Program-made: the position numbers and the translations under genes
Shown: one piece after another, positions 1 through 64,000 of the stretch
Layout of the letters: every line of letters begins with the position of its first letter
Numbering within the stretch: position 1 is the first letter of the stretch
Assembly: GCA_003660975.1 (NCBI GenBank)
Contig: QMVG01000001.1
Span: 96,001-160,000 of the forward strand
Length of the DNA stretch: 64,000 nt
Direction of reading: 5' to 3'
Source of the DNA: Candidatus Micrarchaeota archaeon
GTDB lineage: Archaea; B1Sed10-29; B47-G15
Notes under the pieces: generated by a model
The model's database searches: none
Told to the model about the DNA's origin: nothing
What the model saw: the letters and a program-made list of their open reading frames with translations, nothing else

Positions 1-371
1 GGGGAGATGTAGTGGGACATCCAGAGAACCCCCCAACAGTTGCGGAAGAATTCACAGCGCAAATAGTGGTGTTGAATCACCCAACTGCAATAACCGTTGG
101 TTATCAGCCAGTTATTCACTGCCATACAGCACAGGTTGCTTGCAGTGTTACTGAGATAGTCAAGAAAATAGATCCAAAAACAGGACAAGCATTGGAGGAA
201 AAGCCAGATTTCATAAAGACAGGGGATGTGGCAGTTGTAAAGTTCAAACCAACAAGGCCAATGGTAGTAGAGAGATCGCAGGACTTCCCACAGCTGGGAA
301 GATTTGCAGTCAGGGATATGGGAAGAACGATTGCAGCAGGCATGGTGATAGATGTAAAGAAGAAGGCCTAA
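1..371 (+). CDS. tuf: Elongation factor EF-1alpha, C-terminal part (5' truncated by window)
   Basis: Domain III motifs [22 protein letters not shown] and [18 protein letters not shown]; directly upstream of S10. Confidence 0.97.
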
Positions 372-396
372 CCCCTCTTTCTCCCTTTTTCTCATT

Positions 397-723
397 ATGG
401 TGAAAAGAATGACGCAGATTGCGAGTATAAAGCTAATAAGCCCTGATTACAAGAAGTTAGAAGAAGTGTGCAATGAGATAAAATCAATAGCCTCAAAAAC
501 GGGAGCCAAGGTATCAGGACCTATCCCTTTACCTACCAAAAAACTTGTTGTTCCAACTATGAAAAGCCCTTGCGGTGATGGTAGTGAGACGTATGAACAC
601 TGGCAGATGAGAATCCACAAGAGGCTGATAAACATACAGGCTGATGAAAGGACACTTAGGCAAATAATGAGAGTTCAGGTGCCAGATCAAGTACACATAG
701 AGATCGAATTGAGAAATGCGTAG
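397..723 (+). CDS. rps10: 30S ribosomal protein uS10
   Basis: [11 protein letters not shown]...[22 protein letters not shown]. Confidence 0.97.
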
Positions 724-777
724 GCAAACGCTTTTTTATATCTCTTATTAATAATTTATACGCCTAGAAATATCTAT

Positions 778-859
778 GCCGGGGTGGCAGAGTGGTAATG
801 CGCACGCCTTGAGAGCGTGTGCCCTTCGGGGCATGTGGGTTCGAATCCCACCCCCGGCG
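778..859 (+). tRNA. tRNA-Ser(TGA)
   Basis: GCCGGGG/CCCCGGC acceptor stem, anticodon arm CACGC-CTTGAGA-GCGTG, long variable arm, TTCGAAT T-loop; CCA not encoded. Confidence 0.95.
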
Positions 860-894
860 TAAGCTTTTTTATCTTCGCTTGTTATTACTTAGTT

Positions 895-1596
895 ATGTCA
901 CTGAGAGCCAGAAAAAAACTTGAAGACATAGAAAAAAGAGAGAGGGGAAAGAAAAAGGAGGAATGGCTGAAAAGATGGAATGACTACAAAGCAGAGAAAA
1001 GGAAAAGCAAGGAAACAGAGATATTTCTAATAACTCATCCCTTGGCCCATTCTAGGCACTTTAGTAAAAAAGAGAAGGAAAGGATGCTAGAGGTATACAG
1101 ATATGACGTTGAGAGAGCTATGAGTAATGAAAATGCTATTGTTGTCATGCAAAATGTGCCACAGGAACTTAGGGAGGAGGTTAAAAGGCTTAGGTTTAGG
1201 GATAAATTTTTTACGTTGGATGAGATAAAAGAGGGCAAGGTAGCTGTTGGAAAAAACGCAAAGCTTATTGTAAGGGGAGAATATATGGACATATGTGCCT
1301 CAACAGAAGCAGGATTCATTGCTGCTAAATTTGGCCTAAAACCTGAAAATGTTAAGTTTGAGATAGATGAAGCTTATGTTGCAGATGATGTAAGGCACTA
1401 TGCAATACATTTGAACTCAAAACAAGCTTTCAACAATTTTCTAAAGGGGTTCCTGCTTGGAAAAAGGAGAATGAGTAAAAAAGAATTAGAAAGGTTAAAA
1501 AGCAACTGGGAGAGGATATTTGACATAGAACATGGGCTCCACAAGAAGAGATTATGGCTTGCCCATGAAAAGGCAAGGAGGAAAAGGAATGTTTGA
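895..1596 (+). CDS. Hypothetical basic protein
   Basis: 234-codon ORF from ATG 895 with host-like codon usage; overlaps the archease start. Confidence 0.7.
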   Translation: MSLRARKKLEDIEKRERGKKKEEWLKRWNDYKAEKRKSKETEIFLITHPLAHSRHFSKKEKERMLEVYRYDVERAMSNENAIVVMQNVPQELREEVKRLRFRDKFFTLDEIKEGKVAVGKNAKLIVRGEYMDICASTEAGFIAAKFGLKPENVKFEIDEAYVADDVRHYAIHLNSKQAFNNFLKGFLLGKRRMSKKELERLKSNWERIFDIEHGLHKKRLWLAHEKARRKRNV

Positions 1597-1996
1597 AACC
1601 TTTGAGCATAAGGCAGACATTGGTGTTAGGGGCATTGGAAAGACAATTGAGGAGGCTTTTGAGGAAGCAGCTAAAGCCATGTTCTCAATAATGTTTGACA
1701 TAAATTGCATTGAAAAAAAGGAGAAAGTAACATTGAAATGCAATGGAGATGATTTAGAGATGTTGCTTGTTGAGTGGCTTAATACCTTGCTTGCTGAAGC
1801 AGACCTAAGAGGCCTTGCATTTTCTGAATTCAGGGCAAAGATAGAGCAGAACAGTTTAAAAGGTGAGGCATATGGTGAAAAGTTAAATGTAAAGAAACAC
1901 AAAGCAAAGACAGAGGTCAAAGCAGCCACGTATTCAAATCTCAAGGTTTATGAGGATAATGGAAGATGGATTGCTGAGTGTATCGTAGATGTATAG
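1589..1996 (+). CDS. Archease
   Basis: FEHKADIG N-terminus, EVKAATY, C-terminal IVDV; adjacent to rtcB. Confidence 0.95.
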   Translation: MFETFEHKADIGVRGIGKTIEEAFEEAAKAMFSIMFDINCIEKKEKVTLKCNGDDLEMLLVEWLNTLLAEADLRGLAFSEFRAKIEQNSLKGEAYGEKLNVKKHKAKTEVKAATYSNLKVYEDNGRWIAECIVDV

Positions 1997-3436
1997 GTGA
2001 AGACTGTGGACCCATCATTATTTAAAAAAATAAGTGAATATGAGTGGGAAATTGAAAAGCAGGGAGAGATGAACGTAAAGGCCAAAATATTTGCCTCAGA
2101 AAACTTGCTTCTGAAAATGGACGAAAAAGTAAAAGAGCAATTGATGAATGTAGCTTCCTTGCCTGGCATTGTAGAAGCTGCAATGGCAATGAGTGATGCC
2201 CATTGGGGTTATGGTTTTCCCATAGGCGGCGTGGCTGCGTTTGACGGAAATGAAGGGGGAGTGCTAAGTGTTGGAGGGGTTGGCTTTGATATAAACTGCG
2301 GTGTGAGGACCATGTCAACTAACTTATCAGTAGATGACATAAAAGGAAAAGAAGAGATTATTGCAGATGCTCTTTTCAAAAATGTTCCTGCTGGTTTGGG
2401 AAGTACTGGAAAAATTAAGCTAAATCTCTATGGCATTGATGAGGTGCTCAGAGGAGGAGCAGAGTGGGCTGTTGATAAGGGTTATGGGATCCCGGAAGAT
2501 TTGAATTTCATTGAAGAGAATGGAAAAATGGAAAACGCTGACCCCTCAAAGGTCTCGGATATGGCAAAAAAGAGGCAATTTAAAGAAGTTGGAACCTTGG
2601 GAAGCGGCAACCATTACCTAGAGGTTCAGGTTGTAGATAAGATATATGATGAAAAACTGGCTAAAAAACTTGGATTTTTTGAAGGGAAGGTCATGGTATC
2701 ATTCCACACAGGGTCAAGGGCATTGGGGCATCAAATAGGCATGGATTACTTGAAAATATTGGCCCATGCCTCCAAGAAATATGGGATAAAAATTAGAGAT
2801 AGGGAGCTTGTCTGTGCTCCTATCAGCTCAAAGGAAGGTCAAGATTACTTTGCTGCTGTAAACGCAGGTATGAATTGTGCATTCGCTAATAGACAGGTGA
2901 TAGCACATCTTGTTAGGGAAAGTATAGAAAGCATAATACCACACGCAGAAGTAAAAACATTCTACGAAATAGGACATAACACCTGCAAGGTTGAAAAGCA
3001 TGTAATAGATGGTAAGGAAAGAAGCTTGTATGTTCACAGGAAGGGAGCTACCAGGGCTTTTGGTCCTAAAAGAAAAGAAATTCCAAAGGAATACAGGGAC
3101 ATGGGTCAACCTGTCTTAATAGGGGGAAGTATGGGCACATATTCATATATACTGCTTGGCACAGAATTGGGTATGAAAAAGGCATTTGGTAGTGCGTGTC
3201 ATGGTGCTGGAAGGAGCAAATCAAGAAGGCAGGCAAAAAGAGAACAGCGCGGTGAAGAGGTCATAAGAAAACTAAAGGAAAGAGGCATTGTTGTAAGATA
3301 TCATTCTGCTTCAGGTGTCGCGGAAGAGGCTCCTGAGGCATATAAAGATGTTGTTGAAGTTGTTGATAGCATAGCAAACGCAGGCCTTGCAAAGAAGTTA
3401 GTAAGGTTGAGGCCAATAATAAATGTGAAAGGATAA
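1997..3436 (+). CDS. rtcB: tRNA-splicing ligase RtcB
   Basis: DAHWGYGFPIGG, GFDINCG, GTLGSGNHYLE, HRKGATRAF, ACHGAGR, EEAPEAYK. Confidence 0.97.
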   Translation: MKTVDPSLFKKISEYEWEIEKQGEMNVKAKIFASENLLLKMDEKVKEQLMNVASLPGIVEAAMAMSDAHWGYGFPIGGVAAFDGNEGGVLSVGGVGFDINCGVRTMSTNLSVDDIKGKEEIIADALFKNVPAGLGSTGKIKLNLYGIDEVLRGGAEWAVDKGYGIPEDLNFIEENGKMENADPSKVSDMAKKRQFKEVGTLGSGNHYLEVQVVDKIYDEKLAKKLGFFEGKVMVSFHTGSRALGHQIGMDYLKILAHASKKYGIKIRDRELVCAPISSKEGQDYFAAVNAGMNCAFANRQVIAHLVRESIESIIPHAEVKTFYEIGHNTCKVEKHVIDGKERSLYVHRKGATRAFGPKRKEIPKEYRDMGQPVLIGGSMGTYSYILLGTELGMKKAFGSACHGAGRSKSRRQAKREQRGEEVIRKLKERGIVVRYHSASGVAEEAPEAYKDVVEVVDSIANAGLAKKLVRLRPIINVKG

Positions 3437-3565
3437 AAAGAAATCTTTATAAATAATACAGTACAAAATACTAGGCGAGTTATTATTTTTGTGACTCCTT
3501 TTGTCCGGCGTTGGGGGCCAAAGGCCTTTCTTGTTCAATGTTATTGATTTTCAATGTGATAAACA

Positions 3566-4555
3566 ATGGGAAAACGTAGTGGACCTAGAAGGGGAAGCTT
3601 GGCTTTCTACCCACGAAAGCGGGCTTCAAGGATTTACCCTACTGTTAAGACAGTAAAAGCAGATGGTGAGACAAAGCTTCCTGTTTTTGCTGGATACAAA
3701 GCAGGTATGACGCATATCATTGCTCTGGACACCTATCAGAATTCTCCAACATATGGCCATAAAATAAGCATACCTGTAACTATTGTTGAAACTCCTCCTT
3801 TAAGAATATTCGGTATAAGGCTTTACAAAAGCAATGATTATGGTGCTCTTAATTGCATTGGAGAATTACTTAGTGAGAAATTAGAAAAGGACCTTGGGAG
3901 AAAGATAACGCTTCCGAAAAAATATGACATTAAAAAAAGAGAGGAAGAAATAACAAAGGAGTTGAACGATGCTAAAAGCATCAGAGTCATGGTGCATACA
4001 CAACCAAGAAAGATAGGGCTCAAGAAAAAACCAGAGCTTTTTGAGATCCCTTTGCTTGGGAATACAATAGATGAGATGTGGAAATTCGCTAGAGAAATGC
4101 TTGGAAAAGATGTGGATATTTCTTCTGTGTTCAATGAGGGTGATTTTGTTGATGTTGTAGCTGTCACAAAAGGCAAGGGAACACAAGGCCCTGTGAAGAG
4201 GTTTGGCATCAAAATACAACCAAGAAAGAACAAGGGACATAGGAGATTCCCTGGAGCTATAGGGGCGTGGACTCCTTCCAGAGTTCTCTGGACGGTTCCG
4301 ATGCAAGGTCAGATGGGCTTCCAAAGGAGAACTGAGCTGAATAAGAGAATACTGAAAATCGGAGATAAGCCTGAAGAGATAAATCCAAAAGGAGGCATCC
4401 CGCACTATGGTCTTATAAGAGCTTCGTATGTTTTATTGCAAGGCAGTATCCCAGGCCCCAAAAAACGCTTGGTTGTGTTCAGAAAAGCAATAAGGCAAAA
4501 TAAAGAAAAGCCTATGCCCTCAATACTTGAAATCTCTTTGGAACCTAAGCAGTGA
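3566..4555 (+). CDS. rpl3: 50S ribosomal protein uL3
   Basis: PRRGSLAFYPRKRA, GYKAGMTH, TKGKGTQGPVKRFG. Confidence 0.97.
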   Translation: MGKRSGPRRGSLAFYPRKRASRIYPTVKTVKADGETKLPVFAGYKAGMTHIIALDTYQNSPTYGHKISIPVTIVETPPLRIFGIRLYKSNDYGALNCIGELLSEKLEKDLGRKITLPKKYDIKKREEEITKELNDAKSIRVMVHTQPRKIGLKKKPELFEIPLLGNTIDEMWKFAREMLGKDVDISSVFNEGDFVDVVAVTKGKGTQGPVKRFGIKIQPRKNKGHRRFPGAIGAWTPSRVLWTVPMQGQMGFQRRTELNKRILKIGDKPEEINPKGGIPHYGLIRASYVLLQGSIPGPKKRLVVFRKAIRQNKEKPMPSILEISLEPKQ

Positions 4556-4560
4556 TCTTT

Positions 4561-5367
4561 ATGAAAGCGAAAGTTTACTCATTGGACGGCCAGGTAAAAA
4601 AGGAGATAGAACTCCCTAAGGTATTTAATGAGAGTGTTAGGGATGATCTCATAAGAAGAGCTGTCCATGCTTTGCAGACTCACAGGCTCCAGCCCAAAGG
4701 CAGCTATCCCTTAGCAGGTCTGCAAACATCTGCAGAGTACATCGGCAGAAGGAGGGCGTTTAGGTCTGGGGCGACGAGAGGCATTTCGCGATTGCCTAGA
4801 GAAAAGTTAGGCGGAGGAGGTCTTGGAGAGGTTAAAAGAGTGCCCCATGCTAAGGGAGGAAGGAGGGCCCATCCACCTAAGGTAGAGCGCATCATCTATG
4901 AAAAAATAAACAAAAAAGAGCGAAAAAAGGCCTTGGCTTCTGCCGTTGCAGCAACTGGAAAGTTGGAACTTGTTAAGGAAAGGGGGCATAAGGTAGACGA
5001 AAAGAAGGGACTGCCACTGATTATAGAAAGCGGGATTGAAACTGTGAAGAAAAGTAAAGATGCGCTGAATGTTTTGCTTGCTTTGGGTTTGGCCAAAGAA
5101 CTTGAAAGAGCCTCAGAGAAAAAAATAAGAGCAGGAAAAGGCAAAACAAGAGGTAGAAAGTATAAGAGAAGGAAAGGGGTTTTGGTCGTCTTGAGCAATA
5201 AAGAAGCGCTGAAAGCCTTTAGGAATATCCAAGGTGTTGATGCTGAACTTGTTGAGAACTTGAATGTGGAATTGCTTGCCCCTGGCGGACAAGCTGGGAG
5301 ATTGACAGTTTTCAGTGAGAATGCTCTTAAAAAGTTAGATAAGGTCTGTGGTTTAAATGGTAGTTGA
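4561..5367 (+). CDS. rpl4: 50S ribosomal protein uL4
   Basis: GGRRAHPPK, IRAGKGKTRGRKY, LLAPGGQAGRLT. Confidence 0.96.
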   Translation: MKAKVYSLDGQVKKEIELPKVFNESVRDDLIRRAVHALQTHRLQPKGSYPLAGLQTSAEYIGRRRAFRSGATRGISRLPREKLGGGGLGEVKRVPHAKGGRRAHPPKVERIIYEKINKKERKKALASAVAATGKLELVKERGHKVDEKKGLPLIIESGIETVKKSKDALNVLLALGLAKELERASEKKIRAGKGKTRGRKYKRRKGVLVVLSNKEALKAFRNIQGVDAELVENLNVELLAPGGQAGRLTVFSENALKKLDKVCGLNGS

Positions 5368-5605
5368 GTATCCTTTGTTAACAGAAAAGGCAGTTGCTTT
5401 AATCGAAAAAGAGAATAAAATAGTGTTTATAGTAAATGACAAAGCGGCAAAGAGAGAAATCAAAGATGAAATTGAAAGACTGTATGATGTGAAGGTAGAG
5501 AGAGTTAATGTATTGAAAAGTATAAAAGGAAGGAAAAAAGCATATGTGAAACTTGCTGAGCCATACAAGGCTTCTGATTTAGCAACTAAATTAAAGATTA
5601 TATAA
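5357..5605 (+). CDS. rpl23: 50S ribosomal protein uL23
   Basis: PLLTEKA...KKAYVKL; operon position. Confidence 0.95.
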   Translation: MVVEYPLLTEKAVALIEKENKIVFIVNDKAAKREIKDEIERLYDVKVERVNVLKSIKGRKKAYVKLAEPYKASDLATKLKII

Positions 5606-5614
5606 GTGGTGTGC

Positions 5615-6325
5615 ATGGGAAAGCCGTTAATATCGCAAAGAAGAGGCAAAGGAAGTATCTCGTTTAGGGCACCTTCTCACCGCTTCAAAGTAGATTTGAA
5701 ATACAGAGATTATGATGATAAAACGATGAGGGCAGAGATAGTTAATTTTATAGACGATCCTGGCAGAACGGCGATACTGGCACTTGCCCAGTATGAGGAC
5801 GGAGAAAGAAGGGCATTGCTTGCTCCAGAAGGGATGGTAATAGGGCAAATTATAGAGGACGGCCCATCTGCTAAAGCAGAAATAGGCAATGTAATGCCTT
5901 TGATGCAGATTCCTGAAGGCTTTCCTGTGTTCAATATAGAAAGAAGTCCTGGAGATGGCGGGGCACTTGTCAGAAGCTCTGGTGCCTGCGCATTCATAAT
6001 AAGCAAAGATAAGAAAACAGCAACGATAAAACTGCCTTCTGGCAAAACAACCAGAGTTAACCTTAAATGCAGGGCCACTATTGGTTGTGCCTCCGGAGGT
6101 GGGAGGTTAGAAAAACCACTGCTCAAAGCAGGAAAAGGCCATTTCAAAAACAAAGCAAGAGGCCATTGGTATCCAACAGTGAGGGGCGTTCATATGAACC
6201 CTGTTGACCACCCATTTGGCGGAAAGCAGCACCACGGAGCAAAAACCAAGAAAGGGAAGGGTGGCGCTCCAGGTCAGCATGTTGGTAGTTTTGGGGCCAA
6301 GAGAACTGGTCGTAAGAAGAGGTAA
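5615..6325 (+). CDS. rpl2: 50S ribosomal protein uL2
   Basis: QRRGKGS, DPGRTA, VRGVHMNPVDHPFGG. Confidence 0.97.
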   Translation: MGKPLISQRRGKGSISFRAPSHRFKVDLKYRDYDDKTMRAEIVNFIDDPGRTAILALAQYEDGERRALLAPEGMVIGQIIEDGPSAKAEIGNVMPLMQIPEGFPVFNIERSPGDGGALVRSSGACAFIISKDKKTATIKLPSGKTTRVNLKCRATIGCASGGGRLEKPLLKAGKGHFKNKARGHWYPTVRGVHMNPVDHPFGGKQHHGAKTKKGKGGAPGQHVGSFGAKRTGRKKR

Positions 6326-6329
6326 TTGA

Positions 6330-6722
6330 ATGGCAAAGCAATTTACATACAAAGGCAAAACAATAGAAGAACTGAAACAGATGTCCTTAGATGATTTTGT
6401 AAAGCTATTACCAAGTGATCAGAGAAGAAGTTTCAGGAGAGCCAACTTTACAGAAAAATACAAAAAATTAATGAAAAAGATAGAAAAGAATAAGGGCAAG
6501 GACAAGCCAGTAAGAACCCATTATAGAGACATCATAATCACTCCTGAGATGGTCGGGGCTAAACTGGGCATTCACAATGGAAAGGAATGGGTTGTTGTTC
6601 AGATAACAGAGAAAATGCTTGGCCATAGGTTGGGGGAATTTGCGATTACGCGAAAGAGAGTCATACACTCTGGTCCTGGTATAGGAGCTACGAGAGGCAC
6701 CAAATTTGTCTCTGTAAAGTAA
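6330..6722 (+). CDS. rps19: 30S ribosomal protein uS19
   Basis: RTHYRD, MLGHRLGEF, HSGPGIGATR. Confidence 0.96.
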   Translation: MAKQFTYKGKTIEELKQMSLDDFVKLLPSDQRRSFRRANFTEKYKKLMKKIEKNKGKDKPVRTHYRDIIITPEMVGAKLGIHNGKEWVVVQITEKMLGHRLGEFAITRKRVIHSGPGIGATRGTKFVSVK

Positions 6723-6731
6723 GGTGAAGAT

Positions 6732-7166
6732 ATGGCGTACTCATATCAAGGCGATTGGGAAAAAACAGGCAAGGCGATGCTTAGGGACGCCAATGTATCT
6801 TGGAAAGATTGCAATGAAGTGTGCTACGCCATTAGGAATAAAAATGTAGACAAAGCTTTGAAATACCTGGATCGCGTTTTAAAAAAGCAGGACTTTATTC
6901 CATATAGGAGGTATCACAAGAAAAAGCCCCATAGAAAAGGAGGAACTCCTGGTGGATGGCCTATTAAGGCAGTAAAGCTTGTAAAGTCTGTTTTGGAAAA
7001 TGCGAAAGCAAATGCAGAAAATAAGGGCTTGGATGCTAACAAGCTGAAAATAGTTCATTCAACAGCCTACAAAACCATAACTCTTGAAAGGACCAAGCCA
7101 AAAGGCAAGGCGATTGCCCACAATATAGACCTGGCAACAATAGAGATAGTAGTTAAAGAGGTTTGA
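6732..7166 (+). CDS. rpl22: 50S ribosomal protein uL22
   Basis: GGWPIKA...LENAKANAENKGL; operon position. Confidence 0.94.
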   Translation: MAYSYQGDWEKTGKAMLRDANVSWKDCNEVCYAIRNKNVDKALKYLDRVLKKQDFIPYRRYHKKKPHRKGGTPGGWPIKAVKLVKSVLENAKANAENKGLDANKLKIVHSTAYKTITLERTKPKGKAIAHNIDLATIEIVVKEV

Positions 7167-7168
7167 TT

Positions 7169-7849
7169 ATGATAGAGAAAAATTTCATCAGTGACAGTAT
7201 CAAAAGAGAAAAGGCGAAGGATTTTATAAGGAAAGAAATGGCAAAAGCAGGCATTGTTGATGTGCATATACAAAGGACCACCTTAAACACAAGAATAATA
7301 ATATCAGCCGAGAGACCAGGTATAATAATAGGAAGAAAAGGTAGGGGAATCCTTGAACTAACACAGACTATTGAAAGGGACCTAGGAATTCAAAACCCAC
7401 AAATAGAGCTTGTGGATATTGGAAACCCAGATCTAGAACCGAATGTAATAGCCATGTGGATAGCCAGGATGCTTGAGAGAGGGTATAAGGCAAAAAAAGT
7501 AATGCAGAGGGCACTTTACAGAATCAAAAAAGCGAATGCCATGGGAGCAGAAATAATAATAAGAGGCACTATGCACAAGGGAATAAAATCTAGGCAGGAA
7601 AGAGTGGTGTTCGGTTACCTTAAAAAAGCCGGTAATGATACTAAGCACGTAAAAGAAGCCAAAACCCAGGCAAAACTAAAACAAGGCGTACTTGGAATAA
7701 CTGTTAGAATCGTGCCTCCTGACGTTATATTTGCTGATAAAATTAATATCGCGGAAATAATAAGAAAGGGAGAAGAAAATAAAACGGAGGATAAAAATGG
7801 CAATAATCAGGAAGAAAGAACTGAGAAGCATGGGGAAAGCAGAGCTTAA
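7169..7849 (+). CDS. rps3: 30S ribosomal protein uS3
   Basis: KH motif ERPGIIIGRKG, GYLKKAG, GVLGITVRI. Confidence 0.95.
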   Translation: MIEKNFISDSIKREKAKDFIRKEMAKAGIVDVHIQRTTLNTRIIISAERPGIIIGRKGRGILELTQTIERDLGIQNPQIELVDIGNPDLEPNVIAMWIARMLERGYKAKKVMQRALYRIKKANAMGAEIIIRGTMHKGIKSRQERVVFGYLKKAGNDTKHVKEAKTQAKLKQGVLGITVRIVPPDVIFADKINIAEIIRKGEENKTEDKNGNNQEERTEKHGESRA

Positions 7850-8003
7850 GGAGAAACTTGAGCAATTAAGAGCAGAGCTCAGAAGAGAAAAAGGAGCAGT
7901 TGCTAGCGGGACAAAGGCAGAGAATCCGGGAAGGATAAAAGAAATAAAAAGAACAATCGCTAGAATATTAACAATCCTTCGTGAAAGAGGTGCTGAAGAG
8001 TAG
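7797..8003 (+). CDS. rpl29: 50S ribosomal protein uL29
   Basis: ENPGRIKEIKRTIARILT. Confidence 0.94.
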   Translation: MAIIRKKELRSMGKAELKEKLEQLRAELRREKGAVASGTKAENPGRIKEIKRTIARILTILRERGAEE

Positions 8004-8309
8004 ATGGGTGAAATTTGTCCTGTATGTGGCCTTCCAAAGGAACTTTGCGTTTGCAAAGAGATAACTAAAGAAAGCGCTAAAATAAAGATAAGCACTGAGA
8101 GAAAGAAGTTCAAAAAGTACATGACGATAATAGAGGGCTTTGATGATGGAGCAGATATCACTGCAATAGGCAGAGAGTTCAAGAAGAAACTTGCGTGTGG
8201 AGGCACAATAAAAAATAAGCGCATTGAACTACAAGGAGACCATAGGGAAAAAGTAAAACAAATGCTACTAGAAATGGGTTATGATGAAAAACAAATCGAA
8301 GTGTACTGA
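8004..8309 (+). CDS. sui1: Translation initiation factor aIF-1 (SUI1)
   Basis: CPVCGLPKELCVC, KKKLACGGT, IELQGDHR. Confidence 0.95.
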   Translation: MGEICPVCGLPKELCVCKEITKESAKIKISTERKKFKKYMTIIEGFDDGADITAIGREFKKKLACGGTIKNKRIELQGDHREKVKQMLLEMGYDEKQIEVY

Positions 8310-8592
8310 AGCAGAAATATTGATGGGAGAGCTCATAGGAAGACAAGTTCAAATAATAAAGAGTTGCCAACGTAACCTAATAGGTAAACAGGGAAAAATC
8401 GTTGATGAAACAATGAAGCTGTTAACAATAAGAGATGGCAGGAAAGAAATTAAAGTTCCAAAAAGCGTTTGTGTCTTTCGTTTTCAATGCTCTGAAGGGA
8501 GCATTGATATTGATGGAAGAAAACTAGCGTATAGGCCTGAGGAAAGGATAAAGAAGCACTGGAGGAAGTTTAATGGAAAAATGCACAGATAA
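8281..8592 (+). CDS. rnp1: Ribonuclease P protein subunit Rpp29
   Basis: ELIG...GKIVDET...RPEER; canonical position between SUI1 and S17. Confidence 0.9.
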
Positions 8593-8869
8593 GAACTGCC
8601 CCTTTCATGGGAAGCTAAAGGTAAGGGGCGCAAGCATAGAGGGGGTTGTGGTTAGCGATAAAGCTAAAAACACTGTTACTGTGGAAAGGGAATATCTGCA
8701 ATACATACCGAAATATGAGAGGTATGAAAGAAGAAAAACCAAGGTTCATGCTCACAAACCTGCTTGTATGAAGGTTAAGGTTGGAGATAGAGTCATAATA
8801 AGAGAGTGCAGGAAAATAAGCAAAACAAAGTCGTTTGTAGTAACTAAAGTCTTGGGTGAAAAGAAATGA
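8573..8869 (+). CDS. rps17: 30S ribosomal protein uS17
   Basis: [31 protein letters not shown]. Confidence 0.96.
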
Positions 8870-9264
8870 GAGCAATACAAGCTCATATGACTGGCGGTTT
8901 AAGTATTGGTTCAAAAGTGAAGTGCGTGGACAATTCAGGAGTTAAAGAACTGAAAATCATTGCCAAAGAGGGATACAAAGGCAGAAGGAGGAGAAGGCCT
9001 GATATTGGTGTTGCTGACGTCTTTGTCGCATCAGTCATAAAAGGCAAGGTAAGGATGAGAAAGAAAAAGGTGCGGGCTGTCATCGTTAGGCAGAGAAAAG
9101 AGTATAGAAGGGCAAGTGGAGAGCGTGTTAAGTTTGAGGATAATGCTGCAGTTCTCATCAATGAAAAAAACGAACCAGTGGCAAGTGAAATAAAAGGAGC
9201 AATTGCTAGGGAAGTTGCTCAGCGCTTCCCAAGGATTGCTACGATTGCTAAAATTGTTGTGTGA
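8866..9264 (+). CDS. rpl14: 50S ribosomal protein uL14
   Basis: [21 protein letters not shown]. Confidence 0.96.
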
Positions 9265-9269
9265 TGTTT

Positions 9270-9623
9270 ATGGTGATTAGCAGAAAGCCAAGAAAAAAGA
9301 GGCAGGCAGTTGCCAATGCAAAAATGCATTTGAGAAGGAAATTAATAAAGTGCACGCTAAGCAAGGAATTGAGGGAAAAATATAACAGGAGGAACATAAC
9401 TCCAAGAAAAGGGGATGAAGTAAAGGTCATGAGAGGGAAATATAAAGGTAAGACAGGAAAGGTTATCAAGGTAAGTTATTCACTGGGCAAGGTTGGGATT
9501 GATTCAATAACGAGAAAAAGAAAAAACGGCAAGGAAGTTCCTATATTATTGCAGCCATCCAATCTGATGATAACTTCTCTTGATGAAAGTGACAAAAGAA
9601 GGAGAGTAATGTTGAAGAAGTGA
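9270..9623 (+). CDS. rpl24: 50S ribosomal protein uL24
   Basis: KOW motif RKGDEVKVMRGKYKG; start codon uncertain (9261-9270). Confidence 0.94.
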   Translation: MVISRKPRKKRQAVANAKMHLRRKLIKCTLSKELREKYNRRNITPRKGDEVKVMRGKYKGKTGKVIKVSYSLGKVGIDSITRKRKNGKEVPILLQPSNLMITSLDESDKRRRVMLKK

Positions 9624-9627
9624 TAGA

Positions 9628-10350
9628 ATGGCGAGAATGGGAGAGAAAAAACAGTTGAAAAAATTGGCAAGTCCGGTATCCTGGCCTATTCAAAGGAAAG
9701 ATAAAAAGTGGACTGTTAAGCCATCTGCTGGGGCATATCCAGCAAAAGAAGCGATCCCCATAAAAGTAGTTATACAGGACATATTAAAACTGGCTGACAG
9801 GAGTAAGGAAGCTGTCTCCATTCTTAAAAAAGGCATGGTTTTGGTTGACGGTAAGCCTGCAAAGGACAAAAAACTGCCTGTTGGGCTTATGAGTATAATT
9901 AGCATCCCAAAACTCGGAAAGCATTACAGAATATTTTACACCGAAAAAGGAAAGATAACACTCAATGAGATCAAAGAAAAAGAAGCTAGTAGCAAACTGT
10001 GCAAGATAAAGAACAAACACAAGATTAAAGGAGGAAAAATACAGCTAACTCTTCATGACGGTAGAAACATTATTGTTAAAAGCAACGATTACAAGACAGG
10101 CGATGTTCTGGAAATAGAGGTGCCTAGTCAAAAAATAAAGAAACATTATGCTCTCAAAAAGGGCAATCTGGCTTTAATCACAGGTGGAAAGCACTCTGGA
10201 GAGATAGGAAGAATAGAGGAGATTCAAAAAGGCACTATAAACAGAGAGCCTACAGTTGTGATAAAAACCAAGGAAGAGACACTAATTACTCCAAAGCGCT
10301 ATGTTTTTGTTATAGGAGAGGAAAAACCTGTAATAAGCTTGGGTAGATAG
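9628..10350 (+). CDS. rps4e: 30S ribosomal protein eS4
   Basis: LKKLASPVSWPIQRK, QLTLHDGRN, ITGGKHSG. Confidence 0.95.
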   Translation: MARMGEKKQLKKLASPVSWPIQRKDKKWTVKPSAGAYPAKEAIPIKVVIQDILKLADRSKEAVSILKKGMVLVDGKPAKDKKLPVGLMSIISIPKLGKHYRIFYTEKGKITLNEIKEKEASSKLCKIKNKHKIKGGKIQLTLHDGRNIIVKSNDYKTGDVLEIEVPSQKIKKHYALKKGNLALITGGKHSGEIGRIEEIQKGTINREPTVVIKTKEETLITPKRYVFVIGEEKPVISLGR

Positions 10351-10352
10351 AT

Positions 10353-10844
10353 ATGATAAGCATTGAGAAGGTCACTGTGAATATGGGTGTAGGAGCATCT
10401 GGAGAGAGGCTGGAACAGGCGAAAAAACTGCTAGAAAATATTACTGGTCAAAAGCCCTTGGAGACTGTAACGCAGAAGAGGATTCCAAAGTGGGGAGTAA
10501 GAAAGAATATGAAAATAGGTGTAAAGGTTACATTGAGGGGCAAGAAAGCTTCAGATTTTCTGAACAAGGCATTGGATGCTGTTGGAAGAAAGATAAGCAA
10601 AAGAAGCTTTGACAAGGAGGGAAACTTCGCCTTTGGAATTAAGGAATACATTGATCTGCCTGGAGTTAAATATAATCCAGACATAGGAATGTTCGGTTTT
10701 GATGTTTGTGTCACGCTTAAAAAATGGGGATACAGGTTAAAGGAAAGGAAAAGGGAGAGAAAGAAAGTACCTAGAAAGCACAGAATATCAAAAGAGGAGG
10801 CCATCAGTTTCGTTAAAGAAAAACTTGGCGTGGAGGTAGTTTGA
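10353..10844 (+). CDS. rpl5: 50S ribosomal protein uL5
   Basis: [32 protein letters not shown]. Confidence 0.96.
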
Positions 10845-11017
10845 TGGAAAAAAAGAAAATAGAGAAGAAGTACAAGTGGCCCAAAAGAGGGGAAGAAGAT
10901 AGAGTGTGTCAGTTCTGTGGTAGGAAGGATGGCTTGATAAGAAAGTATGGTCTTAATATGTGCAGACAGTGTTTCAGAGAAAAGGCAAGCAAGCTTGGAT
11001 TTAAAAAATACAATTAG
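10844..11017 (+). CDS. rps14: 30S ribosomal protein uS14 (Zn-binding; below ORF-track cutoff)
   Basis: Translated by hand: [57 protein letters not shown]. Confidence 0.95.
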
Positions 11018-11025
11018 GTGTTCGT

Positions 11026-11409
11026 ATGGACAATTTAGCAAACGCTTTGATAAACATAAAAAATGCAGAAGCAATAGGAAAAAAAGAGTGTATAATAAAG
11101 CCAGCTTCAAAAATAATAAGGGAAATATTAAAGATAATGCAAGCTGAAAATTACATTGGAAACTTTGAATATATCGAAGATGGAAAAGCAGGCATTTACA
11201 AGGTGTCCTTAATAGGAAAGATAAATGACTGCAAAGCAATAAAGCCCAGGTATTCCGTATCTGTTGATGAAATAAGAAAATGGGAAAGAAGGTACCTGCC
11301 TGCACGTGGCTTAGGCATTCTAATTATAAGCACACCAAAGGGCATAATGACCCATAAGGAAGCTTTCCAGCTAAAAACGGGTGGTAAGTTATTGGCTTAT
11401 GTTTATTAG
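11026..11409 (+). CDS. rps8: 30S ribosomal protein uS8
   Basis: [29 protein letters not shown]. Confidence 0.96.
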
Positions 11410-11418
11410 AGTGATATT

Positions 11419-11946
11419 ATGGTTTACGAAATTGAAATACCAGAAGGCACAGAAATTGAAGTAAAAGGGAATTTGGTAAGAGTAAAAGGGCCAAAAGGAG
11501 AGTTGGAGAAAGCCATGGATTTAAAGTTTATAAAAATAAAAAAAGAAGGGCAAAAATTACAGGTTGAAGAAACACAGAAAAGAGCAAAAGCAATGGCAGG
11601 CACTGTGGCTGCCCACATTAAAAATTTAATAAAGGGGGTAAATAGCGGCTTTGCATATAAGCTAAAGGTATGTTATTCTCACTTCCCAATAACTGTGACC
11701 GTTGAAGGAGATAAAGTTGTAATAAAGAACTTCCTAGGAGAGAGAGCTCCGAGGTTTGCTAAAATCCTTGATGGTGTGACTGTTGAGGTAAAAGGCCAAG
11801 AGATCACAGTTTCATCAATTGATATTGAAAAAGCAGGCCAAACAGCTGCCAATATTGAACAGGCAGCAAGGGTGAAGGGAAGAGACATAAGAGTCTTCCA
11901 AGATGGCATTTACATAACCGAAAAACCAAATAAGGTGAAAAAATGA
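11419..11946 (+). CDS. rpl6: 50S ribosomal protein uL6
   Basis: [33 protein letters not shown]. Confidence 0.96.
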
Positions 11947-12296
11947 AAAAGAAAAAGCCGACATTCAAAAGGCAGGGCGCCCACAGGAAGAAAAGAGTTG
12001 CTAAAAAAGGGTGGAGAAAACCAAGAGGCATTTATTCCCATCAGAGAGATTCATACAAATTTGCTGGAGCAAAGCCAAAGGTTGGCTACAAAAATGATAG
12101 AGACTCTCGTGCTATTCACCCTTCTGGGTTAAAGGAGATACTTGTCCATAATGTTAAAGAGCTAAAAGTTGCTGAACCGAATAAAAACATAATAAGAATA
12201 GCATCCACAGTTGGTAAGAAGAAAAGGAGAGAGATAGTGGAAGCTGCTGAAAAAATGAAACTCAGGGTGATAAATCCAGGCGTTGAGAAAAAGTGA
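11943..12296 (+). CDS. rpl32e: 50S ribosomal protein eL32
   Basis: FKRQ, WRKPRG, HPSG..EILVHN. Confidence 0.94.
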
Positions 12297-12301
12297 TGTT
12301 T

Positions 12302-12739
12302 ATGGAGCTCAAAAAGGTTAAAGAACTGGCTGCCAAGGTCCTGAAAGTAGGAAAAGACAAGATAATAATAGTTGACAAAGAAAAAGCAGCTCAAGCGATG
12401 ACAAGGGAGGACATAAGGGCATTGGTAAAGCAAGGAGCGATAAAAAAGAGAAAAGCAAATGAAGAAAGTAGAGGAAGGGCAAGAAAATTGATGGAGCAAA
12501 AAAAGAAAGGCCTCAGAAAAGGCAAGGGTAGCAGGAAGGGAACAAAAAAAGCGAAGATAGGTGAAAAAACAGAGTGGTTGACCAAGGTAAGGGCATTGAG
12601 GAAGAAACTAAAAGAGATAAAACCGAAGCTAAAGGAAGGCAACTACAGAAGGTTATACAGGATGATTAAAGGAGGATACTTCCGAAGCAAAGCCCATCTC
12701 ATGCTATACGTGAAAGAGAAAGAATTAATAAAGAAGTGA
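12302..12739 (+). CDS. rpl19e: 50S ribosomal protein eL19
   Basis: TREDIRALV, GSRKG, YRRLYRMIKGGYF. Confidence 0.94.
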   Translation: MELKKVKELAAKVLKVGKDKIIIVDKEKAAQAMTREDIRALVKQGAIKKRKANEESRGRARKLMEQKKKGLRKGKGSRKGTKKAKIGEKTEWLTKVRALRKKLKEIKPKLKEGNYRRLYRMIKGGYFRSKAHLMLYVKEKELIKK

Positions 12740-12743
12740 TAAA

Positions 12744-13256
12744 ATGGCACACAAAACAATATACAAACTCAGAAGGAGAAGGCGCAGAGAGGGAAAGACC
12801 AATTACAGAAAGAGATTGGCATTGATAAAATCAAAAAAGCCGAGGTTGGTGGCAAGGGTACTAAGCAGGTCAGTAGTAGCGCAGATTGTAAGCTACAGAC
12901 CAGAGGGAGACGCAACCATTGTTAATACAACTTCGTTGGAATTAAAAAATTATGGGTGGAATGGACATAATGGAAATATAGCTGCAGCGTATCTGACTGG
13001 CTTTCTTTGCGGAAAGAAGGCATTGAAAAAAGGAATCAAAGAAGCCATTCTAGACATAGGGCTTCATACACCTGTGAAAGGCTCAAAAGTATTTGCTGTG
13101 TTAAAGGGCGCTGTTGATGCTGGCTTAAAGATCCCACATGATGAAAAAACACTACCTAGCGATGAAACTGTAAGAGGAAAGACCATAGAAAAATATAGAG
13201 GAAAAAGTTTGAATGTTGACAGTGTTATTAAGGAAATAGAAAACAAGGTGAAATAA
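12744..13256 (+). CDS. rpl18: 50S ribosomal protein uL18
   Basis: [30 protein letters not shown]. Confidence 0.95.
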
Positions 13257-13900
13257 TGGCTACACAAGGCAAAGCGAATGTTGATGAGAAAGAAGAATGG
13301 ATTCCAAAAACTGAATTGGGCAGAAAGGTAAAAAACGGAGAGATAACAAGCATAGAACAGATATACCAACAGGACAAAGCGATACTGGAGCCAGAGATAA
13401 TAGATACTTTACTGCCTGATTTGAAAGATGAAATACTAGACATAAAAATGGTGCAGAGGACCACAGATTCCGGGAGAAAAGGAAGATTTAGAGTGGTGGC
13501 TGCTGTTGGCAACAAAGATGGTTATGTTGGCGTTGGAATAGGAAAAGCTACAGAGATAAGAAGCGCTATTGGAAGAGCTATCAGAAATGCAAAGAAAAAT
13601 ATAATTCATATACGCAGAGGTTGTGGAAGCTGGGAATGTGGCTGTGGGGAGAATCACTCCATTCCGTTTAAAGTTTCAGCTAAATATGGCTCTACGAGTA
13701 TAGAGCTGATGCCTGCTCCAAAAGGCACTGGCTTGGTAGCAGGACGAACTGCTAAGAAAGTTTTGGAACTGGCAGGAGTAAGGGATGCCTGGTCAAAAAG
13801 CAGAGGGCATACATCCACAAGGTTCAACTTTGCTTTTGCTACATTGAAGGCACTAGAGAAGACAAGAAGAAAGAGATTTGAAAGGGTGAAAGAATTATGA
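13256..13900 (+). CDS. rps5: 30S ribosomal protein uS5
   Basis: [23 protein letters not shown]. Confidence 0.96.
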
Positions 13901-14349
13901 AGGTGGCAGTAAGAGTTAGAAGCGGCATAGGTATGAAGCCAGACGCCAGGAAGACCCTTGAATCTCTTAAATTAAAAACTGTTAACAACTGTATAATTGT
14001 AAATGAAAAGAAAATCCACAGCAACATGCTTCAAAAAGTAAAAGACTACATCACTTGGGGTGAGATTGAGAAAGAAACGCTGAAGAAAGTTCTGCTCAAA
14101 TGGGCCAGAACGCTCAAGGGCAAAAAGCTTGATGAGCAATATTTTAAGGAAATTAAAATGAGTATAGATGACATAGTAGATAAATTGTTTAAAGATGAGG
14201 TTTCAATGAAAGACCTGGGTCTTAAAGTCCCAATACGGCTGCATCCTCCAAGAAAAGGCTACGAAGGGATTAAAAGACCTTTTACTATGAAAGGGGCGCT
14301 CGGTTATAGAGGAAAGGCAATGGATGAGCTAATAAAAAGAATGATATGA
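13897..14349 (+). CDS. rpl30: 50S ribosomal protein uL30
   Basis: [28 protein letters not shown]. Confidence 0.95.
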
Positions 14350-14357
14350 GTGGTATT

Positions 14358-14771
14358 ATGGTATTGAGGCATAAAAGAAAGATAACAAAAAAGAGGGGAA
14401 TGAGAACACCAGGTACTGGAAATACTAAGAATAAGAGAGGGAAAGGAAGCAGAATGGGCAACCCGCACAAAAAAAGCAAAGGAGGGGGCTCTAGGAATTT
14501 CTTACACCTGGTAAAGTATATGCCTGAAAAACTACATAAAAGAGGCTTTAAGAGACCAAACAGAAAAAAATACAAAGCGATAAACCTATCAGAATTAGAG
14601 AAGATGGGAGAGACTGAGATAAACCTATTGGCATTAGGATACCATAAAGTATTGGGAAAAGGAAAAATCACAAAGCCTTTAAAGATAAAAGCACTTATGT
14701 TTAGTAAAACGGCCAAAGACAAAATCGAAAAGGCAGGAGGACAGGCCATAGAAATTGGTGGTAATAAATGA
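14358..14771 (+). CDS. rpl15: 50S ribosomal protein uL15
   Basis: YHKVLGKG, FSKTAKDKIEKAGG; upstream of secY. Confidence 0.92.
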   Translation: MVLRHKRKITKKRGMRTPGTGNTKNKRGKGSRMGNPHKKSKGGGSRNFLHLVKYMPEKLHKRGFKRPNRKKYKAINLSELEKMGETEINLLALGYHKVLGKGKITKPLKIKALMFSKTAKDKIEKAGGQAIEIGGNK

Positions 14772-16147
14772 ATGTAATGGCATTTAAGGGACTTGTCAAC
14801 ATTCTTCCAGAGGTTGAGGTCCCGAAAGTGAAGCCACCGCTGAAAAAACGCCTGCTATGGACCTTTGCCACTCTTTTAATCTTTGCTTCTCTAACACTCG
14901 TAGAACCAATAGGTATGACAAGAGCAGCGCAACAAGCAGGCTTCCTGCAAAACATACAACTCATAACTGCTTCAAACATGGGAACACTTGCAACATTAGG
15001 TATAGGGCCTATTGTTATGGCTTCTATCATTCTACAGCTTTTGAATGGAGCAGGACTTTTGCAATTTAACAGAAATGACCCAAAAGAGAGGGAAGTTTTC
15101 CAAGGCCTTCAAAAATTCGTTGCAATTCTTTTCAGCTTTTTTGAAGCAACAGTTTACGTGATTAGTGGTTTTATCCCCAGTATCCCTGGTTTTTGGCCAA
15201 TGTTTTTCCTTATACTGCAGCTCGCATTAGGTGGCATAATTGTAATGTTCCTTGATGAAGTGGTGTCAAAGTATGGTATAGGCTCTGGTGTTGGCTTATT
15301 TATCGCTGCTGGAGTCAGCTTCAGAATATTTTGGAGAGCCTTCGCGTGGGTTCAGCAGTCTGGTCAGTTTGTTGGACTTGTGCCACAGCTTCTACAAGGG
15401 TTCTTAAATGGAAACATACCTGAAAGCGCCCTCTTTCCTCTAATATCCACTATTATTGTTTTCCTCATTGTCGTCTATGCAGAGTCAACCAAGATTGAAA
15501 TCCCCCTGACCTTTGGGAGAATAAGAGGCTTCGGAGCAAGATATCCTTTAAAGTTTTTCTACGTGAGCAACATCCCGGTAATATTCTCAGCAGCGCTTTT
15601 TGCTAATGTGCAACTCTGGGGCATAGCATTCCAGAACATAGGCATCCCTATCTTTGGAACCTTTGTTGGTAATCAGCCAACACCAGGAGGTCTTGCTTAT
15701 TATTTACAAGCGCCTTATGGACTTTTAGCTACTCCCACTCAGATAGGCATTACACTGGGCAATGTAGACCTTATTCTTAGAATCATCATATTTTCAGTCG
15801 CCATGATTATCATGTGTGTTGTCTTTGGTAAATTTTGGGTTGAGATGAGTGGCATGGGGGCAAAGCAGGTAGCTCAGCAAATGCAGAGCGTTGGGCTCCA
15901 TGTCCCTGGTTTTAGAAGAGATCCAAGAGTGTTGGAACAGGTCTTTAACAGATATATTCCAACGCTGACAGTTGTTGGCAGCGCCTCTGTTGGCATTCTG
16001 GCTGTCCTGGCTGACTTAACTGGGGCTCTTGGAACTGGAACAGGAATACTGCTTACTGTTGGCATCCTCTACAGAATGTATGAGGAACTAGCAGCTCAAG
16101 AGGCATTTGAGATGATGCCTGCTCTAAGGACTATACTTGGTGGTTAA
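14768..16147 (+). CDS. secY: Preprotein translocase SecY
   Basis: LGIGPIVMASIILQLL, SKYGIGSG, YPLKFFYVSNIP, PGFRRD, GTGILLTV. Confidence 0.97.
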   Translation: MNVMAFKGLVNILPEVEVPKVKPPLKKRLLWTFATLLIFASLTLVEPIGMTRAAQQAGFLQNIQLITASNMGTLATLGIGPIVMASIILQLLNGAGLLQFNRNDPKEREVFQGLQKFVAILFSFFEATVYVISGFIPSIPGFWPMFFLILQLALGGIIVMFLDEVVSKYGIGSGVGLFIAAGVSFRIFWRAFAWVQQSGQFVGLVPQLLQGFLNGNIPESALFPLISTIIVFLIVVYAESTKIEIPLTFGRIRGFGARYPLKFFYVSNIPVIFSAALFANVQLWGIAFQNIGIPIFGTFVGNQPTPGGLAYYLQAPYGLLATPTQIGITLGNVDLILRIIIFSVAMIIMCVVFGKFWVEMSGMGAKQVAQQMQSVGLHVPGFRRDPRVLEQVFNRYIPTLTVVGSASVGILAVLADLTGALGTGTGILLTVGILYRMYEELAAQEAFEMMPALRTILGG

Positions 16148-16720
16148 ATGACTATACACATTATTGTCGGAGTGCCTGGGGCTGGAAAGAGCTTCGTGCT
16201 TGGAAAAGCTCTAGAAGGGCATGAGGGAAAGTACAAGGTGCTAACATTTGGCACTTTGATGCTTGAAATGGCAAAAGAAATGGGCCTCGCAGATGACAGA
16301 GATAAATTGAGATATTTGCCAAAAGAGAAAGTAGATGAAATGAGGTTAAAAATCGCTGAGAAAATTGCTGCAGAAGAAAAGGATGTAATTCTTGACACAC
16401 ACGCAAGCATGAAAACACCGCAGGGATATGCTCCAGGCCTTCCGTTTGAGGTGCTGGAAAAGTTAAAACCAAAAACAATAATAATTATAGAGGGAAGAGC
16501 AGAAGAGATAATGGAGAGAAGGAAAACAGACCAAGAGAAAGGATTGAGAAATAGAGCTGATTTCGGGAATGAAAAAGACATAGAAGAGTGGCAGAGGATA
16601 AACAGAGCCTTTGTTGCTGCTTACTGTGCAAAAGCTGGGAGTAATTTGGTCATTATCTTAAATGAACAGGGGAACGCAGATGAAGCTGCCAAAAAATTGA
16701 GGGAGGTATTAGATATATGA
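16148..16720 (+). CDS. adkA: Archaeal adenylate kinase
   Basis: P-loop GVPGAGKS, DTH, GYAPGLP; follows secY. Confidence 0.92.
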   Translation: MTIHIIVGVPGAGKSFVLGKALEGHEGKYKVLTFGTLMLEMAKEMGLADDRDKLRYLPKEKVDEMRLKIAEKIAAEEKDVILDTHASMKTPQGYAPGLPFEVLEKLKPKTIIIIEGRAEEIMERRKTDQEKGLRNRADFGNEKDIEEWQRINRAFVAAYCAKAGSNLVIILNEQGNADEAAKKLREVLDI

Positions 16721-17148
16721 ATCCTATTGCTTTTGAGGTTATAGTCATTGCTTTTATTGTTTCTGTGCTTACAAGCACAATAAGCAAGATATTGGTGGAT
16801 CAAAAGAAAGTAAAACAAATCCAAAAGCAAATCAAAGAATTCCAGAAAAGATACAAGGATGCTCAGCAGAGGAAGGATAAGGAATTGCTTAAAAAATTGG
16901 AAAAGGAACAAGTAGAGATAATGAAACTATCAAAGGACTTATTTGTAATGAATTTTAAACCCACCCTTATCACGATAATACCTATAATTCTTTTATTCTG
17001 GTTCTTGAACAATAGATATACAAATGCAGGTGTGGTAGCCCACCTGCCATTGCTGGGCATTCCATTGTCGTGGTTTTGGCTATATATTATAGTAGCCATA
17101 GGTGTGGGGATGCTATTTGAGCTGGTATACAGAATAATTAAAAGGTGA
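16717..17148 (+). CDS. EMC3/TMCO1-family (DUF106) membrane protein
   Basis: TM-coiled coil-TM, FKP motif, WFWLYI; conserved position after adk. Confidence 0.85.
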   Translation: MNPIAFEVIVIAFIVSVLTSTISKILVDQKKVKQIQKQIKEFQKRYKDAQQRKDKELLKKLEKEQVEIMKLSKDLFVMNFKPTLITIIPIILLFWFLNNRYTNAGVVAHLPLLGIPLSWFWLYIIVAIGVGMLFELVYRIIKR

Positions 17149-17153
17149 GGGTG

Positions 17154-17465
17154 ATGACCAAACCAAGCCTTAGGAACAAGCGACTGAGTAAAAAAGTTCG
17201 CAGAACGCCTGGTGGGAAGTTAAAGTCTACCCACAAGAGAAGAAAAGGGAAATACGCAAGCTGTAAAATCTGCGGTGCTAGAATACAGGGAGTAAGGTTG
17301 GACAAAGGAAAACTAAGAGGCAGTGGGAGAGTGTTTTCAAAAGAGCTATGCCATGATTGTAGCTCTAAGGTAATAGAGTATAGGACAATGCTGGAGAACA
17401 AAGCAATAGAGCAATCAGAGATTCCAATGAAGTATATCAAATATGTAGGTGTTGGTCAGAAATGA
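17154..17465 (+). CDS. rpl34e: 50S ribosomal protein eL34
   Basis: RRTPGG, CKICG, LCHDC. Confidence 0.88.
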   Translation: MTKPSLRNKRLSKKVRRTPGGKLKSTHKRRKGKYASCKICGARIQGVRLDKGKLRGSGRVFSKELCHDCSSKVIEYRTMLENKAIEQSEIPMKYIKYVGVGQK

Positions 17466-18028
17466 TAGTCACAGTTTCCGGACTGCCCGGAGCAGGTAGC
17501 ACTTCTCTGGCACGGGACCTTTCTAAAGTCTTTAACTGGAAACTGATAACCATGGGAGAGATGTTTAAACAGATGGCCAAAGAAAAAGGTCTGAGCTCTG
17601 GGCAGGAAGGTTCTGCTACGCTGCTTCTTGAAAAACAGAAAAAAAACAAAAGCTTTGAACGCTTTCATAGAGAATTTGACAAAATGCAAAAGAAAGCTGC
17701 TAGGAGATATAAGAACTGCATAATTAACGGAAAGTTAAGTGCTTTCGTGATAAAAGATGCAGATGTCAGGATATTCCTAAAAGCAAATGAGAGGATAAGA
17801 GCAAAAAGGATTGCAAAGAGAGAGGGGGTATCGTACAGAAAAGCATTGAGAGACATTAGAAGAAGGGAAAAAATAGAAAGAAGAGAATGGAAGAGGATTT
17901 ACAATGTAGATTATGCCGCTGACCTTTACGCTTATGATTTGGTAATGGATACTTCGTATCATAAAATAAAGGACAGCACAGACATTGCGGTTATTTTTAT
18001 AAAAGCAATAAGGAGGAGTAAAAAATGA
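17462..18028 (+). CDS. cmk: Cytidylate kinase
   Basis: ISGLPGAGST-type P-loop, RAKRIAKRE, YDLVMDT. Confidence 0.88.
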   Translation: MIVTVSGLPGAGSTSLARDLSKVFNWKLITMGEMFKQMAKEKGLSSGQEGSATLLLEKQKKNKSFERFHREFDKMQKKAARRYKNCIINGKLSAFVIKDADVRIFLKANERIRAKRIAKREGVSYRKALRDIRRREKIERREWKRIYNVDYAADLYAYDLVMDTSYHKIKDSTDIAVIFIKAIRRSKK

Positions 18029-18249
18029 CGCTGTTTGAAAAAGGAAGGGTTTGTGTAGTCAACAAGGGAAGTGATGCAGGAAAGACAGTAGTTGTAAAGG
18101 AGAAAATAGACGAACACTTTGTTGTAATTGTTGGGGATAAAGTAAAGGAGAGAAGAATCAATATAAAACACCTGACACCTACTGCAAAAACCGTAAAAGA
18201 GATCCCACAGGCAAAGAAAGCCATTAAGAAGGAAAAGGCTAAAAAATGA
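18025..18249 (+). CDS. rpl14e: 50S ribosomal protein eL14
   Basis: GRVCV..KG.DAGK, RRINIKHL. Confidence 0.9.
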   Translation: MTLFEKGRVCVVNKGSDAGKTVVVKEKIDEHFVVIVGDKVKERRINIKHLTPTAKTVKEIPQAKKAIKKEKAKK

Positions 18250-19106
18250 AGCTGGAAAGCGGTTTGATTCTGGTTGACAAAGCAAAAGGCCCAACAAGCC
18301 AACAGCTTAGTTTATGGCTAAAGGACATATTAAAGAAGAAAGTGTGCCATGTCGGAACATTAGACCCGTTTGCTTCAGGCATACTTCCGATCCTTTTTGG
18401 CAAAGGAATAAAGCTGCAGGAGTACATGCAAAAGCACAGGAAGGAGTATCATTTCATTGTGGAGATGGAAAGACCTATACCTCGTGCAGACCTGGAGAGC
18501 GTTTTGAAAGAGTTTGAAGGCAAAATTTACCAGAAACCACCGAAAATTAGCGCAGTTGCAAAGCGCCTGCGCACAAGAAAAATATACTATCTGGAATTGC
18601 TTGAGCTTGAAGGTAGATACGCATTGCTGAAAATGGGCTGCCAACACGGCACATATGTGAGGAAGTTGGTTGATGACCTGTCAATAATCTTAGGTCTGCC
18701 AATGAGATTACTTGAATTGAGAAGGACAAAAGTAGAGCAGTTTTCAGAAAAAGACGCTGTAATACTGCAAAAAGTGGTTGATGCGATAAAGCTTTTTAAT
18801 GATGGCTTTGAAGATGCCATAAAAGGAGTCGTTAAACCTTTGTCAGAGGGGGTAAAGCACCTCCCATCTGTTAGTGTTAAGGAAAGTGCTATTAAAAGTA
18901 TAACAAATGGCATGCCTATAGCAGCGCCTGCTATTGAATCCATGAAAGGAGACATAAGAAAAGGCAGGCCTGTTGCTGTATTCTCAGGTAATGATTTGAT
19001 AGCAATGGGAATTGCTTTAAAGGACAGGGAAGAAATAAGTGCCTTAAAAAAAGGCCTTGTCGTGAAAACTGATAAGGTTCTGGTTGAAAGAAAGATTTAT
19101 AAATAA
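18246..19106 (+). CDS. cbf5: Pseudouridine synthase Cbf5/TruB with PUA domain
   Basis: DK..GPTS, HVGTLDP (catalytic Asp), IYQKPP, GTYVRKL, ELRRT. Confidence 0.93.
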   Translation: MKLESGLILVDKAKGPTSQQLSLWLKDILKKKVCHVGTLDPFASGILPILFGKGIKLQEYMQKHRKEYHFIVEMERPIPRADLESVLKEFEGKIYQKPPKISAVAKRLRTRKIYYLELLELEGRYALLKMGCQHGTYVRKLVDDLSIILGLPMRLLELRRTKVEQFSEKDAVILQKVVDAIKLFNDGFEDAIKGVVKPLSEGVKHLPSVSVKESAIKSITNGMPIAAPAIESMKGDIRKGRPVAVFSGNDLIAMGIALKDREEISALKKGLVVKTDKVLVERKIYK

Positions 19107-19204
19107 CATAAATCAGAATAGAAGCAATTGTTTTTGAGAAAAAACTAGGCGAGCCGTAAAGGCCATGACCTCTAGCCAATGAATCTCATTTGTCTGGTGA
19201 AACA

Positions 19205-19717
19205 ATGGCAGAATTTAGAGGCCGGTTAAGGATTGTAGGCAAAGATGTAGATGGCAATTTGCCTCTTCCGAAGGCATTAGCAAAGATAACTGGAATAGGA
19301 AGCAATCTAGCTGACAGCATTTCAATAGTCGCTTCCAATGTGATGAAGATAAACAAATTGGAAAAAATAGGCAATCTTACAGACGAGCAGGTTGAGATTT
19401 TAGAAAAAATCATTACAAACCCACTTGAATATGGTATCCCTGAATGGGCACTTAACAGAAGAAAGGACCCATTCACAAATGAGACCAAACACCTGGTAGA
19501 AGTTGACTACAAGCTTCAGAAAAAAGTAGACTCTGAACATGAAAAGGAGATAAGGTCATATAGGGGAATAAGGTACATGTTTAACTTACCTGTCAGAGGA
19601 CAAAGGACAAAAACGACCCACGGGCAGAAAGGTAAAACTATTGGAGTAAGCAGAAAGAAACAACAGCCGGCTAAGAAAAAGAAGCAGCAATCAGGAGGGA
19701 CAAAGAAAAAGAAGTGA
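19205..19717 (+). CDS. rps13: 30S ribosomal protein uS13
   Basis: IPEWALNRRKD, SYRGIR, LPVRGQRTKT. Confidence 0.96.
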   Translation: MAEFRGRLRIVGKDVDGNLPLPKALAKITGIGSNLADSISIVASNVMKINKLEKIGNLTDEQVEILEKIITNPLEYGIPEWALNRRKDPFTNETKHLVEVDYKLQKKVDSEHEKEIRSYRGIRYMFNLPVRGQRTKTTHGQKGKTIGVSRKKQQPAKKKKQQSGGTKKKK

Positions 19718-19722
19718 TGTGA

Positions 19723-20367
19723 ATGGGAGACCCTAGAAGATTTAGGAAGAAATATGAAAGCCCAAAACACCCATGGGAGAAAAGCAGGATTGAGGAAGAG
19801 AACAAAATAAGAAAGGAATATGCTTTAAAAAGCAAAAAGGAAATTTGGCGGGCGAAGACAATTATAAAAAAGTACAGACATCAAGCCAGGCAATTGGTGG
19901 GGTTGCCAGCAAATGAAAGGGCTGAAAAAGAGAAGAAGCTTATTGAGAAACTACAAAAGATTGGTTTGCTCGGAAGCTCTGCAACACTTGACGATATTCT
20001 TTCACTTAAGGTTGAGGATTTGTTAGAAAGAAGGTTGCAAACAATTGTATGGAAAAAGGGGCTTGCTAGAACAGCGAAACAGGCGAGGCAGTTTATAGTG
20101 CACGGCCACATTGCTGTAAATGGAAGGAAAGTAACTGTTCCTGGGATGATAATAGACACAGAGCTTGAAAAGAAAGTCACATGGTACAAAAAACCAATAA
20201 TAACAGAAACTGCGAAAATAGAAACAATCGAACCAAGCGAGACGATAGAGAAGATAGCCGAGGAAGCTGGAGAAACTGAGCAAGAGAAAGAAGCAGCAGA
20301 GGAAATCTTAAAGACTTCTGGAAAAAGCGAAACTATAAAACACATTGCAAAAGAAGGTGGGAAGTAA
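19723..20367 (+). CDS. rps4: 30S ribosomal protein uS4 (acidic C-terminal extension)
   Basis: [24 protein letters not shown]. Confidence 0.96.
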
Positions 20368-20750
20368 TGGAACACTGGGGCATAGCACATGTTTATTCAT
20401 CAAAGAACAATACTATAATTACTGTTACTGATCTCACTGGAGCCGAAACCATAGCCAAGTGTTCTGGCGGTATGGTAGTGGACAGCGACAGAAAAGAGGG
20501 CAGCCCGTACGCCGCGATGATGGCTGCTCAGAGGGTTGCGGAGATATGCAAAAGCAAGGGAATTGTAGGCCTTCATATTTATGTGCGGGCTCCTGGAGGA
20601 CATAAGAGCAAGATACCTGGCCAGGGGGCTCAGGCAGCGATAAGAGCTCTCGCCAGAAGCGGTTTAAGGATAGGTAGAATTGAAGATGTAACTCCAATAC
20701 CACATGACACCACCAGAAAACCAGGGGGTAAGAGAGGTAGAAGATTATGA
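20367..20750 (+). CDS. rps11: 30S ribosomal protein uS11
   Basis: [35 protein letters not shown]. Confidence 0.97.
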
Positions 20751-21532
20751 AGATAGAGATACTGGAGTCAAAAGGCAATACGATGAGGTTTATACTAAGC
20801 AACGCGCCTCTATCACTTGCTAATGCACTAAGAAAAACCCTTTTAACTGAAATTCCTTGTTTAGCTATCCACGAAGTAGACATATTTGAAAACAGCTCTG
20901 TGGTCTTTGACGAGTACATTGCTCATAGGTTGGGGCAGATACCACTAATAACTCCAAAAACATATATACAAAGCCCGAGAGAGGTTATTTTTTCTTTGGA
21001 GGCAGAAGGCCCGAAAATGGTTTACACGAAGGACTTAAAAAGCTCTGACCCAAAGGTGAAGCCAGTTTATGACAACATGCCTCTTATCCAGTTAGGCAGG
21101 GGGCAGAGAATCCGTTTGGAAGCAAAAGCAGTAATAGGTAGAGCAAAAGACCATGCAAAATGGCAGGCATGCATTGTTCATTATATAATGAAACCAGAAA
21201 TAAAGATAAGGCAGAGCAAGATAAAAGACCCTAAGATCTGTGCACAAGCTTGCCCGAGAAAAATATTGAAAGTGTCAAAGGGCAAATTAGAGGTGACTGA
21301 TGAAACAAAGTGCATCTCCTGCATGGAGTGCGTAAAAGCTTGTGGAGAGGATGCTATAGAGGTAAAGCACAGCAACAAGGACTTCATATTCACTGTTGAA
21401 TCGTTTGGGAATATGAAGGTAAAAGAGCTGCTCAATGAAGCATTCAATGTGCTGAGCCAAAAGCTTGATGACTTCAGCAAAGAATTAAAGTCATGCGGGG
21501 ATGCCGGAGCCAGGTCAAACGGGCAAGGTTGA
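20747..21532 (+). CDS. rpoD: RNA polymerase subunit D (Rpo3) with ferredoxin-like insert; 3' end overlaps tRNA-Leu
   Basis: [31 protein letters not shown]...[11 protein letters not shown]. Confidence 0.95.
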
Positions 21533-21580
21533 GGGCCTTGTGGCTTAGTGCCTGCGCGCGTTCAAATCGCGTTCCCCGCA
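21495..21580 (+). tRNA. tRNA-Leu(GAG)
   Basis: GCGGGGA/TCCCCGC acceptor, CAAGG-TTGAGGG-CCTTG anticodon arm, long variable arm, TTCAAAT T-loop. Confidence 0.93.
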
Positions 21581-21599
21581 TCAACTTTGGTGGTATGAA

Positions 21600-21938
21600 A
21601 TGAAAAGAGGTACGACAAATCCGATCAAGAAAGCGCTTATAGTTGAACTGGAAAGGAGCAAAAGACCTGTATGGAAGGTCATAGCTGAAAAGCTGAGAAA
21701 ACCTAGGAGAAAATCCATAAAAGTAAATCTATGGAAAGTAAATAAGCTTACATCAGATGGAGACACAGTGATAATACCTGGAAAGGTGTTAGGAATGGGA
21801 GAGGTAGAACACAACGTTACAGTTGCTGCATTTTCCTTCTCAGAGTCAGCCAGAAAAAAATTAGGCAAAAAGGCAATAACAATAGCCGAATTGCTTAAGA
21901 AAAATCCGGAGGGAAAGAACATTAAAATAATACAGTGA
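21600..21938 (+). CDS. rpl18e: 50S ribosomal protein eL18
   Basis: VNLWKVN, IPGKVLG.G, VAAFSFSESA. Confidence 0.94.
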   Translation: MKRGTTNPIKKALIVELERSKRPVWKVIAEKLRKPRRKSIKVNLWKVNKLTSDGDTVIIPGKVLGMGEVEHNVTVAAFSFSESARKKLGKKAITIAELLKKNPEGKNIKIIQ

Positions 21939-21943
21939 TGCTC

Positions 21944-22372
21944 ATGAAAGTAATTGATGCTGAAAACGCCGTGCTTGGAAGATTATCCACATATGTTGCT
22001 AAAGAAGTGCTGAAAGGAGAGGAGATAAGAATAGTAAATGCTGAGAAAGCGATAGTAACAGGCACAGACAAGAAGAGCATTTTGGAAAGGTATAAACACA
22101 AGATGAATCTGAGAAATATCGCCAACCCGAGAAAAAGCCCTAAATTCTCAAGAAGGCCGGACATATTGGTAAGAAAAACTGTATGGGGAATGCTCCCTCA
22201 CAATAAAAGAGGCAGAGAAGCCTACAAAAGAGTGAAAGTTTACTTAAAAGTGCCAAAAGAATTGGAGAAAAGTGAAAAGAAAAAGATTGCACAGTTTAAA
22301 GAGAAAGAAAGAAAGGTAAGAAAAATGACTGTTCTTGAAATTTGCAAGGAACTTGGATGGAGGCCTGCATAA
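21944..22372 (+). CDS. rpl13: 50S ribosomal protein uL13
   Basis: IDAENAVLGRLS, VNAEKA, TVWGMLPH. Confidence 0.95.
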   Translation: MKVIDAENAVLGRLSTYVAKEVLKGEEIRIVNAEKAIVTGTDKKSILERYKHKMNLRNIANPRKSPKFSRRPDILVRKTVWGMLPHNKRGREAYKRVKVYLKVPKELEKSEKKKIAQFKEKERKVRKMTVLEICKELGWRPA

Positions 22373-22797
22373 TGCCAAAGAAGATGAAAGTTGTAATCAC
22401 AAAAGGAAGGAAAAAGATGGCGATGGCAAGAGCCAGGGTAAAGAAAGGCTTGAGTTCAATAAAAATAAATGGTAAGTCCTTGGATGTTATAGAACCAAAA
22501 CTAGCAAGGCTTGTCATAGAAGAGCCATTGATAATTGCAAAAGAGCTTCTTGGAGAAAAGGTCTTAGACTCGCTGGACATAGATGTTAATGTGAGTGGTG
22601 GAGGGGTAATGGGCCAAGCATATGCAGTTAGGACTGCCATAGGAAAGGCCTTAGTCCAGTGGACAGGCAGCGAAGATTTAAAGAAAAAATATTTAGAATA
22701 TGACAGAACGCTTATAATTGATGATGTTCGTGTAAAAGAACCAAAGAAGTACCTTAGGAAAGGTGCTAGGGCAAAACCAACCAAATCATATAGGTGA
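22372..22797 (+). CDS. rps9: 30S ribosomal protein uS9
   Basis: GRKK.A.ARA, GGGVMGQA, YDRTL, GARAKPTKSYR. Confidence 0.95.
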   Translation: MPKKMKVVITKGRKKMAMARARVKKGLSSIKINGKSLDVIEPKLARLVIEEPLIIAKELLGEKVLDSLDIDVNVSGGGVMGQAYAVRTAIGKALVQWTGSEDLKKKYLEYDRTLIIDDVRVKEPKKYLRKGARAKPTKSYR

Positions 22798-22801
22798 GAA
22801 C

Positions 22802-22996
22802 ATGTTAATACCAATACGTTGCTTTTCGTGTGGAAGACCGATTGCCCAACACTGGGAAGTATATAAAAGTAGGATTGAAAAGGGCGAAGATCCTGGCAAG
22901 GTACTTGATGACCTTGGAGTGCACAGTTACTGTTGTAGAAGGATGTTCATAGGACATAGAGATATAATGCCGAAGCTCCTAGATTATAGCATATAA
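22802..22996 (+). CDS. rpoN: RNA polymerase subunit N (Rpo10)
   Basis: MLIPIRCFSCG, LDDLGV.SYCCRRM. Confidence 0.95.
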   Translation: MLIPIRCFSCGRPIAQHWEVYKSRIEKGEDPGKVLDDLGVHSYCCRRMFIGHRDIMPKLLDYSI

Positions 22997-23111
22997 GGGG
23001 CCATAGGGTAGCCTGGTCCATCCCCCCAGCTTGGGGTGCTGGTAACCCGAGTTCAAAAAGAGGGGCCCCACTCAGGAGAGAGGACCTCTCTTGAAAATCT
23101 CGGTGGCCCCA
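22997..23111 (+). tRNA. tRNA-Pro(GGG) with a 40-nt intron in the T-loop (intron 23058-23097)
   Basis: GGGGCCA/TGGCCCC acceptor, CCAGC-TTGGGGT-GCTGG anticodon arm, T-stem CCGAG/CTCGG interrupted by a BHB-forming insert; removal restores TTCAAAT. Confidence 0.92.
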
Positions 23112-23125
23112 TCACGTGATAACTT

Positions 23126-24361
23126 ATGAAGATTGACAAGATAGAGCTTAAGCCTGCATACGACTCCAGAGGAAGACTTACTGTTGAGGCGGTCGTCTAC
23201 TCTGGTAAAAAATCTGCTTCTGCAAAAAGCCCGCACGGCACCAGCAGTGGCAGCTACGAAGTGGAACACCTCCCAGAAGGGGAAATAAGCATAGCAGAGG
23301 CAAAGCGAGCTTTACTTCCACAATTACTGAACAGAGAATTCCAAAAGCAGAGCGATATTGACGAAGCAATGAAGAAAATTGATGGGAGCCAGAACTTGTC
23401 TAGGTTTGGAGGTGCAGTCATACTAGCTATCTCCCTCGCTGCAGCAAAGTTGGCAGCAAAATTGGAAAAAAAGCAGTTGTTTGAGTACCTCAGTGACTCT
23501 GAGCAATATGCGATGCCATACCCTCTTGGCAAGTGTATAGGTGGTGGGGTTCATGGCAGAAAAAATTCTCCAGAGATACAGGAATTTCTCGTGCTGCCTC
23601 TTGGAGCAAAGAACATAAGGGAAGCTATAAGTATCAACAATGACGTTCATAAGAAGACGCTTGAAGAGATATTGAAAAGGTATCCAAAATTTGACAAAAA
23701 GCTTGATTTTGAGGGTGGTTGGAATCCCCCCATTAGCAATGAAGAGGCCCTTGATGTACTAACAGCCGCTGTTGAGCAGATTTCGGATGAAAGAAATGCG
23801 GACATTAGAATTGGCATTGATATGGCAGCTAGTGAATATTTCAATGGCAGGTATTATGTATACAAAAGAGAGAAACAAGAATTTAATAAAAAGGAGCAGT
23901 TTGAGTATGTAAGCAAGCTGATAAAGGATTACAAGCTGTTTTATGTTGAGGACCCTTTTGAGGAGAATGACTTCAAAAATCATGCAAAACTGTCAAGGAA
24001 ATTTAGAAATACTTTAATAGTGGGAGATGACCTGTTTACAACAAACAGCAAGAGATTAAGAGAAGGCATAAAGGAAAAGGCTTGCAATGGCATCATAATA
24101 AAACCAAACCAAATAGGCACTGTTACTGACACATACAAAACAGTTAAACTGGCAAAAAAACATTCATATGTTCCTGTCATATCACATAGGTCTGGTGAAA
24201 CCGATGATGCTAGTATATCTCACATGGCAGTTGCTTGGAATATCCCAATAATCAAAATAGGGATTTTAGGAAGAGAAAGGATTGTCAAATTAAAAGAATT
24301 GGTGGAGATTGATAGATACCTTAAAAAGGTGGGGATGAATAATATTTACTTAAAAAATTGA
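23126..24361 (+). CDS. eno: Enolase
   Basis: DSRG..TVE, QEFL, DMAASE, EDPF, GDDLFTTN, KPNQIGT, SHRSGET. Confidence 0.94.
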   Translation: MKIDKIELKPAYDSRGRLTVEAVVYSGKKSASAKSPHGTSSGSYEVEHLPEGEISIAEAKRALLPQLLNREFQKQSDIDEAMKKIDGSQNLSRFGGAVILAISLAAAKLAAKLEKKQLFEYLSDSEQYAMPYPLGKCIGGGVHGRKNSPEIQEFLVLPLGAKNIREAISINNDVHKKTLEEILKRYPKFDKKLDFEGGWNPPISNEEALDVLTAAVEQISDERNADIRIGIDMAASEYFNGRYYVYKREKQEFNKKEQFEYVSKLIKDYKLFYVEDPFEENDFKNHAKLSRKFRNTLIVGDDLFTTNSKRLREGIKEKACNGIIIKPNQIGTVTDTYKTVKLAKKHSYVPVISHRSGETDDASISHMAVAWNIPIIKIGILGRERIVKLKELVEIDRYLKKVGMNNIYLKN

Positions 24362-24402
24362 AGGCCCCTCTTGCTTTTTGAAGGGGTAGAGAGGTGAAAA
24401 AT

Positions 24403-25050
24403 ATGGTTGAAAAAAACGAAGAACTCTTGGTGCCGGTAGAAAAGTACCTGGAAACAGGTGCACATATTGGCAGCAAATATCGCTCTGGTGATATGAAGAA
24501 GTTTATTTACAAGTGCAGAAACGACGGTCTCTGTGTGCTGGACATAACAACACTTGACAGAAGGATAAGAATAGCTGCTAATTTCATATCTCAGTACCCG
24601 CCAGAGAAGGTCTTGGTTGTTGCTGGGAGAACCTATGCACAGAAACCTGCCAAAAAGTTCTCAGAGCTTGTTGGCACGAAATGTGTTGTAGGGAGGTTTG
24701 TTCCAGGAACATTAACAAACCCAAACAACGAAAATTTTATTGAACCAGAGCTTGTTTTCGTTGGAGACCCTCCAGTAGACAGGCAGGCAATAAAAGAAGC
24801 AGTCAAAGCAAGAGTGCCCGTAATAAGCCTATGTGATACAAGCAACAGCTTAAAAAACATAGATCTGGTAATTCCAATGAACAATAAAGGAAAGAAAGCA
24901 CTGGCTTTAGTTTATTGGTTGCTTGCCAGAGAGGTTTTGCTAAAAAGAGGGAATATAAAAAGCTATAAAGAGTTTAATTATAAGATAGAGGACTTTATGT
25001 CTGGATATGAGGATAGAGGTGAGAAGAAGGTCAGAGGGCGTAGAAAATGA
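24403..25050 (+). CDS. rps2: 30S ribosomal protein uS2
   Basis: YLETGAHIG, GRFVPGTLTNP, IPMNNKG. Confidence 0.96.
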   Translation: MVEKNEELLVPVEKYLETGAHIGSKYRSGDMKKFIYKCRNDGLCVLDITTLDRRIRIAANFISQYPPEKVLVVAGRTYAQKPAKKFSELVGTKCVVGRFVPGTLTNPNNENFIEPELVFVGDPPVDRQAIKEAVKARVPVISLCDTSNSLKNIDLVIPMNNKGKKALALVYWLLAREVLLKRGNIKSYKEFNYKIEDFMSGYEDRGEKKVRGRRK

Positions 25051-25847
25051 AACGCTTTCCAGCTGTAGCAGGCCAGTTTTATCCCCATGATGCTGCTGAG
25101 CTGGAGGCTTTTGTAAGGAAAGTGATGGAGCAGGCGTTTGTAGAAGCACGGGAGAGACCAGTAGCTCTTATATCTCCACATGCAGGTTATATCTACTCTG
25201 GACAGACTGCAGCATATTCATATAAATTGCTCTCTGCGTTTGATTTTAAAAACGCCATAATTATATCCCCAAACCATACAGGGCTTGGAGTTCCTGTTTC
25301 TATATTTCCAGAGGGAGAGTGGATAACCCCCTTGGGAAGCCTGAAGGTAAATGAGGAGATAGCAAAGAAAATCGCTTCCTCATTTAAGGCAGATGTGGAA
25401 GCACACCTTATGGAGCATGCCGTTGAGGTTCAGCTTCCATTCCTGCAGGCCATCAGGAAAGATGTAAAAATAGTCCCAATTACAGTAATGGACCAATCTC
25501 TTGATACAATGAAAGAATTGGGAAAAGTGCTTGCCAGTTGCCTAAACCCGAAAACAGATATTGTGATAGCAAGCACTGACTTCTCGCATTATATCCCTGA
25601 TGATGAGGCCAGAGAAAGGGACTCAAAAGCAATATCAGCGATAGAGAGGCTTGATGAAGACTTACTCTATGAATACCTGAAAAAATATGATATTTCTATG
25701 TGTGGCTATGGTGGCGTTGCAGCAGCAATGCTTTATGCAAAGGAGAAGAACGCCAAAAAGGCCAAGTTGCTTTATTACGACACATCTGCAACTGCTTCGG
25801 GGGATAAATCAGCTGTTGTGGGATACGCTGCCATGTATATGTATTAG
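25047..25847 (+). CDS. MEMO1 / AmmeMemoRadiSam system protein B
   Basis: PAVAGQFYP, PHAGYIYSG, EHAVEVQLPF, STDFSHY, SMCG, VVGYAA. Confidence 0.93.
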   Translation: MKRFPAVAGQFYPHDAAELEAFVRKVMEQAFVEARERPVALISPHAGYIYSGQTAAYSYKLLSAFDFKNAIIISPNHTGLGVPVSIFPEGEWITPLGSLKVNEEIAKKIASSFKADVEAHLMEHAVEVQLPFLQAIRKDVKIVPITVMDQSLDTMKELGKVLASCLNPKTDIVIASTDFSHYIPDDEARERDSKAISAIERLDEDLLYEYLKKYDISMCGYGGVAAAMLYAKEKNAKKAKLLYYDTSATASGDKSAVVGYAAMYMY

Positions 25848-25875
25848 AAGAGCTATGGCTAAAAAGGGATGTAAA

Positions 25876-27072
25876 ATGAAGGACATAATATTAAAGCACG
25901 CACTAAGAAATGCCGTGCTGCACGGGGGTAAGGCCAATGTCAACGCTGTTCTCAATAAGGTCTTGGGAGAGCTTGAAAAAAAAGACATAGCACAGGTAGG
26001 CAAGCAAGTGAAAAAGGTTGTTGAAGAAGTAAACAGAATGTCTGTTAAAGAGCAAAGGGAAAAACTTTTGGAGATGTGGCCCAATGCTCTTGAGAAGAAG
26101 GTTGAGGATAAGAAAGCTTTGAAACCGCTCCCAGGAGACACGAGCCATGTTGTGCTCAGGATAGCTCCAAATCCAAACGCTCCTCTTCATCTCGGAGCAT
26201 CAAGGGGCGTAGTGATAAATGGAGAATATGCAAAGCTTTACAATGGGAAATTTATCTTAAGGCTTGATGACACAGACCCCTCTATAAAAAAACCGCTGCC
26301 TGAAGCATATGAATGGATTCCAGAAGATGTCAGGTGGCTCGGCTATAACGATTTTGAACTTGTTATAGCAAGCGATAGGATGGAGATATATTATGAATAT
26401 GCAGAGAAGCTTATTGATATTGGGGGAGCATATACCTGTACCTGCCCAAGAGAGCGCTTTGCTGAGTATAAGAGAAAAGGCATTGAATGCCCTTGCAGAA
26501 AGAAAGAAAAAGAGCAGGTAATAAAAGAATGGAAAGACATGCTTGCAGGGAAATATAAAGAAGGGGAGATTGTGCTAAGAGTAAAAACAGACATGAAGCA
26601 TAAAAATCCAGGCCTGCGGGATTGGGTTGCATTTAGAATAAAGAAAGGTGAACATCCGAGGCAGGGAAACAAGTACATTGTGTGGCCTATGCTTGATTTT
26701 CAGTCAGCGATAGATGACCACTTACTAGGAATAAGCCATATCATAAGGGGAAAGGACCTAATGCACTCAACATTTAAGCAGAAATTGCTCTATGAAAAAT
26801 TTGGATGGACGTATCCGACAACCTTGTATTGGGGAAGAGTCAAGATTCACGAATTCGGCAAAGTCTCTAGTTCTGAAATAAGAAAAGGCATTGAAGAGGG
26901 AAAATATAGTGGCTGGGATGACCCACGCTTGCCCACATTGAGAGCGCTAAGAAAGAGAGGCATAAAAGCAGAGGCCATAAGGGAATTCTGGCTTGATATA
27001 GGTCTCAGCGAGAGGGACATATCAGCGTCAATGCAGATACTTGAAGCTATAAACCGAAAATATAATAAATGA
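25876..27072 (+). CDS. gltX: Glutamyl-tRNA synthetase, archaeal type, lacking the C-terminal anticodon-binding domain (398 aa)
   Basis: ALRNAVLHGGKA, RIAPNPNAPLHLG, LRLDDTDP, YTCTC, SHIIRGKD, GWDDPRLPTLRALRKRG; stops at EAINRKYNK. Confidence 0.9.
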   Translation: MKDIILKHALRNAVLHGGKANVNAVLNKVLGELEKKDIAQVGKQVKKVVEEVNRMSVKEQREKLLEMWPNALEKKVEDKKALKPLPGDTSHVVLRIAPNPNAPLHLGASRGVVINGEYAKLYNGKFILRLDDTDPSIKKPLPEAYEWIPEDVRWLGYNDFELVIASDRMEIYYEYAEKLIDIGGAYTCTCPRERFAEYKRKGIECPCRKKEKEQVIKEWKDMLAGKYKEGEIVLRVKTDMKHKNPGLRDWVAFRIKKGEHPRQGNKYIVWPMLDFQSAIDDHLLGISHIIRGKDLMHSTFKQKLLYEKFGWTYPTTLYWGRVKIHEFGKVSSSEIRKGIEEGKYSGWDDPRLPTLRALRKRGIKAEAIREFWLDIGLSERDISASMQILEAINRKYNK

Positions 27073-27112
27073 ATATGTAGAGAATATATGCAAAGCTCAT
27101 TCTTATGAATGA

Positions 27113-27141
27113 GAATATGCCAATGAAACGGAGGTGTATTC
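27113..27141 (+). promoter_or_regulatory. K-loop/K-turn in the rpl7ae 5' UTR overlapping the SD
   Basis: GAATATGCC-AAT-GA-AACG-GA-GGTGTATTC: C-stem, 3-nt bulge, tandem GA pairs; SD GGAGGTG lies within it. Confidence 0.7.
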
Positions 27142-27144
27142 GAC

Positions 27145-27534
27145 ATGACGGCAGTATATGTTAAGTTTGAAGTTCCAAAAGAGATGCAAAATAAAGTTTA
27201 CGAGGCTGTTGAAAAAGCACGAGATACGGGAAAAATAAGAAAAGGTGTCAATGAAACTACAAAAGCGATTGAAAGAGGCACAGCTAAATTAGTTGTCATA
27301 GCTGGTGATGTTGAACCACCAGAGATTGTTGCACATCTGCCTCTGCTTAGTGAGGAAAAAAAGGTTGATTACATCTATGTTGACAGTAAGAAGGAGTTAG
27401 GCATGGCCTGCGGCCTTCCTGTTGCCACATCTGCAATGGCGATTGTTGAGGCAGGGGATGCAAAAGAACTAATTAAAGAGATAAACAAATTTCTGAGCAG
27501 CGTGAGAAAACAGGGTGAGAAGAGTGGAGAATGA
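27145..27534 (+). CDS. rpl7ae: 50S ribosomal protein eL8 (L7Ae)
   Basis: [29 protein letters not shown]. Confidence 0.97.
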
Positions 27535-27733
27535 GGGCGTTGCCGCGCAAGTTGTTGAGATAATAGGAAAAACAGGAGTATATGGAGAGATACATCAGGT
27601 AATGGTTAAACTTTTGGAGGGCAGAGACAAGGGAAGAATTATGAGAAGGAATGTAAAAGGTTCTGTTAGGGTTGGTGATGTCCTAATATTACTTAACCCA
27701 GAAACAGAAGCAAAACCAATAAAGGCGAGGTAA
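27524..27733 (+). CDS. rps28e: 30S ribosomal protein eS28
   Basis: [21 protein letters not shown]. Confidence 0.94.
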
Positions 27734-27737
27734 TCAC

Positions 27738-27920
27738 ATGGTCAAGTGTAGCTTTTGTGGAAAGGAGATTCCAAAAGGTACTGGAAAGATATACGTTCTA
27801 AAAGATGGAACTGCATATTATTATTGTTCTTCGAAATGCGAAAGGAATCACTTGAAATTGAAAAGAAAACCTGCGAAAACGACATGGGTAAAGAAAGCTA
27901 AAAAGGAGGGCAAAGAGTGA
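27738..27920 (+). CDS. rpl24e: 50S ribosomal protein eL24
   Basis: CSFCG..I.KGTG, YYCSSKC. Confidence 0.94.
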   Translation: MVKCSFCGKEIPKGTGKIYVLKDGTAYYYCSSKCERNHLKLKRKPAKTTWVKKAKKEGKE

Positions 27921-28510
27921 TTGAAAGAACCTTCGTGCTCATAAAACCAGACGCAGTGCAAAGAGGAATTGTTGGCCAAATAATAGAGCGCTTTGAAAGG
28001 GTTGGTTTAAGGATAGCTGCCCTAAAACTTGTATGGCCTACAAAAGAGATAGTTGATGAACACTATCCAAATGTAGAACAGTGGTTGAGAAGCGTTGGTG
28101 AAAAAGCATTAAAAGGTTACGAAAAACAGGGAAAGAAAGTTGAAGAAGACCCAATAGAAATAGGTAAGAGGGTTAAGAGGATGCTTTTGGATTACTTGAC
28201 ATCTGGACCTGTTATTGCAATGGTGCTTGAAGGAAATCACGCTGTAAAGCTTGTAAGGAAGATAGTTGGCCCAACAGAGCCTCTTGAGGCTCCTCCTGGC
28301 ACAATAAGAGGAGATTTTACAAAGGACAGTTACGTCAGTGCTGACACGCTTGGCCGTTCTGTGAGGAATATTATTCATGCGTCTGACTCAAGGAAAGAGG
28401 CAGAAAGAGAGATAAGAATTTGGTTTTCAGAGAGCGAGATAATAGATTATGAAAGACCAGATATTTACGTCATACTCGGCAAAGATTATAAAAAGTTGAA
28501 AAAAGAATAG
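27917..28510 (+). CDS. ndk: Nucleoside diphosphate kinase (with internal insertion)
   Basis: ERTFVLIKPDAVQRG, SGPV, PGTIRGDF, NIIHASDS. Confidence 0.95.
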   Translation: MIERTFVLIKPDAVQRGIVGQIIERFERVGLRIAALKLVWPTKEIVDEHYPNVEQWLRSVGEKALKGYEKQGKKVEEDPIEIGKRVKRMLLDYLTSGPVIAMVLEGNHAVKLVRKIVGPTEPLEAPPGTIRGDFTKDSYVSADTLGRSVRNIIHASDSRKEAEREIRIWFSESEIIDYERPDIYVILGKDYKKLKKE

Positions 28511-28578
28511 AATATTAGTAAAAAGGCCCTCGGCCAAAACTGAGGGAACTAATTTTTCCCTCTCAAACAGGTGTAGAT

Positions 28579-30324
28579 ATGCCTATAAGAAGCCCAATAA
28601 TATGTGTCTTGGGACATGTAGACCATGGAAAAACCATGATATTGGATAGGATTAGAGGCACTGCCATAACTGCAAAAGAGGCAGGAGGCATAACCCAGCA
28701 CGTGGGGGCTTCGTTTATACCAAAGGCTGTTATTGAAAGTAAGTGCAAGGACCTATTAGAACAGTATAAGTTCAAGCTGAGAATACCTGGCCTGCTTTTT
28801 ATAGACACGCCGGGCCATGAAGCTTTTACCACATTAAGGAAAAGAGGCGGAAGCATTGCAGATTTGGCTGTTTTGGTCATAGACATAAGCCAAGGCATAC
28901 AACCTCAAACAATAGAAAGCATAGATATCCTCCGTTCCTATAAGACTCCCTTTGTAGTCGCTGCCAATAAGATTGACTTAATAGATGGATGGGAAGCCCA
29001 CGAAAATGCCTGCTTTATGAAAAGTTTCCAAAAGCAAAGGGATTTTGTGAAGGAAAACCTTGACAAAAAGATTTACGAAATAATCGGGCAGCTTGGAGAA
29101 AGGAATTTTGACTCAGAGAGGTTTGACAGGGTGAAGGATGTCACGAAGGAGGTGCTCATAATCCCAGTAAGTGCGAAGACAGGTGAAGGTATAAAAGAGC
29201 TGTTGATGTTCCTGGCTGCCTTGTCTCAAAAATTCATAAAAGACAGATTAGAGATATCACCTGAATCTGCCGCAAAAGGCACTGTTCTTGAGATAAAGGA
29301 AGTGAAAGGCCTTGGAACAACAGCTGATGCTATAATATACGATGGGTGCATAAGGGAAGGAGACACGGTGGCCATGGCCTCGATTGATGATGTCGTGATC
29401 ACAAAGATAAGGGCATTGCTTGAACCAGCACCCCTTGAAGAAATAAGAGACAGTAGCAGAAAATTTAAGCGTGTGGCAATGGTTGTGGCTGCTGCGGGTG
29501 TTAAGATTGCTGCGCCAAATCTTGAAAAGGTGGTTGCAGGCAGTCCTTTAAGAGTCGTAAAGGAGAATATAGATGAGATTGTTGACGAAATAAGAAAGGA
29601 GATTTCTTCAGTGATTGTGAATGAGGAGGGCGAGGGAGTAATTGCAAGAGCAGATACACTAGGCAGCCTGGAGGCCATGATAAATCTGTTTTCAAAGGAA
29701 GGAATCCCCATATCAAGTGCCAATATAGGAATGCTCACTAAACTTGACTTAACGAAGGCAGAAACGATGAGGCAAAAAAACAGATACTTGGGTGTCCTTT
29801 TTGCTTTTAACGTGGCTGTACCCCGTGAGATAGAAGAAGAGGCAAAAAAACAGGGCATTAAAATCTTCTGCTCTGATGTTATTTATAAATTAATAGAGGA
29901 CTATAAAGAGTGGTTGAAAGAGGAGAGAGAGAAAGAAAAGATGGAGAGACTAAAAAAATATATACTGCCTGCGAAGATTAAAGTATTGCCTGGCTTTATA
30001 TTCAGAGCAAGTAAGCCAGCTATTGTCGGTATCGAAGTGCTTGAAGGCACGATAAGGCCCCAGTATCCCCTCATGAACGCAGAGGGAAAGGAGATAGGAG
30101 TTATACGGGCAATCCAGGAAAAAAATCAGAGCATAAGCATGGCTGAGAAAGGAGATAAAGTAGCAGTATCTATTGACGGTGCTGTTGTAGGCAGAAATCT
30201 TTATGAAAATGATGTTCTTTTCACGTCTGTCCCGGTAAAACAGCTCTATGAGCTGAGGGATAAGATAGGAAACAAAGATCTTATTGACGAAATAATCAGA
30301 ATTCAAGAGGTGAAGAAACGATGA
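28579..30324 (+). CDS. infB: Translation initiation factor aIF5B (IF-2)
   Basis: RSPIICVLGHVDHGKT, EAGGITQHVGA, DTPGHEAF, NKID. Confidence 0.97.
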   Translation: MPIRSPIICVLGHVDHGKTMILDRIRGTAITAKEAGGITQHVGASFIPKAVIESKCKDLLEQYKFKLRIPGLLFIDTPGHEAFTTLRKRGGSIADLAVLVIDISQGIQPQTIESIDILRSYKTPFVVAANKIDLIDGWEAHENACFMKSFQKQRDFVKENLDKKIYEIIGQLGERNFDSERFDRVKDVTKEVLIIPVSAKTGEGIKELLMFLAALSQKFIKDRLEISPESAAKGTVLEIKEVKGLGTTADAIIYDGCIREGDTVAMASIDDVVITKIRALLEPAPLEEIRDSSRKFKRVAMVVAAAGVKIAAPNLEKVVAGSPLRVVKENIDEIVDEIRKEISSVIVNEEGEGVIARADTLGSLEAMINLFSKEGIPISSANIGMLTKLDLTKAETMRQKNRYLGVLFAFNVAVPREIEEEAKKQGIKIFCSDVIYKLIEDYKEWLKEEREKEKMERLKKYILPAKIKVLPGFIFRASKPAIVGIEVLEGTIRPQYPLMNAEGKEIGVIRAIQEKNQSISMAEKGDKVAVSIDGAVVGRNLYENDVLFTSVPVKQLYELRDKIGNKDLIDEIIRIQEVKKR

Positions 30325-30710
30325 AAGTAGTGATAGCAGACCCCAAAAGTGGAAAATCTTATCAAATTGAGATCGATGAAAACAAGGCAAAGCCAATATA
30401 TGGTATGAAAATAGGCGACGAATTAGATGGGGCTTTACTGGGCCTCACAGGATACAAACTGGAAATAACAGGAGGCAGTGACAAAGATGGCTTTCCAATG
30501 AGGAGAGGATTTCATGGCAGTGGAAGAAAGAGCTTGCTTATATCAGCAGGGCCGGGTATTAGAGCCAAAGGTAAAAAATTAAAGAAGACCGTGAGGGGAG
30601 AAAAGGTAGCAGAAGACATTGCTCAATTGAATGTCAAGGTAAAGACATATGGAAGCAAAGATATAAAAGAGCTGCTTGGCATAGAAGAGAAAAAGGAGAG
30701 TAAAGAATGA
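30321..30710 (+). CDS. rps6e: 30S ribosomal protein eS6
   Basis: ITGGSDKDGFPMR, KTVRG. Confidence 0.94.
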   Translation: MKVVIADPKSGKSYQIEIDENKAKPIYGMKIGDELDGALLGLTGYKLEITGGSDKDGFPMRRGFHGSGRKSLLISAGPGIRAKGKKLKKTVRGEKVAEDIAQLNVKVKTYGSKDIKELLGIEEKKESKE

Positions 30711-31906
30711 AAGCTGTTCAATCTGAAATAAATATAGGTGTCGTTGGGCACGTGGACCACGGAAAAACTAGCTTAGTCAAGAGCATAACTGGCGAGTGGG
30801 CAGATAGACATAGCGAGGAAATAAAAAGAGGCATTACCATACGCCTTGGTTATGCAGATGCAGACATCTATGAATGCAAAGTCAAAGGCAAAAAACAGTA
30901 TATTCTTAGCAATAAATGTCCTGATGGAAGCAAAGCCACATTTGTCAGGCGGATAAGCTTTGTTGATTGCCCTGGTCATGAAAATCTGATGTCTGTAACA
31001 CTGTCTGGCGCTTCTCTCATGGATGCAGCAATACTTGTTATAGCAGCGAACGAGGAATGTCCAAGGCCCCAAACACAGGAGCACTTGTCTGCTCTGGAGA
31101 TAGCAGGAATAAAGCACATTATAGTAGTCCAAAACAAAATAGACCTGGTTGATAAAAAAGAAGCCATGCAGAATTACAGGCAAATAAAGCAATTCGTGAA
31201 GGGCACAATAGCAGAAAACGCAGCAATAATTCCTGTGAGTGCAAATTACAATGTCAACATAGATGCAGTTATTGACGCAATTCAAAGGTATTTTCCAACA
31301 CCAAAGAGAGACGCAAGTAAAGCGCTTAGAATGTACGTGGCAAGGTCTTTTGACGTTAACAGGCCAAAATCAAACATAGAAGAGCTAGTCGGTGGCGTGC
31401 TCGGAGGAACAATAGCGCAAGGGGTGCTGAAAATTGGTGATGAAATAGAAATAAAGCCAGGCATAAAGCTTGGTGATGAATACAAAGCATTAAAAACAAA
31501 GGTTGTCAGCTTGTCTGCAAGCAAAGGAAAACTGACAGAGGCCAAGCCAGGAGGCCTTATAGGAGTGGCCACTACATTGGACCCAGCTCTAACAAAGAGT
31601 GACAACCTAGTTGGCAATGTTGTTGGCAAAATAGGAGAACTGCCAGATGTCTTATATGACATAAATGTGGAGGTTCATTTCCTTGATAGGGTTGTTGAGA
31701 AGATTGAAAAGAAAATTGAAGAGAACGAAGTGGTCGTGGTAAATGCCGGAACCACCACAACAGTTGGCACTGTGCTGCAGAAAAAAGGGAATGAAGCGAG
31801 AATAAGGCTGAAAAAGCCGCTGTGCATTGAAAAGGGGCATAAGGTTGCCATATCTCAGCGTTTCCGAAACAGATGGTCGTTAACAAGCTATGGAGTAATA
31901 AAATGA
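30707..31906 (+). CDS. eif2g: Translation initiation factor aIF2 gamma subunit
   Basis: NIGVVGHVDHGKT, HSEEIKRGITIRLGYA, DCPGHE, QNKID, RSFDVNRP. Confidence 0.96.
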   Translation: MKAVQSEINIGVVGHVDHGKTSLVKSITGEWADRHSEEIKRGITIRLGYADADIYECKVKGKKQYILSNKCPDGSKATFVRRISFVDCPGHENLMSVTLSGASLMDAAILVIAANEECPRPQTQEHLSALEIAGIKHIIVVQNKIDLVDKKEAMQNYRQIKQFVKGTIAENAAIIPVSANYNVNIDAVIDAIQRYFPTPKRDASKALRMYVARSFDVNRPKSNIEELVGGVLGGTIAQGVLKIGDEIEIKPGIKLGDEYKALKTKVVSLSASKGKLTEAKPGGLIGVATTLDPALTKSDNLVGNVVGKIGELPDVLYDINVEVHFLDRVVEKIEKKIEENEVVVVNAGTTTTVGTVLQKKGNEARIRLKKPLCIEKGHKVAISQRFRNRWSLTSYGVIK

Positions 31907-32262
31907 AGGTAATATTAGATAGTAATTGTTTAATGATGCTAACAGAATTCAAAATAAATATATATGATGAAATAAAAAAACTAATACCAGATGCAGAATT
32001 TATCACATCCGCTGAAGTTGTTGCTGAGCTGGAAAAGATAAATAACTTGCACGCCAAAGTGGCTCTTAGCTCCATTTCATCAGAAGAAGTGCGCATAGAA
32101 AAAATGGGAAGACCTGTTGATGATGCTCTAATAAAATACGCAAAGGAAAACAACGCTGTGCTTTGCAGCAATGATAAAGAGCTGAGAAGGAAAGCTCTTA
32201 AAAGAGGTGTGCCTGTTATATTTATGAGAGCAAAGAAAAAATTGGATATAATAAGACCCTAA
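31903..32262 (+). CDS. PIN-domain protein (Fcf1/Utp24-like)
   Basis: ILDSN, V..EL, VDDAL, SNDKELR; conserved position after aIF2-gamma. Confidence 0.85.
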   Translation: MKVILDSNCLMMLTEFKINIYDEIKKLIPDAEFITSAEVVAELEKINNLHAKVALSSISSEEVRIEKMGRPVDDALIKYAKENNAVLCSNDKELRRKALKRGVPVIFMRAKKKLDIIRP

Positions 32263-32276
32263 CGGAGGTTTATAGT

Positions 32277-32837
32277 ATGTACCAGATAGTAACTATTAAA
32301 GACACCATAAGAATTCCTCCAAAGCTGTTTTCAGATTCTTTGGAGAAGTCCGCCCTTGAAGCGTTAAAGCAGCAGTATGAAGGGAAGATTGACAAAGACC
32401 TGGGGGTTGTTATCTCTGTCATGAACCCAAGAGAAATAAGTGATGGAATAATAATCCCTGGTGATGAGGCTGCTTATCACCACCTTGTATTTGATGCATT
32501 GGTATTCACACCCGAAATGCATGAGGTGATCAGGGGAAAGGTTATAGACATAACTGAATTCGGAGCATTTGTAAGGTTTGGGCCAATAGAGGGCCTGACA
32601 CATATAAGCCAGATAACAGATGACTTCATGAGCTACAACGAGAAAAATGCGGTTCTCGCAGGTAAGGAAAGCAGGAGAGTATTAAAAAAGGAGGATGTAG
32701 TAACGGCCAGAATAATTGCTATAAGTCTCAAGAATACTGTGGCTGACAGCAAAATAAACCTCACGATGAGACAAAAGGGTCTTGGAAAAGAGGAGTGGCT
32801 TGAAGAAAAGAAAAAGGGAAAGAAAGCCGGAAAGTAG
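32277..32837 (+). CDS. rpoE1: RNA polymerase subunit E' (Rpo7)
   Basis: IRIPP, FGAFVRFGP.EGL.HISQI, LTMRQ.GLG. Confidence 0.95.
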   Translation: MYQIVTIKDTIRIPPKLFSDSLEKSALEALKQQYEGKIDKDLGVVISVMNPREISDGIIIPGDEAAYHHLVFDALVFTPEMHEVIRGKVIDITEFGAFVRFGPIEGLTHISQITDDFMSYNEKNAVLAGKESRRVLKKEDVVTARIIAISLKNTVADSKINLTMRQKGLGKEEWLEEKKKGKKAGK

Positions 32838-32848
32838 AGGGTGTTGTT

Positions 32849-33037
32849 GTGGTGGAGAAAGCGTGTAAAAACTGTGGAATGATAGTAGAGGGAGACATTT
32901 GTCCTGTTTGCAAAAGCTCTGAGCTAACAAGCAACTGGAAAGGTCTTATTATTGTTTTCAATCCTGAAAAATCAGAGATAGCTAAAAAGCTGGAAATAAA
33001 AGTTCCTGGAAAATACGCTCTGAAAATAGGAAAATAG
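32849..33037 (+). CDS. spt4: Transcription elongation factor Spt4 (RpoE'')
   Basis: ACKNC, CPVC, WKG, SEIAKKL, PGKYAL. Confidence 0.94.
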   Translation: MVEKACKNCGMIVEGDICPVCKSSELTSNWKGLIIVFNPEKSEIAKKLEIKVPGKYALKIGK

Positions 33038-33049
33038 AGGTGTCTTAAA

Positions 33050-33385
33050 ATGGATATTGAAGTTATTGAAGAGAGAAAAAACCCGCTTTTGGAAAGAAAA
33101 GAACTAGAGATATTAGCCAAGGCCTTTAGCAGTACCCCCTCCAGAAAAGAGCTTATTGATTTAATCAGTGCAAAGTTGGGAATTGGCAAAGATTTAGTTG
33201 TCATAAGAAAGATAGAGCAGGGCTTTGGAATGCAGAAGGCGAGAGTGGTTGCAAGGGTTTACGACAATCCAGACGCATTAAGGAGATATGAGGCCGAGCA
33301 CATAATAAAGAGAGGCCAGAAAGAAGAGAAGAAGGAGGTTGAGGAAGGTGGCAAAGGAGAAGAAAGTAAAGAAGAGCCCGCTTAA
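33050..33385 (+). CDS. rps24e: 30S ribosomal protein eS24
   Basis: [17 protein letters not shown]. Confidence 0.93.
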
Positions 33386-33527
33386 ATCCACTGCGTATAA
33401 AATAGAGAATGGCAAGTTAGTCAGAACTAAACTGTCCTGCCCAAAGTGTGGCAGTGCTGTATTTCTGGCAGAGCATAAGGATAGATACCACTGTGGAAGA
33501 TGTGGTTACTCAAGGTGGAAAAAATAA
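33348..33527 (+). CDS. rps27ae: 30S ribosomal protein eS31 (S27ae)
   Basis: [21 protein letters not shown]. Confidence 0.94.
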
Positions 33528-34060
33528 TGAACCTGTCCTTAATCCTGTATTCTCTTATGGTTTTAATTGTCCTGCATAGTATTGGCAGGCAAAAAAGCAT
33601 CAACTCCTACTTGAAAAAAATGGGTTTTGCTGGCACAAAGTTAGTAAGAGAGATCAAATACACGGTTCTGCTACTTTTCCTGATGTTTACTGTGACAATC
33701 ATAACAGGTATAATACTGTTTAATTTTGGCTTTTCGTCTGATATGAATAAGGTTCAGACATATATAACCGCCTTTAACCTGATTGATGTGCTTGTGGTTA
33801 TGGGTGTTGCTTCTTTTGTTGAGGAAATCTTTTTTAGAGGTTTTCTGCAAAGAAAGACAAATATACTTGTAGCAAGCTTCATATTTGCCTATTTTCATAT
33901 AGTATATTCATCTTTTTCAGAGCTCATTATGGCTTTTTTTCTGGGATTAATACTCGGCTGGGGCTTTGAGAAGAGCAAAAACCTGTTTTCTCCTATATTG
34001 GCACATTACCTTTATAACCTGATAACTGTGGCTATAATGTTCGCGGGGGTTTCCTCATGA
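33527..34060 (+). CDS. CPBP (CAAX-protease-like/Abi) intramembrane protease
   Basis: EEIFFRG, FAYFH, AHYLYN motifs; multiple TM helices. Confidence 0.88.
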   Translation: MNLSLILYSLMVLIVLHSIGRQKSINSYLKKMGFAGTKLVREIKYTVLLLFLMFTVTIITGIILFNFGFSSDMNKVQTYITAFNLIDVLVVMGVASFVEEIFFRGFLQRKTNILVASFIFAYFHIVYSSFSELIMAFFLGLILGWGFEKSKNLFSPILAHYLYNLITVAIMFAGVSS

Positions 34061-35013
34061 GGGTCATGGGGATAGAGAGCACTGCACATACTTTTGGCGT
34101 GGGCATTGTAGAAAACGGCAAAATAATAGCTAACGAAAGGGACATGTACTTGTCTGAGAAGGGCGGCATAGTTCCTACAGAGGCAGCAGAACACCACCGC
34201 AAGCTTGCGAATGAAGTAATGCGAAGGGCTTTGTCAAGGGCAGGCCTATCATTGGAGGACATAGACCTTGTAGGCTTATCTGTTGGTCCTGGATTGCCCC
34301 CCTGCCTGAAAGCTGGTCTGGACTTTGCCAAATCCATTTCTGACAGCATAGTAGAGGTTAATCACTGTGTAGCGCACATAGAAATAGGCAGGTTCGTTGG
34401 AAAGCTAAAAGACCCCTTAACTGTATACGTGAGTGGAGGAAACACACAGATAATAGCGTATGCAGGCGGAAGGTATAGAATATTCGGAGAAACGCTAGAT
34501 ATAGGTCTTGGGAACGCTTATGACAAATTTGCCCGCAGCATTGGTCTCCCAATGCCAGGGGGGCCGAAAGTAGAGGAGCTTGCTAAAAAAGGAAAATATA
34601 AAGAGCTGCCGTATACTGTTAAGGGAATGTCACTTGTTTACGCTGGCCTTGTTACAGCTGCTGAAAAGCTCGCCAAGAGATATAGGATAGAAGATGCTTG
34701 CTATTCATTTCAGGAAACGGCCCTTTCGATGCTGGCAGAAGTGAGTGAGAGAGCGCTTGCACATACTAAAAAAAGAGAGTTGCTTTTGACAGGAGGAGTA
34801 GCTGCAAACAAGAGGCTCAGAGAGATTATGAAAGCAGTTGCCGAGGAACATGGGGCTTCGTTTTATGTGCCTGATAGAGAGTATTGTGGGGACAACGGGG
34901 CAATGATAGCTATAACAGCTTCTTTAATAGGTAAGGCAAAAAAGTCCGAAGATGTTGATATAAAGCCCAACTGGAGAGCTGACGATGTAGAGGTTTTATG
35001 GATAAAAAAATAA
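34057..35013 (+). CDS. kae1: KEOPS t6A synthase Kae1
   Basis: GIESTAHTFG, NHCVAHIE, VSGGNTQ, GGVAAN, DNGAMIA. Confidence 0.96.
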   Translation: MRVMGIESTAHTFGVGIVENGKIIANERDMYLSEKGGIVPTEAAEHHRKLANEVMRRALSRAGLSLEDIDLVGLSVGPGLPPCLKAGLDFAKSISDSIVEVNHCVAHIEIGRFVGKLKDPLTVYVSGGNTQIIAYAGGRYRIFGETLDIGLGNAYDKFARSIGLPMPGGPKVEELAKKGKYKELPYTVKGMSLVYAGLVTAAEKLAKRYRIEDACYSFQETALSMLAEVSERALAHTKKRELLLTGGVAANKRLREIMKAVAEEHGASFYVPDREYCGDNGAMIAITASLIGKAKKSEDVDIKPNWRADDVEVLWIKK

Positions 35014-35014
35014 A

Positions 35015-35047
35015 GGGTGAGCCTTCTGCGGAGGACGGCTCACGCCC
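35015..35047. terminator. GC-rich hairpin between convergent kae1 and a small ORF
   Basis: GGGTGAGCC...GGCTCACGCCC stem-loop; A-tract on its left side (U-tract on the minus strand). Confidence 0.4.
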
Positions 35048-35174
35048 AAATAGACCTGCCTGCGACATCTATTTTCAATGAAGTGAAACCTTTTCTAACG
35101 AAAGCATAGGATACTGAAGAACCTTTTAAAGCCTCTACAATGTCCTTAAGCGTCATGTCCTTTATATCTGCCAT
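35040..35174 (-). CDS. Small hypothetical protein (44 aa, below ORF-track cutoff)
   Basis: MADIKDMTLKDIVEALKGSSVSYAFVRKGFTSLKIDVAGRSIWA; SD GGTGGTG and TATATAAA box upstream. Confidence 0.55.
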   Translation of the reverse strand: MADIKDMTLKDIVEALKGSSVSYAFVRKGFTSLKIDVAGRSIWA

Positions 35175-35245
35175 AACACCACCTTTCTCTTTAAGAAATA
35201 GCGTTTATATAGGGATTATGAGAAGCGCTGTCGCATGTCAGGTAA

Positions 35246-36292
35246 TCAAAGCCCTTTAAAGAAAATACGTGTGGATTTCCCTTTGAAGCCTTCTCCAGTG
35301 GGTCTTAACTCAAATATGCCCTTCTTCTGAAGTTTCTTTAATAACCTCTCAACAGTTCTCTGGCTCTTACTTCCTCCTGCATTTACGTAAATCTCGTATA
35401 TATTCCCAGATATCTCTCCTGAGTGTTTTCTTACGATCTCCACCAATAGTCTTTCATCTTCGCTCAGTTCTGATATATCTCTTTTTTGGAAGTGCTTTAA
35501 CTTTTCAGCGGCCTTTTCGCAGTGCCTTCTCTCAACACGCCTTGAGGCCTCCTGTTCTGCTATGAGGCCACTCTCCTTCAGCAGAAAAATGCCAACCCTT
35601 AAATCTGAAAGCTCTGCTGTCTTCTCAACAACGAGGTCAATGGCCTCATCAGTCCAGACACCCTCATAAAAAGCGTACTTTATTCTTTCTCTTATTATAT
35701 CCATTATCTCCTCCTTGCTGTATGCTTCAAAATGCATTTCTTCTGGTATCATCCTGCTTCTTATCCTAGAGTCAAGTCTCGAAAGCCAGTAGCTGTCATT
35801 TGTTATAAGTATCACGCTTCTCTTTGGAAAGTCTTCAAGGATATAGTACAAAAAATCATAGTCTGCTGCCTTGTCAATCTCATCAAATACAAAAACACAT
35901 GCGTCTTTAGTAATCTTTTTTATCTTCCTAAGCAGGTCTTCTGATGAAAGATTCATTGTGAACTTAAAACCCAATTGCTCTGCCATTTCTGTCAGTATCT
36001 TATGAGATGAGCTTGTTTTCCAGCAGTTAACGTAAACGTGAGGCAAGTCATAAGATTCCTCCAAATCCTGTAGCACTCTTTTAACGCAGGCTGTTTTCCC
36101 AACGCCCGGCCCACCAGTTATAAGAAGATTCCTGCCATTATATCCTTTCAATAGAGGAGCTATGCAATCAGCTATGTATTTTTGCTGCTCTTCCCTATGA
36201 GGCAAAAGTTTTGGTACAAAATCAGGGTCAAGACTCTCTATATTGGAAAAGATGCTCTCTTCACTGAGCAAAGGTCTATCAAAAAGGCCCAT
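35246..36292 (-). CDS. cdc6: Cdc6/Orc1 family replication initiator AAA+ ATPase
   Basis: PKLLPHREEQ, Walker A GGPGVGKT, YVNC, Walker B FDEID, RIRSR, C-terminal wHTH. Confidence 0.92.
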   Translation of the reverse strand: MGLFDRPLLSEESIFSNIESLDPDFVPKLLPHREEQQKYIADCIAPLLKGYNGRNLLITGGPGVGKTACVKRVLQDLEESYDLPHVYVNCWKTSSSHKILTEMAEQLGFKFTMNLSSEDLLRKIKKITKDACVFVFDEIDKAADYDFLYYILEDFPKRSVILITNDSYWLSRLDSRIRSRMIPEEMHFEAYSKEEIMDIIRERIKYAFYEGVWTDEAIDLVVEKTAELSDLRVGIFLLKESGLIAEQEASRRVERRHCEKAAEKLKHFQKRDISELSEDERLLVEIVRKHSGEISGNIYEIYVNAGGSKSQRTVERLLKKLQKKGIFELRPTGEGFKGKSTRIFFKGL

Positions 36293-36304
36293 ATTAGTAT
36301 TGTA

Positions 36305-36382
36305 TTGAAAATATGCTAAAAAGCTAACGCTTTTTAGACATACTGTTATCCTGTTGAAATATGCTAAAAAGCTAACGCTTTT
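36305..36382. repeat. Tandem ~29-bp direct repeat with internal palindrome upstream of cdc6
   Basis: TTGAAA(A)TATGCTAAAAAGCTAACGCTTTT at 36305-36334 and 36354-36382; AAAAGC-TAAC-GCTTTT palindrome. Confidence 0.85.
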
Positions 36383-36395
36383 GAGCTTATCGTAA

Positions 36396-36965
36396 TCACA
36401 CCAAGATGCGTGGTTTTTTGAACTCTATGTCTGAGACCATAAGATAGGATAGGAACAGATAGACTATGGCAAGCAACAGATTTGCAATGAAACCGCTACA
36501 ATAATAAACGATGATGAAAACAGACATAGAAGCAAAAAATGCAGCAACTGGAACTGCCAAACCAATGTAAACGCCTTTCTTATGTGGATAATCTCTCTCA
36601 AATAGCTTCATTATGTCAAACCTGGCTAACCTCAATATGCCTGCTGTCAAAAATACAAAGGCAACAATTAAGCGTATAAATATGTGAAGCGAAGAAAAAA
36701 GATAAAAGAAAAAGGCAGGTGCCACAGCGAAAGAGACAACATCAGACAGTGAATCCAAATCAACACCAAACCTTGAACTCTGTTTCATATACCTGGCTAA
36801 TTTTCCGTCAAGAGAGTCGAAGAAAATGGCCAATATCACAAGAACAAAGCTGTAAGTAAATATTCCTTTAAACGCAAAGAAAATAGCAGAAAAACCGAAA
36901 CATGCATTGATTATACTAAAAACATCTGCTAATTTTAAGAAATGATATATCTTATATGAATACAT
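36396..36965 (-). CDS. pssA: CDP-alcohol phosphatidyltransferase (archaetidylserine synthase-like)
   Basis: DSLDGKLAR...FG..LDSLSDVVSFAVAP, LRLARF, YIGL. Confidence 0.88.
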   Translation of the reverse strand: MYSYKIYHFLKLADVFSIINACFGFSAIFFAFKGIFTYSFVLVILAIFFDSLDGKLARYMKQSSRFGVDLDSLSDVVSFAVAPAFFFYLFSSLHIFIRLIVAFVFLTAGILRLARFDIMKLFERDYPHKKGVYIGLAVPVAAFFASMSVFIIVYYCSGFIANLLLAIVYLFLSYLMVSDIEFKKPRILV

Positions 36966-36967
36966 AA

Positions 36968-37858
36968 TCACACCTTATCGCGTAGGAAGCGTAAAGCTGA
37001 AACAGCTGCTTTAGCTCCATCACCAACAGCTTGTGCTATTTGCAATATGCCTCCTGTGCAGTCACCAGCAGCAAAAACGCCATCAACATTCGTTGCGCAG
37101 TTCTTGTCCACCTTTATGAAATTACCGTCTAAGTCCAATGACAGGTCAAGGGCCATATTTATCGAAGCTGCCTGCCCTGTTGCTATGAACAGCCCATCTA
37201 CCTCTTCCTCACCATCTTCTGTGATTACATGTGTCAGCATTGGCTGCCCCTTCAAGGCAGTTATCCTCTTTTTCTCAACCTCAATGTTGTGCTTGTGGAG
37301 CTTGCCAAGAAGGTTCTTGTCTATCTCTATTTCCAAGCCGTTGCTGTATATCTTTACATTAGGAGTATAGTGCAACAGCTCTAGAGCCTCTGATGCTGCA
37401 TGGTTTCCATTTCCAACTACGATTACCTTTTTGTCTCTGAAAAAATAACCATCACAGGCAGCACATGAAGAAAGACCCTTACCCTTGTATTTGTCCTCAT
37501 CCTTCACCACCCGCCTTCTCTTTGGAAGACCTACTGCAATTATAAGCGCCTTTGATACAAAGTGCTTGCCAGAAGCAGTCTCAACATCAAAAGGGCCTTT
37601 ACCAGACACCCTGATTACCTCATCTTCCAAGAATTCTGTGTCAAATTTCCTGGCATGCGCATATGCCTTGTCTATAAATTCCCTACCCGTTATTGAGGCA
37701 AAGCCCAAATAGTTTTCTACAACGTAATCTCCATATATCCTTGACTTCTTTGGAAAACCTATTAGCAGAGACCTGTATTTAGACCTGCCAACGTAAACAG
37801 CGGCCGACAGAGCTGCTGGGCCTCCACCTATGATAATGATATCATAATTATTTTCCAT
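36968..37858 (-). CDS. trxB: Thioredoxin reductase
   Basis: IIGGGPAA, ENYLGF, SSCAACDG redox motif, GVFAAGD. Confidence 0.9.
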   Translation of the reverse strand: MENNYDIIIIGGGPAALSAAVYVGRSKYRSLLIGFPKKSRIYGDYVVENYLGFASITGREFIDKAYAHARKFDTEFLEDEVIRVSGKGPFDVETASGKHFVSKALIIAVGLPKRRRVVKDEDKYKGKGLSSCAACDGYFFRDKKVIVVGNGNHAASEALELLHYTPNVKIYSNGLEIEIDKNLLGKLHKHNIEVEKKRITALKGQPMLTHVITEDGEEEVDGLFIATGQAASINMALDLSLDLDGNFIKVDKNCATNVDGVFAAGDCTGGILQIAQAVGDGAKAAVSALRFLRDKV

Positions 37859-38588
37859 GCGAGCCACCTACTAATTTGAAGAAGGCCTGTTTTAAGTTTC
37901 TTGCTTTTGCTTTTCTCATAATTTGTTTGCTGTTTCCCACTGCTACAATCTCTCCTTTATCTATAAACAAGATTTTATCACAAAGCTGTGCAGCTTCGCC
38001 TATGATATGCGTTGAAAAAATCACTGTTTTTCCCTGGGCCTTCAAACTTTTAACGATTTCTAACATTTTCTTTGAGAGAAGAGGGTCCAAACCAGTTGTC
38101 AGCTCATCAAATATCACAAGCTCTGGGTTGTGAATAAGCGTGTTGGCTATGGCCACTCTTCGCCTCTGCCCCTTGCTCATATTCCTTATAAGCTTTTTGC
38201 TGTTTTCCAACTCAACAAGGTTTAGCACTCTTTTTATCATGTTATCGTTTGCTTTTATGTCATATAACTCTGCTGTAAACTTCAAGTGTTCGTAAGCTGT
38301 CATATCACCGTATAAAAAATCTTCCTCTGGCAGGTACCCGACTAATCTCTTTACCTCTATGTTGTTTTCAACAGTATTCAAGCCGTTGACAAAACAAGAG
38401 CCAGAACTGGGATAGATAATGCCTGAGATTATTTTCAGCGTGGTTGTCTTTCCAGCCCCATTCGGCCCTATTATCCCTAGAATCTCATTTTGCCTGACAT
38501 CAAAACTAACAGAGCGTAGAGCATAAAAAGAATCATACTTTTTGCTTACTTTACGCAGAGAAACAAATGAAGGCAGTGCAACAACCAT
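37848..38588 (-). CDS. ABC transporter ATP-binding protein
   Basis: GPNGAGKTT, MSKGQ signature, FDELTTGLDP, STH. Confidence 0.93.
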   Translation of the reverse strand: MVVALPSFVSLRKVSKKYDSFYALRSVSFDVRQNEILGIIGPNGAGKTTTLKIISGIIYPSSGSCFVNGLNTVENNIEVKRLVGYLPEEDFLYGDMTAYEHLKFTAELYDIKANDNMIKRVLNLVELENSKKLIRNMSKGQRRRVAIANTLIHNPELVIFDELTTGLDPLLSKKMLEIVKSLKAQGKTVIFSTHIIGEAAQLCDKILFIDKGEIVAVGNSKQIMRKAKARNLKQAFFKLVGGSHGK

Positions 38589-38622
38589 GTTAATATAATG
38601 AATTGTTGTTATATAAAAACAT

Positions 38623-40416
38623 ATGAATGTCGTGATAAGCCTGGCCAAGTATGAAATAAAACAATACCTCAGGGCAAGGTCTGATTTTCTGTTAATTGCA
38701 ATTCTTGTTGCTGGGGCATTTATAGCCCTGTTTTTACCAATGAGGGAGGCAAGCGAGCTGCCGAGCAGCATCTCTATGTATAAGATAGGACACTGGCAGG
38801 AGCATCCCATAATAGACATTGCAAAGAAATCTAGTGTTTTAAGTTTTGAGAAATTCAACGGCTTTGACAAAATGTACTCTGCATTGGCAGAAGGTCGCTT
38901 AGATGCTACGATTGAGATAAACGGAGGCAATACTCTTATTGTATACACTCATAAGTTGAAATCAAAGAATGCAGCAGGTAGGCTTGAGCAGACGCTCAAA
39001 TCAGTAATGCCTGTTTACCTTGCAGAAGAAGCACAGAGGATGCCGAAATATAGGGGCATAATATTTCCCATAGCATTGAGAATCGTTGAGGAAAGAATAG
39101 ATTACTCTAAGACACTGCAGAGAAGCTTTCAGAAACCCAGAGAAGAACTGCAAAAGGAAGCGAGCGAGAAAAAAATAGAGGCAAAATCATATGAGGAAAA
39201 GGTCGAATTGAAAAACGTAAATAAAAGCAAGGCAAGAGAAAGTGAGATTGCAACCAAAACAATTGCAGAAGAGCAGAACTATATTTTACCCTCACAGATA
39301 GAGATTGCCTTTCCTTTTATGGATACTCTTAGGAATATCCTTATTATAGGACCTGCTGTGATGTTTTCAATGCTTCTAACATTGAGCTTGATGGGAGAAA
39401 AAATGACTAAATCCCTTCACAATCTTTTTGAGGCCCCGCTAAAACGCTGGCAGATTTTGCTCGGCAAATCTTTGCCTTATCTGCTTCTAATGCTTGCGAT
39501 GAGCCTTCTTTATTCTTTTATCTATGCCAGCGGTGTGGATGCTATGAAAATTTTCTTTATAATCTCCTCAATATCCTTGCTCTCCTTTTCCCTATCTGTA
39601 TTTACTGCGATTATATCTCGCAATTACAGGGACATTACGTCTATAGGCAGCTTCTCAGTTTTTCTGTTTCTCTTTTTGCTTGTGATACCTGGTGTCTTCA
39701 CAGGCATAAACGCACTTGCTTATATCTCACCCTTAAACAACATCACAAATATAGAAAATGGCGCTCCTGTTGGTATCATAGACATATGTCTTTCACTTCT
39801 CCCATATCTGATGATGTCTCTGGCTCTGGTTTTCGCCTCTTACGTCTTATTTGACGAAGAGAACATATTATACCCAAAGCGATTGAAGGCAATATTAAGA
39901 ACATTTTTTGACAGGGTCTGGCATGATTTCGGAGAGAGAACATGGCTGTACTTATTTACAATGGTTCTCTTCTCTGTTCCCATTGTTTTCATTATAGAAA
40001 ACCTTATGGCTTATTTGCTGTTGCCGATTAGCATCGTTTTTCCTGTTTTTTTAATACTGTGCTTTGCATTAATAGAGGAAATTATAAAGACGCTTCCAAT
40101 CTATTTCTTTAAGAATAAAAACAAGGTGGGGATATTAACATATTCTCTGTCAGTTGGCCTTGCTTTCTTCATTGGAGAAAAAGCGATGAATTTGTATCTT
40201 ATAACAAAGGTTTATAGTCTCTTCGCCAATGTCTTTTCCTTTTTTATAATTAAAAATCTGCTTACTACATGTGCTGTTCACATTCTTGGTGCTTTTATAG
40301 TTATATCCTGCTTTAAGCTGCTAAAAAAGAACTGGTCTTTCATCCTTGGGATAGCCCTGTCATCTGGATTACATGCAATATATAACATTATGATAAGTAT
40401 GGGTGTCTTTATATGA
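38623..40416 (+). CDS. ABC-2 permease fused to a C-terminal PrsW-like domain
   Basis: EK...L..L..APL ABC-2 loop; C-terminal IEEIIK, later H and H..YN motifs resembling PrsW. Confidence 0.7.
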   Translation: MNVVISLAKYEIKQYLRARSDFLLIAILVAGAFIALFLPMREASELPSSISMYKIGHWQEHPIIDIAKKSSVLSFEKFNGFDKMYSALAEGRLDATIEINGGNTLIVYTHKLKSKNAAGRLEQTLKSVMPVYLAEEAQRMPKYRGIIFPIALRIVEERIDYSKTLQRSFQKPREELQKEASEKKIEAKSYEEKVELKNVNKSKARESEIATKTIAEEQNYILPSQIEIAFPFMDTLRNILIIGPAVMFSMLLTLSLMGEKMTKSLHNLFEAPLKRWQILLGKSLPYLLLMLAMSLLYSFIYASGVDAMKIFFIISSISLLSFSLSVFTAIISRNYRDITSIGSFSVFLFLFLLVIPGVFTGINALAYISPLNNITNIENGAPVGIIDICLSLLPYLMMSLALVFASYVLFDEENILYPKRLKAILRTFFDRVWHDFGERTWLYLFTMVLFSVPIVFIIENLMAYLLLPISIVFPVFLILCFALIEEIIKTLPIYFFKNKNKVGILTYSLSVGLAFFIGEKAMNLYLITKVYSLFANVFSFFIIKNLLTTCAVHILGAFIVISCFKLLKKNWSFILGIALSSGLHAIYNIMISMGVFI

Positions 40417-41486
40417 TTCCAATAACGAAAAGGGAGCTGAAAGCAATAAGCAGGGAAAAAAGCTTTATACTGCTGATTGTGATAGAATTGCTTTTGCTTC
40501 TCTCATCTAACTTATTCAGTGTGGGTTATTTACTTATCTCTAGTCCTGAGGAAAAAACTGTTGATTTTTCATCGCTTGTCAGTGTTGCTGTTGTTAGCAG
40601 AACGCCTTTTCCCTTTCAGAAGGTCATGGAGAGGACTAGTCTTGCTCTAATATTTTACGATGACTTTGCGAGAGCTCATGGTGACTTTTTAAATGGAAAA
40701 ATTGATGCTATATTGTTTGGAGATATCACATTGAGCAATAAGACAGACACACTAACGCTCTACTTGCCAAAAAATAATCCGAAAATCAACCTAATAAAGA
40801 TGGAGATAAAAGACCTGCTCCAAAACCTAGAGGAGATTGTAAGGACTGATAAGAAAAAAGCCCTGTCTCCTGCATTGACCTTGGTAAACATTGAAAACAG
40901 TGTTCCTTTCAATCCCGCTTCAGAAGTATATTTCATATTTACGCTTCCCCTGCTTTTGTTCTTGCCTTCATTAATCTCAGGCAGCCTGATAATAGACAAC
41001 ATAACAGAGGAATTTGAAAAGAAAACAATAATTAACCTGAAAAAAGCCCCCTTGACAAATATGGAAATAGTATTACAGAAGCTTTTAGCGGTTGTGATAA
41101 TAGCTCTGCTGCAGTGTATCGCCTGGCTTATAATCATCGGGGCCACACAAGTAAAGGTTGAAAACGTCTTTTGGATTGTCTTATTGTTCTCTCTTTACGC
41201 GCTCTTCTTCTGTGTGTTGGCTGCCTCAATAACTTTGAAATTAAAGTCTCAGAAGCTTTCTCAAACTATATTTACTGTGATCTCTCTATTTGCCTTAGCT
41301 ACTTTTTCTCCAGTAATAAGCAAAATAAAACTCTTAGTAGACCTATCGCCTGCTCACTTGATGACAGCTCTCGCTACTGGCTGTAATCTAAATACAGTAC
41401 TGCCAGGCTTCCTGCTATTATTCGTTTTGCTTTTTGCTTCCTCTTTTGCACTCCACTATTCAGTGAAAGAATTAGATAGGATATAA
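40413..41486 (+). CDS. ABC-2 type permease
   Basis: KRELK, ITEEFEKKT..L..AP..., several TM helices; coupled to the preceding permease. Confidence 0.8.
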   Translation: MIPITKRELKAISREKSFILLIVIELLLLLSSNLFSVGYLLISSPEEKTVDFSSLVSVAVVSRTPFPFQKVMERTSLALIFYDDFARAHGDFLNGKIDAILFGDITLSNKTDTLTLYLPKNNPKINLIKMEIKDLLQNLEEIVRTDKKKALSPALTLVNIENSVPFNPASEVYFIFTLPLLLFLPSLISGSLIIDNITEEFEKKTIINLKKAPLTNMEIVLQKLLAVVIIALLQCIAWLIIIGATQVKVENVFWIVLLFSLYALFFCVLAASITLKLKSQKLSQTIFTVISLFALATFSPVISKIKLLVDLSPAHLMTALATGCNLNTVLPGFLLLFVLLFASSFALHYSVKELDRI

Positions 41487-41532
41487 ACTAAGGAAAACAT
41501 AAGAAATAGCCCAAAAATAAAAGGCTATTGGT

Positions 41533-42138
41533 TTATGGGAATAACTTAACGTACTTTCCTAGATATGACGGTGGTGTCCTGAAAGGTATTGCTTCCAGAG
41601 CTCCCTGATTTGGCGTTAGTGTTACTGTAACATCTACTGATGGAGCTATGCCTGATGTCTTGTACCAGAACTCAACGATGTCATTCTGCTTCACTGATAC
41701 TCTTGAAGAGTTAGACAGTGTTGCAGGCTGTCCCAAATAGAGCACTGAGTATGTCTTTCCAGTGACAGTAGATGCCTTAACTGAGTCAACTGTGTTATTG
41801 GTTGACATATTGTAGTAGAGACCACTTGACTGTTCATCTTTAGTGAAGAATTCCATCAATGTAAAGTTAAGGTTCACTTCTGTGCTTCCTGGTGCCAGTC
41901 TCGCGACAATCCTCAGGTAATCTATCTCAGTTGGACTGTCTGCATTGTCTGTAACACCTGTTATTCCTGTTATCCTCAGCTTAGTTGAAACCTCTCCTGT
42001 TGATTCCTTTCCTGTTTGCAGTGCCTGTCCTTCTAGTGAGCCTACTGTTTGCAGCAATACCATAGCTGCCACAGCTGCCACTAGAATCATGGCAATGAAT
42101 ATTATCAGGACTCCTATTCCTGATATAGCTCTCTTCAT
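41533..42138 (-). CDS. flaB: Archaellin (archaeal flagellin), copy 1
   Basis: Class III signal MKRA/ISGIGVLIIFIAMILVAAVAAMVLLQT..SL..QA.QTG.E...EVS; LAPGS..VNL. Confidence 0.92.
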   Translation of the reverse strand: MKRAISGIGVLIIFIAMILVAAVAAMVLLQTVGSLEGQALQTGKESTGEVSTKLRITGITGVTDNADSPTEIDYLRIVARLAPGSTEVNLNFTLMEFFTKDEQSSGLYYNMSTNNTVDSVKASTVTGKTYSVLYLGQPATLSNSSRVSVKQNDIVEFWYKTSGIAPSVDVTVTLTPNQGALEAIPFRTPPSYLGKYVKLFP

Positions 42139-42152
42139 CTTTCATTCACCTC
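41998..42152. repeat. 155-bp near-identical direct repeat with 45386-45540 (archaellin 5' ends plus leader)
   Basis: Only 2 mismatches by direct comparison. Confidence 0.9.
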
Positions 42153-42227
42153 TGATTAGCTGTATGCTTATAAAAAAAGAACACCTTTTTAAAGCTTACC
42201 TTTAAATGTTCTGTAAACTTGTTGTTG

Positions 42228-42316
42228 GCATAACATATGGCATTATCCGAAGTTGGGTGTAAGCCCAATTTGGACGAAGGCAACTTGTTGCTGAAGTCGT
42301 TTAATGCCTGTTATAT
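42228..42316 (+). other. attC-like recombination site 1
   Basis: GCATAAC...GTTATAT ends, GGCATTA/TAATGCC stem, two internal hairpins. Confidence 0.5.
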
Positions 42317-42546
42317 TCTCTGAGCGTAAGCGAGGACGAGGAAAGCGAAGCTTTCCGAAGAGTTTGCCCCCGAGCGTTTTTTAAAATAAGAAGTGCCAGC
42401 CTAAATATTTAAAAATTAAGGATCTCAACCAAAAGTATTATTAAACAGTTGGAAACCAGTTTCACATACATAATAGTTAAGGTGTTTCATTTAATGGATA
42501 AGCAGAGCCACTAGAAGTGACTACTAAATGAAGGAGGTAAAAGAAA

Positions 42547-43143
42547 ATGAAGGGTGAAATGAGAAACAGGTTGGCTCTGCTTAGCGTCCTCCTAGTAGGG
42601 GGGTTGTTAATGGCAGGTATAGGAACAGCTATGGGAGCAGGGGGTCTGCTGAAATTTGCTGGAAAGCAAGTCAGCGCAGTGGCAATGAACGACCAGTTAA
42701 AGATATATGAAGATGGCAAATTGGTAGAGGAAATTACATTGCCAAAAGGAGAATATAGTATAGAAACATCAGGACATAAAATAGTATTTCGAAAGATGAC
42801 TAAAGAAGAGATTGCAAAAGCGCAGGCAGAACACGAAAAGGAGATGGAGAAGTGGATTGAAATAGTCAATAAAGACAGCAGAATACAGGAATTAACCAAT
42901 GGAAAAAGCGTACAGTCTAAAGAGGTAGTCAGTGCAATAACAGGCAATGGAGATGAAATAATCCTAATGGTAAAAGTTGAAGGCAGATACTACAAGATTG
43001 CAATAGATCTGAACAGCGAAACAGTGAAATCAATGGAGGAGAAAAGCTCTGCTGTGATGGAAAACTGTTATGGGTCAGATGGACCAACAGATTGTAGCGA
43101 ATTGCCAGCAACAGCAAGATATTGGAGCAGGGTGCATAAATAA
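42547..43143 (+). CDS. Hypothetical secreted/membrane-anchored protein (element cargo)
   Basis: SD AGGAGG; N-terminal signal-like hydrophobic segment; 198 aa. Confidence 0.8.
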   Translation: MKGEMRNRLALLSVLLVGGLLMAGIGTAMGAGGLLKFAGKQVSAVAMNDQLKIYEDGKLVEEITLPKGEYSIETSGHKIVFRKMTKEEIAKAQAEHEKEMEKWIEIVNKDSRIQELTNGKSVQSKEVVSAITGNGDEIILMVKVEGRYYKIAIDLNSETVKSMEEKSSAVMENCYGSDGPTDCSELPATARYWSRVHK

Positions 43144-43176
43144 GCACCCTTCCTTTTATTTTAGGAGGAATAGAAA

Positions 43177-43671
43177 ATGAAAAGCAAAAAAATTCACGGA
43201 AGAACGGTATTCATGGCAGCTCTATTTGTGGCTTCAGTATTCGTGCTTGGAATAAAATTGCTGAATCCTACCCCAGTACAGATTTTTATAGAAGGTCAGA
43301 ATACAGCAATTACCCAAATTCCAGGATTTTTCACATTTTTGGATGTGATAATTCTAATTGTGGCATCAATCACTCTTGCCATTAGCGGAATGTATTTGTT
43401 ATTCTTTGATTCAGTTGAAAAACCTGCTGGTGGATTGGTACTTGAGGAAAGAAAAAAGAGATGGGAACAAATAGTAAAAACATTGAAATCTGATGAGCAG
43501 AAAATTTATAAGGCAATAATTGGTTCAGACGGAATTATAGAACAAAGTGAACTTCCAGAAAAAACAGGACTTTCGAAGGCAAGTGTTAGCAGGGCTTTAG
43601 ATTTATTGGAAAGCAGAGGTTTGGTTGAAAAAAGGAGAAGGGGAATGGGGAATATTGTTTTGCTGAAATAA
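43177..43671 (+). CDS. Membrane-anchored winged-HTH transcriptional regulator (element cargo)
   Basis: Two TM helices, then LKSDEQKIY...QSELPEKTGLSKASVSRALDLLESRGLVEKRRRGMGN. Confidence 0.85.
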   Translation: MKSKKIHGRTVFMAALFVASVFVLGIKLLNPTPVQIFIEGQNTAITQIPGFFTFLDVIILIVASITLAISGMYLLFFDSVEKPAGGLVLEERKKRWEQIVKTLKSDEQKIYKAIIGSDGIIEQSELPEKTGLSKASVSRALDLLESRGLVEKRRRGMGNIVLLK

Positions 43672-43729
43672 TTGGGTAAAAACCGAACAAATCGAAAGTA
43701 TTTTAAAGAATATATAGGGTAATTAATTT

Positions 43730-44575
43730 ATGATGAAAACTAAAAACCGGAAACAAATTATAGTTTTGGTTGGTGGCATTTTGGTAGGCATTGTTACAGG
43801 CACAATAATAACTGCACACCATTTTGGACAGATGGGGGGAAGAGCTTTCCCTGAATTTATTTTTTGTGGAACTTCCGGTATTTTAATTGCGAGCATAATT
43901 AAATATTTAGTTGACAAACGTAAAGGAATAAATACCACCACTTCTAAGCTTATACTTGCAGTTAGTCTCTGTATAATAGTTGGTTTGTTGATTGGTGCGG
44001 GTATTGGCTATCATTATTTTTTCAAGCTAGAGGCTACTCCAAGTAATGGGCAATCTACAAAAATAGAACCAACTAAAGAAATGGTTGAAAAGATAGTCTT
44101 TTACGAAAAGGGTAAACAAGAAATTATAGACCTGAAATCTGAAGATGGAAAAGAAATAGCAAGTTTGCTTACTCGCAAACTTCATGAATTAAATCTACAA
44201 GCAACATGTGTTTTTAGCGAGGAAGATATTCAGGAAATAAAGCAAAAAGACAGAGTTGCAGAGTTAATTTTCAAGAAACCTGTAGATATTACAATTTCTC
44301 AATGGACTGAGCCAGAAGAAAGGTACCATATTCCTGTTGATGAAAAGGGGTACAGAATTTTGGAGAATGTCAAAATTGCTATATTTATTTTGGAAGATAA
44401 TCAAGAAAGAGGATTAGAAGCACATATCTTAGTCGGTCATAGAGTTGAGGGAAGAACAGGCTATAGTTGCTGGGCAATAAATATCAAAGAAGAAGGAAAA
44501 CCAGAATTAGATAAAAGTTGGATTGATAGGATAAACCGGTTAATAAATAAGGCGGGCGCTTCCAACATCTTTTAG
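43730..44575 (+). CDS. Hypothetical membrane protein (element cargo)
   Basis: Three N-terminal TM helices plus a soluble domain; stop 15 nt before the attC-like site. Confidence 0.75.
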   Translation: MMKTKNRKQIIVLVGGILVGIVTGTIITAHHFGQMGGRAFPEFIFCGTSGILIASIIKYLVDKRKGINTTTSKLILAVSLCIIVGLLIGAGIGYHYFFKLEATPSNGQSTKIEPTKEMVEKIVFYEKGKQEIIDLKSEDGKEIASLLTRKLHELNLQATCVFSEEDIQEIKQKDRVAELIFKKPVDITISQWTEPEERYHIPVDEKGYRILENVKIAIFILEDNQERGLEAHILVGHRVEGRTGYSCWAINIKEEGKPELDKSWIDRINRLINKAGASNIF

Positions 44576-44591
44576 CGAGGGGGCAAATTGA

Positions 44592-44649
44592 ATATAACGA
44601 GTATTAAGCGAGATTTTTATTCGCATAATCCCTTAAATTGGAGTTAAAG
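44592..44649 (+). other. attC-like recombination site 2 (58 bp)
   Basis: ATATAAC-GAGTA-TTAAG(C)G(A)GATT...AATCCCTTAA-ATTGGA-GTTAAAG: 5/6-nt spacers, paired arms with unpaired C and A. Confidence 0.55.
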
Positions 44650-44707
44650 CGAAAAAAGCTAAGGAGGTATTCTTATCAAACAGGCAAAGCTTATATCTCG
44701 GTTGTGA

Positions 44708-44808
44708 AAAGGTAAAACACCAGCAGAAGCCGTCGGACTTGATTTAGGATTGAAGCATAAGTGGCATAATTAATTGAATTGGCAACAATTTATCAGGTAA
44801 AAGGTTAA
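44708..44808 (+). pseudogene. C-terminal remnant of a DDE transposase (IS6/IS1-like)
   Basis: KGKTPAEAVGLDLGLKHKWH then frameshifted LIELATIYQVKG*; resembles the GKTPAEAAGI...KW..LI tail of archaeal IS transposases. Confidence 0.6.
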
Positions 44809-44920
44809 CACTTCTTTTTTGATTTCTTACTCAGATTAATTTTTTAATGAATTTACCAACAATAAGTTTACAGAAGCCCTTTAAATGTAAAATTAAAACA
44901 AAATAAAAAGAGGTTTTGAT

Positions 44921-45526
44921 TTAAGGGAACAGTGACACATACTTTCCTTCAAAGGAAGCGGGTGTCCTGAAAGGTATTGACTCTGGCACTCCCTGGCTTG
45001 GTGTCAATGTAACCTTCACTGATGTGCTTGGGTCTATGCCTGATGTCTTATACCAGAACTCAACCATCTCGTTCTTCTTTACTGAGACCCTTGATGAATT
45101 TGATAGAGTTACTGATTTTCCTAGATACAATACAGAGTAGCTCTTTCCTGTTATTGTAGCATTCCTAACTGCTATGATTGAGTTATTAGTTGACATATTG
45201 TATGAGATCCCTGAGGACTGCTCGTCTTTTGTGAGGAACTCCATTAAGGTGTAATTCAGATTGACCTCGTCGCTCCCTGGTGCCAGTCTGCCAACGATTC
45301 TCAAATAGCTTATTTTTGTTGGATTTGCTGCATTGTCTGTAACACCTGTTATCGCTGTTATTCTTAATTTTGAGGAAACCTCTGATGTTGATTCCTTTCC
45401 TGTTTGCAGTGCCTGTCCTTCTAGTGAGCCTACTGTTTGCAGCAATACCATAGCTGCCACAGCTGCCACTAGAATCATGGCAATGAATATTATCAGGACC
45501 CCTATTCCCGATATAGCTCTCTTCAT
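44921..45526 (-). CDS. flaB: Archaellin (archaeal flagellin), copy 2
   Basis: Same class III signal and N-terminal helix as copy 1; divergent C-terminal domain. Confidence 0.92.
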   Translation of the reverse strand: MKRAISGIGVLIIFIAMILVAAVAAMVLLQTVGSLEGQALQTGKESTSEVSSKLRITAITGVTDNAANPTKISYLRIVGRLAPGSDEVNLNYTLMEFLTKDEQSSGISYNMSTNNSIIAVRNATITGKSYSVLYLGKSVTLSNSSRVSVKKNEMVEFWYKTSGIDPSTSVKVTLTPSQGVPESIPFRTPASFEGKYVSLFP

Positions 45527-45738
45527 CTTTCATTCACCTCACTACAGAAGTTAATAGCATAATTGAGGCAGCATTAATAAATCTTTCGCTGGAAAACAGA
45601 CATTTCAGGCAAATCTTTTTATAGTCTTTTGCCCTCTTTACAACAGTGGAATTTTTATAAAAAAATAGCTTGGCTTCTTCACAAATTTCTGTTGCTTAAT
45701 CAAAAACATTATAAAGCTCTAATGCCTTTTTTCACGCA

Positions 45739-45860
45739 GTGGAGAAATCCACAGAGAGATAAGTGACCTATATGAAGTGCATAAAGTGATAAAAAAGGCG
45801 GGGAAGCAGGCTCACCCAGCCAAAGGGGTCATTTGTGTGGCTTCCCTGTCCTATCTCTTT
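45739..45860 (+). ncRNA. Candidate structured small RNA
   Basis: TTATAAA box at 45709; GTGGA-GAAA-TCCAC hairpin; stems 45753-61/45852-60 and 45797-807/45840-50 whose GU pairs favour the + strand. Confidence 0.35.
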
Positions 45861-45865
45861 AACTC

Positions 45866-46810
45866 TCATGGGGGCAAATAATTTACTTTTTGTGGGGCCA
45901 GTGTTTTTCTGTAACTGCTCAGTATGACATTTGTTAGAGAATTCTTTACATGAGGAATGCTGAAAAGATTTTGTATAAAATGTTGGTATGTCGTTGTGCT
46001 TCTTGTCATGACCACTGCCAAAAGATTGAAATTGTATGAGATAGATGTTAGGTTGTGAATCTCTGGCCTTTTAGTTAACTCTTCTACAACCTTCTCTTCA
46101 AAACCCGGCTCTACAGAGATAAAAGTAACTGTGTTAAAATTTGTTCCAAGGATCTCGTAATACTCTTGATTAATTAAAACTGTCTTCTTAAGTATGGCTC
46201 TTTCCTTCCACAACCTGTTCCATCTTGAAGAGACAGTATTTCTATGCAATGACAGTTTCTCTGATATCTGTTTTATTGTCATCGGCGGGTTCTCCATTTT
46301 CTCTTTGATAATAAAGTGGTCTTTCTCATCAAGTTCTATTGTCTGCATATCTCCTTCTGACATGCAAATGCCGTGCATCTTATGGGTATCATAAGCAAAG
46401 ATAGAGACAATGGTTGACGCTATGTCCTTTGTCAATTCGCCAAGCCAATTGACAAAATTACGCAAAGCTACAGACGAAGGAAAAAAAGCCTGTATTAAAA
46501 CGTCATAATCTCCGCTTATAAAAAACGCAGCTGTAACAAAAGGGTTTTTCATAAGCTCATTTACAAGTAAGTCCAATGCCTGTGGGGTTATCATTTTCAT
46601 AAGGAAATAAACTACATCGTGATAGCCAAGTTTAAATGGGTTTAATCTATAGGTGTATCCCTGTATTATGCCCTCTCTTTCGTATCTTCGGATTTTATAT
46701 TGCACGATTGCAGGAGACATCCTCAATTCTTTTGCTATCTGCCTGTCTGGCCTTCTCCCGTTGTACATGAGATATCTCAGCAGTTTTACGTCATTTTCTT
46801 TTAACTCCAT
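45866..46810 (-). CDS. Tandem (double) Lrp/AsnC transcriptional regulator
   Basis: Two HTH+RAM units: GRRPDRQIAKELRMS...EREGIIQGY...ISGDYD and LDEKD...QISEKLSLHRNTVSSRW. Confidence 0.85.
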   Translation of the reverse strand: MELKENDVKLLRYLMYNGRRPDRQIAKELRMSPAIVQYKIRRYEREGIIQGYTYRLNPFKLGYHDVVYFLMKMITPQALDLLVNELMKNPFVTAAFFISGDYDVLIQAFFPSSVALRNFVNWLGELTKDIASTIVSIFAYDTHKMHGICMSEGDMQTIELDEKDHFIIKEKMENPPMTIKQISEKLSLHRNTVSSRWNRLWKERAILKKTVLINQEYYEILGTNFNTVTFISVEPGFEEKVVEELTKRPEIHNLTSISYNFNLLAVVMTRSTTTYQHFIQNLFSIPHVKNSLTNVILSSYRKTLAPQKVNYLPP

Positions 46811-46997
46811 ATAACCAGTTAAATTATAATTGAACAAAAATTTAAAGTTGATTTCGTTAATTGTCAAAAAATTTTGATATAATAACATTAAACGCACATA
46901 TTTTTACTTTGTTAATTATGCATATTCTTAGAAGCTATTTTATTGTTTGATTGCTTTTTTATTAGTGGAGGTGATCAAAAGCCAAAAGGTGGATGGC

Positions 46998-47243
46998 ATG
47001 AGGGTTGATTTATTACTGAAAATGATGGGTGCTTTTGGCTCCTTCATGAGCTTTTACAGCGCCCTGCGCAAACACGTGCCCTATGCCGACATCGCCTTGA
47101 TGGCTCTTATATCTGCTCTCCTTATATCACTTGGCAGGGAGGTGTCAAAAAGGAGAGCTGAAAACAAAGTTAGGATATCAATACCAGTTAGCGAAATGGA
47201 GAAAGGGATAATAATAAGGGATGGATATGCAAGTAGAGGCTGA
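46998..47243 (+). CDS. Small hypothetical membrane protein
   Basis: Two hydrophobic segments; start codon uncertain. Confidence 0.5.
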   Translation: MRVDLLLKMMGAFGSFMSFYSALRKHVPYADIALMALISALLISLGREVSKRRAENKVRISIPVSEMEKGIIIRDGYASRG

Positions 47244-47272
47244 CGACGGCTGAAAGGGGCCGAAAAGTGATT

Positions 47273-48037
47273 TCAGTAGAAGAATTCTTTCTCCACGATT
47301 TTGATCTTCGGGTCAAGCTTCGCGCCTTTTATAAAACCATACCAATAGACTACAATGCCGCTACCAAAGAGCTCCAAGTATGGCTTAAACTGCTTTTTAA
47401 AGTCTCTTTTCATTTCCTGTTCATCGCCAAAACTTGCTTTGCTCTCTATCCAGTGATATGACCTATTGCCTATTTTAAGTGTCTTTTTCAGCAAAAAGTC
47501 AGGGGTCTTACCACTAATGCCGTTTTTCCTGTTAATCTCCTTATTCTCGTACTCTGTTACAAATGGAATTCCCCGCTTTTCCAACCATTTTTTTATTTCA
47601 TTTTCAGCAGCCTTGCCGTTCTTATTCTGGATTTCAGCAGCCCATGGTGAATAGACAAAATCTTCCTTAATGACCTCCCTTATCTCCTTCCTTAAGCGCT
47701 TTTCCTCTATGCTGTCTGGATTCAAAAGCATCCTGTTTATTTCTTTCTTATTGAAGCCCATCTCAGACAATATAAACTTGGCCAGTATTACAGGTGAGAA
47801 ATTTGTTGACTCAGCCATGGACAGTATTGAAGAACCATTCCTCCACTCCTTGAGATAATATTTGGCTTTTGGCTTGACTTTATAGTAATCCCTCATAACC
47901 TTCCTGACTATCTTCCTTCCCAAGATGTTGAACAACATGTCTCTGGGCAGACCCATCCTAGCGCTAAGCAAATCAATGTCTTCCTTCCTGTTTAGGCGTT
48001 CGTATATGAAGTCAAACTCCTCTTTTTCTAATATCAT
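47273..48037 (-). CDS. C15orf41/CDIN1-family (TPD-motif) PD-(D/E)xK nuclease
   Basis: D.VYSP, KTPDFLL, WIESKASFGD, Y..LFG.G.VVYWYGF. Confidence 0.85.
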   Translation of the reverse strand: MILEKEEFDFIYERLNRKEDIDLLSARMGLPRDMLFNILGRKIVRKVMRDYYKVKPKAKYYLKEWRNGSSILSMAESTNFSPVILAKFILSEMGFNKKEINRMLLNPDSIEEKRLRKEIREVIKEDFVYSPWAAEIQNKNGKAAENEIKKWLEKRGIPFVTEYENKEINRKNGISGKTPDFLLKKTLKIGNRSYHWIESKASFGDEQEMKRDFKKQFKPYLELFGSGIVVYWYGFIKGAKLDPKIKIVEKEFFY

Positions 48038-48075
48038 GAGAATCCTTAATAATTTGACAAAGCATATATTAAAAC

Positions 48076-48642
48076 ATGTCTAAGGTTATGGGCATAGACC
48101 TGGCAGGCCTGGAGAAGAATGACACAGGCATATGTTCTCTTATTTTTTCAGAAGACAAGGAGATTGCAAAGGTTGTTAAGGTAAAAAAGGTAAAAACAGA
48201 CGCGCAGATATTAAGTGAGATAGAAAAGGAAATGCCCTTGGTTGTAGCTATTGACGCTCCACTGTCACTACCAAAAAGAGGGATGATGCGGAGCTGTGAT
48301 AAAGAATTACAGCAGTATGGAGCGATATCTCCATTGCTTGGAGGCATGAAAGCACTAACTGAAAGGGCAATTGAGTTGAAAAGGATTATATCTGAGTCCT
48401 ACGAAGTTATCGAGGTTAATGCTAGAATTGGGGCGAAGATGCTTGGTTACTATAATAAAGACACATCTGTGCAACAAAAAGCACTTATAGAGATGGGCAT
48501 AGAAGGAGACATTAAGGAAAGAATTCTAAGCGAAGATGAAATAGATGCGATAAGTGCTGCCATAATAGCGTACCTCTATGTCAATGGAAAATGTATGGCC
48601 ATTGGAGGGGAAGATGGATATACAATAGTGCCGAAGTTGTAG
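48076..48642 (+). CDS. DUF429 family predicted nuclease
   Basis: GIDLAG...TG, AIDAPLSLP, MRSCDKEL, VIEV, DEIDA. Confidence 0.85.
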   Translation: MSKVMGIDLAGLEKNDTGICSLIFSEDKEIAKVVKVKKVKTDAQILSEIEKEMPLVVAIDAPLSLPKRGMMRSCDKELQQYGAISPLLGGMKALTERAIELKRIISESYEVIEVNARIGAKMLGYYNKDTSVQQKALIEMGIEGDIKERILSEDEIDAISAAIIAYLYVNGKCMAIGGEDGYTIVPKL

Positions 48643-48650
48643 GTGCTTTA

Positions 48651-49235
48651 ATGAAAATGATATACAAAGGTGCAGAGGCAGAATTATATAAATCAGAGTA
48701 TCTCGGAATGCCAGTTGTGCTAAAAAGAAGGGTTAAAAAAAGGTACAGGATAGAGGAACTTGACAGTAAAATAAGGGCATCAAGGACAAAGAGGGAAGTT
48801 GTGAATCTCATAAAGGCAAAGAAGGCTGTTAACACTCCTTATGTATATGACGTTAACATGAAGGCAATGGAAATAAGCATGCAATTCATTGAAGGGCCCA
48901 AATTAAAGGAGATTATTGAAGAAAAAGAGGAGTTGTCTGCTGAGCTGGGAAAACAAGTAAGAGCTATGCATGACATAAATATGATTCACGGTGACTTAAC
49001 AACGTCTAATGTGATAGTCAGTGGTGGTAAACTTTACTTTATTGATTTCGGCTTAGCTTTCTTTAGTGATAAGACAGAGGACAAGGCAGTGGATTTGCAA
49101 GTATTCAGAGACGTATTAAAAAGCAGCCATCACCGCGTCTGGAAGAAGCTTTGGGCTGCTTTTTGCGGTGGCTACGCTGATGAAAGAGTTCTTGAGAAGC
49201 TGAAAGAGATTGACAATCGGGCAAGATATAGATAA
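48651..49235 (+). CDS. bud32: KEOPS kinase Bud32
   Basis: KGAEA, KRRVKKRYR..ELD..IR..RT.RE, HGDLTTSN, IDFGL, EDKAVDL. Confidence 0.94.
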   Translation: MKMIYKGAEAELYKSEYLGMPVVLKRRVKKRYRIEELDSKIRASRTKREVVNLIKAKKAVNTPYVYDVNMKAMEISMQFIEGPKLKEIIEEKEELSAELGKQVRAMHDINMIHGDLTTSNVIVSGGKLYFIDFGLAFFSDKTEDKAVDLQVFRDVLKSSHHRVWKKLWAAFCGGYADERVLEKLKEIDNRARYR

Positions 49236-49264
49236 GCTTAAATATAAGCTGTTTCAGAAATATT

Positions 49265-49335
49265 ACGCTGTTCACACTAATTGTGTGAAACGCACTTATG
49301 AGGGGATGTCTGAACAGCGTCCGCCTGTCGTGCGT
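49265..49335 (+). promoter_or_regulatory. Candidate structured rps15 leader RNA
   Basis: Perfect 10-bp stem ACGCTGTTCA/TGAACAGCGT starting ~20 nt after TTAAATA; alternative stems present. Confidence 0.55.
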
Positions 49336-49343
49336 GTGATTAC

Positions 49344-49802
49344 ATGGCGAGGATGCATGCTAGGAAAAAAGGAAAGAGTGGCTCCACTCATCCTGCTGTA
49401 AAGCAAGTCCCTCGATGGGTGAAGCATTCTAAGGAAGATGTAATTGAACTAGTTGTTAAGCTGAGGAAAGAAGGAAAAAGCACAAGCATGATAGGCCAGA
49501 TTCTCCGCGATGTTTATGGAATACCCAGCGTGAAGGCCCTAGTCGGAAAGAGCATAAAGCAGATATTAGTTGAAAAAGGCCTGTATCCAGAATATCCTGA
49601 AGACCTAATGAACCTGATGAGAAAGGCTGTAAAGCTTAACAAGCATCTCAGCAACCATAAGATGGACATACACAATAAACGCGCTTTGCGGTTGATTGAA
49701 TCAAAGATAAGAAGGCTTGTCAAATATTACAAGAGAAGCGGTGTACTGCCGAAAGATTGGTATTACTCAGCGGAAAAGGCAGCTCTTATAATAAAAGAGT
49801 GA
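49344..49802 (+). CDS. rps15: 30S ribosomal protein uS15
   Basis: [40 protein letters not shown]. Confidence 0.97.
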
Positions 49803-49806
49803 TACT

Positions 49807-50382
49807 ATGGTAACTATAAAGAAGAGAAAAACTCAAGACACATGGAAGAAAAAGAAGTGGTATACAGTAGTGGCTCCAAAAATATTTGATGAGGTAGAAG
49901 TTGGGACTACTGTGGCCGATGCTGACAAAAAGGTTCTTGGCAGGAGTATATTTGTTCCCTTGTACAACATAAGTAAAAAAGCAGAGCATCAATTCGTTAA
50001 GCTCAAACTTAAGATAAAGGAAATAAAAGGAATGACTGCCCACACAGAACTGGTGGGCTTTCAACTGAGCAATGATTACATACGAAGGGATATAAGGCGT
50101 AGAAGAAGCATGATAAGAGCTATAATAACATTTATCCTGAAAGATGGCAAGAAAGTAAGAGTAACTGCTTATGCGTTTACATATCACAAGATAAAAACAA
50201 GCCAGAAGGATGCTATCAGAAAAATTATGATTGACGCTATAATAGAAAAAGCCAGGGGGAAGAGTTTTGAAACTTTTGTTAAGGATTGTGCTTACGGGCA
50301 TTACAATAAAGATATAATGAAAGCTATAAAGGTCATTTGCCCTATAAGGAAAGTTGAAATAGGCAAATGCAAGCTTGTATAG
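49807..50382 (+). CDS. rps3ae: 30S ribosomal protein eS1 (S3Ae)
   Basis: DTWKKKKWYTVVAP, YIRR.IRRRRS, CPIRKVEI.K. Confidence 0.92.
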   Translation: MVTIKKRKTQDTWKKKKWYTVVAPKIFDEVEVGTTVADADKKVLGRSIFVPLYNISKKAEHQFVKLKLKIKEIKGMTAHTELVGFQLSNDYIRRDIRRRRSMIRAIITFILKDGKKVRVTAYAFTYHKIKTSQKDAIRKIMIDAIIEKARGKSFETFVKDCAYGHYNKDIMKAIKVICPIRKVEIGKCKLV

Positions 50383-50392
50383 GTTATGTCCT

Positions 50393-51061
50393 ATGATAAA
50401 TATATTTTACATCCTGCCTTTTTTTATAGCTCTTTTGGCATATGAAGGAAAGGCGCTGACAGTATTGGGAGGCATAACAGGCATTCTTCTTGCATATGTT
50501 GTGTTAATATTGAGGGATGAAAAATGGTTTTTGATTCTATTTTTCTTCTTTGTTATTGCAAGTATTGCTACAAGGTACAAGGAAGACAAAAAGAGCAAGT
50601 ATGAGATAGTTAAGAAAATAAGAGGACCTGAGCATATATTGGCTAATGGAGGCGTTGCACTCATAGCAACTGTTATTGGCAACCCTTTTCTTTTTATAGG
50701 TAGCTTGTCAACATCTCTTGCTGACACAATGTCCTCTGAGATAGGGATGCTTTCTAAGAAGAAGCCAGTTATGATAACGACATTTAAAAAAACCAGAACA
50801 GGTGTGAATGGGGGAATAACGAGGTTGGGAAATACAGTTGCTTTATTGAGTGCTTTCTCGCTTGGGCTCCTGTCATTGATTATAGTGCCACATTACTCTG
50901 TTGTCTTAATATCCACTGTCTCTGGGTTTTTAGGTATGCTAATAGACTCTGTTATTGGGGCAGTCTGGGAGAACAGGAACATTATAGGGAATAATGCCAC
51001 GAACTTCATTGCCTCACTTTCTGGTGGCTTGATAGCTTGCATCCTATCCTATTTTATTTGA
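50393..51061 (+). CDS. DUF92/TMEM19 family membrane protein
   Basis: ILANGG, LADTMSSEIG, G.NGGIT..G, DSVIGA..E, N.ATNF. Confidence 0.88.
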   Translation: MINIFYILPFFIALLAYEGKALTVLGGITGILLAYVVLILRDEKWFLILFFFFVIASIATRYKEDKKSKYEIVKKIRGPEHILANGGVALIATVIGNPFLFIGSLSTSLADTMSSEIGMLSKKKPVMITTFKKTRTGVNGGITRLGNTVALLSAFSLGLLSLIIVPHYSVVLISTVSGFLGMLIDSVIGAVWENRNIIGNNATNFIASLSGGLIACILSYFI

Positions 51062-51080
51062 GCTATGTTTTATCTTAGTA

Positions 51081-51593
51081 ATGGATAGCGTGCTTGCCTT
51101 CATAGCAAATAGCTTTATCTTTATTCTTCCTGCTTACATAGCTAATGCAAGCCCAATCTTATTTGGGAACAGATGGCCTATTGACAGAGGTAAAAAATGG
51201 TTTGATGGAAGACCAATATTGGGAAAAGGCAAGACATGGGCAGGTCTGATTTCAGGGCTTTCTCTCGGAACCCTCACAGGTCTTGTGGTGGCTTATGTAT
51301 TATTCCCTAACCAATTGCTTTCAAAAGCATACTTAGCTTTCATGATGTCTCTTGGCGCGCTGATATTTGACATGATTACCAGCTTTGTCAAGAGACGTTT
51401 GGGATATAAAAGAGGAGAGCTGTTTCCTTTCTTTGACCAGGCAGACTTTGTATTGGGTGCTTTTGCTTTTACGTTTTTCATAGAATTTCCTGGTTTGGAC
51501 ACCTTTCTTTTTCTTATAGTAATAACACCTGCCATACACCTAAGCACAAACTTTATCGCGTATAAACTTGGCTTAAAATCTGTTCCATGGTAG
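51081..51593 (+). CDS. carS: CDP-archaeol synthase
   Basis: PAYIANASP, PID.G..WFDGRPILG.GKTW.G, SFVKRR, DQ.DF, YKLGLK.VPW. Confidence 0.93.
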   Translation: MDSVLAFIANSFIFILPAYIANASPILFGNRWPIDRGKKWFDGRPILGKGKTWAGLISGLSLGTLTGLVVAYVLFPNQLLSKAYLAFMMSLGALIFDMITSFVKRRLGYKRGELFPFFDQADFVLGAFAFTFFIEFPGLDTFLFLIVITPAIHLSTNFIAYKLGLKSVPW

Positions 51594-51636
51594 AGTAAGA
51601 CATAAAAACAAGAAAGCCACAAAAACCTTAAGACAA

Positions 51637-51709
51637 AGTCCCGTGGTCTAGTGGCCAAGGATCCTGGCCCTTGGAGCCAGGGGCGGCGGTTCGAATCCGC
51701 CCGGGACTA
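51637..51709 (+). tRNA. tRNA-Gln(TTG)
   Basis: AGTCCCG/CGGGACT acceptor (A1-U72), CTGGC-CCTTGGA-GCCAG anticodon arm, GGCGG-TTCGAAT-CCGCC T-arm. Confidence 0.92.
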
Positions 51710-51712
51710 TTT

Positions 51713-51837
51713 AAGCCGCGTGCGGCTTGCGGACATGGGATCTTCGATTGTCCGTTGCGCCGGACCAACGCATGGGATCTTCGATCCCATATGATGTGAT
51801 TGGCTTTGAAAAAACATAGCCGCGCAAGGTTTGCGGA
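51713..51837. repeat. Cluster of GC-rich hairpins and short direct repeats downstream of tRNA-Gln
   Basis: CATGGGATCTTCGAT at 51734 and 51771; AGCCGCG-n6-TTGCGGA at 51714 and 51818. Confidence 0.7.
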
Positions 51838-51838
51838 T

Positions 51839-52534
51839 TTAAAAAATACCCTCTCCAAATGGGTTTATAATCTTAAAACCAAAATTATCAATCTGTATTG
51901 AAAACTGCCTGTTTACTATTTCCGTTGCCGTCATCTTTTTGATGAACATAGTTGGGTTTATGTTGCCGTCAGATTCAACATATTTCAGTTCTATAACGCC
52001 ATCCGCTATGTACTCCTCTGGATTTGTTTTATCACTTTCTTTTTCTGAAACAAAAAGCACGGTGCAGTTCTTGCCTTTTAGGGACTTAATCAGATAATAC
52101 ATAAGGGTTCTGTACTGGCCTTCATTCTGCATTGAAGAAGCGATAGGGGCTATGCTGTCTACCACTATTCGTTTTGCTTTCATAGAGTCTATGATTTTAT
52201 AAAGTCGCAAGACAACATCAGCGTGAAACGTGCTCAGGTCAAACTTAGTGAATTCCATGGGATCAAAAGAGCTAAACAGCAATTTGCCCTCATTTTCGAG
52301 AGATTGAATATCCCACGAGAATTTCTCAGCATACCACTCAACATCAGTGGCATAACCTTCTATCTGCATCATAAAGCCTGCTTCTCCCTTTCTAGCTCCT
52401 TCGTAAAGAAACTGTAAAGCAAACACAGTTTTGCCTATGCCAGGAGGGCCTGTGATAACTATGCCTGAAGGGTGCGGAAAGCCTCCCTCAAGCACTTCAT
52501 CCAAACCAGTTATGCCAGTGCTTATTCTTTCCAT
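51839..52534 (-). CDS. Single-domain KaiC/RAD55-family RecA-fold ATPase
   Basis: RISTGI.GLD..L.GG.P, GPPGIGKT, RIVVDSI, EEYIADGVIEL. Confidence 0.88.
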   Translation of the reverse strand: MERISTGITGLDEVLEGGFPHPSGIVITGPPGIGKTVFALQFLYEGARKGEAGFMMQIEGYATDVEWYAEKFSWDIQSLENEGKLLFSSFDPMEFTKFDLSTFHADVVLRLYKIIDSMKAKRIVVDSIAPIASSMQNEGQYRTLMYYLIKSLKGKNCTVLFVSEKESDKTNPEEYIADGVIELKYVESDGNINPTMFIKKMTATEIVNRQFSIQIDNFGFKIINPFGEGIF

Positions 52535-52566
52535 CGCAGCTATAACACAAAAAGATTATTTAAACA

Positions 52567-54099
52567 TTAGTCAATAATTCTGTTTACTATTTCTGCGTAG
52601 GCAGGCCTTGCTATGAAGACTCCTATAAGCATTCCCAAAATAGTGGTTATAGCAAAGCCTTTCAGTGTTCCCATGCCAACAACAAGTAATGGCAACATAG
52701 CAAAGATTGTTGTCGTAGCTGCCATGAAGATTATGGAGAACGCCTTCTTTATTCGCGTTATTAAACTCAGTTCTACTTCCTTCTCCTTTCTCAATGCTTC
52801 ATCTGTTATAACGATTTGGTGGTCGACGCCCGTGCCTATGGCTGCTATGATACCTGCTACAGCAGGAAGGTCTATTTGCCAACCTATCAGAGCTGCAACA
52901 GCTAAGAGTATTATCAGTTCGGAGAAGCTTGTCATAGCTATTGAGAGCGCTATCTTTATCTTTCTGTATCTAATAAGCAAGACGGTGGCTACCACCATAA
53001 GCGCTGCTAATCCAGCAAGCACGCTGTAAGAGATGAAACGCTCGCTCAAGATTGGGGAGATTGTAGAAACACTGCCTATACTGACAGAAACAGGCAACCT
53101 GCCCGACTTCAATAATATGGCTACATGGCTTAACTCTTCTGCTGCTTTTTCCTTTGTGGCTGCATAGCCAGTTATGCTTGGGTTTGTTATTGGCTTGCCA
53201 GAAGTCACTCCAGGAGTAAGGTGAACTATGTTTTCAATGTTTATGGCGTCCTTTAGCCAGTAATCACTCCTCTTTGGAATCTCTTTTACATTAGCAGCAG
53301 AGCCGTTTAATGCTTTCAGAAAATATGAATCATAAGCTCCTTCTGGAACAATTACATTTTTTCCTCTTATCTTTTCTAATAGCTCCTCTGTTATCTGGTC
53401 AGCAACTGCAAGGTCAATGCCTGAGTTTTTCAGCAAGTCGTCTGCTTTTATCTTATTGGGTGAATCAATGAAATCATCTGGGATCTCTCTTTCATCTTCA
53501 TATAACTTTGGAGGCATCACGATTATCGCGTTTTCCGGCCTGTCTATAAACATGTAAACCTGTTCCTTACAGGAGCGAGAATTTGGCAAGGGCGTGCACT
53601 CTCCTTCAACAGCCTTAGCAAATTCTTCTGCTGCCTTGTTCGAAACCAAAAAAGGAACTGTCCATGTATACCCATTGCCTGAGGGATATGCTCCATAACC
53701 TTTTTGAGGGTCTGTTATAACTGAAATGATGTCTTCTCCTCTTAGCACAACCTTCCCGTTATAAAGCGTCTCAAATTTTCCCTGCTCGCCGAGCAATGCC
53801 TGTATCCTGTTTATTTCCTTTGGGTCGCTGGTTTTTGTTATCTCAACAACCACAAATTGCTTGCCCCAGGGCTTAACAGCCAACTGTTTTAGCCCATAGT
53901 TATTGAGCCTGCTCTGGAGAACATTAACAACTGTTTGCATTTCAGAGCTGCTTAAAGGCCTGTCTAGATTTATCTGTATCAAGCTGCCTCCGCTAAAATC
54001 CATGCCCAATTGAACAGGCCTTATCATCAATGTGAAAAAAGAAAGCAGCAGTGCTATGAGAAATATTCTAACCCTCCAGCTTTTCATTATTTCACTCAT
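52567..54099 (-). CDS. secD: Protein-export membrane protein SecD
   Basis: LGMDFSGG, LKSGRLP, IAAIGTGVDHQIVITDE, LKGFAITT. Confidence 0.92.
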   Translation of the reverse strand: MSEIMKSWRVRIFLIALLLSFFTLMIRPVQLGMDFSGGSLIQINLDRPLSSSEMQTVVNVLQSRLNNYGLKQLAVKPWGKQFVVVEITKTSDPKEINRIQALLGEQGKFETLYNGKVVLRGEDIISVITDPQKGYGAYPSGNGYTWTVPFLVSNKAAEEFAKAVEGECTPLPNSRSCKEQVYMFIDRPENAIIVMPPKLYEDEREIPDDFIDSPNKIKADDLLKNSGIDLAVADQITEELLEKIRGKNVIVPEGAYDSYFLKALNGSAANVKEIPKRSDYWLKDAINIENIVHLTPGVTSGKPITNPSITGYAATKEKAAEELSHVAILLKSGRLPVSVSIGSVSTISPILSERFISYSVLAGLAALMVVATVLLIRYRKIKIALSIAMTSFSELIILLAVAALIGWQIDLPAVAGIIAAIGTGVDHQIVITDEALRKEKEVELSLITRIKKAFSIIFMAATTTIFAMLPLLVVGMGTLKGFAITTILGMLIGVFIARPAYAEIVNRIID

Positions 54100-55112
54100 A
54101 GCCTTCCCTTCTTCTTCAGCTTTCTTTCCGCTGCCCAAAGCACTAAGCTAACGTTAGTTATCCACGTGGAAATTAAGTCTGCAAAGAGACCTACAAGAAG
54201 TATCATAGAAATGTTAGACAAAACCTCAATACCAACAGCAGTAGAGATAAGGTAAAGAGAGCTTACAGCTCCTATGGTCGTGCCTGTCATTGTGATGCCT
54301 GTCTTAAAAGCGCTTTTGGCCCTTTCATATATTGTTCCTGTCTTCCTTTTAAGTATCCTGTCAGTAAGCATTATATCGGAATCAACAGAATAACCTATAA
54401 GCATGAGAAGTGGTGCTATCGTCACAAGAGATAGTGGCATGTCCATAAAAGCTATGAAAGCTGCTGCGATAAGCACATCAAAAAATGCAGCTTGTATGAC
54501 AGCCAGAGAAACGATTGCCTCTCGGAAAAATAAAAAAACCAAGACAATGATAAAGATAAAGGCAAGAATTATAGCGTTCTTGGCCTGTTCCCAGAACAAG
54601 GCCCCTAAAGATGGACCAACATCTCTTATGGAAAAATCAGAGATTGGTGTCCCTGTTTTCTCTGAGATAAATGCAATAAGGCTATTCTTAAATTTTTCGT
54701 TGGCGTTTGAAAAGTATGTAGCTGCCACTTCGCTGGAATTGCCGCTAACATTCAGCTCCCCTGTAAAAGCTTTGCATATTTGGATGGTAGTGGCAAAATC
54801 TCCCCTGTTAAAAGCGTCTCTGGCAGCAATTAGTGAGCGTTCGCCTGCAAACTGGATGTAAATGCCTCTTGCCAATTGAGAACCTGTTTGCCTGACATCC
54901 AGCTCAACAAGGTTATAACTATTTAGAATTTCTCTTTTTAGTTTGTTTACGTCTATATCTTTGGATATGGGGGCTGTTATTAGGGTCCCGCCACTGAACT
55001 CAATGCCTGTTTTTATATGAAACACGTAAAAGAATGAGATGATTGTCAAGATAATTGGGATTATTAGCAATTTTTTATAATGTTTCCATTCATAAATATT
55101 TGGAATGTCCAT
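54096..55112 (-). CDS. secF: Protein-export membrane protein SecF
   Basis: GIEFSGGT, VGPSLG, LMLIGYSVDSDIMLT, TG.TMTGTT. Confidence 0.92.
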   Translation of the reverse strand: MDIPNIYEWKHYKKLLIIPIILTIISFFYVFHIKTGIEFSGGTLITAPISKDIDVNKLKREILNSYNLVELDVRQTGSQLARGIYIQFAGERSLIAARDAFNRGDFATTIQICKAFTGELNVSGNSSEVAATYFSNANEKFKNSLIAFISEKTGTPISDFSIRDVGPSLGALFWEQAKNAIILAFIFIIVLVFLFFREAIVSLAVIQAAFFDVLIAAAFIAFMDMPLSLVTIAPLLMLIGYSVDSDIMLTDRILKRKTGTIYERAKSAFKTGITMTGTTIGAVSSLYLISTAVGIEVLSNISMILLVGLFADLISTWITNVSLVLWAAERKLKKKGRL

Positions 55113-55130
55113 ATTTACCCCGTGATTAAA

Positions 55131-55853
55131 ATGAAAGCATTGCTCATACACAGTTCTGGCAAGAAGCTCCTCCTAGACCTTTCCATGCAAGAGGAATTCC
55201 ATACTGAGTTCGGGGTTATTAGAGTGAGTGATGTTAAAAAAGCTTTTGGAAAAACAGTTAAATCGCATCTTGGAGAGGTATTTTTAGTGCTTGAACCAAG
55301 CGTGCAGGATTTGGTAGAGGGCATGGAGATGTTTTCAAGGCCAATATACCCTTATGACGCTGCTGTCATTTGCGCAATGCTTGACATAAGGGCAGGCAGC
55401 AAGGTGCTGGAAGTTGGAACAGGTAGCGGTGGGCTAACACTATTTATGGCCAGGCTGAATGCAGAGGTAAGAAGCTATGAAAGAGAAAAAAAGGCTTATG
55501 AAAAGGCTGTTAAAAACCTTAATGGCTTCAAAAACGTTGACCTGATTTTTGGAGAGCCGTGGAAAGACAAGGGCAGTTATGATGCCATAGTGCTTGACAT
55601 GCAAAAGCCATATGAGGCAATCCCAAAATTAAAAAGCAAGCTTAAAGTTGGTGGCTTTATAGGGGTGTACACTCCAATAATAGATGATATAAAGCAGGTA
55701 TGGAGAAGCTTGGAAGAAAATGGCTTTTCAGATATTCATTCTATAAAATTAGGCTTTGAAGAGATAATAGTAAAAAAGTACGCGAGAGTAAAAGGTTTTT
55801 TCGGTTATCCTGGCTTTTTCATATGGGGCAGAAAGGTCAAGGATGCCATCTAG
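55131..55853 (+). CDS. trmI: tRNA (adenine-N1)-methyltransferase TrmI/GCD14
   Basis: FHT.FG, IYP.D, VLEVGTGSGGLT, YE, LDM..P, Y.P. Confidence 0.88.
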   Translation: MKALLIHSSGKKLLLDLSMQEEFHTEFGVIRVSDVKKAFGKTVKSHLGEVFLVLEPSVQDLVEGMEMFSRPIYPYDAAVICAMLDIRAGSKVLEVGTGSGGLTLFMARLNAEVRSYEREKKAYEKAVKNLNGFKNVDLIFGEPWKDKGSYDAIVLDMQKPYEAIPKLKSKLKVGGFIGVYTPIIDDIKQVWRSLEENGFSDIHSIKLGFEEIIVKKYARVKGFFGYPGFFIWGRKVKDAI

Positions 55854-57522
55854 GTTTGACAGCCACGCCAAAGTTGAAGTCAAGCATCTCCTTTGCTGAC
55901 ATCTTTGCTTCTCCGCTGCAAAGTAGGTTGTCTTCTTCATCAACGACCAAGACAACCTGGCCAGGAACTATCTCTGGGTCACAGGCCTTGACAAACTTGG
56001 CAAAGACATTCCTTCCAGAAGAGGCAAATTCCCTGACACTGTTGTCAACAACAACCCTAAATGCCTTCTTTCTTTTTGTTTTATCATGGAGTGTAAGAGC
56101 TGCCTCATGTAGGTACAACAGATAAGAACTTGCGTCAAAACTGGCTAATGTTTTATCTCCTTTGTGAACAGACCTCATGCGCTTTGTTAATTTGGAGCGC
56201 CTTATTTTTACATTTTTGCTAAAGACATTGCAGCCAAACCAATACTCGCTTATGGCTTTAAGTTTTTCATAGTCATCATCTGATTTCTTGAGCTTTATCT
56301 CATGCTCTGAGACAGTTTGATTGAATGGAAAACAGTCCAAAACTTTTATTGGAACCTTTCCATAAGGAGGAAAATCCATTTTCTTCCCTTTTACTTTCTT
56401 AATTCTTCTAATTGCTCTCTTTACAGCTGGCTGTTTTCTCGAATAGGGGGATAAAATAAAAATGTGTTTTTTAACTATGGGGTCTTGTGATTCAAGAAGT
56501 TTTGTATACTTCAACACTCTTTTGAAGGCTTTCAGCAGTGATGGGTGCGCCCTTGCCCTCACCTCCAGTAATTCCCACAAAGTTCCCTCATTTATTGCCT
56601 CTTTTATCCTTTCTATCTCTTCTAAGATGACATTGAGGTTGTGTTCTGCCAGTAATTTCTCTTTTTGAGGATGATTAAGGATATCTGAAACAGTGTTTCC
56701 TCTGCACACTGAGCAAGAGCAAGGTAGGTGCTTCATTTCTTTTAAATTAGATGTTCCCATCTCTGTAATATACCTATTGTCTCTTGCATAGAGAGCGTAT
56801 GATGCAGAATCAAAAAGGTCAACACCAATTGCTGCTGCAAAAGAAAAAAAGACAGGGTGTCCTGCCCCAAAAAGGTGAAGCAACCTATCTGAAGGCATAT
56901 TTGCCCTTGCAGCTGCTATGGCGTCTATGACTTTGTCATAATGATAATCTTTAAGCAAGGGAACCATGCTTCCAAGAGCGTGGATATCATAGTCAAGTGA
57001 TGATGCTTTGGTGGAGCTTTCTTTAACAAGCCTCGGAAACACGCTTCCCTGTATAGGGGCAACACGTAAGATGTTTTTCCTAAAGAGTTTAGCTCCCTCT
57101 CTTAAACGTTCTAATGTCTTATGAACATTTTGTTTTATTGTGGCATAATCTTTTGATGCAGTAGGTATGTCTAAGACAGTCCCTATGTCAACAGCTATTG
57201 CCTGTTGGAAGGCAATTATTTCCTCATTGCTTACATCGATGTCTCCGTATTCCATAAGTTGATAAGCTCCGCTGTCTGTCATTATTGTTTTGTTAAAAGA
57301 AAGAAAATCATGTACTCCTCTTGCGGTTACATCGTCGTAATGTTGCTTCCACAGGATATAGGCATTCGTAATTACTGCATCTACATTCATCTGTGAAGGA
57401 GGTATTAATATTTTGTTTGGGTTTATCACTGGCAATACTGTAGGAGTCTCTACCTTCCCATGTGCTGTCTCAAAAACATTGATTCTAGCAGCCAAATCGT
57501 GTGCTCTTACTTGAAGGCGCAC
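55837..57522 (-). CDS. tgtA: Archaeosine tRNA-guanine(15) transglycosylase with PUA domain
   Basis: ETP.VLPVINP, MTDSGAYQ, HLFGAGHP, DLFDSASYALYA, PCSCSVC, C-terminal PUA. Confidence 0.94.
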   Translation of the reverse strand: MRLQVRAHDLAARINVFETAHGKVETPTVLPVINPNKILIPPSQMNVDAVITNAYILWKQHYDDVTARGVHDFLSFNKTIMTDSGAYQLMEYGDIDVSNEEIIAFQQAIAVDIGTVLDIPTASKDYATIKQNVHKTLERLREGAKLFRKNILRVAPIQGSVFPRLVKESSTKASSLDYDIHALGSMVPLLKDYHYDKVIDAIAAARANMPSDRLLHLFGAGHPVFFSFAAAIGVDLFDSASYALYARDNRYITEMGTSNLKEMKHLPCSCSVCRGNTVSDILNHPQKEKLLAEHNLNVILEEIERIKEAINEGTLWELLEVRARAHPSLLKAFKRVLKYTKLLESQDPIVKKHIFILSPYSRKQPAVKRAIRRIKKVKGKKMDFPPYGKVPIKVLDCFPFNQTVSEHEIKLKKSDDDYEKLKAISEYWFGCNVFSKNVKIRRSKLTKRMRSVHKGDKTLASFDASSYLLYLHEAALTLHDKTKRKKAFRVVVDNSVREFASSGRNVFAKFVKACDPEIVPGQVVLVVDEEDNLLCSGEAKMSAKEMLDFNFGVAVKPRWHP

Positions 57523-57532
57523 CTAATCACCG

Positions 57533-58354
57533 TTATTTTGGAACGTATTTCTTCCTGAGCTTCTCTATCGCCCTTTCTCTTGCTCCTTTTTTACGTTCAC
57601 TGTGCTTTTTCTCAATGTGCTTCACCACGTGTTCACTTTCTTGTTTCTGTTTTGTAATAGCGGGTTTTCTCTCTACTTTTGCTTCCACTGCTTTTTTGCC
57701 TCTAGCTACAGATATTACGGTGCTCACAAGAATTATTAGTAAAATAATAAACAACATAAACCAGAATAACACAACTGTAATGTTTCCTCTAGGCTCTTCT
57801 CCACTATATAAGGACTCTAACTTAGCACTTACTCTCTCAGCGTCTTTTGTCATGCCCAGCTCTGCAAATTTTCCGTGGGCAATCTCATAAAAGTTAGAGG
57901 CATCTGTCCTGATGCCTGATTCCGCGAATAGGTCTCCTGCTTCCTCAGCTAAAACAGCGCCCTCATTATCATCAAGCAAAGATATGGCCTGATTGTAATA
58001 ATCCGATGCTAATTGATATGCCTCTATTTTTAAGTAATTCCTTGCTCCTAACTTTAATGCATTCACCTTCAATGTCAGGTCACCACCTGGCTGCAAACTC
58101 TTAGCAGCTGAGACATAGTTCAAAGCAGCAAGGCCATAATAGACATTTGCACTTGTGCTTTTTCCCTCCCTCTCAAAACAATTGGCGGCGTGTTCGTATT
58201 CTTGTGCGGCTGCGTAAGATGCTGCATACATGTCTGTGCTTGAGGCGTTTTCAAGAAAAGCTTTTGCTCTGCCCACATAAATATCACATTGGGCAAGAGA
58301 AACAGATAAGACAATCAAAATAAGAAAAGCTGTCTTTAAGTAATTTAATTGCAT
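57533..58354 (-). CDS. Secreted, C-terminally anchored helical-repeat (TPR/SNAP-like) protein
   Basis: Signal peptide, repeated A...Y..AA..F helices, TM helix, basic tail. Confidence 0.6.
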   Translation of the reverse strand: MQLNYLKTAFLILIVLSVSLAQCDIYVGRAKAFLENASSTDMYAASYAAAQEYEHAANCFEREGKSTSANVYYGLAALNYVSAAKSLQPGGDLTLKVNALKLGARNYLKIEAYQLASDYYNQAISLLDDNEGAVLAEEAGDLFAESGIRTDASNFYEIAHGKFAELGMTKDAERVSAKLESLYSGEEPRGNITVVLFWFMLFIILLIILVSTVISVARGKKAVEAKVERKPAITKQKQESEHVVKHIEKKHSERKKGARERAIEKLRKKYVPK

Positions 58355-58545
58355 GTTAATATAGAGAACAAACTAATATTTATTATTGGCTTAAACAGGA
58401 AGTTGTATGGAAGGTCTTAGGGAAGCCAAGTTGGTGATCCTATCATAGATTATGGGAATAAGAAATGGTGGCTAGAATAAATTGATAGTCTTTAGTGCAT
58501 TCAGAAGTATTAGAAGGTAACACGTTATGTTGGGCCTTATTTGAA

Positions 58546-58938
58546 TTAAAACTCCAACCTAGGTAACTTTATCTTAAAAGGATCAGAGGTCCTTTTAGTT
58601 GATTTCTTTTTTCTTGTTCGCTTGGTCCTCTTACCATAGGTCCCTGCTAATTTCTTTTTTAACGTCTCCAAACTGTCGGTGCCTTGTAATTTATTACATC
58701 TATAACATAGACAGGCTGAATTGGCCAAGGTTGTTGCACCACCCTTAGAGTAAGCTTTTATATGACCAACTTGCATTTCATCGTAATCAATTTTTTTTCC
58801 GCAGGCCTCGCATCGGCCCTTTGCTCTACGGTAAAGAATTTGCCTATCTCTTATTCCTAAAGTTCTTTTACGTTTTTTAGGGGAGCCCCAGAGCATAGCA
58901 TCGAAAGATTCCATACCTACATTAATTCTTCTTGTCAT
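58546..58938 (-). CDS. Stand-alone HNH endonuclease
   Basis: RCEACG...VGHI...SKGG....NSACLCYRCN..G; start codon uncertain. Confidence 0.85.
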   Translation of the reverse strand: MTRRINVGMESFDAMLWGSPKKRKRTLGIRDRQILYRRAKGRCEACGKKIDYDEMQVGHIKAYSKGGATTLANSACLCYRCNKLQGTDSLETLKKKLAGTYGKRTKRTRKKKSTKRTSDPFKIKLPRLEF

Positions 58939-59129
58939 ATAAATTACCTTATCGCTTATCTTATGGGGGTATTTTTTATTTAAAGTTTTCTTAACTTCCA
59001 AAGGTAGAGGTCGCGTGTGAGGTTATCTAACCGTCAAAAAGCTGACTAAATATGGCTTCTGTTCTTATCGATAAGATTGTGGGTTCCAAAACAGGAATCT
59101 TTTTATTTAGGTTCTACTTCTTTTAGCTT

Positions 59130-59723
59130 ATGAAATTAAGTAAGGTATTTGATGAATGCATTGCTTCGTTCGCAAAGCCACGGGAAACAGCAAAAAGGCT
59201 GGCAAAAGCAGAATTTGCAGATGGAGTTAAAGCTGTCATACTGGGAAGCTTAGTAGCTGCAGCAATTCTTGCTTTGCTGTCCCTAACAGTGATAAGCTTT
59301 TTCAGCAGCGCTATACTGGGCATGCCTCTAATTGGAGCTGGCGCAAACCAGTTTCTGCTGATGTTTGGAGGCCTTGCAGCGCTTGGTCTATTCATAGTAA
59401 TGCCAGTGATGACAATAATCTTATGGGTGATCTACACACTTATCGTGTGGGTTGTCGCAAAGATACTCGGAGGAAAGGGAGAGTACAGCACTTTTGCAGC
59501 AGCATGGGCGTTTCCAACAGCAGTGTTGATAGCGTTATCTTGGGTTCCAGTAGTGAACCTTATTCTGTTAATATACGCTATATACCTGCTGTATGTCTTC
59601 CTGCAACCAACCATGAAGATGGATTCAGATAAAGCGGCGCTGACAGTGATATTAACAATAATAGTCTGGATAGTACTAGCAGTAATAACAGGCAGTGGCT
59701 TTGTTATAGGAGCAATGCCTTAA
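59130..59723 (+). CDS. Yip1-family membrane protein
   Basis: P.ET, AKILGGKG.Y, P....WVP, several TM helices. Confidence 0.8.
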   Translation: MKLSKVFDECIASFAKPRETAKRLAKAEFADGVKAVILGSLVAAAILALLSLTVISFFSSAILGMPLIGAGANQFLLMFGGLAALGLFIVMPVMTIILWVIYTLIVWVVAKILGGKGEYSTFAAAWAFPTAVLIALSWVPVVNLILLIYAIYLLYVFLQPTMKMDSDKAALTVILTIIVWIVLAVITGSGFVIGAMP

Positions 59724-59733
59724 AAGAAGAAAA

Positions 59734-59964
59734 TCACTTGGACGACATCCTTTTCTTTATTTTATTAATGTTAGCCATAAGCTTCTCCCTGTCTTCTCTT
59801 GTCATAGATTGAAGAATTTCTGGCCTTTCCCCTATCATTTTCTCTATGTTCTCTAACATTACAGCTGTAAGCTTATCTGCCTCGTCTATAACTTGCTGTG
59901 CATCTGATATAAGTTTTTTGCTTTCTTCTATCTCCCTCTTTAACTTTTCTGCTTTGTCTTCCAT
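59734..59964 (-). CDS. Hypothetical coiled-coil protein
   Basis: MEDKAEKLKREIEES...; host-like composition. Confidence 0.55.
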   Translation of the reverse strand: MEDKAEKLKREIEESKKLISDAQQVIDEADKLTAVMLENIEKMIGERPEILQSMTREDREKLMANINKIKKRMSSK

Positions 59965-60024
59965 AATTGTTTTAAGCTCTGTCTTTATAAAAGCTTTATT
60001 AATGCTGCCTTTCAAAACAAAGTT

Positions 60025-60966
60025 ATGGAAAAAGAGGTTCTCCTAGATAAAGCCTTTAAAGAAGCTGCGAAAAAAGCAAAAGCGGTCAAAAGTTCTGAAA
60101 AGAGAGAAAAGCACATAAAGGCCGATCTTTCCCGACTTGACATTAGCAGTTCAATCATAACTTCTTATCTGAATTCTTTAATCAAGGCATATAAAGAGAT
60201 AAGAAAGCTTGACAGGTTTAGCAAGGAACTACTTAAAACAGACGTGGATTACGAGAAAGTAAAGCTAGAGTATAGGGGTGTTAAGGCAAGCTTGAGGATA
60301 ATTAAGAGATTAACCGTGAATTACAGGATGAGAATAAAGTACAGCGATGACAGGAGGGAATCAAACAAACTGAGAAAAGAGTTTTACGGTAGGCTTGCTT
60401 CAGTAGTCAAGAGATTGAAATATGAAGAATTGGAACGCTTTATTAAGGGAAGAAGAAAGCTTCCCCACATAAGGAAGGATGTTGACACCATAATAATTGC
60501 TGGCGCACCAAACGTGGGCAAATCCCTAATTCTTAAGCAGTTAAGTGGAAGTAGAGTACAGGTAAATGAATACCCGTTTACAACAAAGAAGATTTTGATA
60601 GGATATATGAGAAAAGGTTATGAAGACATTCAACTTATTGATACTCCTGGCTTACTTGACAGACCTATGGAAAAAAGAAACAAAATAGAAAAAAAAGCCA
60701 TACTTGCCCTAAAATTTTTGTCAAAGGATGTGGTCTTTGTTATCGACTACTCAGAAAGTTGCGGTTACAGTGTAGAGCAGCAGTTAAAATTACTGGATGA
60801 AATCAAAAAGCTATTTAAGGCGAGGGTTTTGCTTGTAGCAACCCATAGGGATTTAAAGCACAAGAAAGTCAAAGTAGATATAGAAATCAATGCAAAAGAT
60901 AAGAAAGACATAGAAAAATTGAAAAAACAGATATTACTTTATTTTTATGGGTGGGATAGAAATTAA
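60025..60966 (+). CDS. NOG1-family GTPase
   Basis: RKEFYGR..S, AGAPNVGKS, YPFTTK, IDTPGLLDRP...RN.IE. Confidence 0.92.
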   Translation: MEKEVLLDKAFKEAAKKAKAVKSSEKREKHIKADLSRLDISSSIITSYLNSLIKAYKEIRKLDRFSKELLKTDVDYEKVKLEYRGVKASLRIIKRLTVNYRMRIKYSDDRRESNKLRKEFYGRLASVVKRLKYEELERFIKGRRKLPHIRKDVDTIIIAGAPNVGKSLILKQLSGSRVQVNEYPFTTKKILIGYMRKGYEDIQLIDTPGLLDRPMEKRNKIEKKAILALKFLSKDVVFVIDYSESCGYSVEQQLKLLDEIKKLFKARVLLVATHRDLKHKKVKVDIEINAKDKKDIEKLKKQILLYFYGWDRN

Positions 60967-60978
60967 GGAGAGGATATT

Positions 60979-61254
60979 ATGGTAGATGTGGCAAAGGAGA
61001 TAAGAGATGTAAAAGCGCTAATGTTGCCAATTACAGAAGACAACACAGTGCCAAAGAATATTAGAAGGGTTGTTTCTGAGGCCTCTGATAAGCTATCAGA
61101 AGACAGTGATGACATAAGCGTCAACATAGCTACAGCAATATACATGCTTGATGAGATTTCAAATGACATAAATATGCCATCACATACGAGAACCCAGATT
61201 TGGAATATAATCTCTAATCTGGAAAAACTAAAAGACGATTTAGAAAAAAAGTGA
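60979..61254 (+). CDS. UPF0147 family protein
   Basis: D.TVPKNIRR, LDEISND.NMPSHTRTQIWNI.S.LE. Confidence 0.9.
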   Translation: MVDVAKEIRDVKALMLPITEDNTVPKNIRRVVSEASDKLSEDSDDISVNIATAIYMLDEISNDINMPSHTRTQIWNIISNLEKLKDDLEKK

Positions 61255-61258
61255 GCTC

Positions 61259-62293
61259 ATGGATGTTGAAGAAAGATTAAAGCTTATATCTAAGCTCCCT
61301 GTGGAAGAAGTGATAACTGTAAGTGAGCTCAGGGAATTGCTGGAAAGGAAAGACAAGGTTATCGCTTATGACGGCTTTGAGCCTTCAGGCATGGCTCACC
61401 TAGCCGCAGGTTTAATGAGGGCTCAGAAAATAATGGACTTACAGCAAGCAGGCATAAAATTTAAGATACTAATTGCTGATTGGCATGCGTGGATAAACAA
61501 TAAGATGGGTGGCGACTTGGAGAAAATAAGAAAAGCAGGGGAATATTTGATAAAAGTGTGGGAATCCTTAGGTGTTGACAGAAAAAAAGTTGAGCTCGTT
61601 TGGGCCAGCCAACTTGTCGATGACTCTGATTATTGGAAGACAGTTATAGAGGTTGGAAAGCACAGCACATTAAAAAGAATGATGAGGGCTATCACAATAA
61701 TGGGAAGAAAAGAGGGAGAATTAAGCGATGCTGCTCAACTGTTTTATCCAGCAATGCAGGTGGCTGATATATTCCACCTTAATGTAGACATATGCCAACT
61801 CGGTATGGACCAGCGAAAGGCAAATATGTTGGCAAGGGAGGTAGGACCAAAAATCGGCTTCTGGAAACCAGTTGTGGTCAGCCACCATTTGATTATGGGC
61901 CTTCAAGGGCCTTCAAGGATGGATATGGACTTAAAGATGAGCAAGAGCAAACCTGATTCTGCTATATTTGTTCATGACAGTCCTGATGAAATACGAGCAA
62001 AACTGAGGAAGGCGCACTGTCCTGAGAAGGAAGTAAAAAACAATCCGATAATGGAGTACTTCAAATACATCATCTTCAGGGGAGATGAAAAAGAGATAAA
62101 AATAGAGAGACCTGATAAGTTTGGCGGTGAAATAACTGTTAGCAGTTATGAAGAGTTAGAGGGTTTGTATAAGCAAGGCAAAATTCACCCTCTTGACCTG
62201 AAAAACAGCCTAGCTGAGATTCTTATAAAGATGTTAGAACCATGCCGAAAGAGAATAAAAGAAAGCGATTTGGCTGTTTTTAAAAGTGCTTAA
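61259..62293 (+). CDS. tyrS: Tyrosyl-tRNA synthetase
   Basis: YDGFEPSG, ADWHAWIN, YPAMQVAD, QLGMDQRK, KMSKS. Confidence 0.96.
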   Translation: MDVEERLKLISKLPVEEVITVSELRELLERKDKVIAYDGFEPSGMAHLAAGLMRAQKIMDLQQAGIKFKILIADWHAWINNKMGGDLEKIRKAGEYLIKVWESLGVDRKKVELVWASQLVDDSDYWKTVIEVGKHSTLKRMMRAITIMGRKEGELSDAAQLFYPAMQVADIFHLNVDICQLGMDQRKANMLAREVGPKIGFWKPVVVSHHLIMGLQGPSRMDMDLKMSKSKPDSAIFVHDSPDEIRAKLRKAHCPEKEVKNNPIMEYFKYIIFRGDEKEIKIERPDKFGGEITVSSYEELEGLYKQGKIHPLDLKNSLAEILIKMLEPCRKRIKESDLAVFKSA

Positions 62294-62383
62294 CAAAAAA
62301 TTTTTATTATATGTTCTGCAGAATATACCTTGCGTAGTGAAGGGTTCTTTGTCTAAGAAGAGCTCCAAGTAAGCCCCTATAAG

Positions 62384-63877
62384 GTGAGATGCTTGGAAGC
62401 TGAGGATATTGTTAAAGAATTAGAAGAAAAAGGTTTTCTTATAAGCCCCAGAACGTTAAAGCTGATTCTAAATGCCGAAAACCCCAGAGAGGTGGCTGAC
62501 AAATTAATAGAGCAGGCCGACGGCTTTGTGATAGACGTAGCTGAGTTAGAGAGCTTGGAAAAAACGAAGGTGGAGAGCAAAAAGGAGGTAATTGTGGAGA
62601 AAACACTGTTCCACGCAATTGCAAAGGATATAGAGGCAGATATCAAGCTAATTGAAAAAGAGGTTCAGACAGGAGAGGGGACTGTTGAGGATTTTGTCCA
62701 ATATTTCAGAAACAGGTATGAAAAAATATCTGCGATGCTGAGAAAAAGAGCTGTGCCTATAACCCGGCTTTTAGATGTAAGAGAAAAAAGTAATGGGAAG
62801 GTCAGGGTTATAGGGATGTTATCTGAGAAAAGACTAACAAAGAACGGGCACGTATTTATCAGGCTGGAAGATTTGGTAACAAGCATAAACGCTCTTGTCC
62901 CTGCAAACAACAGGGAATTGATAGCAAAAGCAGAGAGGCTTATGCTTGATGAAGTCGCTGCTTTTGATGGAAGAATGAGCAATGGTCTTTTCATAATAAA
63001 TGAAATAATAGAGCCAGATATTGAAAGCATGAGAACTGTAAAGACTATTGATGATGACATCATATTTGCTATGCTATCTGATTTGCATATAGGAAGCAAG
63101 CTTTTCATGAAAGACAACTTTGGCCATATGCTAAATTGGTTGAAAGGAAGAGTGGGAAGCGAGAAAGACAAACAAATTGCTTCAAGAGTCAAATACATAA
63201 CTATTGCTGGAGACATATGCGATGGGATTGGCATATACCCTGGGCAAGAAAACGAATTGGAGATAACTGATATATACAAACAGTATGAAGTGCTTGAACA
63301 GTATCTCGTTGAGGAAATTCCAGAATATATCCACGTTGTGTTAATCCCAGGCAACCATGACGCTGTTAGGAATGCAGATCCACAACCCAAGTTGCCAAAA
63401 GAATTGGTTCCGAGATTATACGAAGCTGAGAACGTACACCTTCTTGGCAGCCCAGGATGGGCAGAGCTACACGGCTTCAAGCTTTTACTGTATCACGGCA
63501 CTTCCCTGGCTGATTTCGTTTCTCAACTGCCCCATGTAACTTTTGAAAAGCCAGAGTTGTTTATGGAAGAGGCCTTAAAGAAAAGGCATGTTCACCCATA
63601 TTTTGGGGGAAAGCCTGTAATTCCTCAGAATGAGGATATAATGGTAATAGAGGAGACGCCAGACATATTTCACACAGGAGAGGCACATCACAATGCCTAC
63701 TGTGTTTACAGGGGCACAGTTTGTATTTCTTCTGGGACTTGGCAAGAGACAACAGAATATCAAACAAAACAAGGGCACAAAGCTACGCCTGCCATACTTC
63801 CCATATTTGAGGCCAAAACAGGCAGAATAAAATCCATCCACTTTGATAGGGAATTTAGCGTGGAGGTAGTAAAGTGA
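62384..63877 (+). CDS. polB: DNA polymerase D small subunit DP1
   Basis: OB fold, SDLHIGS, AGD..DG.GIYPGQ, PGNHD, YHG. Confidence 0.94.
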   Translation: MRCLEAEDIVKELEEKGFLISPRTLKLILNAENPREVADKLIEQADGFVIDVAELESLEKTKVESKKEVIVEKTLFHAIAKDIEADIKLIEKEVQTGEGTVEDFVQYFRNRYEKISAMLRKRAVPITRLLDVREKSNGKVRVIGMLSEKRLTKNGHVFIRLEDLVTSINALVPANNRELIAKAERLMLDEVAAFDGRMSNGLFIINEIIEPDIESMRTVKTIDDDIIFAMLSDLHIGSKLFMKDNFGHMLNWLKGRVGSEKDKQIASRVKYITIAGDICDGIGIYPGQENELEITDIYKQYEVLEQYLVEEIPEYIHVVLIPGNHDAVRNADPQPKLPKELVPRLYEAENVHLLGSPGWAELHGFKLLLYHGTSLADFVSQLPHVTFEKPELFMEEALKKRHVHPYFGGKPVIPQNEDIMVIEETPDIFHTGEAHHNAYCVYRGTVCISSGTWQETTEYQTKQGHKATPAILPIFEAKTGRIKSIHFDREFSVEVVK

Positions 63878-64000
63878 ATCCTGAAAAATACTTTGAAAAT
63901 TTACTTGGCTCTGTAAAGCAGCTGTATGAGATAGGAGAAAAAGCAAGAAGCAGGGGTTTAGACCCTGAAATGCATGTGGAGATACCTCCTGCAGAAGACC
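63874..64000 (+). CDS. polC: DNA polymerase D large subunit DP2, N-terminus (3' truncated by window)
   Basis: Translated by hand: MNPEKYFENLLGSVKQLYEIGEKARSRGLDPEMHVEIPPAED; overlaps the DP1 stop. Confidence 0.88.
   Translation, partial: MNPEKYFENLLGSVKQLYEIGEKARSRGLDPEMHVEIPPAED

Follow-up and report, generated by a model that had tools for sequence, protein, structure and literature searches.

Bacteria shuttle genes chiefly by means of passenger-carrying transposons; MIC231, a mobile insertion cassette derived from IS231 (IS4 family) in the Bacillus cereus group, encodes no transposase and needs one acting in trans. In the IS6 family, as far as the excerpted text of the family review goes (Varani et al. 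2021, PMC7986276), elements are about 800 bp long, carry one ORF and generate 8-bp target duplications, and two MITEs and a single passenger-carrying member, ISDsp3, are described. According to Krupovic et al. 2019 (PMC6563490), no transposons with passengers had been detected in archaea. The literature searched yielded no archaeal example of a mobile insertion cassette or transporter IS, and no published description of the transposon lineage presented here.

Within a 64,000-nt stretch of a Candidatus Micrarchaeota genome (contig QMVG01000001.1, positions 96,001 to 160,000; hereafter the window), the 2,671 bp at 42207–44877, bounded by 22-nt terminal inverted repeats, are very probably a non-autonomous, cargo-carrying archaeal derivative of the IS6 family, or "mobile insertion cassette", to judge from their sequence (Table 1). 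Like MIC231-type cassettes and ISDsp3, this element combines IS ends with passenger genes; unlike MIC231 it belongs to another IS family and another domain of life, and unlike ISDsp3 it has not kept its transposase. Like IS6/IS26 it has an 8-bp duplication, its lineage has short repeats that start GGTTCTG, and its relatives with the same ends encode a PF13610 DDE transposase, whereas its length of 2.67 kb, three passengers, structured module and missing transposase set it apart from the reviewed IS6 members. With its empty site and its relatives in many phyla, the element indicates that archaea, including tiny DPANN symbionts, have passenger-carrying shuttles, which for archaea are almost unreported in the literature searched.

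Table 1. The element and its archaellin flanks, in window coordinates.
Feature	Position	Strand	Details
Archaellin paralogue 1	41533–42138	-	201 aa; transcription points away from left end of element; PF01917, E 1.1e-27
Probable TATA box of archaellin 1	42186–42193	-	TTTAAAAA; from sequence; 5 bp from target duplication
Left target duplication	42199–42206	.	CCTTTAAA; single copy in empty-site contig
Left terminal inverted repeat	42207–42228	+	22 nt; tip TG vs usual family GG
Y-shaped hairpin module	42229–42337	+	helices P1–P4; AAC...GTT boxes at ends; core 42229–42315
Conserved GC-rich extension behind module	42316–42397	+	small hairpins, e.g. GGAAAGC-GAA-GCTTTCC
Cargo gene 1	42547–43143	+	198 aa; N-terminal signal or anchor; no family
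Cargo gene 2	43177–43671	+	164 aa; membrane-anchored winged-helix regulator; PF24034 DUF7343, E 7.7e-12
Cargo gene 3	43730–44575	+	281 aa; three N-terminal helices and conserved ~170-aa alpha/beta domain
Relic of IS6 transposase gene 3' end	44708–44770	+	KGKTPAEAVGLDLGLKHKWHN, then stop codons
Right terminal inverted repeat	44856–44877	-	22 nt; outer tip GC
Right target duplication	44878–44885	.	CCTTTAAA
Archaellin paralogue 2	44921–45526	-	201 aa; 80% identical to paralogue 1; PF01917, E 2.6e-27

A preliminary description of this DNA had noted an 8-bp direct repeat around 20-bp inverted repeats with one mismatch, enclosing three ORFs opposite in strand to the archaellin genes, and all of this was borne out. 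A repeat search recovered the inner inverted repeats (42209–42228 and 44856–44875; 20 nt, 95% complementary, 1 mismatch), and the ambiguity pattern of the ends gave 2 matches in the window and 0 in 100 dinucleotide shuffles. Both copies of the target duplication agree at 8 of 8 positions and lie flush with the 22-nt repeats, and the direct repeat is really 11 nt long (CCTTTAAATGT, 42199–42209 and 44878–44888). Between duplication and inner repeat stand 2 nt, TG on the left and GC on the right, which are degenerate outer tips: the repeats of relatives begin GG (of 92 distinct ends, 77 have G at -2 and 76 have it at -1), and the window's tips depart from what is seen at about 83% of family ends. 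The inner 20 nt, by comparison with the lineage consensus, show 0 or 1 mismatch. Lineage ends beginning GGTTCTG presumably resemble those of IS257/IS431.

To place the element in a family, we used the end pattern TTCTGTNAAYTTRTTGTTGG, which matches GTDB genomes at 112 stretches, most of them in archaeal MAGs from many phyla. A transposase homologue lies beside the end in 23 of these loci; that of locus L066 is a PF13610 protein (DDE_Tnp_IS240, E 2.6e-18), and L097 holds an intact 283-aa transposase with an N-terminal Zn finger, though no recognisable left end lies within 600 bp of it. No complete reference copy, with both ends and an intact transposase, was recovered among the relatives' loci. 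About 20 bacterial matches were dismissed as chance, having unrelated contexts and no shared flanks, and subsequently served as a control. The inner flank of the window's right repeat is closely similar to that of an end in L057 (a Woesearchaeota MAG), and this end still adjoins transposase coding sequence. Furthermore, the preliminary description had found no intact transposase, and while an intact gene is indeed absent, a relic is present: 21 codons match residues 167–187 of the L066 transposase (11/21 identical; E 5e-5 against the element, 0.02–0.04 against the genome). This relic is collinear with the element's right end, and the 85 nt between the two compare with about 90 nt estimated from the L066 gene layout.

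Of six archaeal elements with both ends, three (the window element, L078 and L104) carry a perfect 8-bp duplication immediately next to the 22-nt repeat; L105 has a 9-bp duplication. Neither L108 nor C3 of the source genome has any, which weakens the case for transposition. The duplication at L204 is 7/8 identical. Of the IS6, IS1 and IS1595 families that had been proposed, IS6 is the right one, since the same ends border PF13610 genes, a transposase relic is present and 8-bp duplications recur. The suggested class, "transporter-IS/mobile insertion cassette", fits, strictly in its second half: like a mobile insertion cassette, the window element carries passenger genes between IS ends, is bracketed by a target duplication and has no transposase, whereas a transporter IS would carry passengers and a functional transposase within one pair of ends. 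Locus L204, with a transposase match over residues 1–208, is closer to a transporter IS. In the source assembly (1.33 Mb, 89.7% complete) no intact transposase of the lineage was found; contig C67 gave a weak transposase-like match (E 0.19).

If the element is mobile, copies of its ends with other cargo and an allele lacking it would be expected; the preliminary description had proposed looking for both, and both were found. The source genome carries such ends with other cargo, and the ends recur in many archaeal MAGs, in some of them next to an IS6-type transposase gene. In the source genome seven ends occur at up to 3 mismatches, compared with 0 for the reversed control; a DUF4202/HD gene sits in one element of 942 bp, and methylase and nuclease-like genes follow another end. 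Besides the window element, the genome thus has five or more additional ends or elements whose cargo differs. Candidates at 4–5 mismatches are noise (26 vs 23 in the reversed control), with the exception of C16, whose inner flank is conserved. The empty site was seen in metagenome run X3, where a 739-nt contig joins 42198 to 44878 and skips 2,679 nt, leaving a single CCTTTAAA(TGT); it shares 11 letters at the joint and has 14 differences in 663 nt, and is one low-depth assembled contig (depth 6.3) from one run rather than raw reads. Two contigs of run X5 stop at 42207 and 44878. IS6 elements transpose through cointegrates; the form seen here is a simple insertion together with its empty site. 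Occurrence of filled and empty forms between flanks ~98% identical argues for recent movement, as far as assembled sequence can indicate. The archaellin DNA was unmatched in 40 related genomes, the source genome being the sole member of its family, so that the empty site comes from metagenome sequence. A further X5 contig joins 45385 to 41998 through 114 shared letters; the simplest explanation is that the assembly ran from one archaellin paralogue into the other. These readings are confined to the parts of the stretch covered by contigs of runs X1–X5.

Could the arrangement have arisen otherwise? The preliminary description had raised the possibility that the inverted repeats bound an invertible segment, in which a site-specific recombinase flips the DNA between them and switches archaellin or cargo expression. 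The repeats do flank a promoter-proximal segment, and contigs of three runs contain an opposite-strand joint within the element (42397/44535); however, this joint is internal rather than at the repeats. Since its depth of 210–230 is 4–5 times that of the host genome (46–52) and it reproduces the arrangement in L204 and L082, it is best assigned to other copies. No joint at 42228/44856 appeared in the contigs of four runs, which may miss rare forms. Neither the segment nor the DNA next to it holds a recombinase gene, and a perfect 8-bp direct duplication with an empty site is predicted by transposition, not by inversion. We consider inversion at the repeats extremely improbable.

Integration of a small plasmid, virus or island by a site-specific recombinase, with CCTTTAAATGT as an 11-nt att core, would account for a direct repeat longer than 8 nt, and the genome encodes three tyrosine recombinases. 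This reading is nevertheless very unlikely: no integrase lies within the element, it ends in conserved IS6-type repeats that also occur next to hundreds of unrelated sequences, and the 11-nt core was not seen at other insertions among the six two-ended elements. The duplications of relatives differ in sequence (GCTAAAAA, CTTTTTAA, GTTTAACCA), so there is no shared att core. We also hold it to be highly unlikely that two independent, decayed solo IS ends happen to flank three resident genes that never transposed together. IS6 elements do often form pseudo-compound structures (excerpted text of PMC7986276), and the transposase here is reduced to a relic, but the ends are inverted rather than direct, the unit as a whole stands between identical copies of an 8-bp duplication, and the empty-site contig lacks exactly that unit and one copy of the duplication. 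In addition, the cargo trio sits inside an IS6 element elsewhere (L204) and has no other location in the source genome.

Returning to transposition of a cargo-carrying IS6 derivative, we next consider where it landed. The left end had been described as abutting a putative archaellin 1 TATA box, and this agrees with what we find: the probable box lies at -55 to -48 from the ATG, the box of paralogue 2 (TTTATTAA) has the identical position, and those of two further archaellin paralogues are at -56 to -49 and -60 to -53. A match to TWTWWAAA (at least 7/8) starts exactly at -23 in 36 of 93 archaeal ends, against 0–13 matches at other offsets and 1 of 21 among the bacterial chance matches. The window element obeys the same rule (TTTTTAAA-gctta-CCTTTAAA-tg/TTCTG). 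These counts show that the lineage prefers insertion 5 bp upstream of putative TATA boxes. The eukaryotic retrotransposons Ty3 and Ty1 insert at Pol III genes, and Tf1 at Pol II promoters. By analogy, the archaeal lineage would insert, as they do, close to a promoter element to which TBP and a TFB/TFIIB-like factor bind, keeping a constant spacing and sparing coding sequence; its enzyme context is unrelated and it belongs to another domain of life. Its target may be read as DNA shape or sequence, or by way of a bound transcription factor. Such a fixed distance points to a gene-sparing choice of target that could rewire promoters. It also distinguishes the lineage from reviewed IS6 elements: "TATA" occurs 0 times in the text of PMC7986276.

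From left to right, the element comprises the left repeat, the structured module, a three-gene operon, ~280 nt of decayed transposase 3' end and the right repeat; the operon appears to encode a secreted or anchored protein, a membrane-anchored wHTH regulator and an anchored surface-domain protein. Acting in trans, an IS6 DDE transposase cognate to the ends would bind both repeats, and an 8-bp staggered cut would then insert the element between the tandem archaellin genes, at the position that the lineage prefers. Because 5 + 8 bp of the original sequence persist next to the TATA box on its upstream side, the archaellin 1 core promoter (BRE/TATA) probably survives the insertion; archaellin 1 would be severed from all DNA beyond that, and read-through from archaellin 2, if any, would no longer reach it. 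Ends, duplication, family link, transposase relic, empty site and target rule are what the data show directly. Mobilisation in trans is an inference, since no transposase source was found in this assembly, and so are the way in which targets are chosen and a change of expression, if there is one. With two motility-filament genes separated at a promoter edge, the insertion offers a concrete case for the question whether such insertions alter the expression of surface structures.

To characterize the left end further, we analysed the module of ~90 nt, which matches its covariance model at 57.7 bits (E 5e-13) and folds at -29.9 kcal/mol (z -4.1). Scored from per-sequence folds and pair counts on the stated structure, 86.2% of cells are paired (34–49% in slid controls), and 11 of 20 pairs show a compensatory change, the observed score being reached by 0 of 500 shuffles. 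RNAalifold on a MAFFT alignment had found 3 pairs only, because the variable hairpins were misaligned, and was replaced. Letters T3, A4 and A5 are invariant, C6 is the commonest in its pair (19/26), and TGTT close to the 3' end shows little or no variation; the best-conserved letters are thus AAC towards one end and GTT towards the other. Rfam has no family in 41900–45200, the single row being a chance match to U7 (E 0.43). Across 41500–45600 the covariance model matched only 42229–42337, so the window element holds one site; a second, degraded module behind gene 3 (44576–44700) was rejected (alignment score 41.5 vs 31.5 +/- 5.9 for shuffles, maximum 51).

Elsewhere, 35 of 36 module copies lie on the strand opposite to gene 3, and the more stable module strand is the one opposite to the cassette ORFs. 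The region behind the module (42308–42397/403) has opposite-strand matches of 81–84% identity in L151, L152, L157, L165 and L204, which in all of these but L152 begin directly behind gene-3 homologues. Modules behind ORFs form co-oriented tandem arrays of cassettes (source-genome C14, L112 and L022), and such arrays adjoin tyrosine recombinase genes, much as in integron arrays and CALINs; the source genome encodes three of these recombinases, and L165 encodes a recombinase of 295 aa. As a palindrome that recurs in co-oriented arrays beside Xer-like recombinases, the module looks attC-like but non-canonical, and is a candidate cassette recombination site. Canonical attC sites have R/L boxes and an unpaired spacer that is more or less symmetric, and they go with an IntI that has an integron-specific extra domain; the module has a loop of 5–6 nt opposite 1 nt and a branched tip. 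The C14 recombinase (a partial protein) scores as Xer-like: it reaches 51.5 bits on TIGR02249, far below the integron-integrase cut-off of 265, and scores best on XerA. Unlike in integrons, too, the window's module is part of a transposon, whose left repeat it adjoins. Shared with attC, as described in the excerpted text of Ghaly et al. 2022 (PMC9668308), are the imperfect palindrome, the AAC/GTT boxes and the compensatory changes.

The module suggests that transposition may be connected with gene capture of an integron-like kind. It is conceivable, though we think it rather doubtful, that the two form a two-tier shuttle in which an Xer-like integrase swaps cassettes at the left end and the transposase delivers them upstream of TATA boxes. 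A non-canonical integron-like system would load and unload cassettes, with the cargo trio and gene 3 as examples; delivery 5 bp upstream of TATA boxes might proceed by reading promoter DNA bound by TBP/TFB. The system would span many archaeal phyla, and the window copy, next to an archaellin promoter, would be one of its products in a state of decay.

Finally, we looked at the cargo itself. Gene 1 has no Pfam family above cut-off, its Atlas clusters contain only archaeal hypotheticals, and of 75 metagenome loci at least 9 have it in collinear order with genes 2 and 3. In gene 2, MarR_2 and MarR also score above their Pfam cut-offs. Gene 3 has 138 homologues, few of them named and many 70–94% identical over the C-terminal part; its structure model has a mean pLDDT of 82, and the alpha/beta domain is predicted to lie outside the cell. 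Its best PDB match by Foldseek, YycH, was too weak to assign a function (E 0.011, TM 0.32). Homologues of gene 3 adjoin modules and IS6 ends at other loci and, on this distribution, it is a widely transferred cassette gene. The trio has no second location in the source genome, and recurs in cassette arrays and in a transposase-bearing IS6 element, L204 (786–4547), with homologues of genes 1–3 and a transposase 89% identical to that of L066. The frame of the L204 transposase appears to be interrupted.

The 2,671-bp element between archaellin 1 and archaellin 2 is a real, recently mobile and now non-autonomous cargo element of the IS6 family, sitting at an archaellin promoter edge. Its layout is largely as the preliminary description had it: an inverted-repeat search returned the claimed 20-nt repeats with a single mismatch, bracketed by the claimed 8-bp direct repeat, which in fact extends to 11 nt (CCTTTAAATGT), and between them three plus-strand ORFs of 198, 164 and 281 aa (genes 1, 2 and 3) indeed run opposite to the minus-strand archaellins on either side (PF01917, E 1e-27 and 3e-27). 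These archaellins are paralogues, 80% identical, and two of the five in the genome. Written as an ambiguity pattern, the repeat matched twice in the window, at these ends only; 100 dinucleotide-preserving shuffles gave no match. At each end the 8-mer and the 20-mer are two bases apart. Among archaeal hits the full repeat is 22 nt long, with G at -2 in 77 and at -1 in 76 of 92 distinct ends (offsets are counted outward from TTCTG, the start of the inner 20 nt). Since G is usual at both outer bases, the window's TG and GC are degenerate repeat tips, and the 8-bp duplication therefore directly adjoins the repeat. These tips depart from the family's GG despite a perfect duplication and a polymorphic insertion, and GG is absent from all eight ends of the genome.

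Positions of the features discussed (C, contigs of the same genome; L, loci from scans of genomes or metagenomes)
Feature	Sequence	Positions	Remarks
Element	window	42207-44877	cargo genes 1-3
Direct repeat	window	42199-42206, 44878-44885	CCTTTAAA, 8 bp
Inverted repeat	window	42209-42228 / 44856-44875	20 nt, one mismatch
Repeat tips	window	42207-42208, 44876-44877	TG left, GC right
Left-end module	window	42229-42337	directly behind left repeat
Gene 3	window	43730-44575 (ORF); 43764-44579 (contig depth)	
Transposase relic	window	44708-44770	KGKTPAEAVGLDLGLKHKWHN
Lrp/AsnC-type gene	window	45866-46897	minus strand
Element	C3	72610-73551	942 bp, one DUF4202/HD gene
End	C5		then DNA methylase and nuclease-like gene, to contig edge
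Further single ends	C2, C7, C16		
Defence-type island (L140)	C14	4166-11227	
IS6 element	L204	786-4547	transposase matched at residues 1-208 (89% identity), perhaps interrupted
Element whose outer flanks share an inverted motif	L104	4430-5890	
Recombinase and cassettes	L165	2599-5213	

The assignment to IS6, one of the families suggested earlier, holds: the same ends lie beside PF13610 transposase genes in other archaeal MAGs, and the duplication is 8 bp, a hallmark of IS6 in the available part of Varani et al. 2021 (PMC7986276). In the genome's own assembly (1.33 Mb, 89.7% complete), of which the window is C1:96001-160000, the end pattern occurs at seven places with at most three mismatches and the reversed control at none. 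Ends with four to five mismatches were rejected, as 26 matches against 23 in the control are no excess; the exception is the C16 end, whose inner flank is conserved. With each GTDB species represented by a single genome, a scan for TTCTGTNAAYTTRTTGTTGG gave 112 stretches, mostly in archaeal MAGs from a wide range of phyla (Archaeoglobales, Bathyarchaeia, Thermoproteales, Methanosarcinales, Thermococci, one Asgard MAG, and Woese-, Pace-, Aenigm-, Micr- and Undinarchaeota); about 20 bacterial matches without shared flanks were used as chance controls. One class of end lies 15–30 nt past the stop codon of a conserved outward-reading ORF, homologues of which adjoin the end in 23 loci. The L066 protein has the IS6-family domain PF13610 (DDE_Tnp_IS240, E 2.6e-18), and L097 encodes an intact 283-aa version of this transposase with a CxxC...CxxC motif at its N-terminus. 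No intact homologue was found in the 89.7% complete genome, in line with the claim that the element lacks one; the sole match is a relic inside the element that aligns with transposase residues 167–187 (11/21 identical) and is followed by stop codons. The relic ends 85 nt from the right repeat, where about 90 nt is estimated from the intact-gene layout.

Six archaeal elements have both ends. A perfect duplication lies flush with the 22-nt repeat in the window element, L078 (GCTAAAAA) and L104 (CTTTTTAA); that of L105 is 9 bp (GTTTAACCA), and L108 and the C3 element have none. The proposed search for such ends with other cargo or an intact transposase succeeded, with other cargo in the genome itself and both kinds in other MAGs. 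A metallo-beta-lactamase-fold gene is the cargo of L108, which has no transposase, and L104 has a 177-aa ORF of no tested family together with a broken transposase; the window cargo occurs once in its own genome. At L104 the outer flanks both start with AGCATC...TTAAAT in inverted orientation, a motif that may be what is left of an earlier insertion there.

The preliminary description had allowed that the inverted repeats might instead bound an invertible segment. Archaellin DNA matched in none of 40 relatives, the genome being the sole member of its family. Logan contigs of four public metagenome runs, in which rare variants are dropped, were compared with window positions 40500–46600. A 739-nt contig of run X3 (depth 6.3) spans 44878–45540 with 14 differences in 663 nt and then runs a further 76 nt from 42198 downwards, skipping 2,679 nt, with 11 letters that fit both sides. 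This is the empty site whose existence had been proposed as a check, from a close relative that has one duplication copy and no element. In run X5 two contigs end exactly at 42207 and 44878. As to inversion, none of the opposite-strand joints listed for the contigs of the four runs, from which rare variants are missing, falls at the terminal repeats. An opposite-strand joint does occur at 42397/44535, at depths of 210, 230 and 53 in X1, X2 and X5 (host contigs, 46–52); it comes from other, more abundant copies and is the arrangement seen at L204. The invertible-segment reading found no support in these contigs. In one X5 contig the archaellin 2 body runs on, across 114 shared letters (41998–42112, 45386–45500), into the promoter and N-terminal part of archaellin 1; the assembly probably crossed from one paralogue to the other, a recombinant archaellin allele being the less probable alternative.

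A single insertion is by itself ordinary; the real interest lies in a promoter-distance rule of this lineage taken together with cassette-type cargo. A/T-rich boxes are visible outside the ends, and in 36 of the 93 archaeal ends with enough flank TWTWWAAA (at least 7/8) starts exactly at -23, giving the order box, 5 bp, 8-bp duplication, 22-nt repeat. Counts are 9–13 at the offsets beside -23 and 0–10 at the remaining ones, and 1 of 21 bacterial chance matches has the box at -23. Both kinds of end share it (16/41, 9/26 and 11/26), and roughly one of the two ends of each element looks onto a promoter, whichever way the element is oriented. Between -13 and -11 the sequence is rich in T; its complement is a purine-rich stretch immediately upstream of TTTATATA, as would be expected of a BRE if the promoter is directed outward. 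The window obeys the rule (TTTTTAAA-gctta-CCTTTAAA-tg|TTCTG), which bears out in sequence the claim that the left end abuts the putative archaellin 1 BRE/TATA, and the distance from box to ATG equals that of the paralogues' boxes. Because the duplication restores 8 bp beside the 5-bp spacer, the TATA box keeps its 13 upstream bp unaltered. The core promoter of archaellin 1 would thus be kept intact, yet separated from archaellin 2 and from the sequence further upstream. The gene next upstream of the archaellin pair encodes a 343-aa protein with two Lrp/AsnC-type HTH and ligand-domain halves, which may regulate the pair. Neither IS6 cargo elements in archaea nor TATA-directed insertion turned up in the literature searched: in the parts available, PMC7986276 names one IS6 member with a passenger plus two MITEs, PMC6563490 gives transposons with passengers as undetected in archaea, and a 2026 archaeal IS survey (PMC13343696) lacks the words 'passenger' and 'promoter'.

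Gene 2 encodes a membrane-anchored winged-helix protein (DUF7343/MarR), while Pfam and Atlas protein-cluster searches found no family for gene 1. Gene 3 has 138 homologues, many 70–94% identical over the C-terminal 170–200 residues; the few that are named come from Diapherotrites, Methanoxibalbensis, Methanophagales, Parcubacteria and Actinomycetia MAGs. Its predicted structure (mean pLDDT 82) has three helices and an alpha/beta domain, with a weak best PDB match to YycH (E 0.011). An alignment scan of metagenomes with gene 3 gave 75 loci, in at least 9 of which genes 1-2-3 are collinear. The cargo of L204 comprises homologues of all three, reading toward its left-end module; the duplication there matches at 7/8 and the TTTATATA box lies 5 bp outside it. 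Relative to L204, the window has the gene block inverted and most of the transposase gene missing. Summed contig depth over gene 3 is 470–860 in X1 and X2 against 46–52 for host contigs, so close relatives of gene 3 (90–95% identity) far outnumber the host in the community.

Directly inside the left repeat, 41 of 93 ends have a GC-rich stretch, which in the window forms a structured module. Its fold is Y-shaped: P1 (TATAAC/GTTATA), a 5–6-nt loop opposite 1 nt, P2 of 8–11 bp, and a branched tip of two hairpins, often with GNRA-like loops. Covariation was counted on 26 copies aligned with MAFFT, under the stated P1/P2/P3-base structure. Cells were paired in 86.2% of cases against 34–49% with slid partners, 11 of 20 pairs showed compensatory change (slid controls, 4–6), and 0 of 500 shuffles came up to these figures. 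One G-U pair persists in 20/20 copies, the given strand is more stable than its complement (summed -594.7 vs -446.5 kcal/mol), and Rfam has no match. Between an RNA role and a DNA recombination site, we lean towards the latter.

The module behaves as an integron attC site, although its geometry is non-canonical. A covariance model found 43 copies in 87 genome loci and 11 in the own genome, seven of them without an IS6 repeat in front; in a phylum sample, 4 of 31 genomes, this one included, have it. By crude ORF calls a convergent ORF lies at the module's 3' side in 33/47 and a same-strand start in 11/47. In the 75 gene-3 loci the module's strand is opposite to gene 3 in 35/36, often on both sides of the gene, and L112 and L022 have tandem units of a gene followed by an opposite-strand module. 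On C14 one module occupies each of three gaps in a co-oriented gene run (90 aa; RmuC; 542 aa). The C14 island opens with a Xer-like tyrosine recombinase truncated at the contig edge, then has an N6/N4 methylase with a BglII-type nuclease (a restriction-modification pair), an AAA_5 ATPase and three gene-module units, with genes all on one strand and modules all on the opposite one, and resembles an integron-like cassette array of a non-canonical type. Its recombinase is likewise non-canonical, scoring 51.5 bits, on a partial protein, against a TIGR02249 cut-off of 265. Archaeal integrons with canonical attCs are reported in the available part of Ghaly et al. 2022 (PMC9668308), whose main text lacks 'transposon' and 'insertion sequence' and whose supplementary lists might already hold such sites. 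At L165 and L173 the order is a housekeeping radical-SAM gene, a 295-aa Xer-like recombinase, a gene-3-family cassette with module and another cassette, the recombinase gene preceding the first cassette by a few hundred bases. This has the look of a full platform in which recombinase and cassettes run in one direction.

Follow-up and report, generated by a model that had tools for sequence, protein, structure and literature searches.

Which kind of element separates two archaellin genes in the window, i.e. the 64,000-nt stretch of DNA analysed here, and what frames its cargo? The 2.7-kb insertion between these genes (42207-44877) consists, from left to right, of an IS6 left end, a hairpin, a cassette, an attI-like palindrome, a recombinase stump, a transposase stump and an IS6 right end. 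It is probably a decayed, non-autonomous representative of a group of archaeal transposons of the IS6 type in which an integron-like cassette platform is embedded. An earlier note on this DNA had proposed a transposable shell with attC-like capture sites; its shell and its upstream hairpin stand up to closer analysis, but the downstream site appears to be attI-like and the copy is broken.

The shell is recognizable as a transposable IS derivative, as the earlier note had claimed, by its inverted ends, an 8-bp target duplication and an empty site in a relative. The duplication (CCTTTAAA, read directly, no strand assigned) is located at 42199-42206 and repeated at 44878-44885. The IS6-type terminal inverted repeats are found at 42207-42228 on the plus strand (tip TG, then TTCTGTAAACTTGTTGTTGG) and at 44856-44877 on the minus strand (TTCTGTAAACTTATTGTTGG plus tip GC). 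Over 20 nt (42209-42228 and 44856-44875) they are 95% complementary and constitute the top-ranked pair of our inverted-repeat search, and the 20-mer end pattern has two matches in the window (20/20 and 19/20 nt) versus 0.01 expected. According to the passages of PMC7986276 on their ends, IS6 elements have 8-bp repeats, GG tips and a cTGTt motif. The ends of the element contain CTGT, and the tips of the window copy read TG and GC rather than the GG that is present in most relatives. A contig of run X4, which stems from a relative, documents the empty site: in this contig 42198 is followed directly by 44878, so that 2679 nt are missing; its shorter side comprises 76 letters, and 11 letters can be assigned to either side. 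The same 20-mer terminal repeat pattern was retrieved at 112 places of the genome contig collection, mostly archaeal, including records of DPANN, Bathyarchaeia, Archaeoglobales, Methanosarcinales, Thermoproteota, Thermococci and Asgard. A 283-aa transposase (PF13610, E 2.7e-25) is encoded by relatives that share these ends; it reaches 153.3 bits on the IS6 model NF033587 (cut-off 125). In the window, a remnant of the transposase C-terminus with stops was read by eye on the plus strand (44698-44855; GKTPAEAVGLDLGL...), and its segment 44708-44770 matches the L083 transposase (tblastn, 52% over 21 aa, E 0.038); an intact IS6 transposase was not found in the same genome, the assembly of which is 89.7% complete. 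By its ends, target duplication and empty site, 42207-44877 is evidently a decayed, non-autonomous IS6-family element.

The upstream site (42223-42316, plus strand) is an attC-like, Y-shaped hairpin module with the helices P1 (TATAAC/GTTATA) and P2 (GGCATTA/TAATGCC) and two terminal hairpins. It has a three-way junction, a bulge of 3-5 nt on one side only, and AAC and GTT cores. The branched AAC...GTT hairpin that had been proposed for this site is borne out by its fold and by covariation. As single-stranded DNA, the segment 42223-42320 (plus strand) folds with -15.4 kcal/mol (z -3.46), and none of 200 shuffles is as good. In an alignment of 27 hairpin sequences, 87.5% of the cells pair, compared with 23-46% when the partners are slid, and double changes affect 16 of the 24 pairs; not one of 500 shuffles reaches any of the five measures. 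RNAalifold on a plain MAFFT alignment returned one helix only, and the other helices were set by hand and checked by pair counts. One G-U pair is preserved in 26 of the 27 sequences, which points to the folding strand of the hairpin, and the other wobble pairs are located on one strand. The covariance model R1 of the hairpin has its best genome match at 42223-42316 (66.5 bits, E 1.9e-11), and the genome-wide search for more hairpins that the earlier note had called for was successful, with 11 matches including the window. Judged from sequence and predicted fold, the upstream site belongs to a conserved family of hairpins with the behavior of cassette sites.

Several members of this family form direct arrays. 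One example is contig C14 of the same genome, where three direct hairpins without terminal repeat are located at 4161, 5916 and 6936; contig C118 harbors two further hairpins, and direct arrays are also present in L061, L129, L057, L039 and L183. At least two direct sites less than 4 kb apart, the figure quoted in the main text of PMC9668308, are found with genes between them both in relatives and elsewhere in this genome, and the window element itself comprises one hairpin plus the recombinase-proximal site. Of 54 hairpins examined, 44 have an ORF at a distance of up to 400 nt, and in 34 of these an antisense gene has its stop facing the hairpin; the metagenomic loci exhibit the same orientation in 40 of 49 (52 examined). 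A tyrosine recombinase gene at the end of C14 was considered as the partner of its array and rejected (33% identity to the family, opposite strand, 3.7 kb away).

The downstream 58-bp site had been regarded as a second attC-like hairpin, which our analysis does not support: its arms are there, but it folds no better than shuffled sequences (z -1.34 on the plus and -1.17 on the minus strand) and gives no match with the R1 model. Together with a promoter remnant it occupies 44595-44654 on the plus strand and consists of TAAC, the arms TATTAAGCGA (44602-44611) and TCGCATAATC (44621-44630) with a 9-nt spacer between them, and then GGAGTTAAAGCGAAA. It aligns with an equivalent block that precedes the recombinase gene in L028, L037, L043, L082, L085, L087 and L124 as well as in metagenomic loci. 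The downstream site is evidently a conserved palindromic, double-strand site in front of a XerA-like recombinase gene, without a hairpin, and this position suggests a putative attI-like role. The gene itself is represented by a XerA-like tyrosine recombinase remnant on the plus strand (44656-44697; KLRRYSYQTGKAYI, about codons 25-38), of which 12 of 14 residues are identical to the N-terminal peptide of L082 (tblastn, E 0.002). About 14 codons are left, the start codon and the remainder of the gene are gone, and the stump joins the transposase tail at a shared GKTP motif. The previous statement that the window has no integrase overlooked this stump with its promoter and site. Since recombinase and transposase are both broken, the window copy represents a fossil.

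The cargo between the two sites is one cassette with three genes (about 42311-44597), and its boundaries fall exactly at AAC/GTT cores, as the earlier note had stated. Its end-to-end complementarity was likewise recovered with all motifs in place: GTTATATTC (42310-42318) pairs with GAATATAAC (44590-44598), TTTGCCCCC (42363-42371) with GGGGGCAAA (44579-44587), and GAAGTGCCAGCCT (42390-42402) with AGGCGGGCGCTTC (44550-44562). The inner inverted repeat (42297-42318 and 44590-44611; 22 nt, 82% complementary) is second only to the terminal repeat, and the best inverted 22-mer match between the inner flanks amounts to 18/22, a value that none of 100 mononucleotide shuffles reaches (maximum 17). The hairpin is followed by a conserved stretch (42319-42402, plus strand) with two small hairpins including AAAGCGAAGCTTT, then AGTTTGCCCCCGAGCG ... 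GAAGTGCC, a layout that recurs in many copies linked to terminal inverted repeats (TIRs). An inverted and shortened copy of this stretch (44550-44598, minus strand) ends in GAATATAAC, which is the right cassette boundary; the ATTGAATATAAC junction also precedes the recombinase site in L186, L194, L206, L230 and L243. The right inner region was also considered as a decayed, inverted whole left end, i.e. terminal repeat plus hairpin; this candidate was rejected because its scores (45.7, 31.1) are no better than the shuffle maxima (45.5, 51.1) and because it is the recombinase-proximal site that the region resembles.

All three cargo genes are located on the plus strand. Gene A (42547-43143, 198 aa) is an ORF with an N-terminal hydrophobic segment; it has no Pfam family at the cut-off and no relative in any locus compared. 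Gene B (43177-43671, 164 aa) encodes membrane segments and a C-terminal winged-helix domain (Pfam DUF7343, E 7.7e-12; MarR_2, E 2.2e-7), and gene C (43730-44575, 281 aa) a membrane protein of no known family. Over 218 aa, gene C shares 75.7% identity with a gene beside a TIR-linked hairpin in L099, a Methanoxibalbensis record, and it is 34% identical to a gene beside an IS6 transposase in L054. Gene C is a recurrent passenger of this element family. The DNA common to the window and L099 stops at GTTATATTC, and gene C with the following stretch adjoins the hairpin in L099, but the recombinase site in the window. The orientation of the three genes, which run the same way as the hairpin, is the minority case (10/44). 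As a side observation, the 75.7% identity of gene C links a small-genome (DPANN-like) archaeon with the Methanoxibalbensis record.

The linkage of hairpin and recombinase is strict. In 80 metagenomic recombinase loci, with 182,681 nt scanned on the upstream side and 226,981 nt on the downstream side, all 52 hairpin matches are located upstream of the recombinase gene and on the same strand; 35 of the 46 loci having at least 1 kb of upstream sequence contain a match. In several loci the recombinase side is 98.6-100% identical, while the DNA past one fixed AAC boundary is unrelated. Twelve locus pairs share at least 93% identity across 700 nt comprising site and gene; in seven of them the upstream DNA is unrelated (54-62% identity), namely, in L188/L190, L191/L192, L202/L203, L202/L204 and the three combinations of L214, L215 and L225. 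The break is located at the AAC just before the palindrome in all six pairs that were inspected at the junction (all but L191/L192). These comparisons provide direct evidence for an apparent replacement of cassettes at the recombinase-proximal AAC boundary in relatives.

The affiliation of the recombinase itself could be narrowed down. With the integron integrase model TIGR02249 it obtains 185-195 bits (cut-off 265), and the match falls into two pieces. Alignment with the integron integrase 2a3v (IntI4) places 18 residues (193-210) opposite 63 residues (178-240), the long 2a3v stretch thus being absent or much reduced; going by PMC8138268 and PMC9668308, this stretch would presumably hold the IntI-specific insertion. 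The best solved relatives are the XerA structures 5hxy and 4a8e, which fit at least as well as 2a3v (E 1.3e-39). A recombinase without an apparent IntI insertion that remains below the integron integrase cut-off argues against a canonical integron, and the alternative already raised in the earlier note, namely sites of a different tyrosine recombinase system, is supported. The search for IntI was negative in the same genome, whose three tyrosine recombinases are all under the TIGR02249 cut-off (best 130.1 bits), and a close copy of the recombinase was not found there at E <= 1e-40 (89.7% completeness). Homologues from 401 genomes are mostly Xer-like genes with about 40% identity. The 17 loci of close homologues (60-83% identity) from other archaeal genomes yielded one weak hairpin match in 95,777 nt, and an IS6 end is located near a close homologue in only two of 35 loci from such genomes. 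The IS6-linked recombinase copies in L043, L124, L065, L087, L073, L156 and L159 are broken or cut by the contig end. Because this applies to all readable copies, no intact element with both enzymes, hairpin and both ends was seen; five genomes behind the compared loci contain broken copies or unrelated integrases only.

We regard the anatomy of the element, its insertion with the empty site, the hairpin structure, the arrays, the strict recombinase linkage and the turnover in relatives as established. In intact relatives, the Xer-like recombinase would use the hairpin sites and the site upstream of its own gene as partners for the exchange of cassettes, the hairpin sites would fold as a single strand antisense to the cassette genes, and the IS6 DDE transposase would move the whole unit, leaving 8-bp target duplications; the exact crossover point and the route to the minority gene orientation in the window copy are inferred. 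The element family is, by its distribution and predicted parts, widespread in archaea, integron-like in its working and built from different parts. A broader proposal is tentative, and we hold it to be possible rather than probable: Archaea may harbor a large undescribed class of integron analogues, in which a mobile recombinase of the XerA type, devoid of the IntI insertion, moves cassettes back and forth between Y-shaped single-strand hairpins and the palindrome in front of its own gene, with platforms repeatedly located in IS6-type transposons that cross phylum borders. If this class exists, the many archaeal 'attC clusters without integrase' of earlier reports could be served by a XerA-type enzyme. 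If the mechanism is correct, the capture of cassettes from a folded single strand would not be tied to the IntI insertion, a plain Xer-type enzyme would suffice in Archaea, and genes would have a concrete means of passing from one archaeal phylum to a distant one.

The element might instead be an ordinary IS6 mobile insertion cassette, in which passengers replaced the transposase via illegitimate recombination, while the inner repeats represent a second inverted left end and the hairpin the 5' untranslated or regulatory region of the IS. In about 30 places the hairpin indeed directly adjoins the left terminal repeat, always with the same junction between TTGG and TATAAC, and junctions at short common motifs (GKTP, AGIK, GAATATAA) indicate that microhomology deletions shaped these elements. 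This explanation is nevertheless unlikely, given that hairpins also occur without terminal repeat in tight direct arrays, that strand and side tie all 52 of them to a tyrosine recombinase gene, and that the right inner region resembles the recombinase-proximal site rather than the left end. Moreover, in none of the transposase-bearing copies examined does the hairpin immediately precede the transposase gene.

The arrays and the recombinase linkage lead to the question of a canonical integron or CALIN, as reported in Archaea, that came to lie inside a transposon by chance. Direct sites, one-way genes with their ends toward the sites, a recombinase-adjoining site and AAC...GTT cores would be expected from it, the recombinase does obtain 185-195 bits on TIGR02249, and the main text of PMC9668308 documents 539 attC sites in 75 archaeal genomes, mostly as clusters without integrase. 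However, the two-piece match below the cut-off, the absent or much reduced 2a3v stretch, the at least equal fit of the XerA structures and the three-way junction with its one-sided bulge make this scenario quite improbable. The R1 model found two weak matches with E >= 1 on one Vibrio draft (150 of 704 candidates scored), which is at most weak evidence that the hairpins differ from bacterial attC. The hairpin could also be a structured non-coding RNA, for instance one that regulates in antisense or marks gene ends for processing, that rides along with the recombinase on mobile elements. The preserved G-U pair, the one-strand wobble pairs, the RNA fold of the wider segment 42205-42400 (z -2.65) and the position antisense to gene 3' ends are compatible with such an RNA, which we nonetheless consider very unlikely. 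G-T wobble pairs are tolerated in folded DNA, and the AAC/GTT cores that hairpin and recombinase site have in common are where both the conservation and the cassette boundaries are located. With Rfam, the whole window yielded two tRNAs only at the gathering threshold, and at E <= 10 the segment 42100-44950 gave five chance-level matches, none of them from a family that fits the hairpin.

As a probable IS6-type transposon with an integron-like cassette platform, the element family shares several traits with integrons: a tyrosine recombinase gene with a neighbouring site, direct arrays of imperfect AAC...GTT hairpins, cassette genes that are mostly promoterless-looking, tightly packed and in one direction, a presumed folding strand antisense to these genes, the replacement of cassettes at a fixed boundary, and a platform nested in a transposon. 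Mobile integrons ride on transposons such as Tn402/Tn21. The differences from integrons are a recombinase with no apparent IntI-specific insertion and a score under the integrase cut-off, a Y-shaped hairpin whose bulge is one-sided, a palindromic recombinase-proximal site having arms of about 11 bp, and an IS6-type element as the carrier. In the accessible text of the archaeal-integron literature, the word 'transposase' occurs 0 times and the string 'transpos' once, in the reference list of PMC9668308. The arrangement is undescribed in the portions searched of the literature on IS6 passengers/MITE, archaeal integrons and Xer cassettes, and hairpins of this kind may already be among the supplementary archaeal attC sequences of PMC9668308.

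The likeness to IS6 insertion sequences comprises the inverted ends with the cTGTt motif, the 8-bp duplication and, in relatives, the IS6 DDE transposase. The section on such derivatives in the IS6 review lists one passenger-carrying member (tIS) and two miniature derivatives (MITE), with a typical length of about 800 bp (PMC7986276), whereas the elements of the family described here have a length of 0.9-3 kb and contain a second recombinase and a structured site in addition to their variable cargo. Xer/dif systems and the dif modules of Acinetobacter plasmids, as far as covered by the excerpts of PMC6449649, PMC13141974 and PMC2958812, are similar in their Xer-type recombinase and in modules bounded by recombinase sites. 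They use 28-bp double-strand sites with 11-bp arms and a 6-bp spacer together with the host's own Xer, and the two inverted arms of about 11 bp in the recombinase-proximal site are reminiscent of this design. In the present family, by contrast, the element itself encodes the recombinase, the palindrome with its 9-nt spacer is present once per element, and the other boundary is a hairpin of roughly 90 nt.

The insert lies between two tandem archaellin genes on the minus strand (41533-42138 and 44921-45526; 201 aa each; Pfam PF01917 with E 1e-27 and 3e-27, respectively), paralogs with about 71% DNA identity over a 300-nt stretch. The spacer between them comprises 2.7 kb with three plus-strand ORFs (genes A, B and C), among which no complete enzyme gene was found. 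The inverted ends of the insert (42209-42228 and 44856-44875) correspond over 20 nt with one mismatch, the terminal-repeat pattern matches twice in the window with 0.01 matches expected, and the 8-nt repeat CCTTTAAA is located on both flanks. Contigs from four public sequencing runs were aligned to the region. A contig of run X4 joins 42198 straight to 44878, with 2679 nt absent; its shorter side covers 76 letters, and 11 letters fit either side. Its many differences from the window sequence indicate that it stems from a relative and not from the same strain, and it represents the insertion site without the insert in that relative. This empty-site contig looks like a hybrid of both archaellin genes; in the window, the mobile element is placed in the short spacer between the paralogs.

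The terminal 20-mer, searched with three degenerate positions in a collection of one genome per species, was found at 112 places. Most of the 80 records listed are archaeal metagenome-assembled genomes from many phyla, and in the bacterial minority the match lies within ordinary sequence. At many of the 112 places GG precedes the repeat, and at many the end of a DDE transposase gene is found inward of it. An intact copy of 283 aa (L114) matches PF13610 with E 2.7e-25 and scores 153.3 bits on the NCBIfam IS6 model (cut-off 125). An IS6 review (PMC7986276) names GG tips, the cTGTt motif and duplications of 8 bp among the family traits. The earlier note had described the outer shell as a transposable IS derivative, which is supported by the inverted ends, the flanking repeats, the empty site and the IS6 transposase of relatives. 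The window itself retains a stop-ridden transposase tail only (44708-44770, E 0.038), and no intact IS6 transposase copy was detected in the genome (1.33 Mb, 130 contigs, 89.7% complete); the genomes of the relatives are small (0.3-1.2 Mb). L114 and a second woesearchaeotal locus, L058, have in common two small divergent genes upstream of the intact transposase gene, one of which begins MKRILVSIPDG, and neither a left end nor a hairpin is present within these 8-kb loci. In L129, an unrelated second DDE transposase gene interrupts the IS6 transposase gene in its N-terminal part (about 100-900, reverse complement), and the two elements are thus nested.

One end of many IS6-type copies adjoins an element of about 90 nt that is constant in shape and very different in sequence, and the upstream site of the window (42223-42316, plus strand) is one member. 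It comprises an outer stem TATAAC/GTTATA, a bulge of 3-5 nt restricted to the 5' side, a second stem (8-10 bp) and two terminal hairpins located between GAAGTT and AATTTGG. Across 27 copies, 87.5% of the pairing cells are matched versus 23-46% with the partners slid, compensatory double changes occur in 16 of 24 pairs, and five covariation measures were reached by none of 500 shuffles. A single G-U pair is conserved in 26 of the 27 copies, thus indicating that the folding strand is the one that reads inward from the end. The upstream hairpin has no match in Rfam. Small GAA-loop hairpins of the GCGAAGC type are repeatedly found behind the main hairpin, in the window (42345-42357) and at many left ends; as a DNA mini-hairpin, this motif is exceptionally stable.

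The earlier note had interpreted the downstream site as a second attC-like site and had stated that the window lacks an integrase. Both claims have to be revised. The stretch 44595-44654 matches a block located in front of a tyrosine recombinase gene in related elements; the order of this block is TAAC, arm, 9-nt spacer, inverted arm, GGAGTTAAAGCGAAA and, about 30 nt ahead of the start codon, a TATA-like box. The subsequent codons in the window match recombinase residues 25-38 (KLRRYSYQTGKAYI, E 0.002). Aligned as a decayed inverted left end, 44550-44665 scored no better than chance. A GKTP motif common to both proteins marks the transition from the recombinase stump to the transposase tail, and L061 and L124 contain comparable fusions at short shared motifs. 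L156 and L159 have no transposase, and about 35 nt separate the end of their recombinase gene from the IS6 end. Every IS6-linked recombinase copy that was read is either broken or truncated at a contig boundary.

A scan of metagenome contigs with the full-length XerA-like recombinase P0002 (287 aa) retrieved 418 relatives, and the best 80 were kept and oriented with the gene on the plus strand. In these best 80 of 418 loci, the covariance model of the hairpin (R1) detected 52 hairpins, all of them on the plus strand and upstream of the recombinase gene, with 182,681 nt of sequence available upstream versus 226,981 nt downstream. Upstream sequence of 1 kb or more is available for 46 loci; 35 of them contain at least one hairpin, and L242 harbors six. 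Among the 52 hairpins examined, 49 have a nearby ORF and 40 of these face the stop of an antisense gene. The recombinase-gene site is highly conserved (AAC, ACTATTAAGCGA, 9 nt, TCGCTTAATAG). In 69 loci the sequence extends 150 nt or more past the gene; of these, an IS6 end follows after 35-100 nt in five, and nine contain a convergent gene for a distant IS6-like transposase (29-34% identical to the IS6 transposase clade seen with the ends of the window element). The convergent gene lies within about 20 nt of the recombinase gene in L188, L191, L192, L194, L196, L197, L198, L203 and L204 (9/80). In these convergent loci, the recombinase is independently paired with IS6-type enzymes for a second time.

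Turnover beside the recombinase site was compared for 35 loci with enough sequence, which provided 12 pairs with an identity of 93% or more across 700 nt of site and gene. Seven pairs are 98.6-100% identical on the gene side and unrelated (54-62%) in the 250 nt beyond the site, and in all six junctions inspected from these pairs the identity is lost at the AAC that lies immediately outside the palindrome. The other five are identical on both sides and probably reflect the same population sampled twice. Gene C and the following stretch adjoin the hairpin in L099 and the recombinase site in the window, and the common DNA stops at GTTATATTC; these junctions follow the same logic as the metagenomic cassette turnover. 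The L099-type arrangement is seen in contigs of runs X1-X3, where 42397 and 44535 are connected on opposite strands (90% likeness, with a short side of 36 letters).

R1 found 11 hairpin copies in the genome, several of them without a terminal repeat and in direct arrays, namely, three on contig C14 (L137; 4161, 5916, 6936) and two on contig C118. The intervals between the C14 hairpins are tightly filled by single minus-strand genes; about 20 nt separate the stop codon from one hairpin, and about 25 nt lie between the start codon and the following one. In the C14 stretch 4161-11227, the cassette-like genes encode a 542-aa protein without assigned family and a 292-aa protein; beyond them follow a methylase-like gene, other genes and, at the contig end, a partial tyrosine recombinase only 33% identical to the platform recombinase. 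Direct arrays are also found inside IS6-bounded elements of L061, L129, L057, L039 and L183. An ORF is present within 400 nt of the 3' side in 44 of 54 hairpins examined; it is antisense with its stop toward the hairpin in 34 and same-sense in 10, including the window hairpin. Judged from this arrangement, the hairpins behave in the manner of cassette sites. Toxin-antitoxin-like small gene pairs stand as cassettes beside hairpins in two unrelated records (L061, 1711-2160; L082, 1760-1880), and by eye they appear HicB/HicA-like.

Within the cargo, gene B encodes a membrane-anchored winged-helix protein (DUF7343, E 7.7e-12), and genes A and C encode membrane or secreted proteins without family. 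Relatives of gene C stand next to hairpins in L099 (75.7% identity over 218 aa) and in L054 (34%); neither a copy of gene A nor the three-gene unit was found elsewhere among the loci fetched. All six motifs of the earlier note are present at their positions, and the inner inverted repeat (42297-42318 and 44590-44611) is matched at 18 of 22 positions (shuffle maximum 17, n=100). The cassette proposed there, about 42311-44597, has the hairpin on one edge and the recombinase site on the other. Its long end-to-end complementarity would be expected if both ends once made the outer stem of one folded site.

The window element is best read as a fossil two-layer mobile system, with an IS6-type transposon as its outer layer and, as its inner layer, a cassette platform composed of an Xer-like recombinase, its own upstream site and the hairpin sites. 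The two-tier mobility previously suggested is partly supported, and both enzymes are broken in this copy. We infer that the recombinase acts on the hairpin and upstream sites and that the hairpin functions as a folded DNA structure, not as RNA, and likewise the exact strand-crossing point and the route by which the three cargo genes came into the minority orientation.

The full-length recombinase homologues (284-302 aa) are 64-73% identical to the 159-aa fragment of L124 and contain PF00589 together with a weak PF13495. With the archaeal XerA model their scores are 192-221 bits, and one of five reaches its cut-off of 220; with the integron integrase model they are 185-195 bits versus a cut-off of 265. 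The matches to solved structures are about equal for XerA (5hxy, E 1.3e-39; 4a8e) and IntI4 (2a3v, E 4.2e-37). The IntI4 match is split, with 18 query residues opposite 63 IntI4 residues, thus indicating that a long IntI4 stretch between the aligned pieces is absent or much reduced. Integron integrases are described as having a specific and required insertion in the catalytic domain (PMC8138268, PMC9668308), and the missing stretch presumably holds this insertion. The genome also contains a fragment of an Xer-like recombinase on contig C22 (L006), whose G+C content is apparently much higher than that of the rest (43%); the contig may have been mis-binned or may represent a foreign element.

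We found no description in the literature of an IS6 shell combined with an Xer-like cassette platform, and the hairpins may already count among archaeal attC sites. The archaeal integron paper (PMC9668308) relies on IntI-domain integrases and on the standard attC model, with no mention of transposases in its text, and the IS6 review (PMC7986276) lists one passenger-carrying member.
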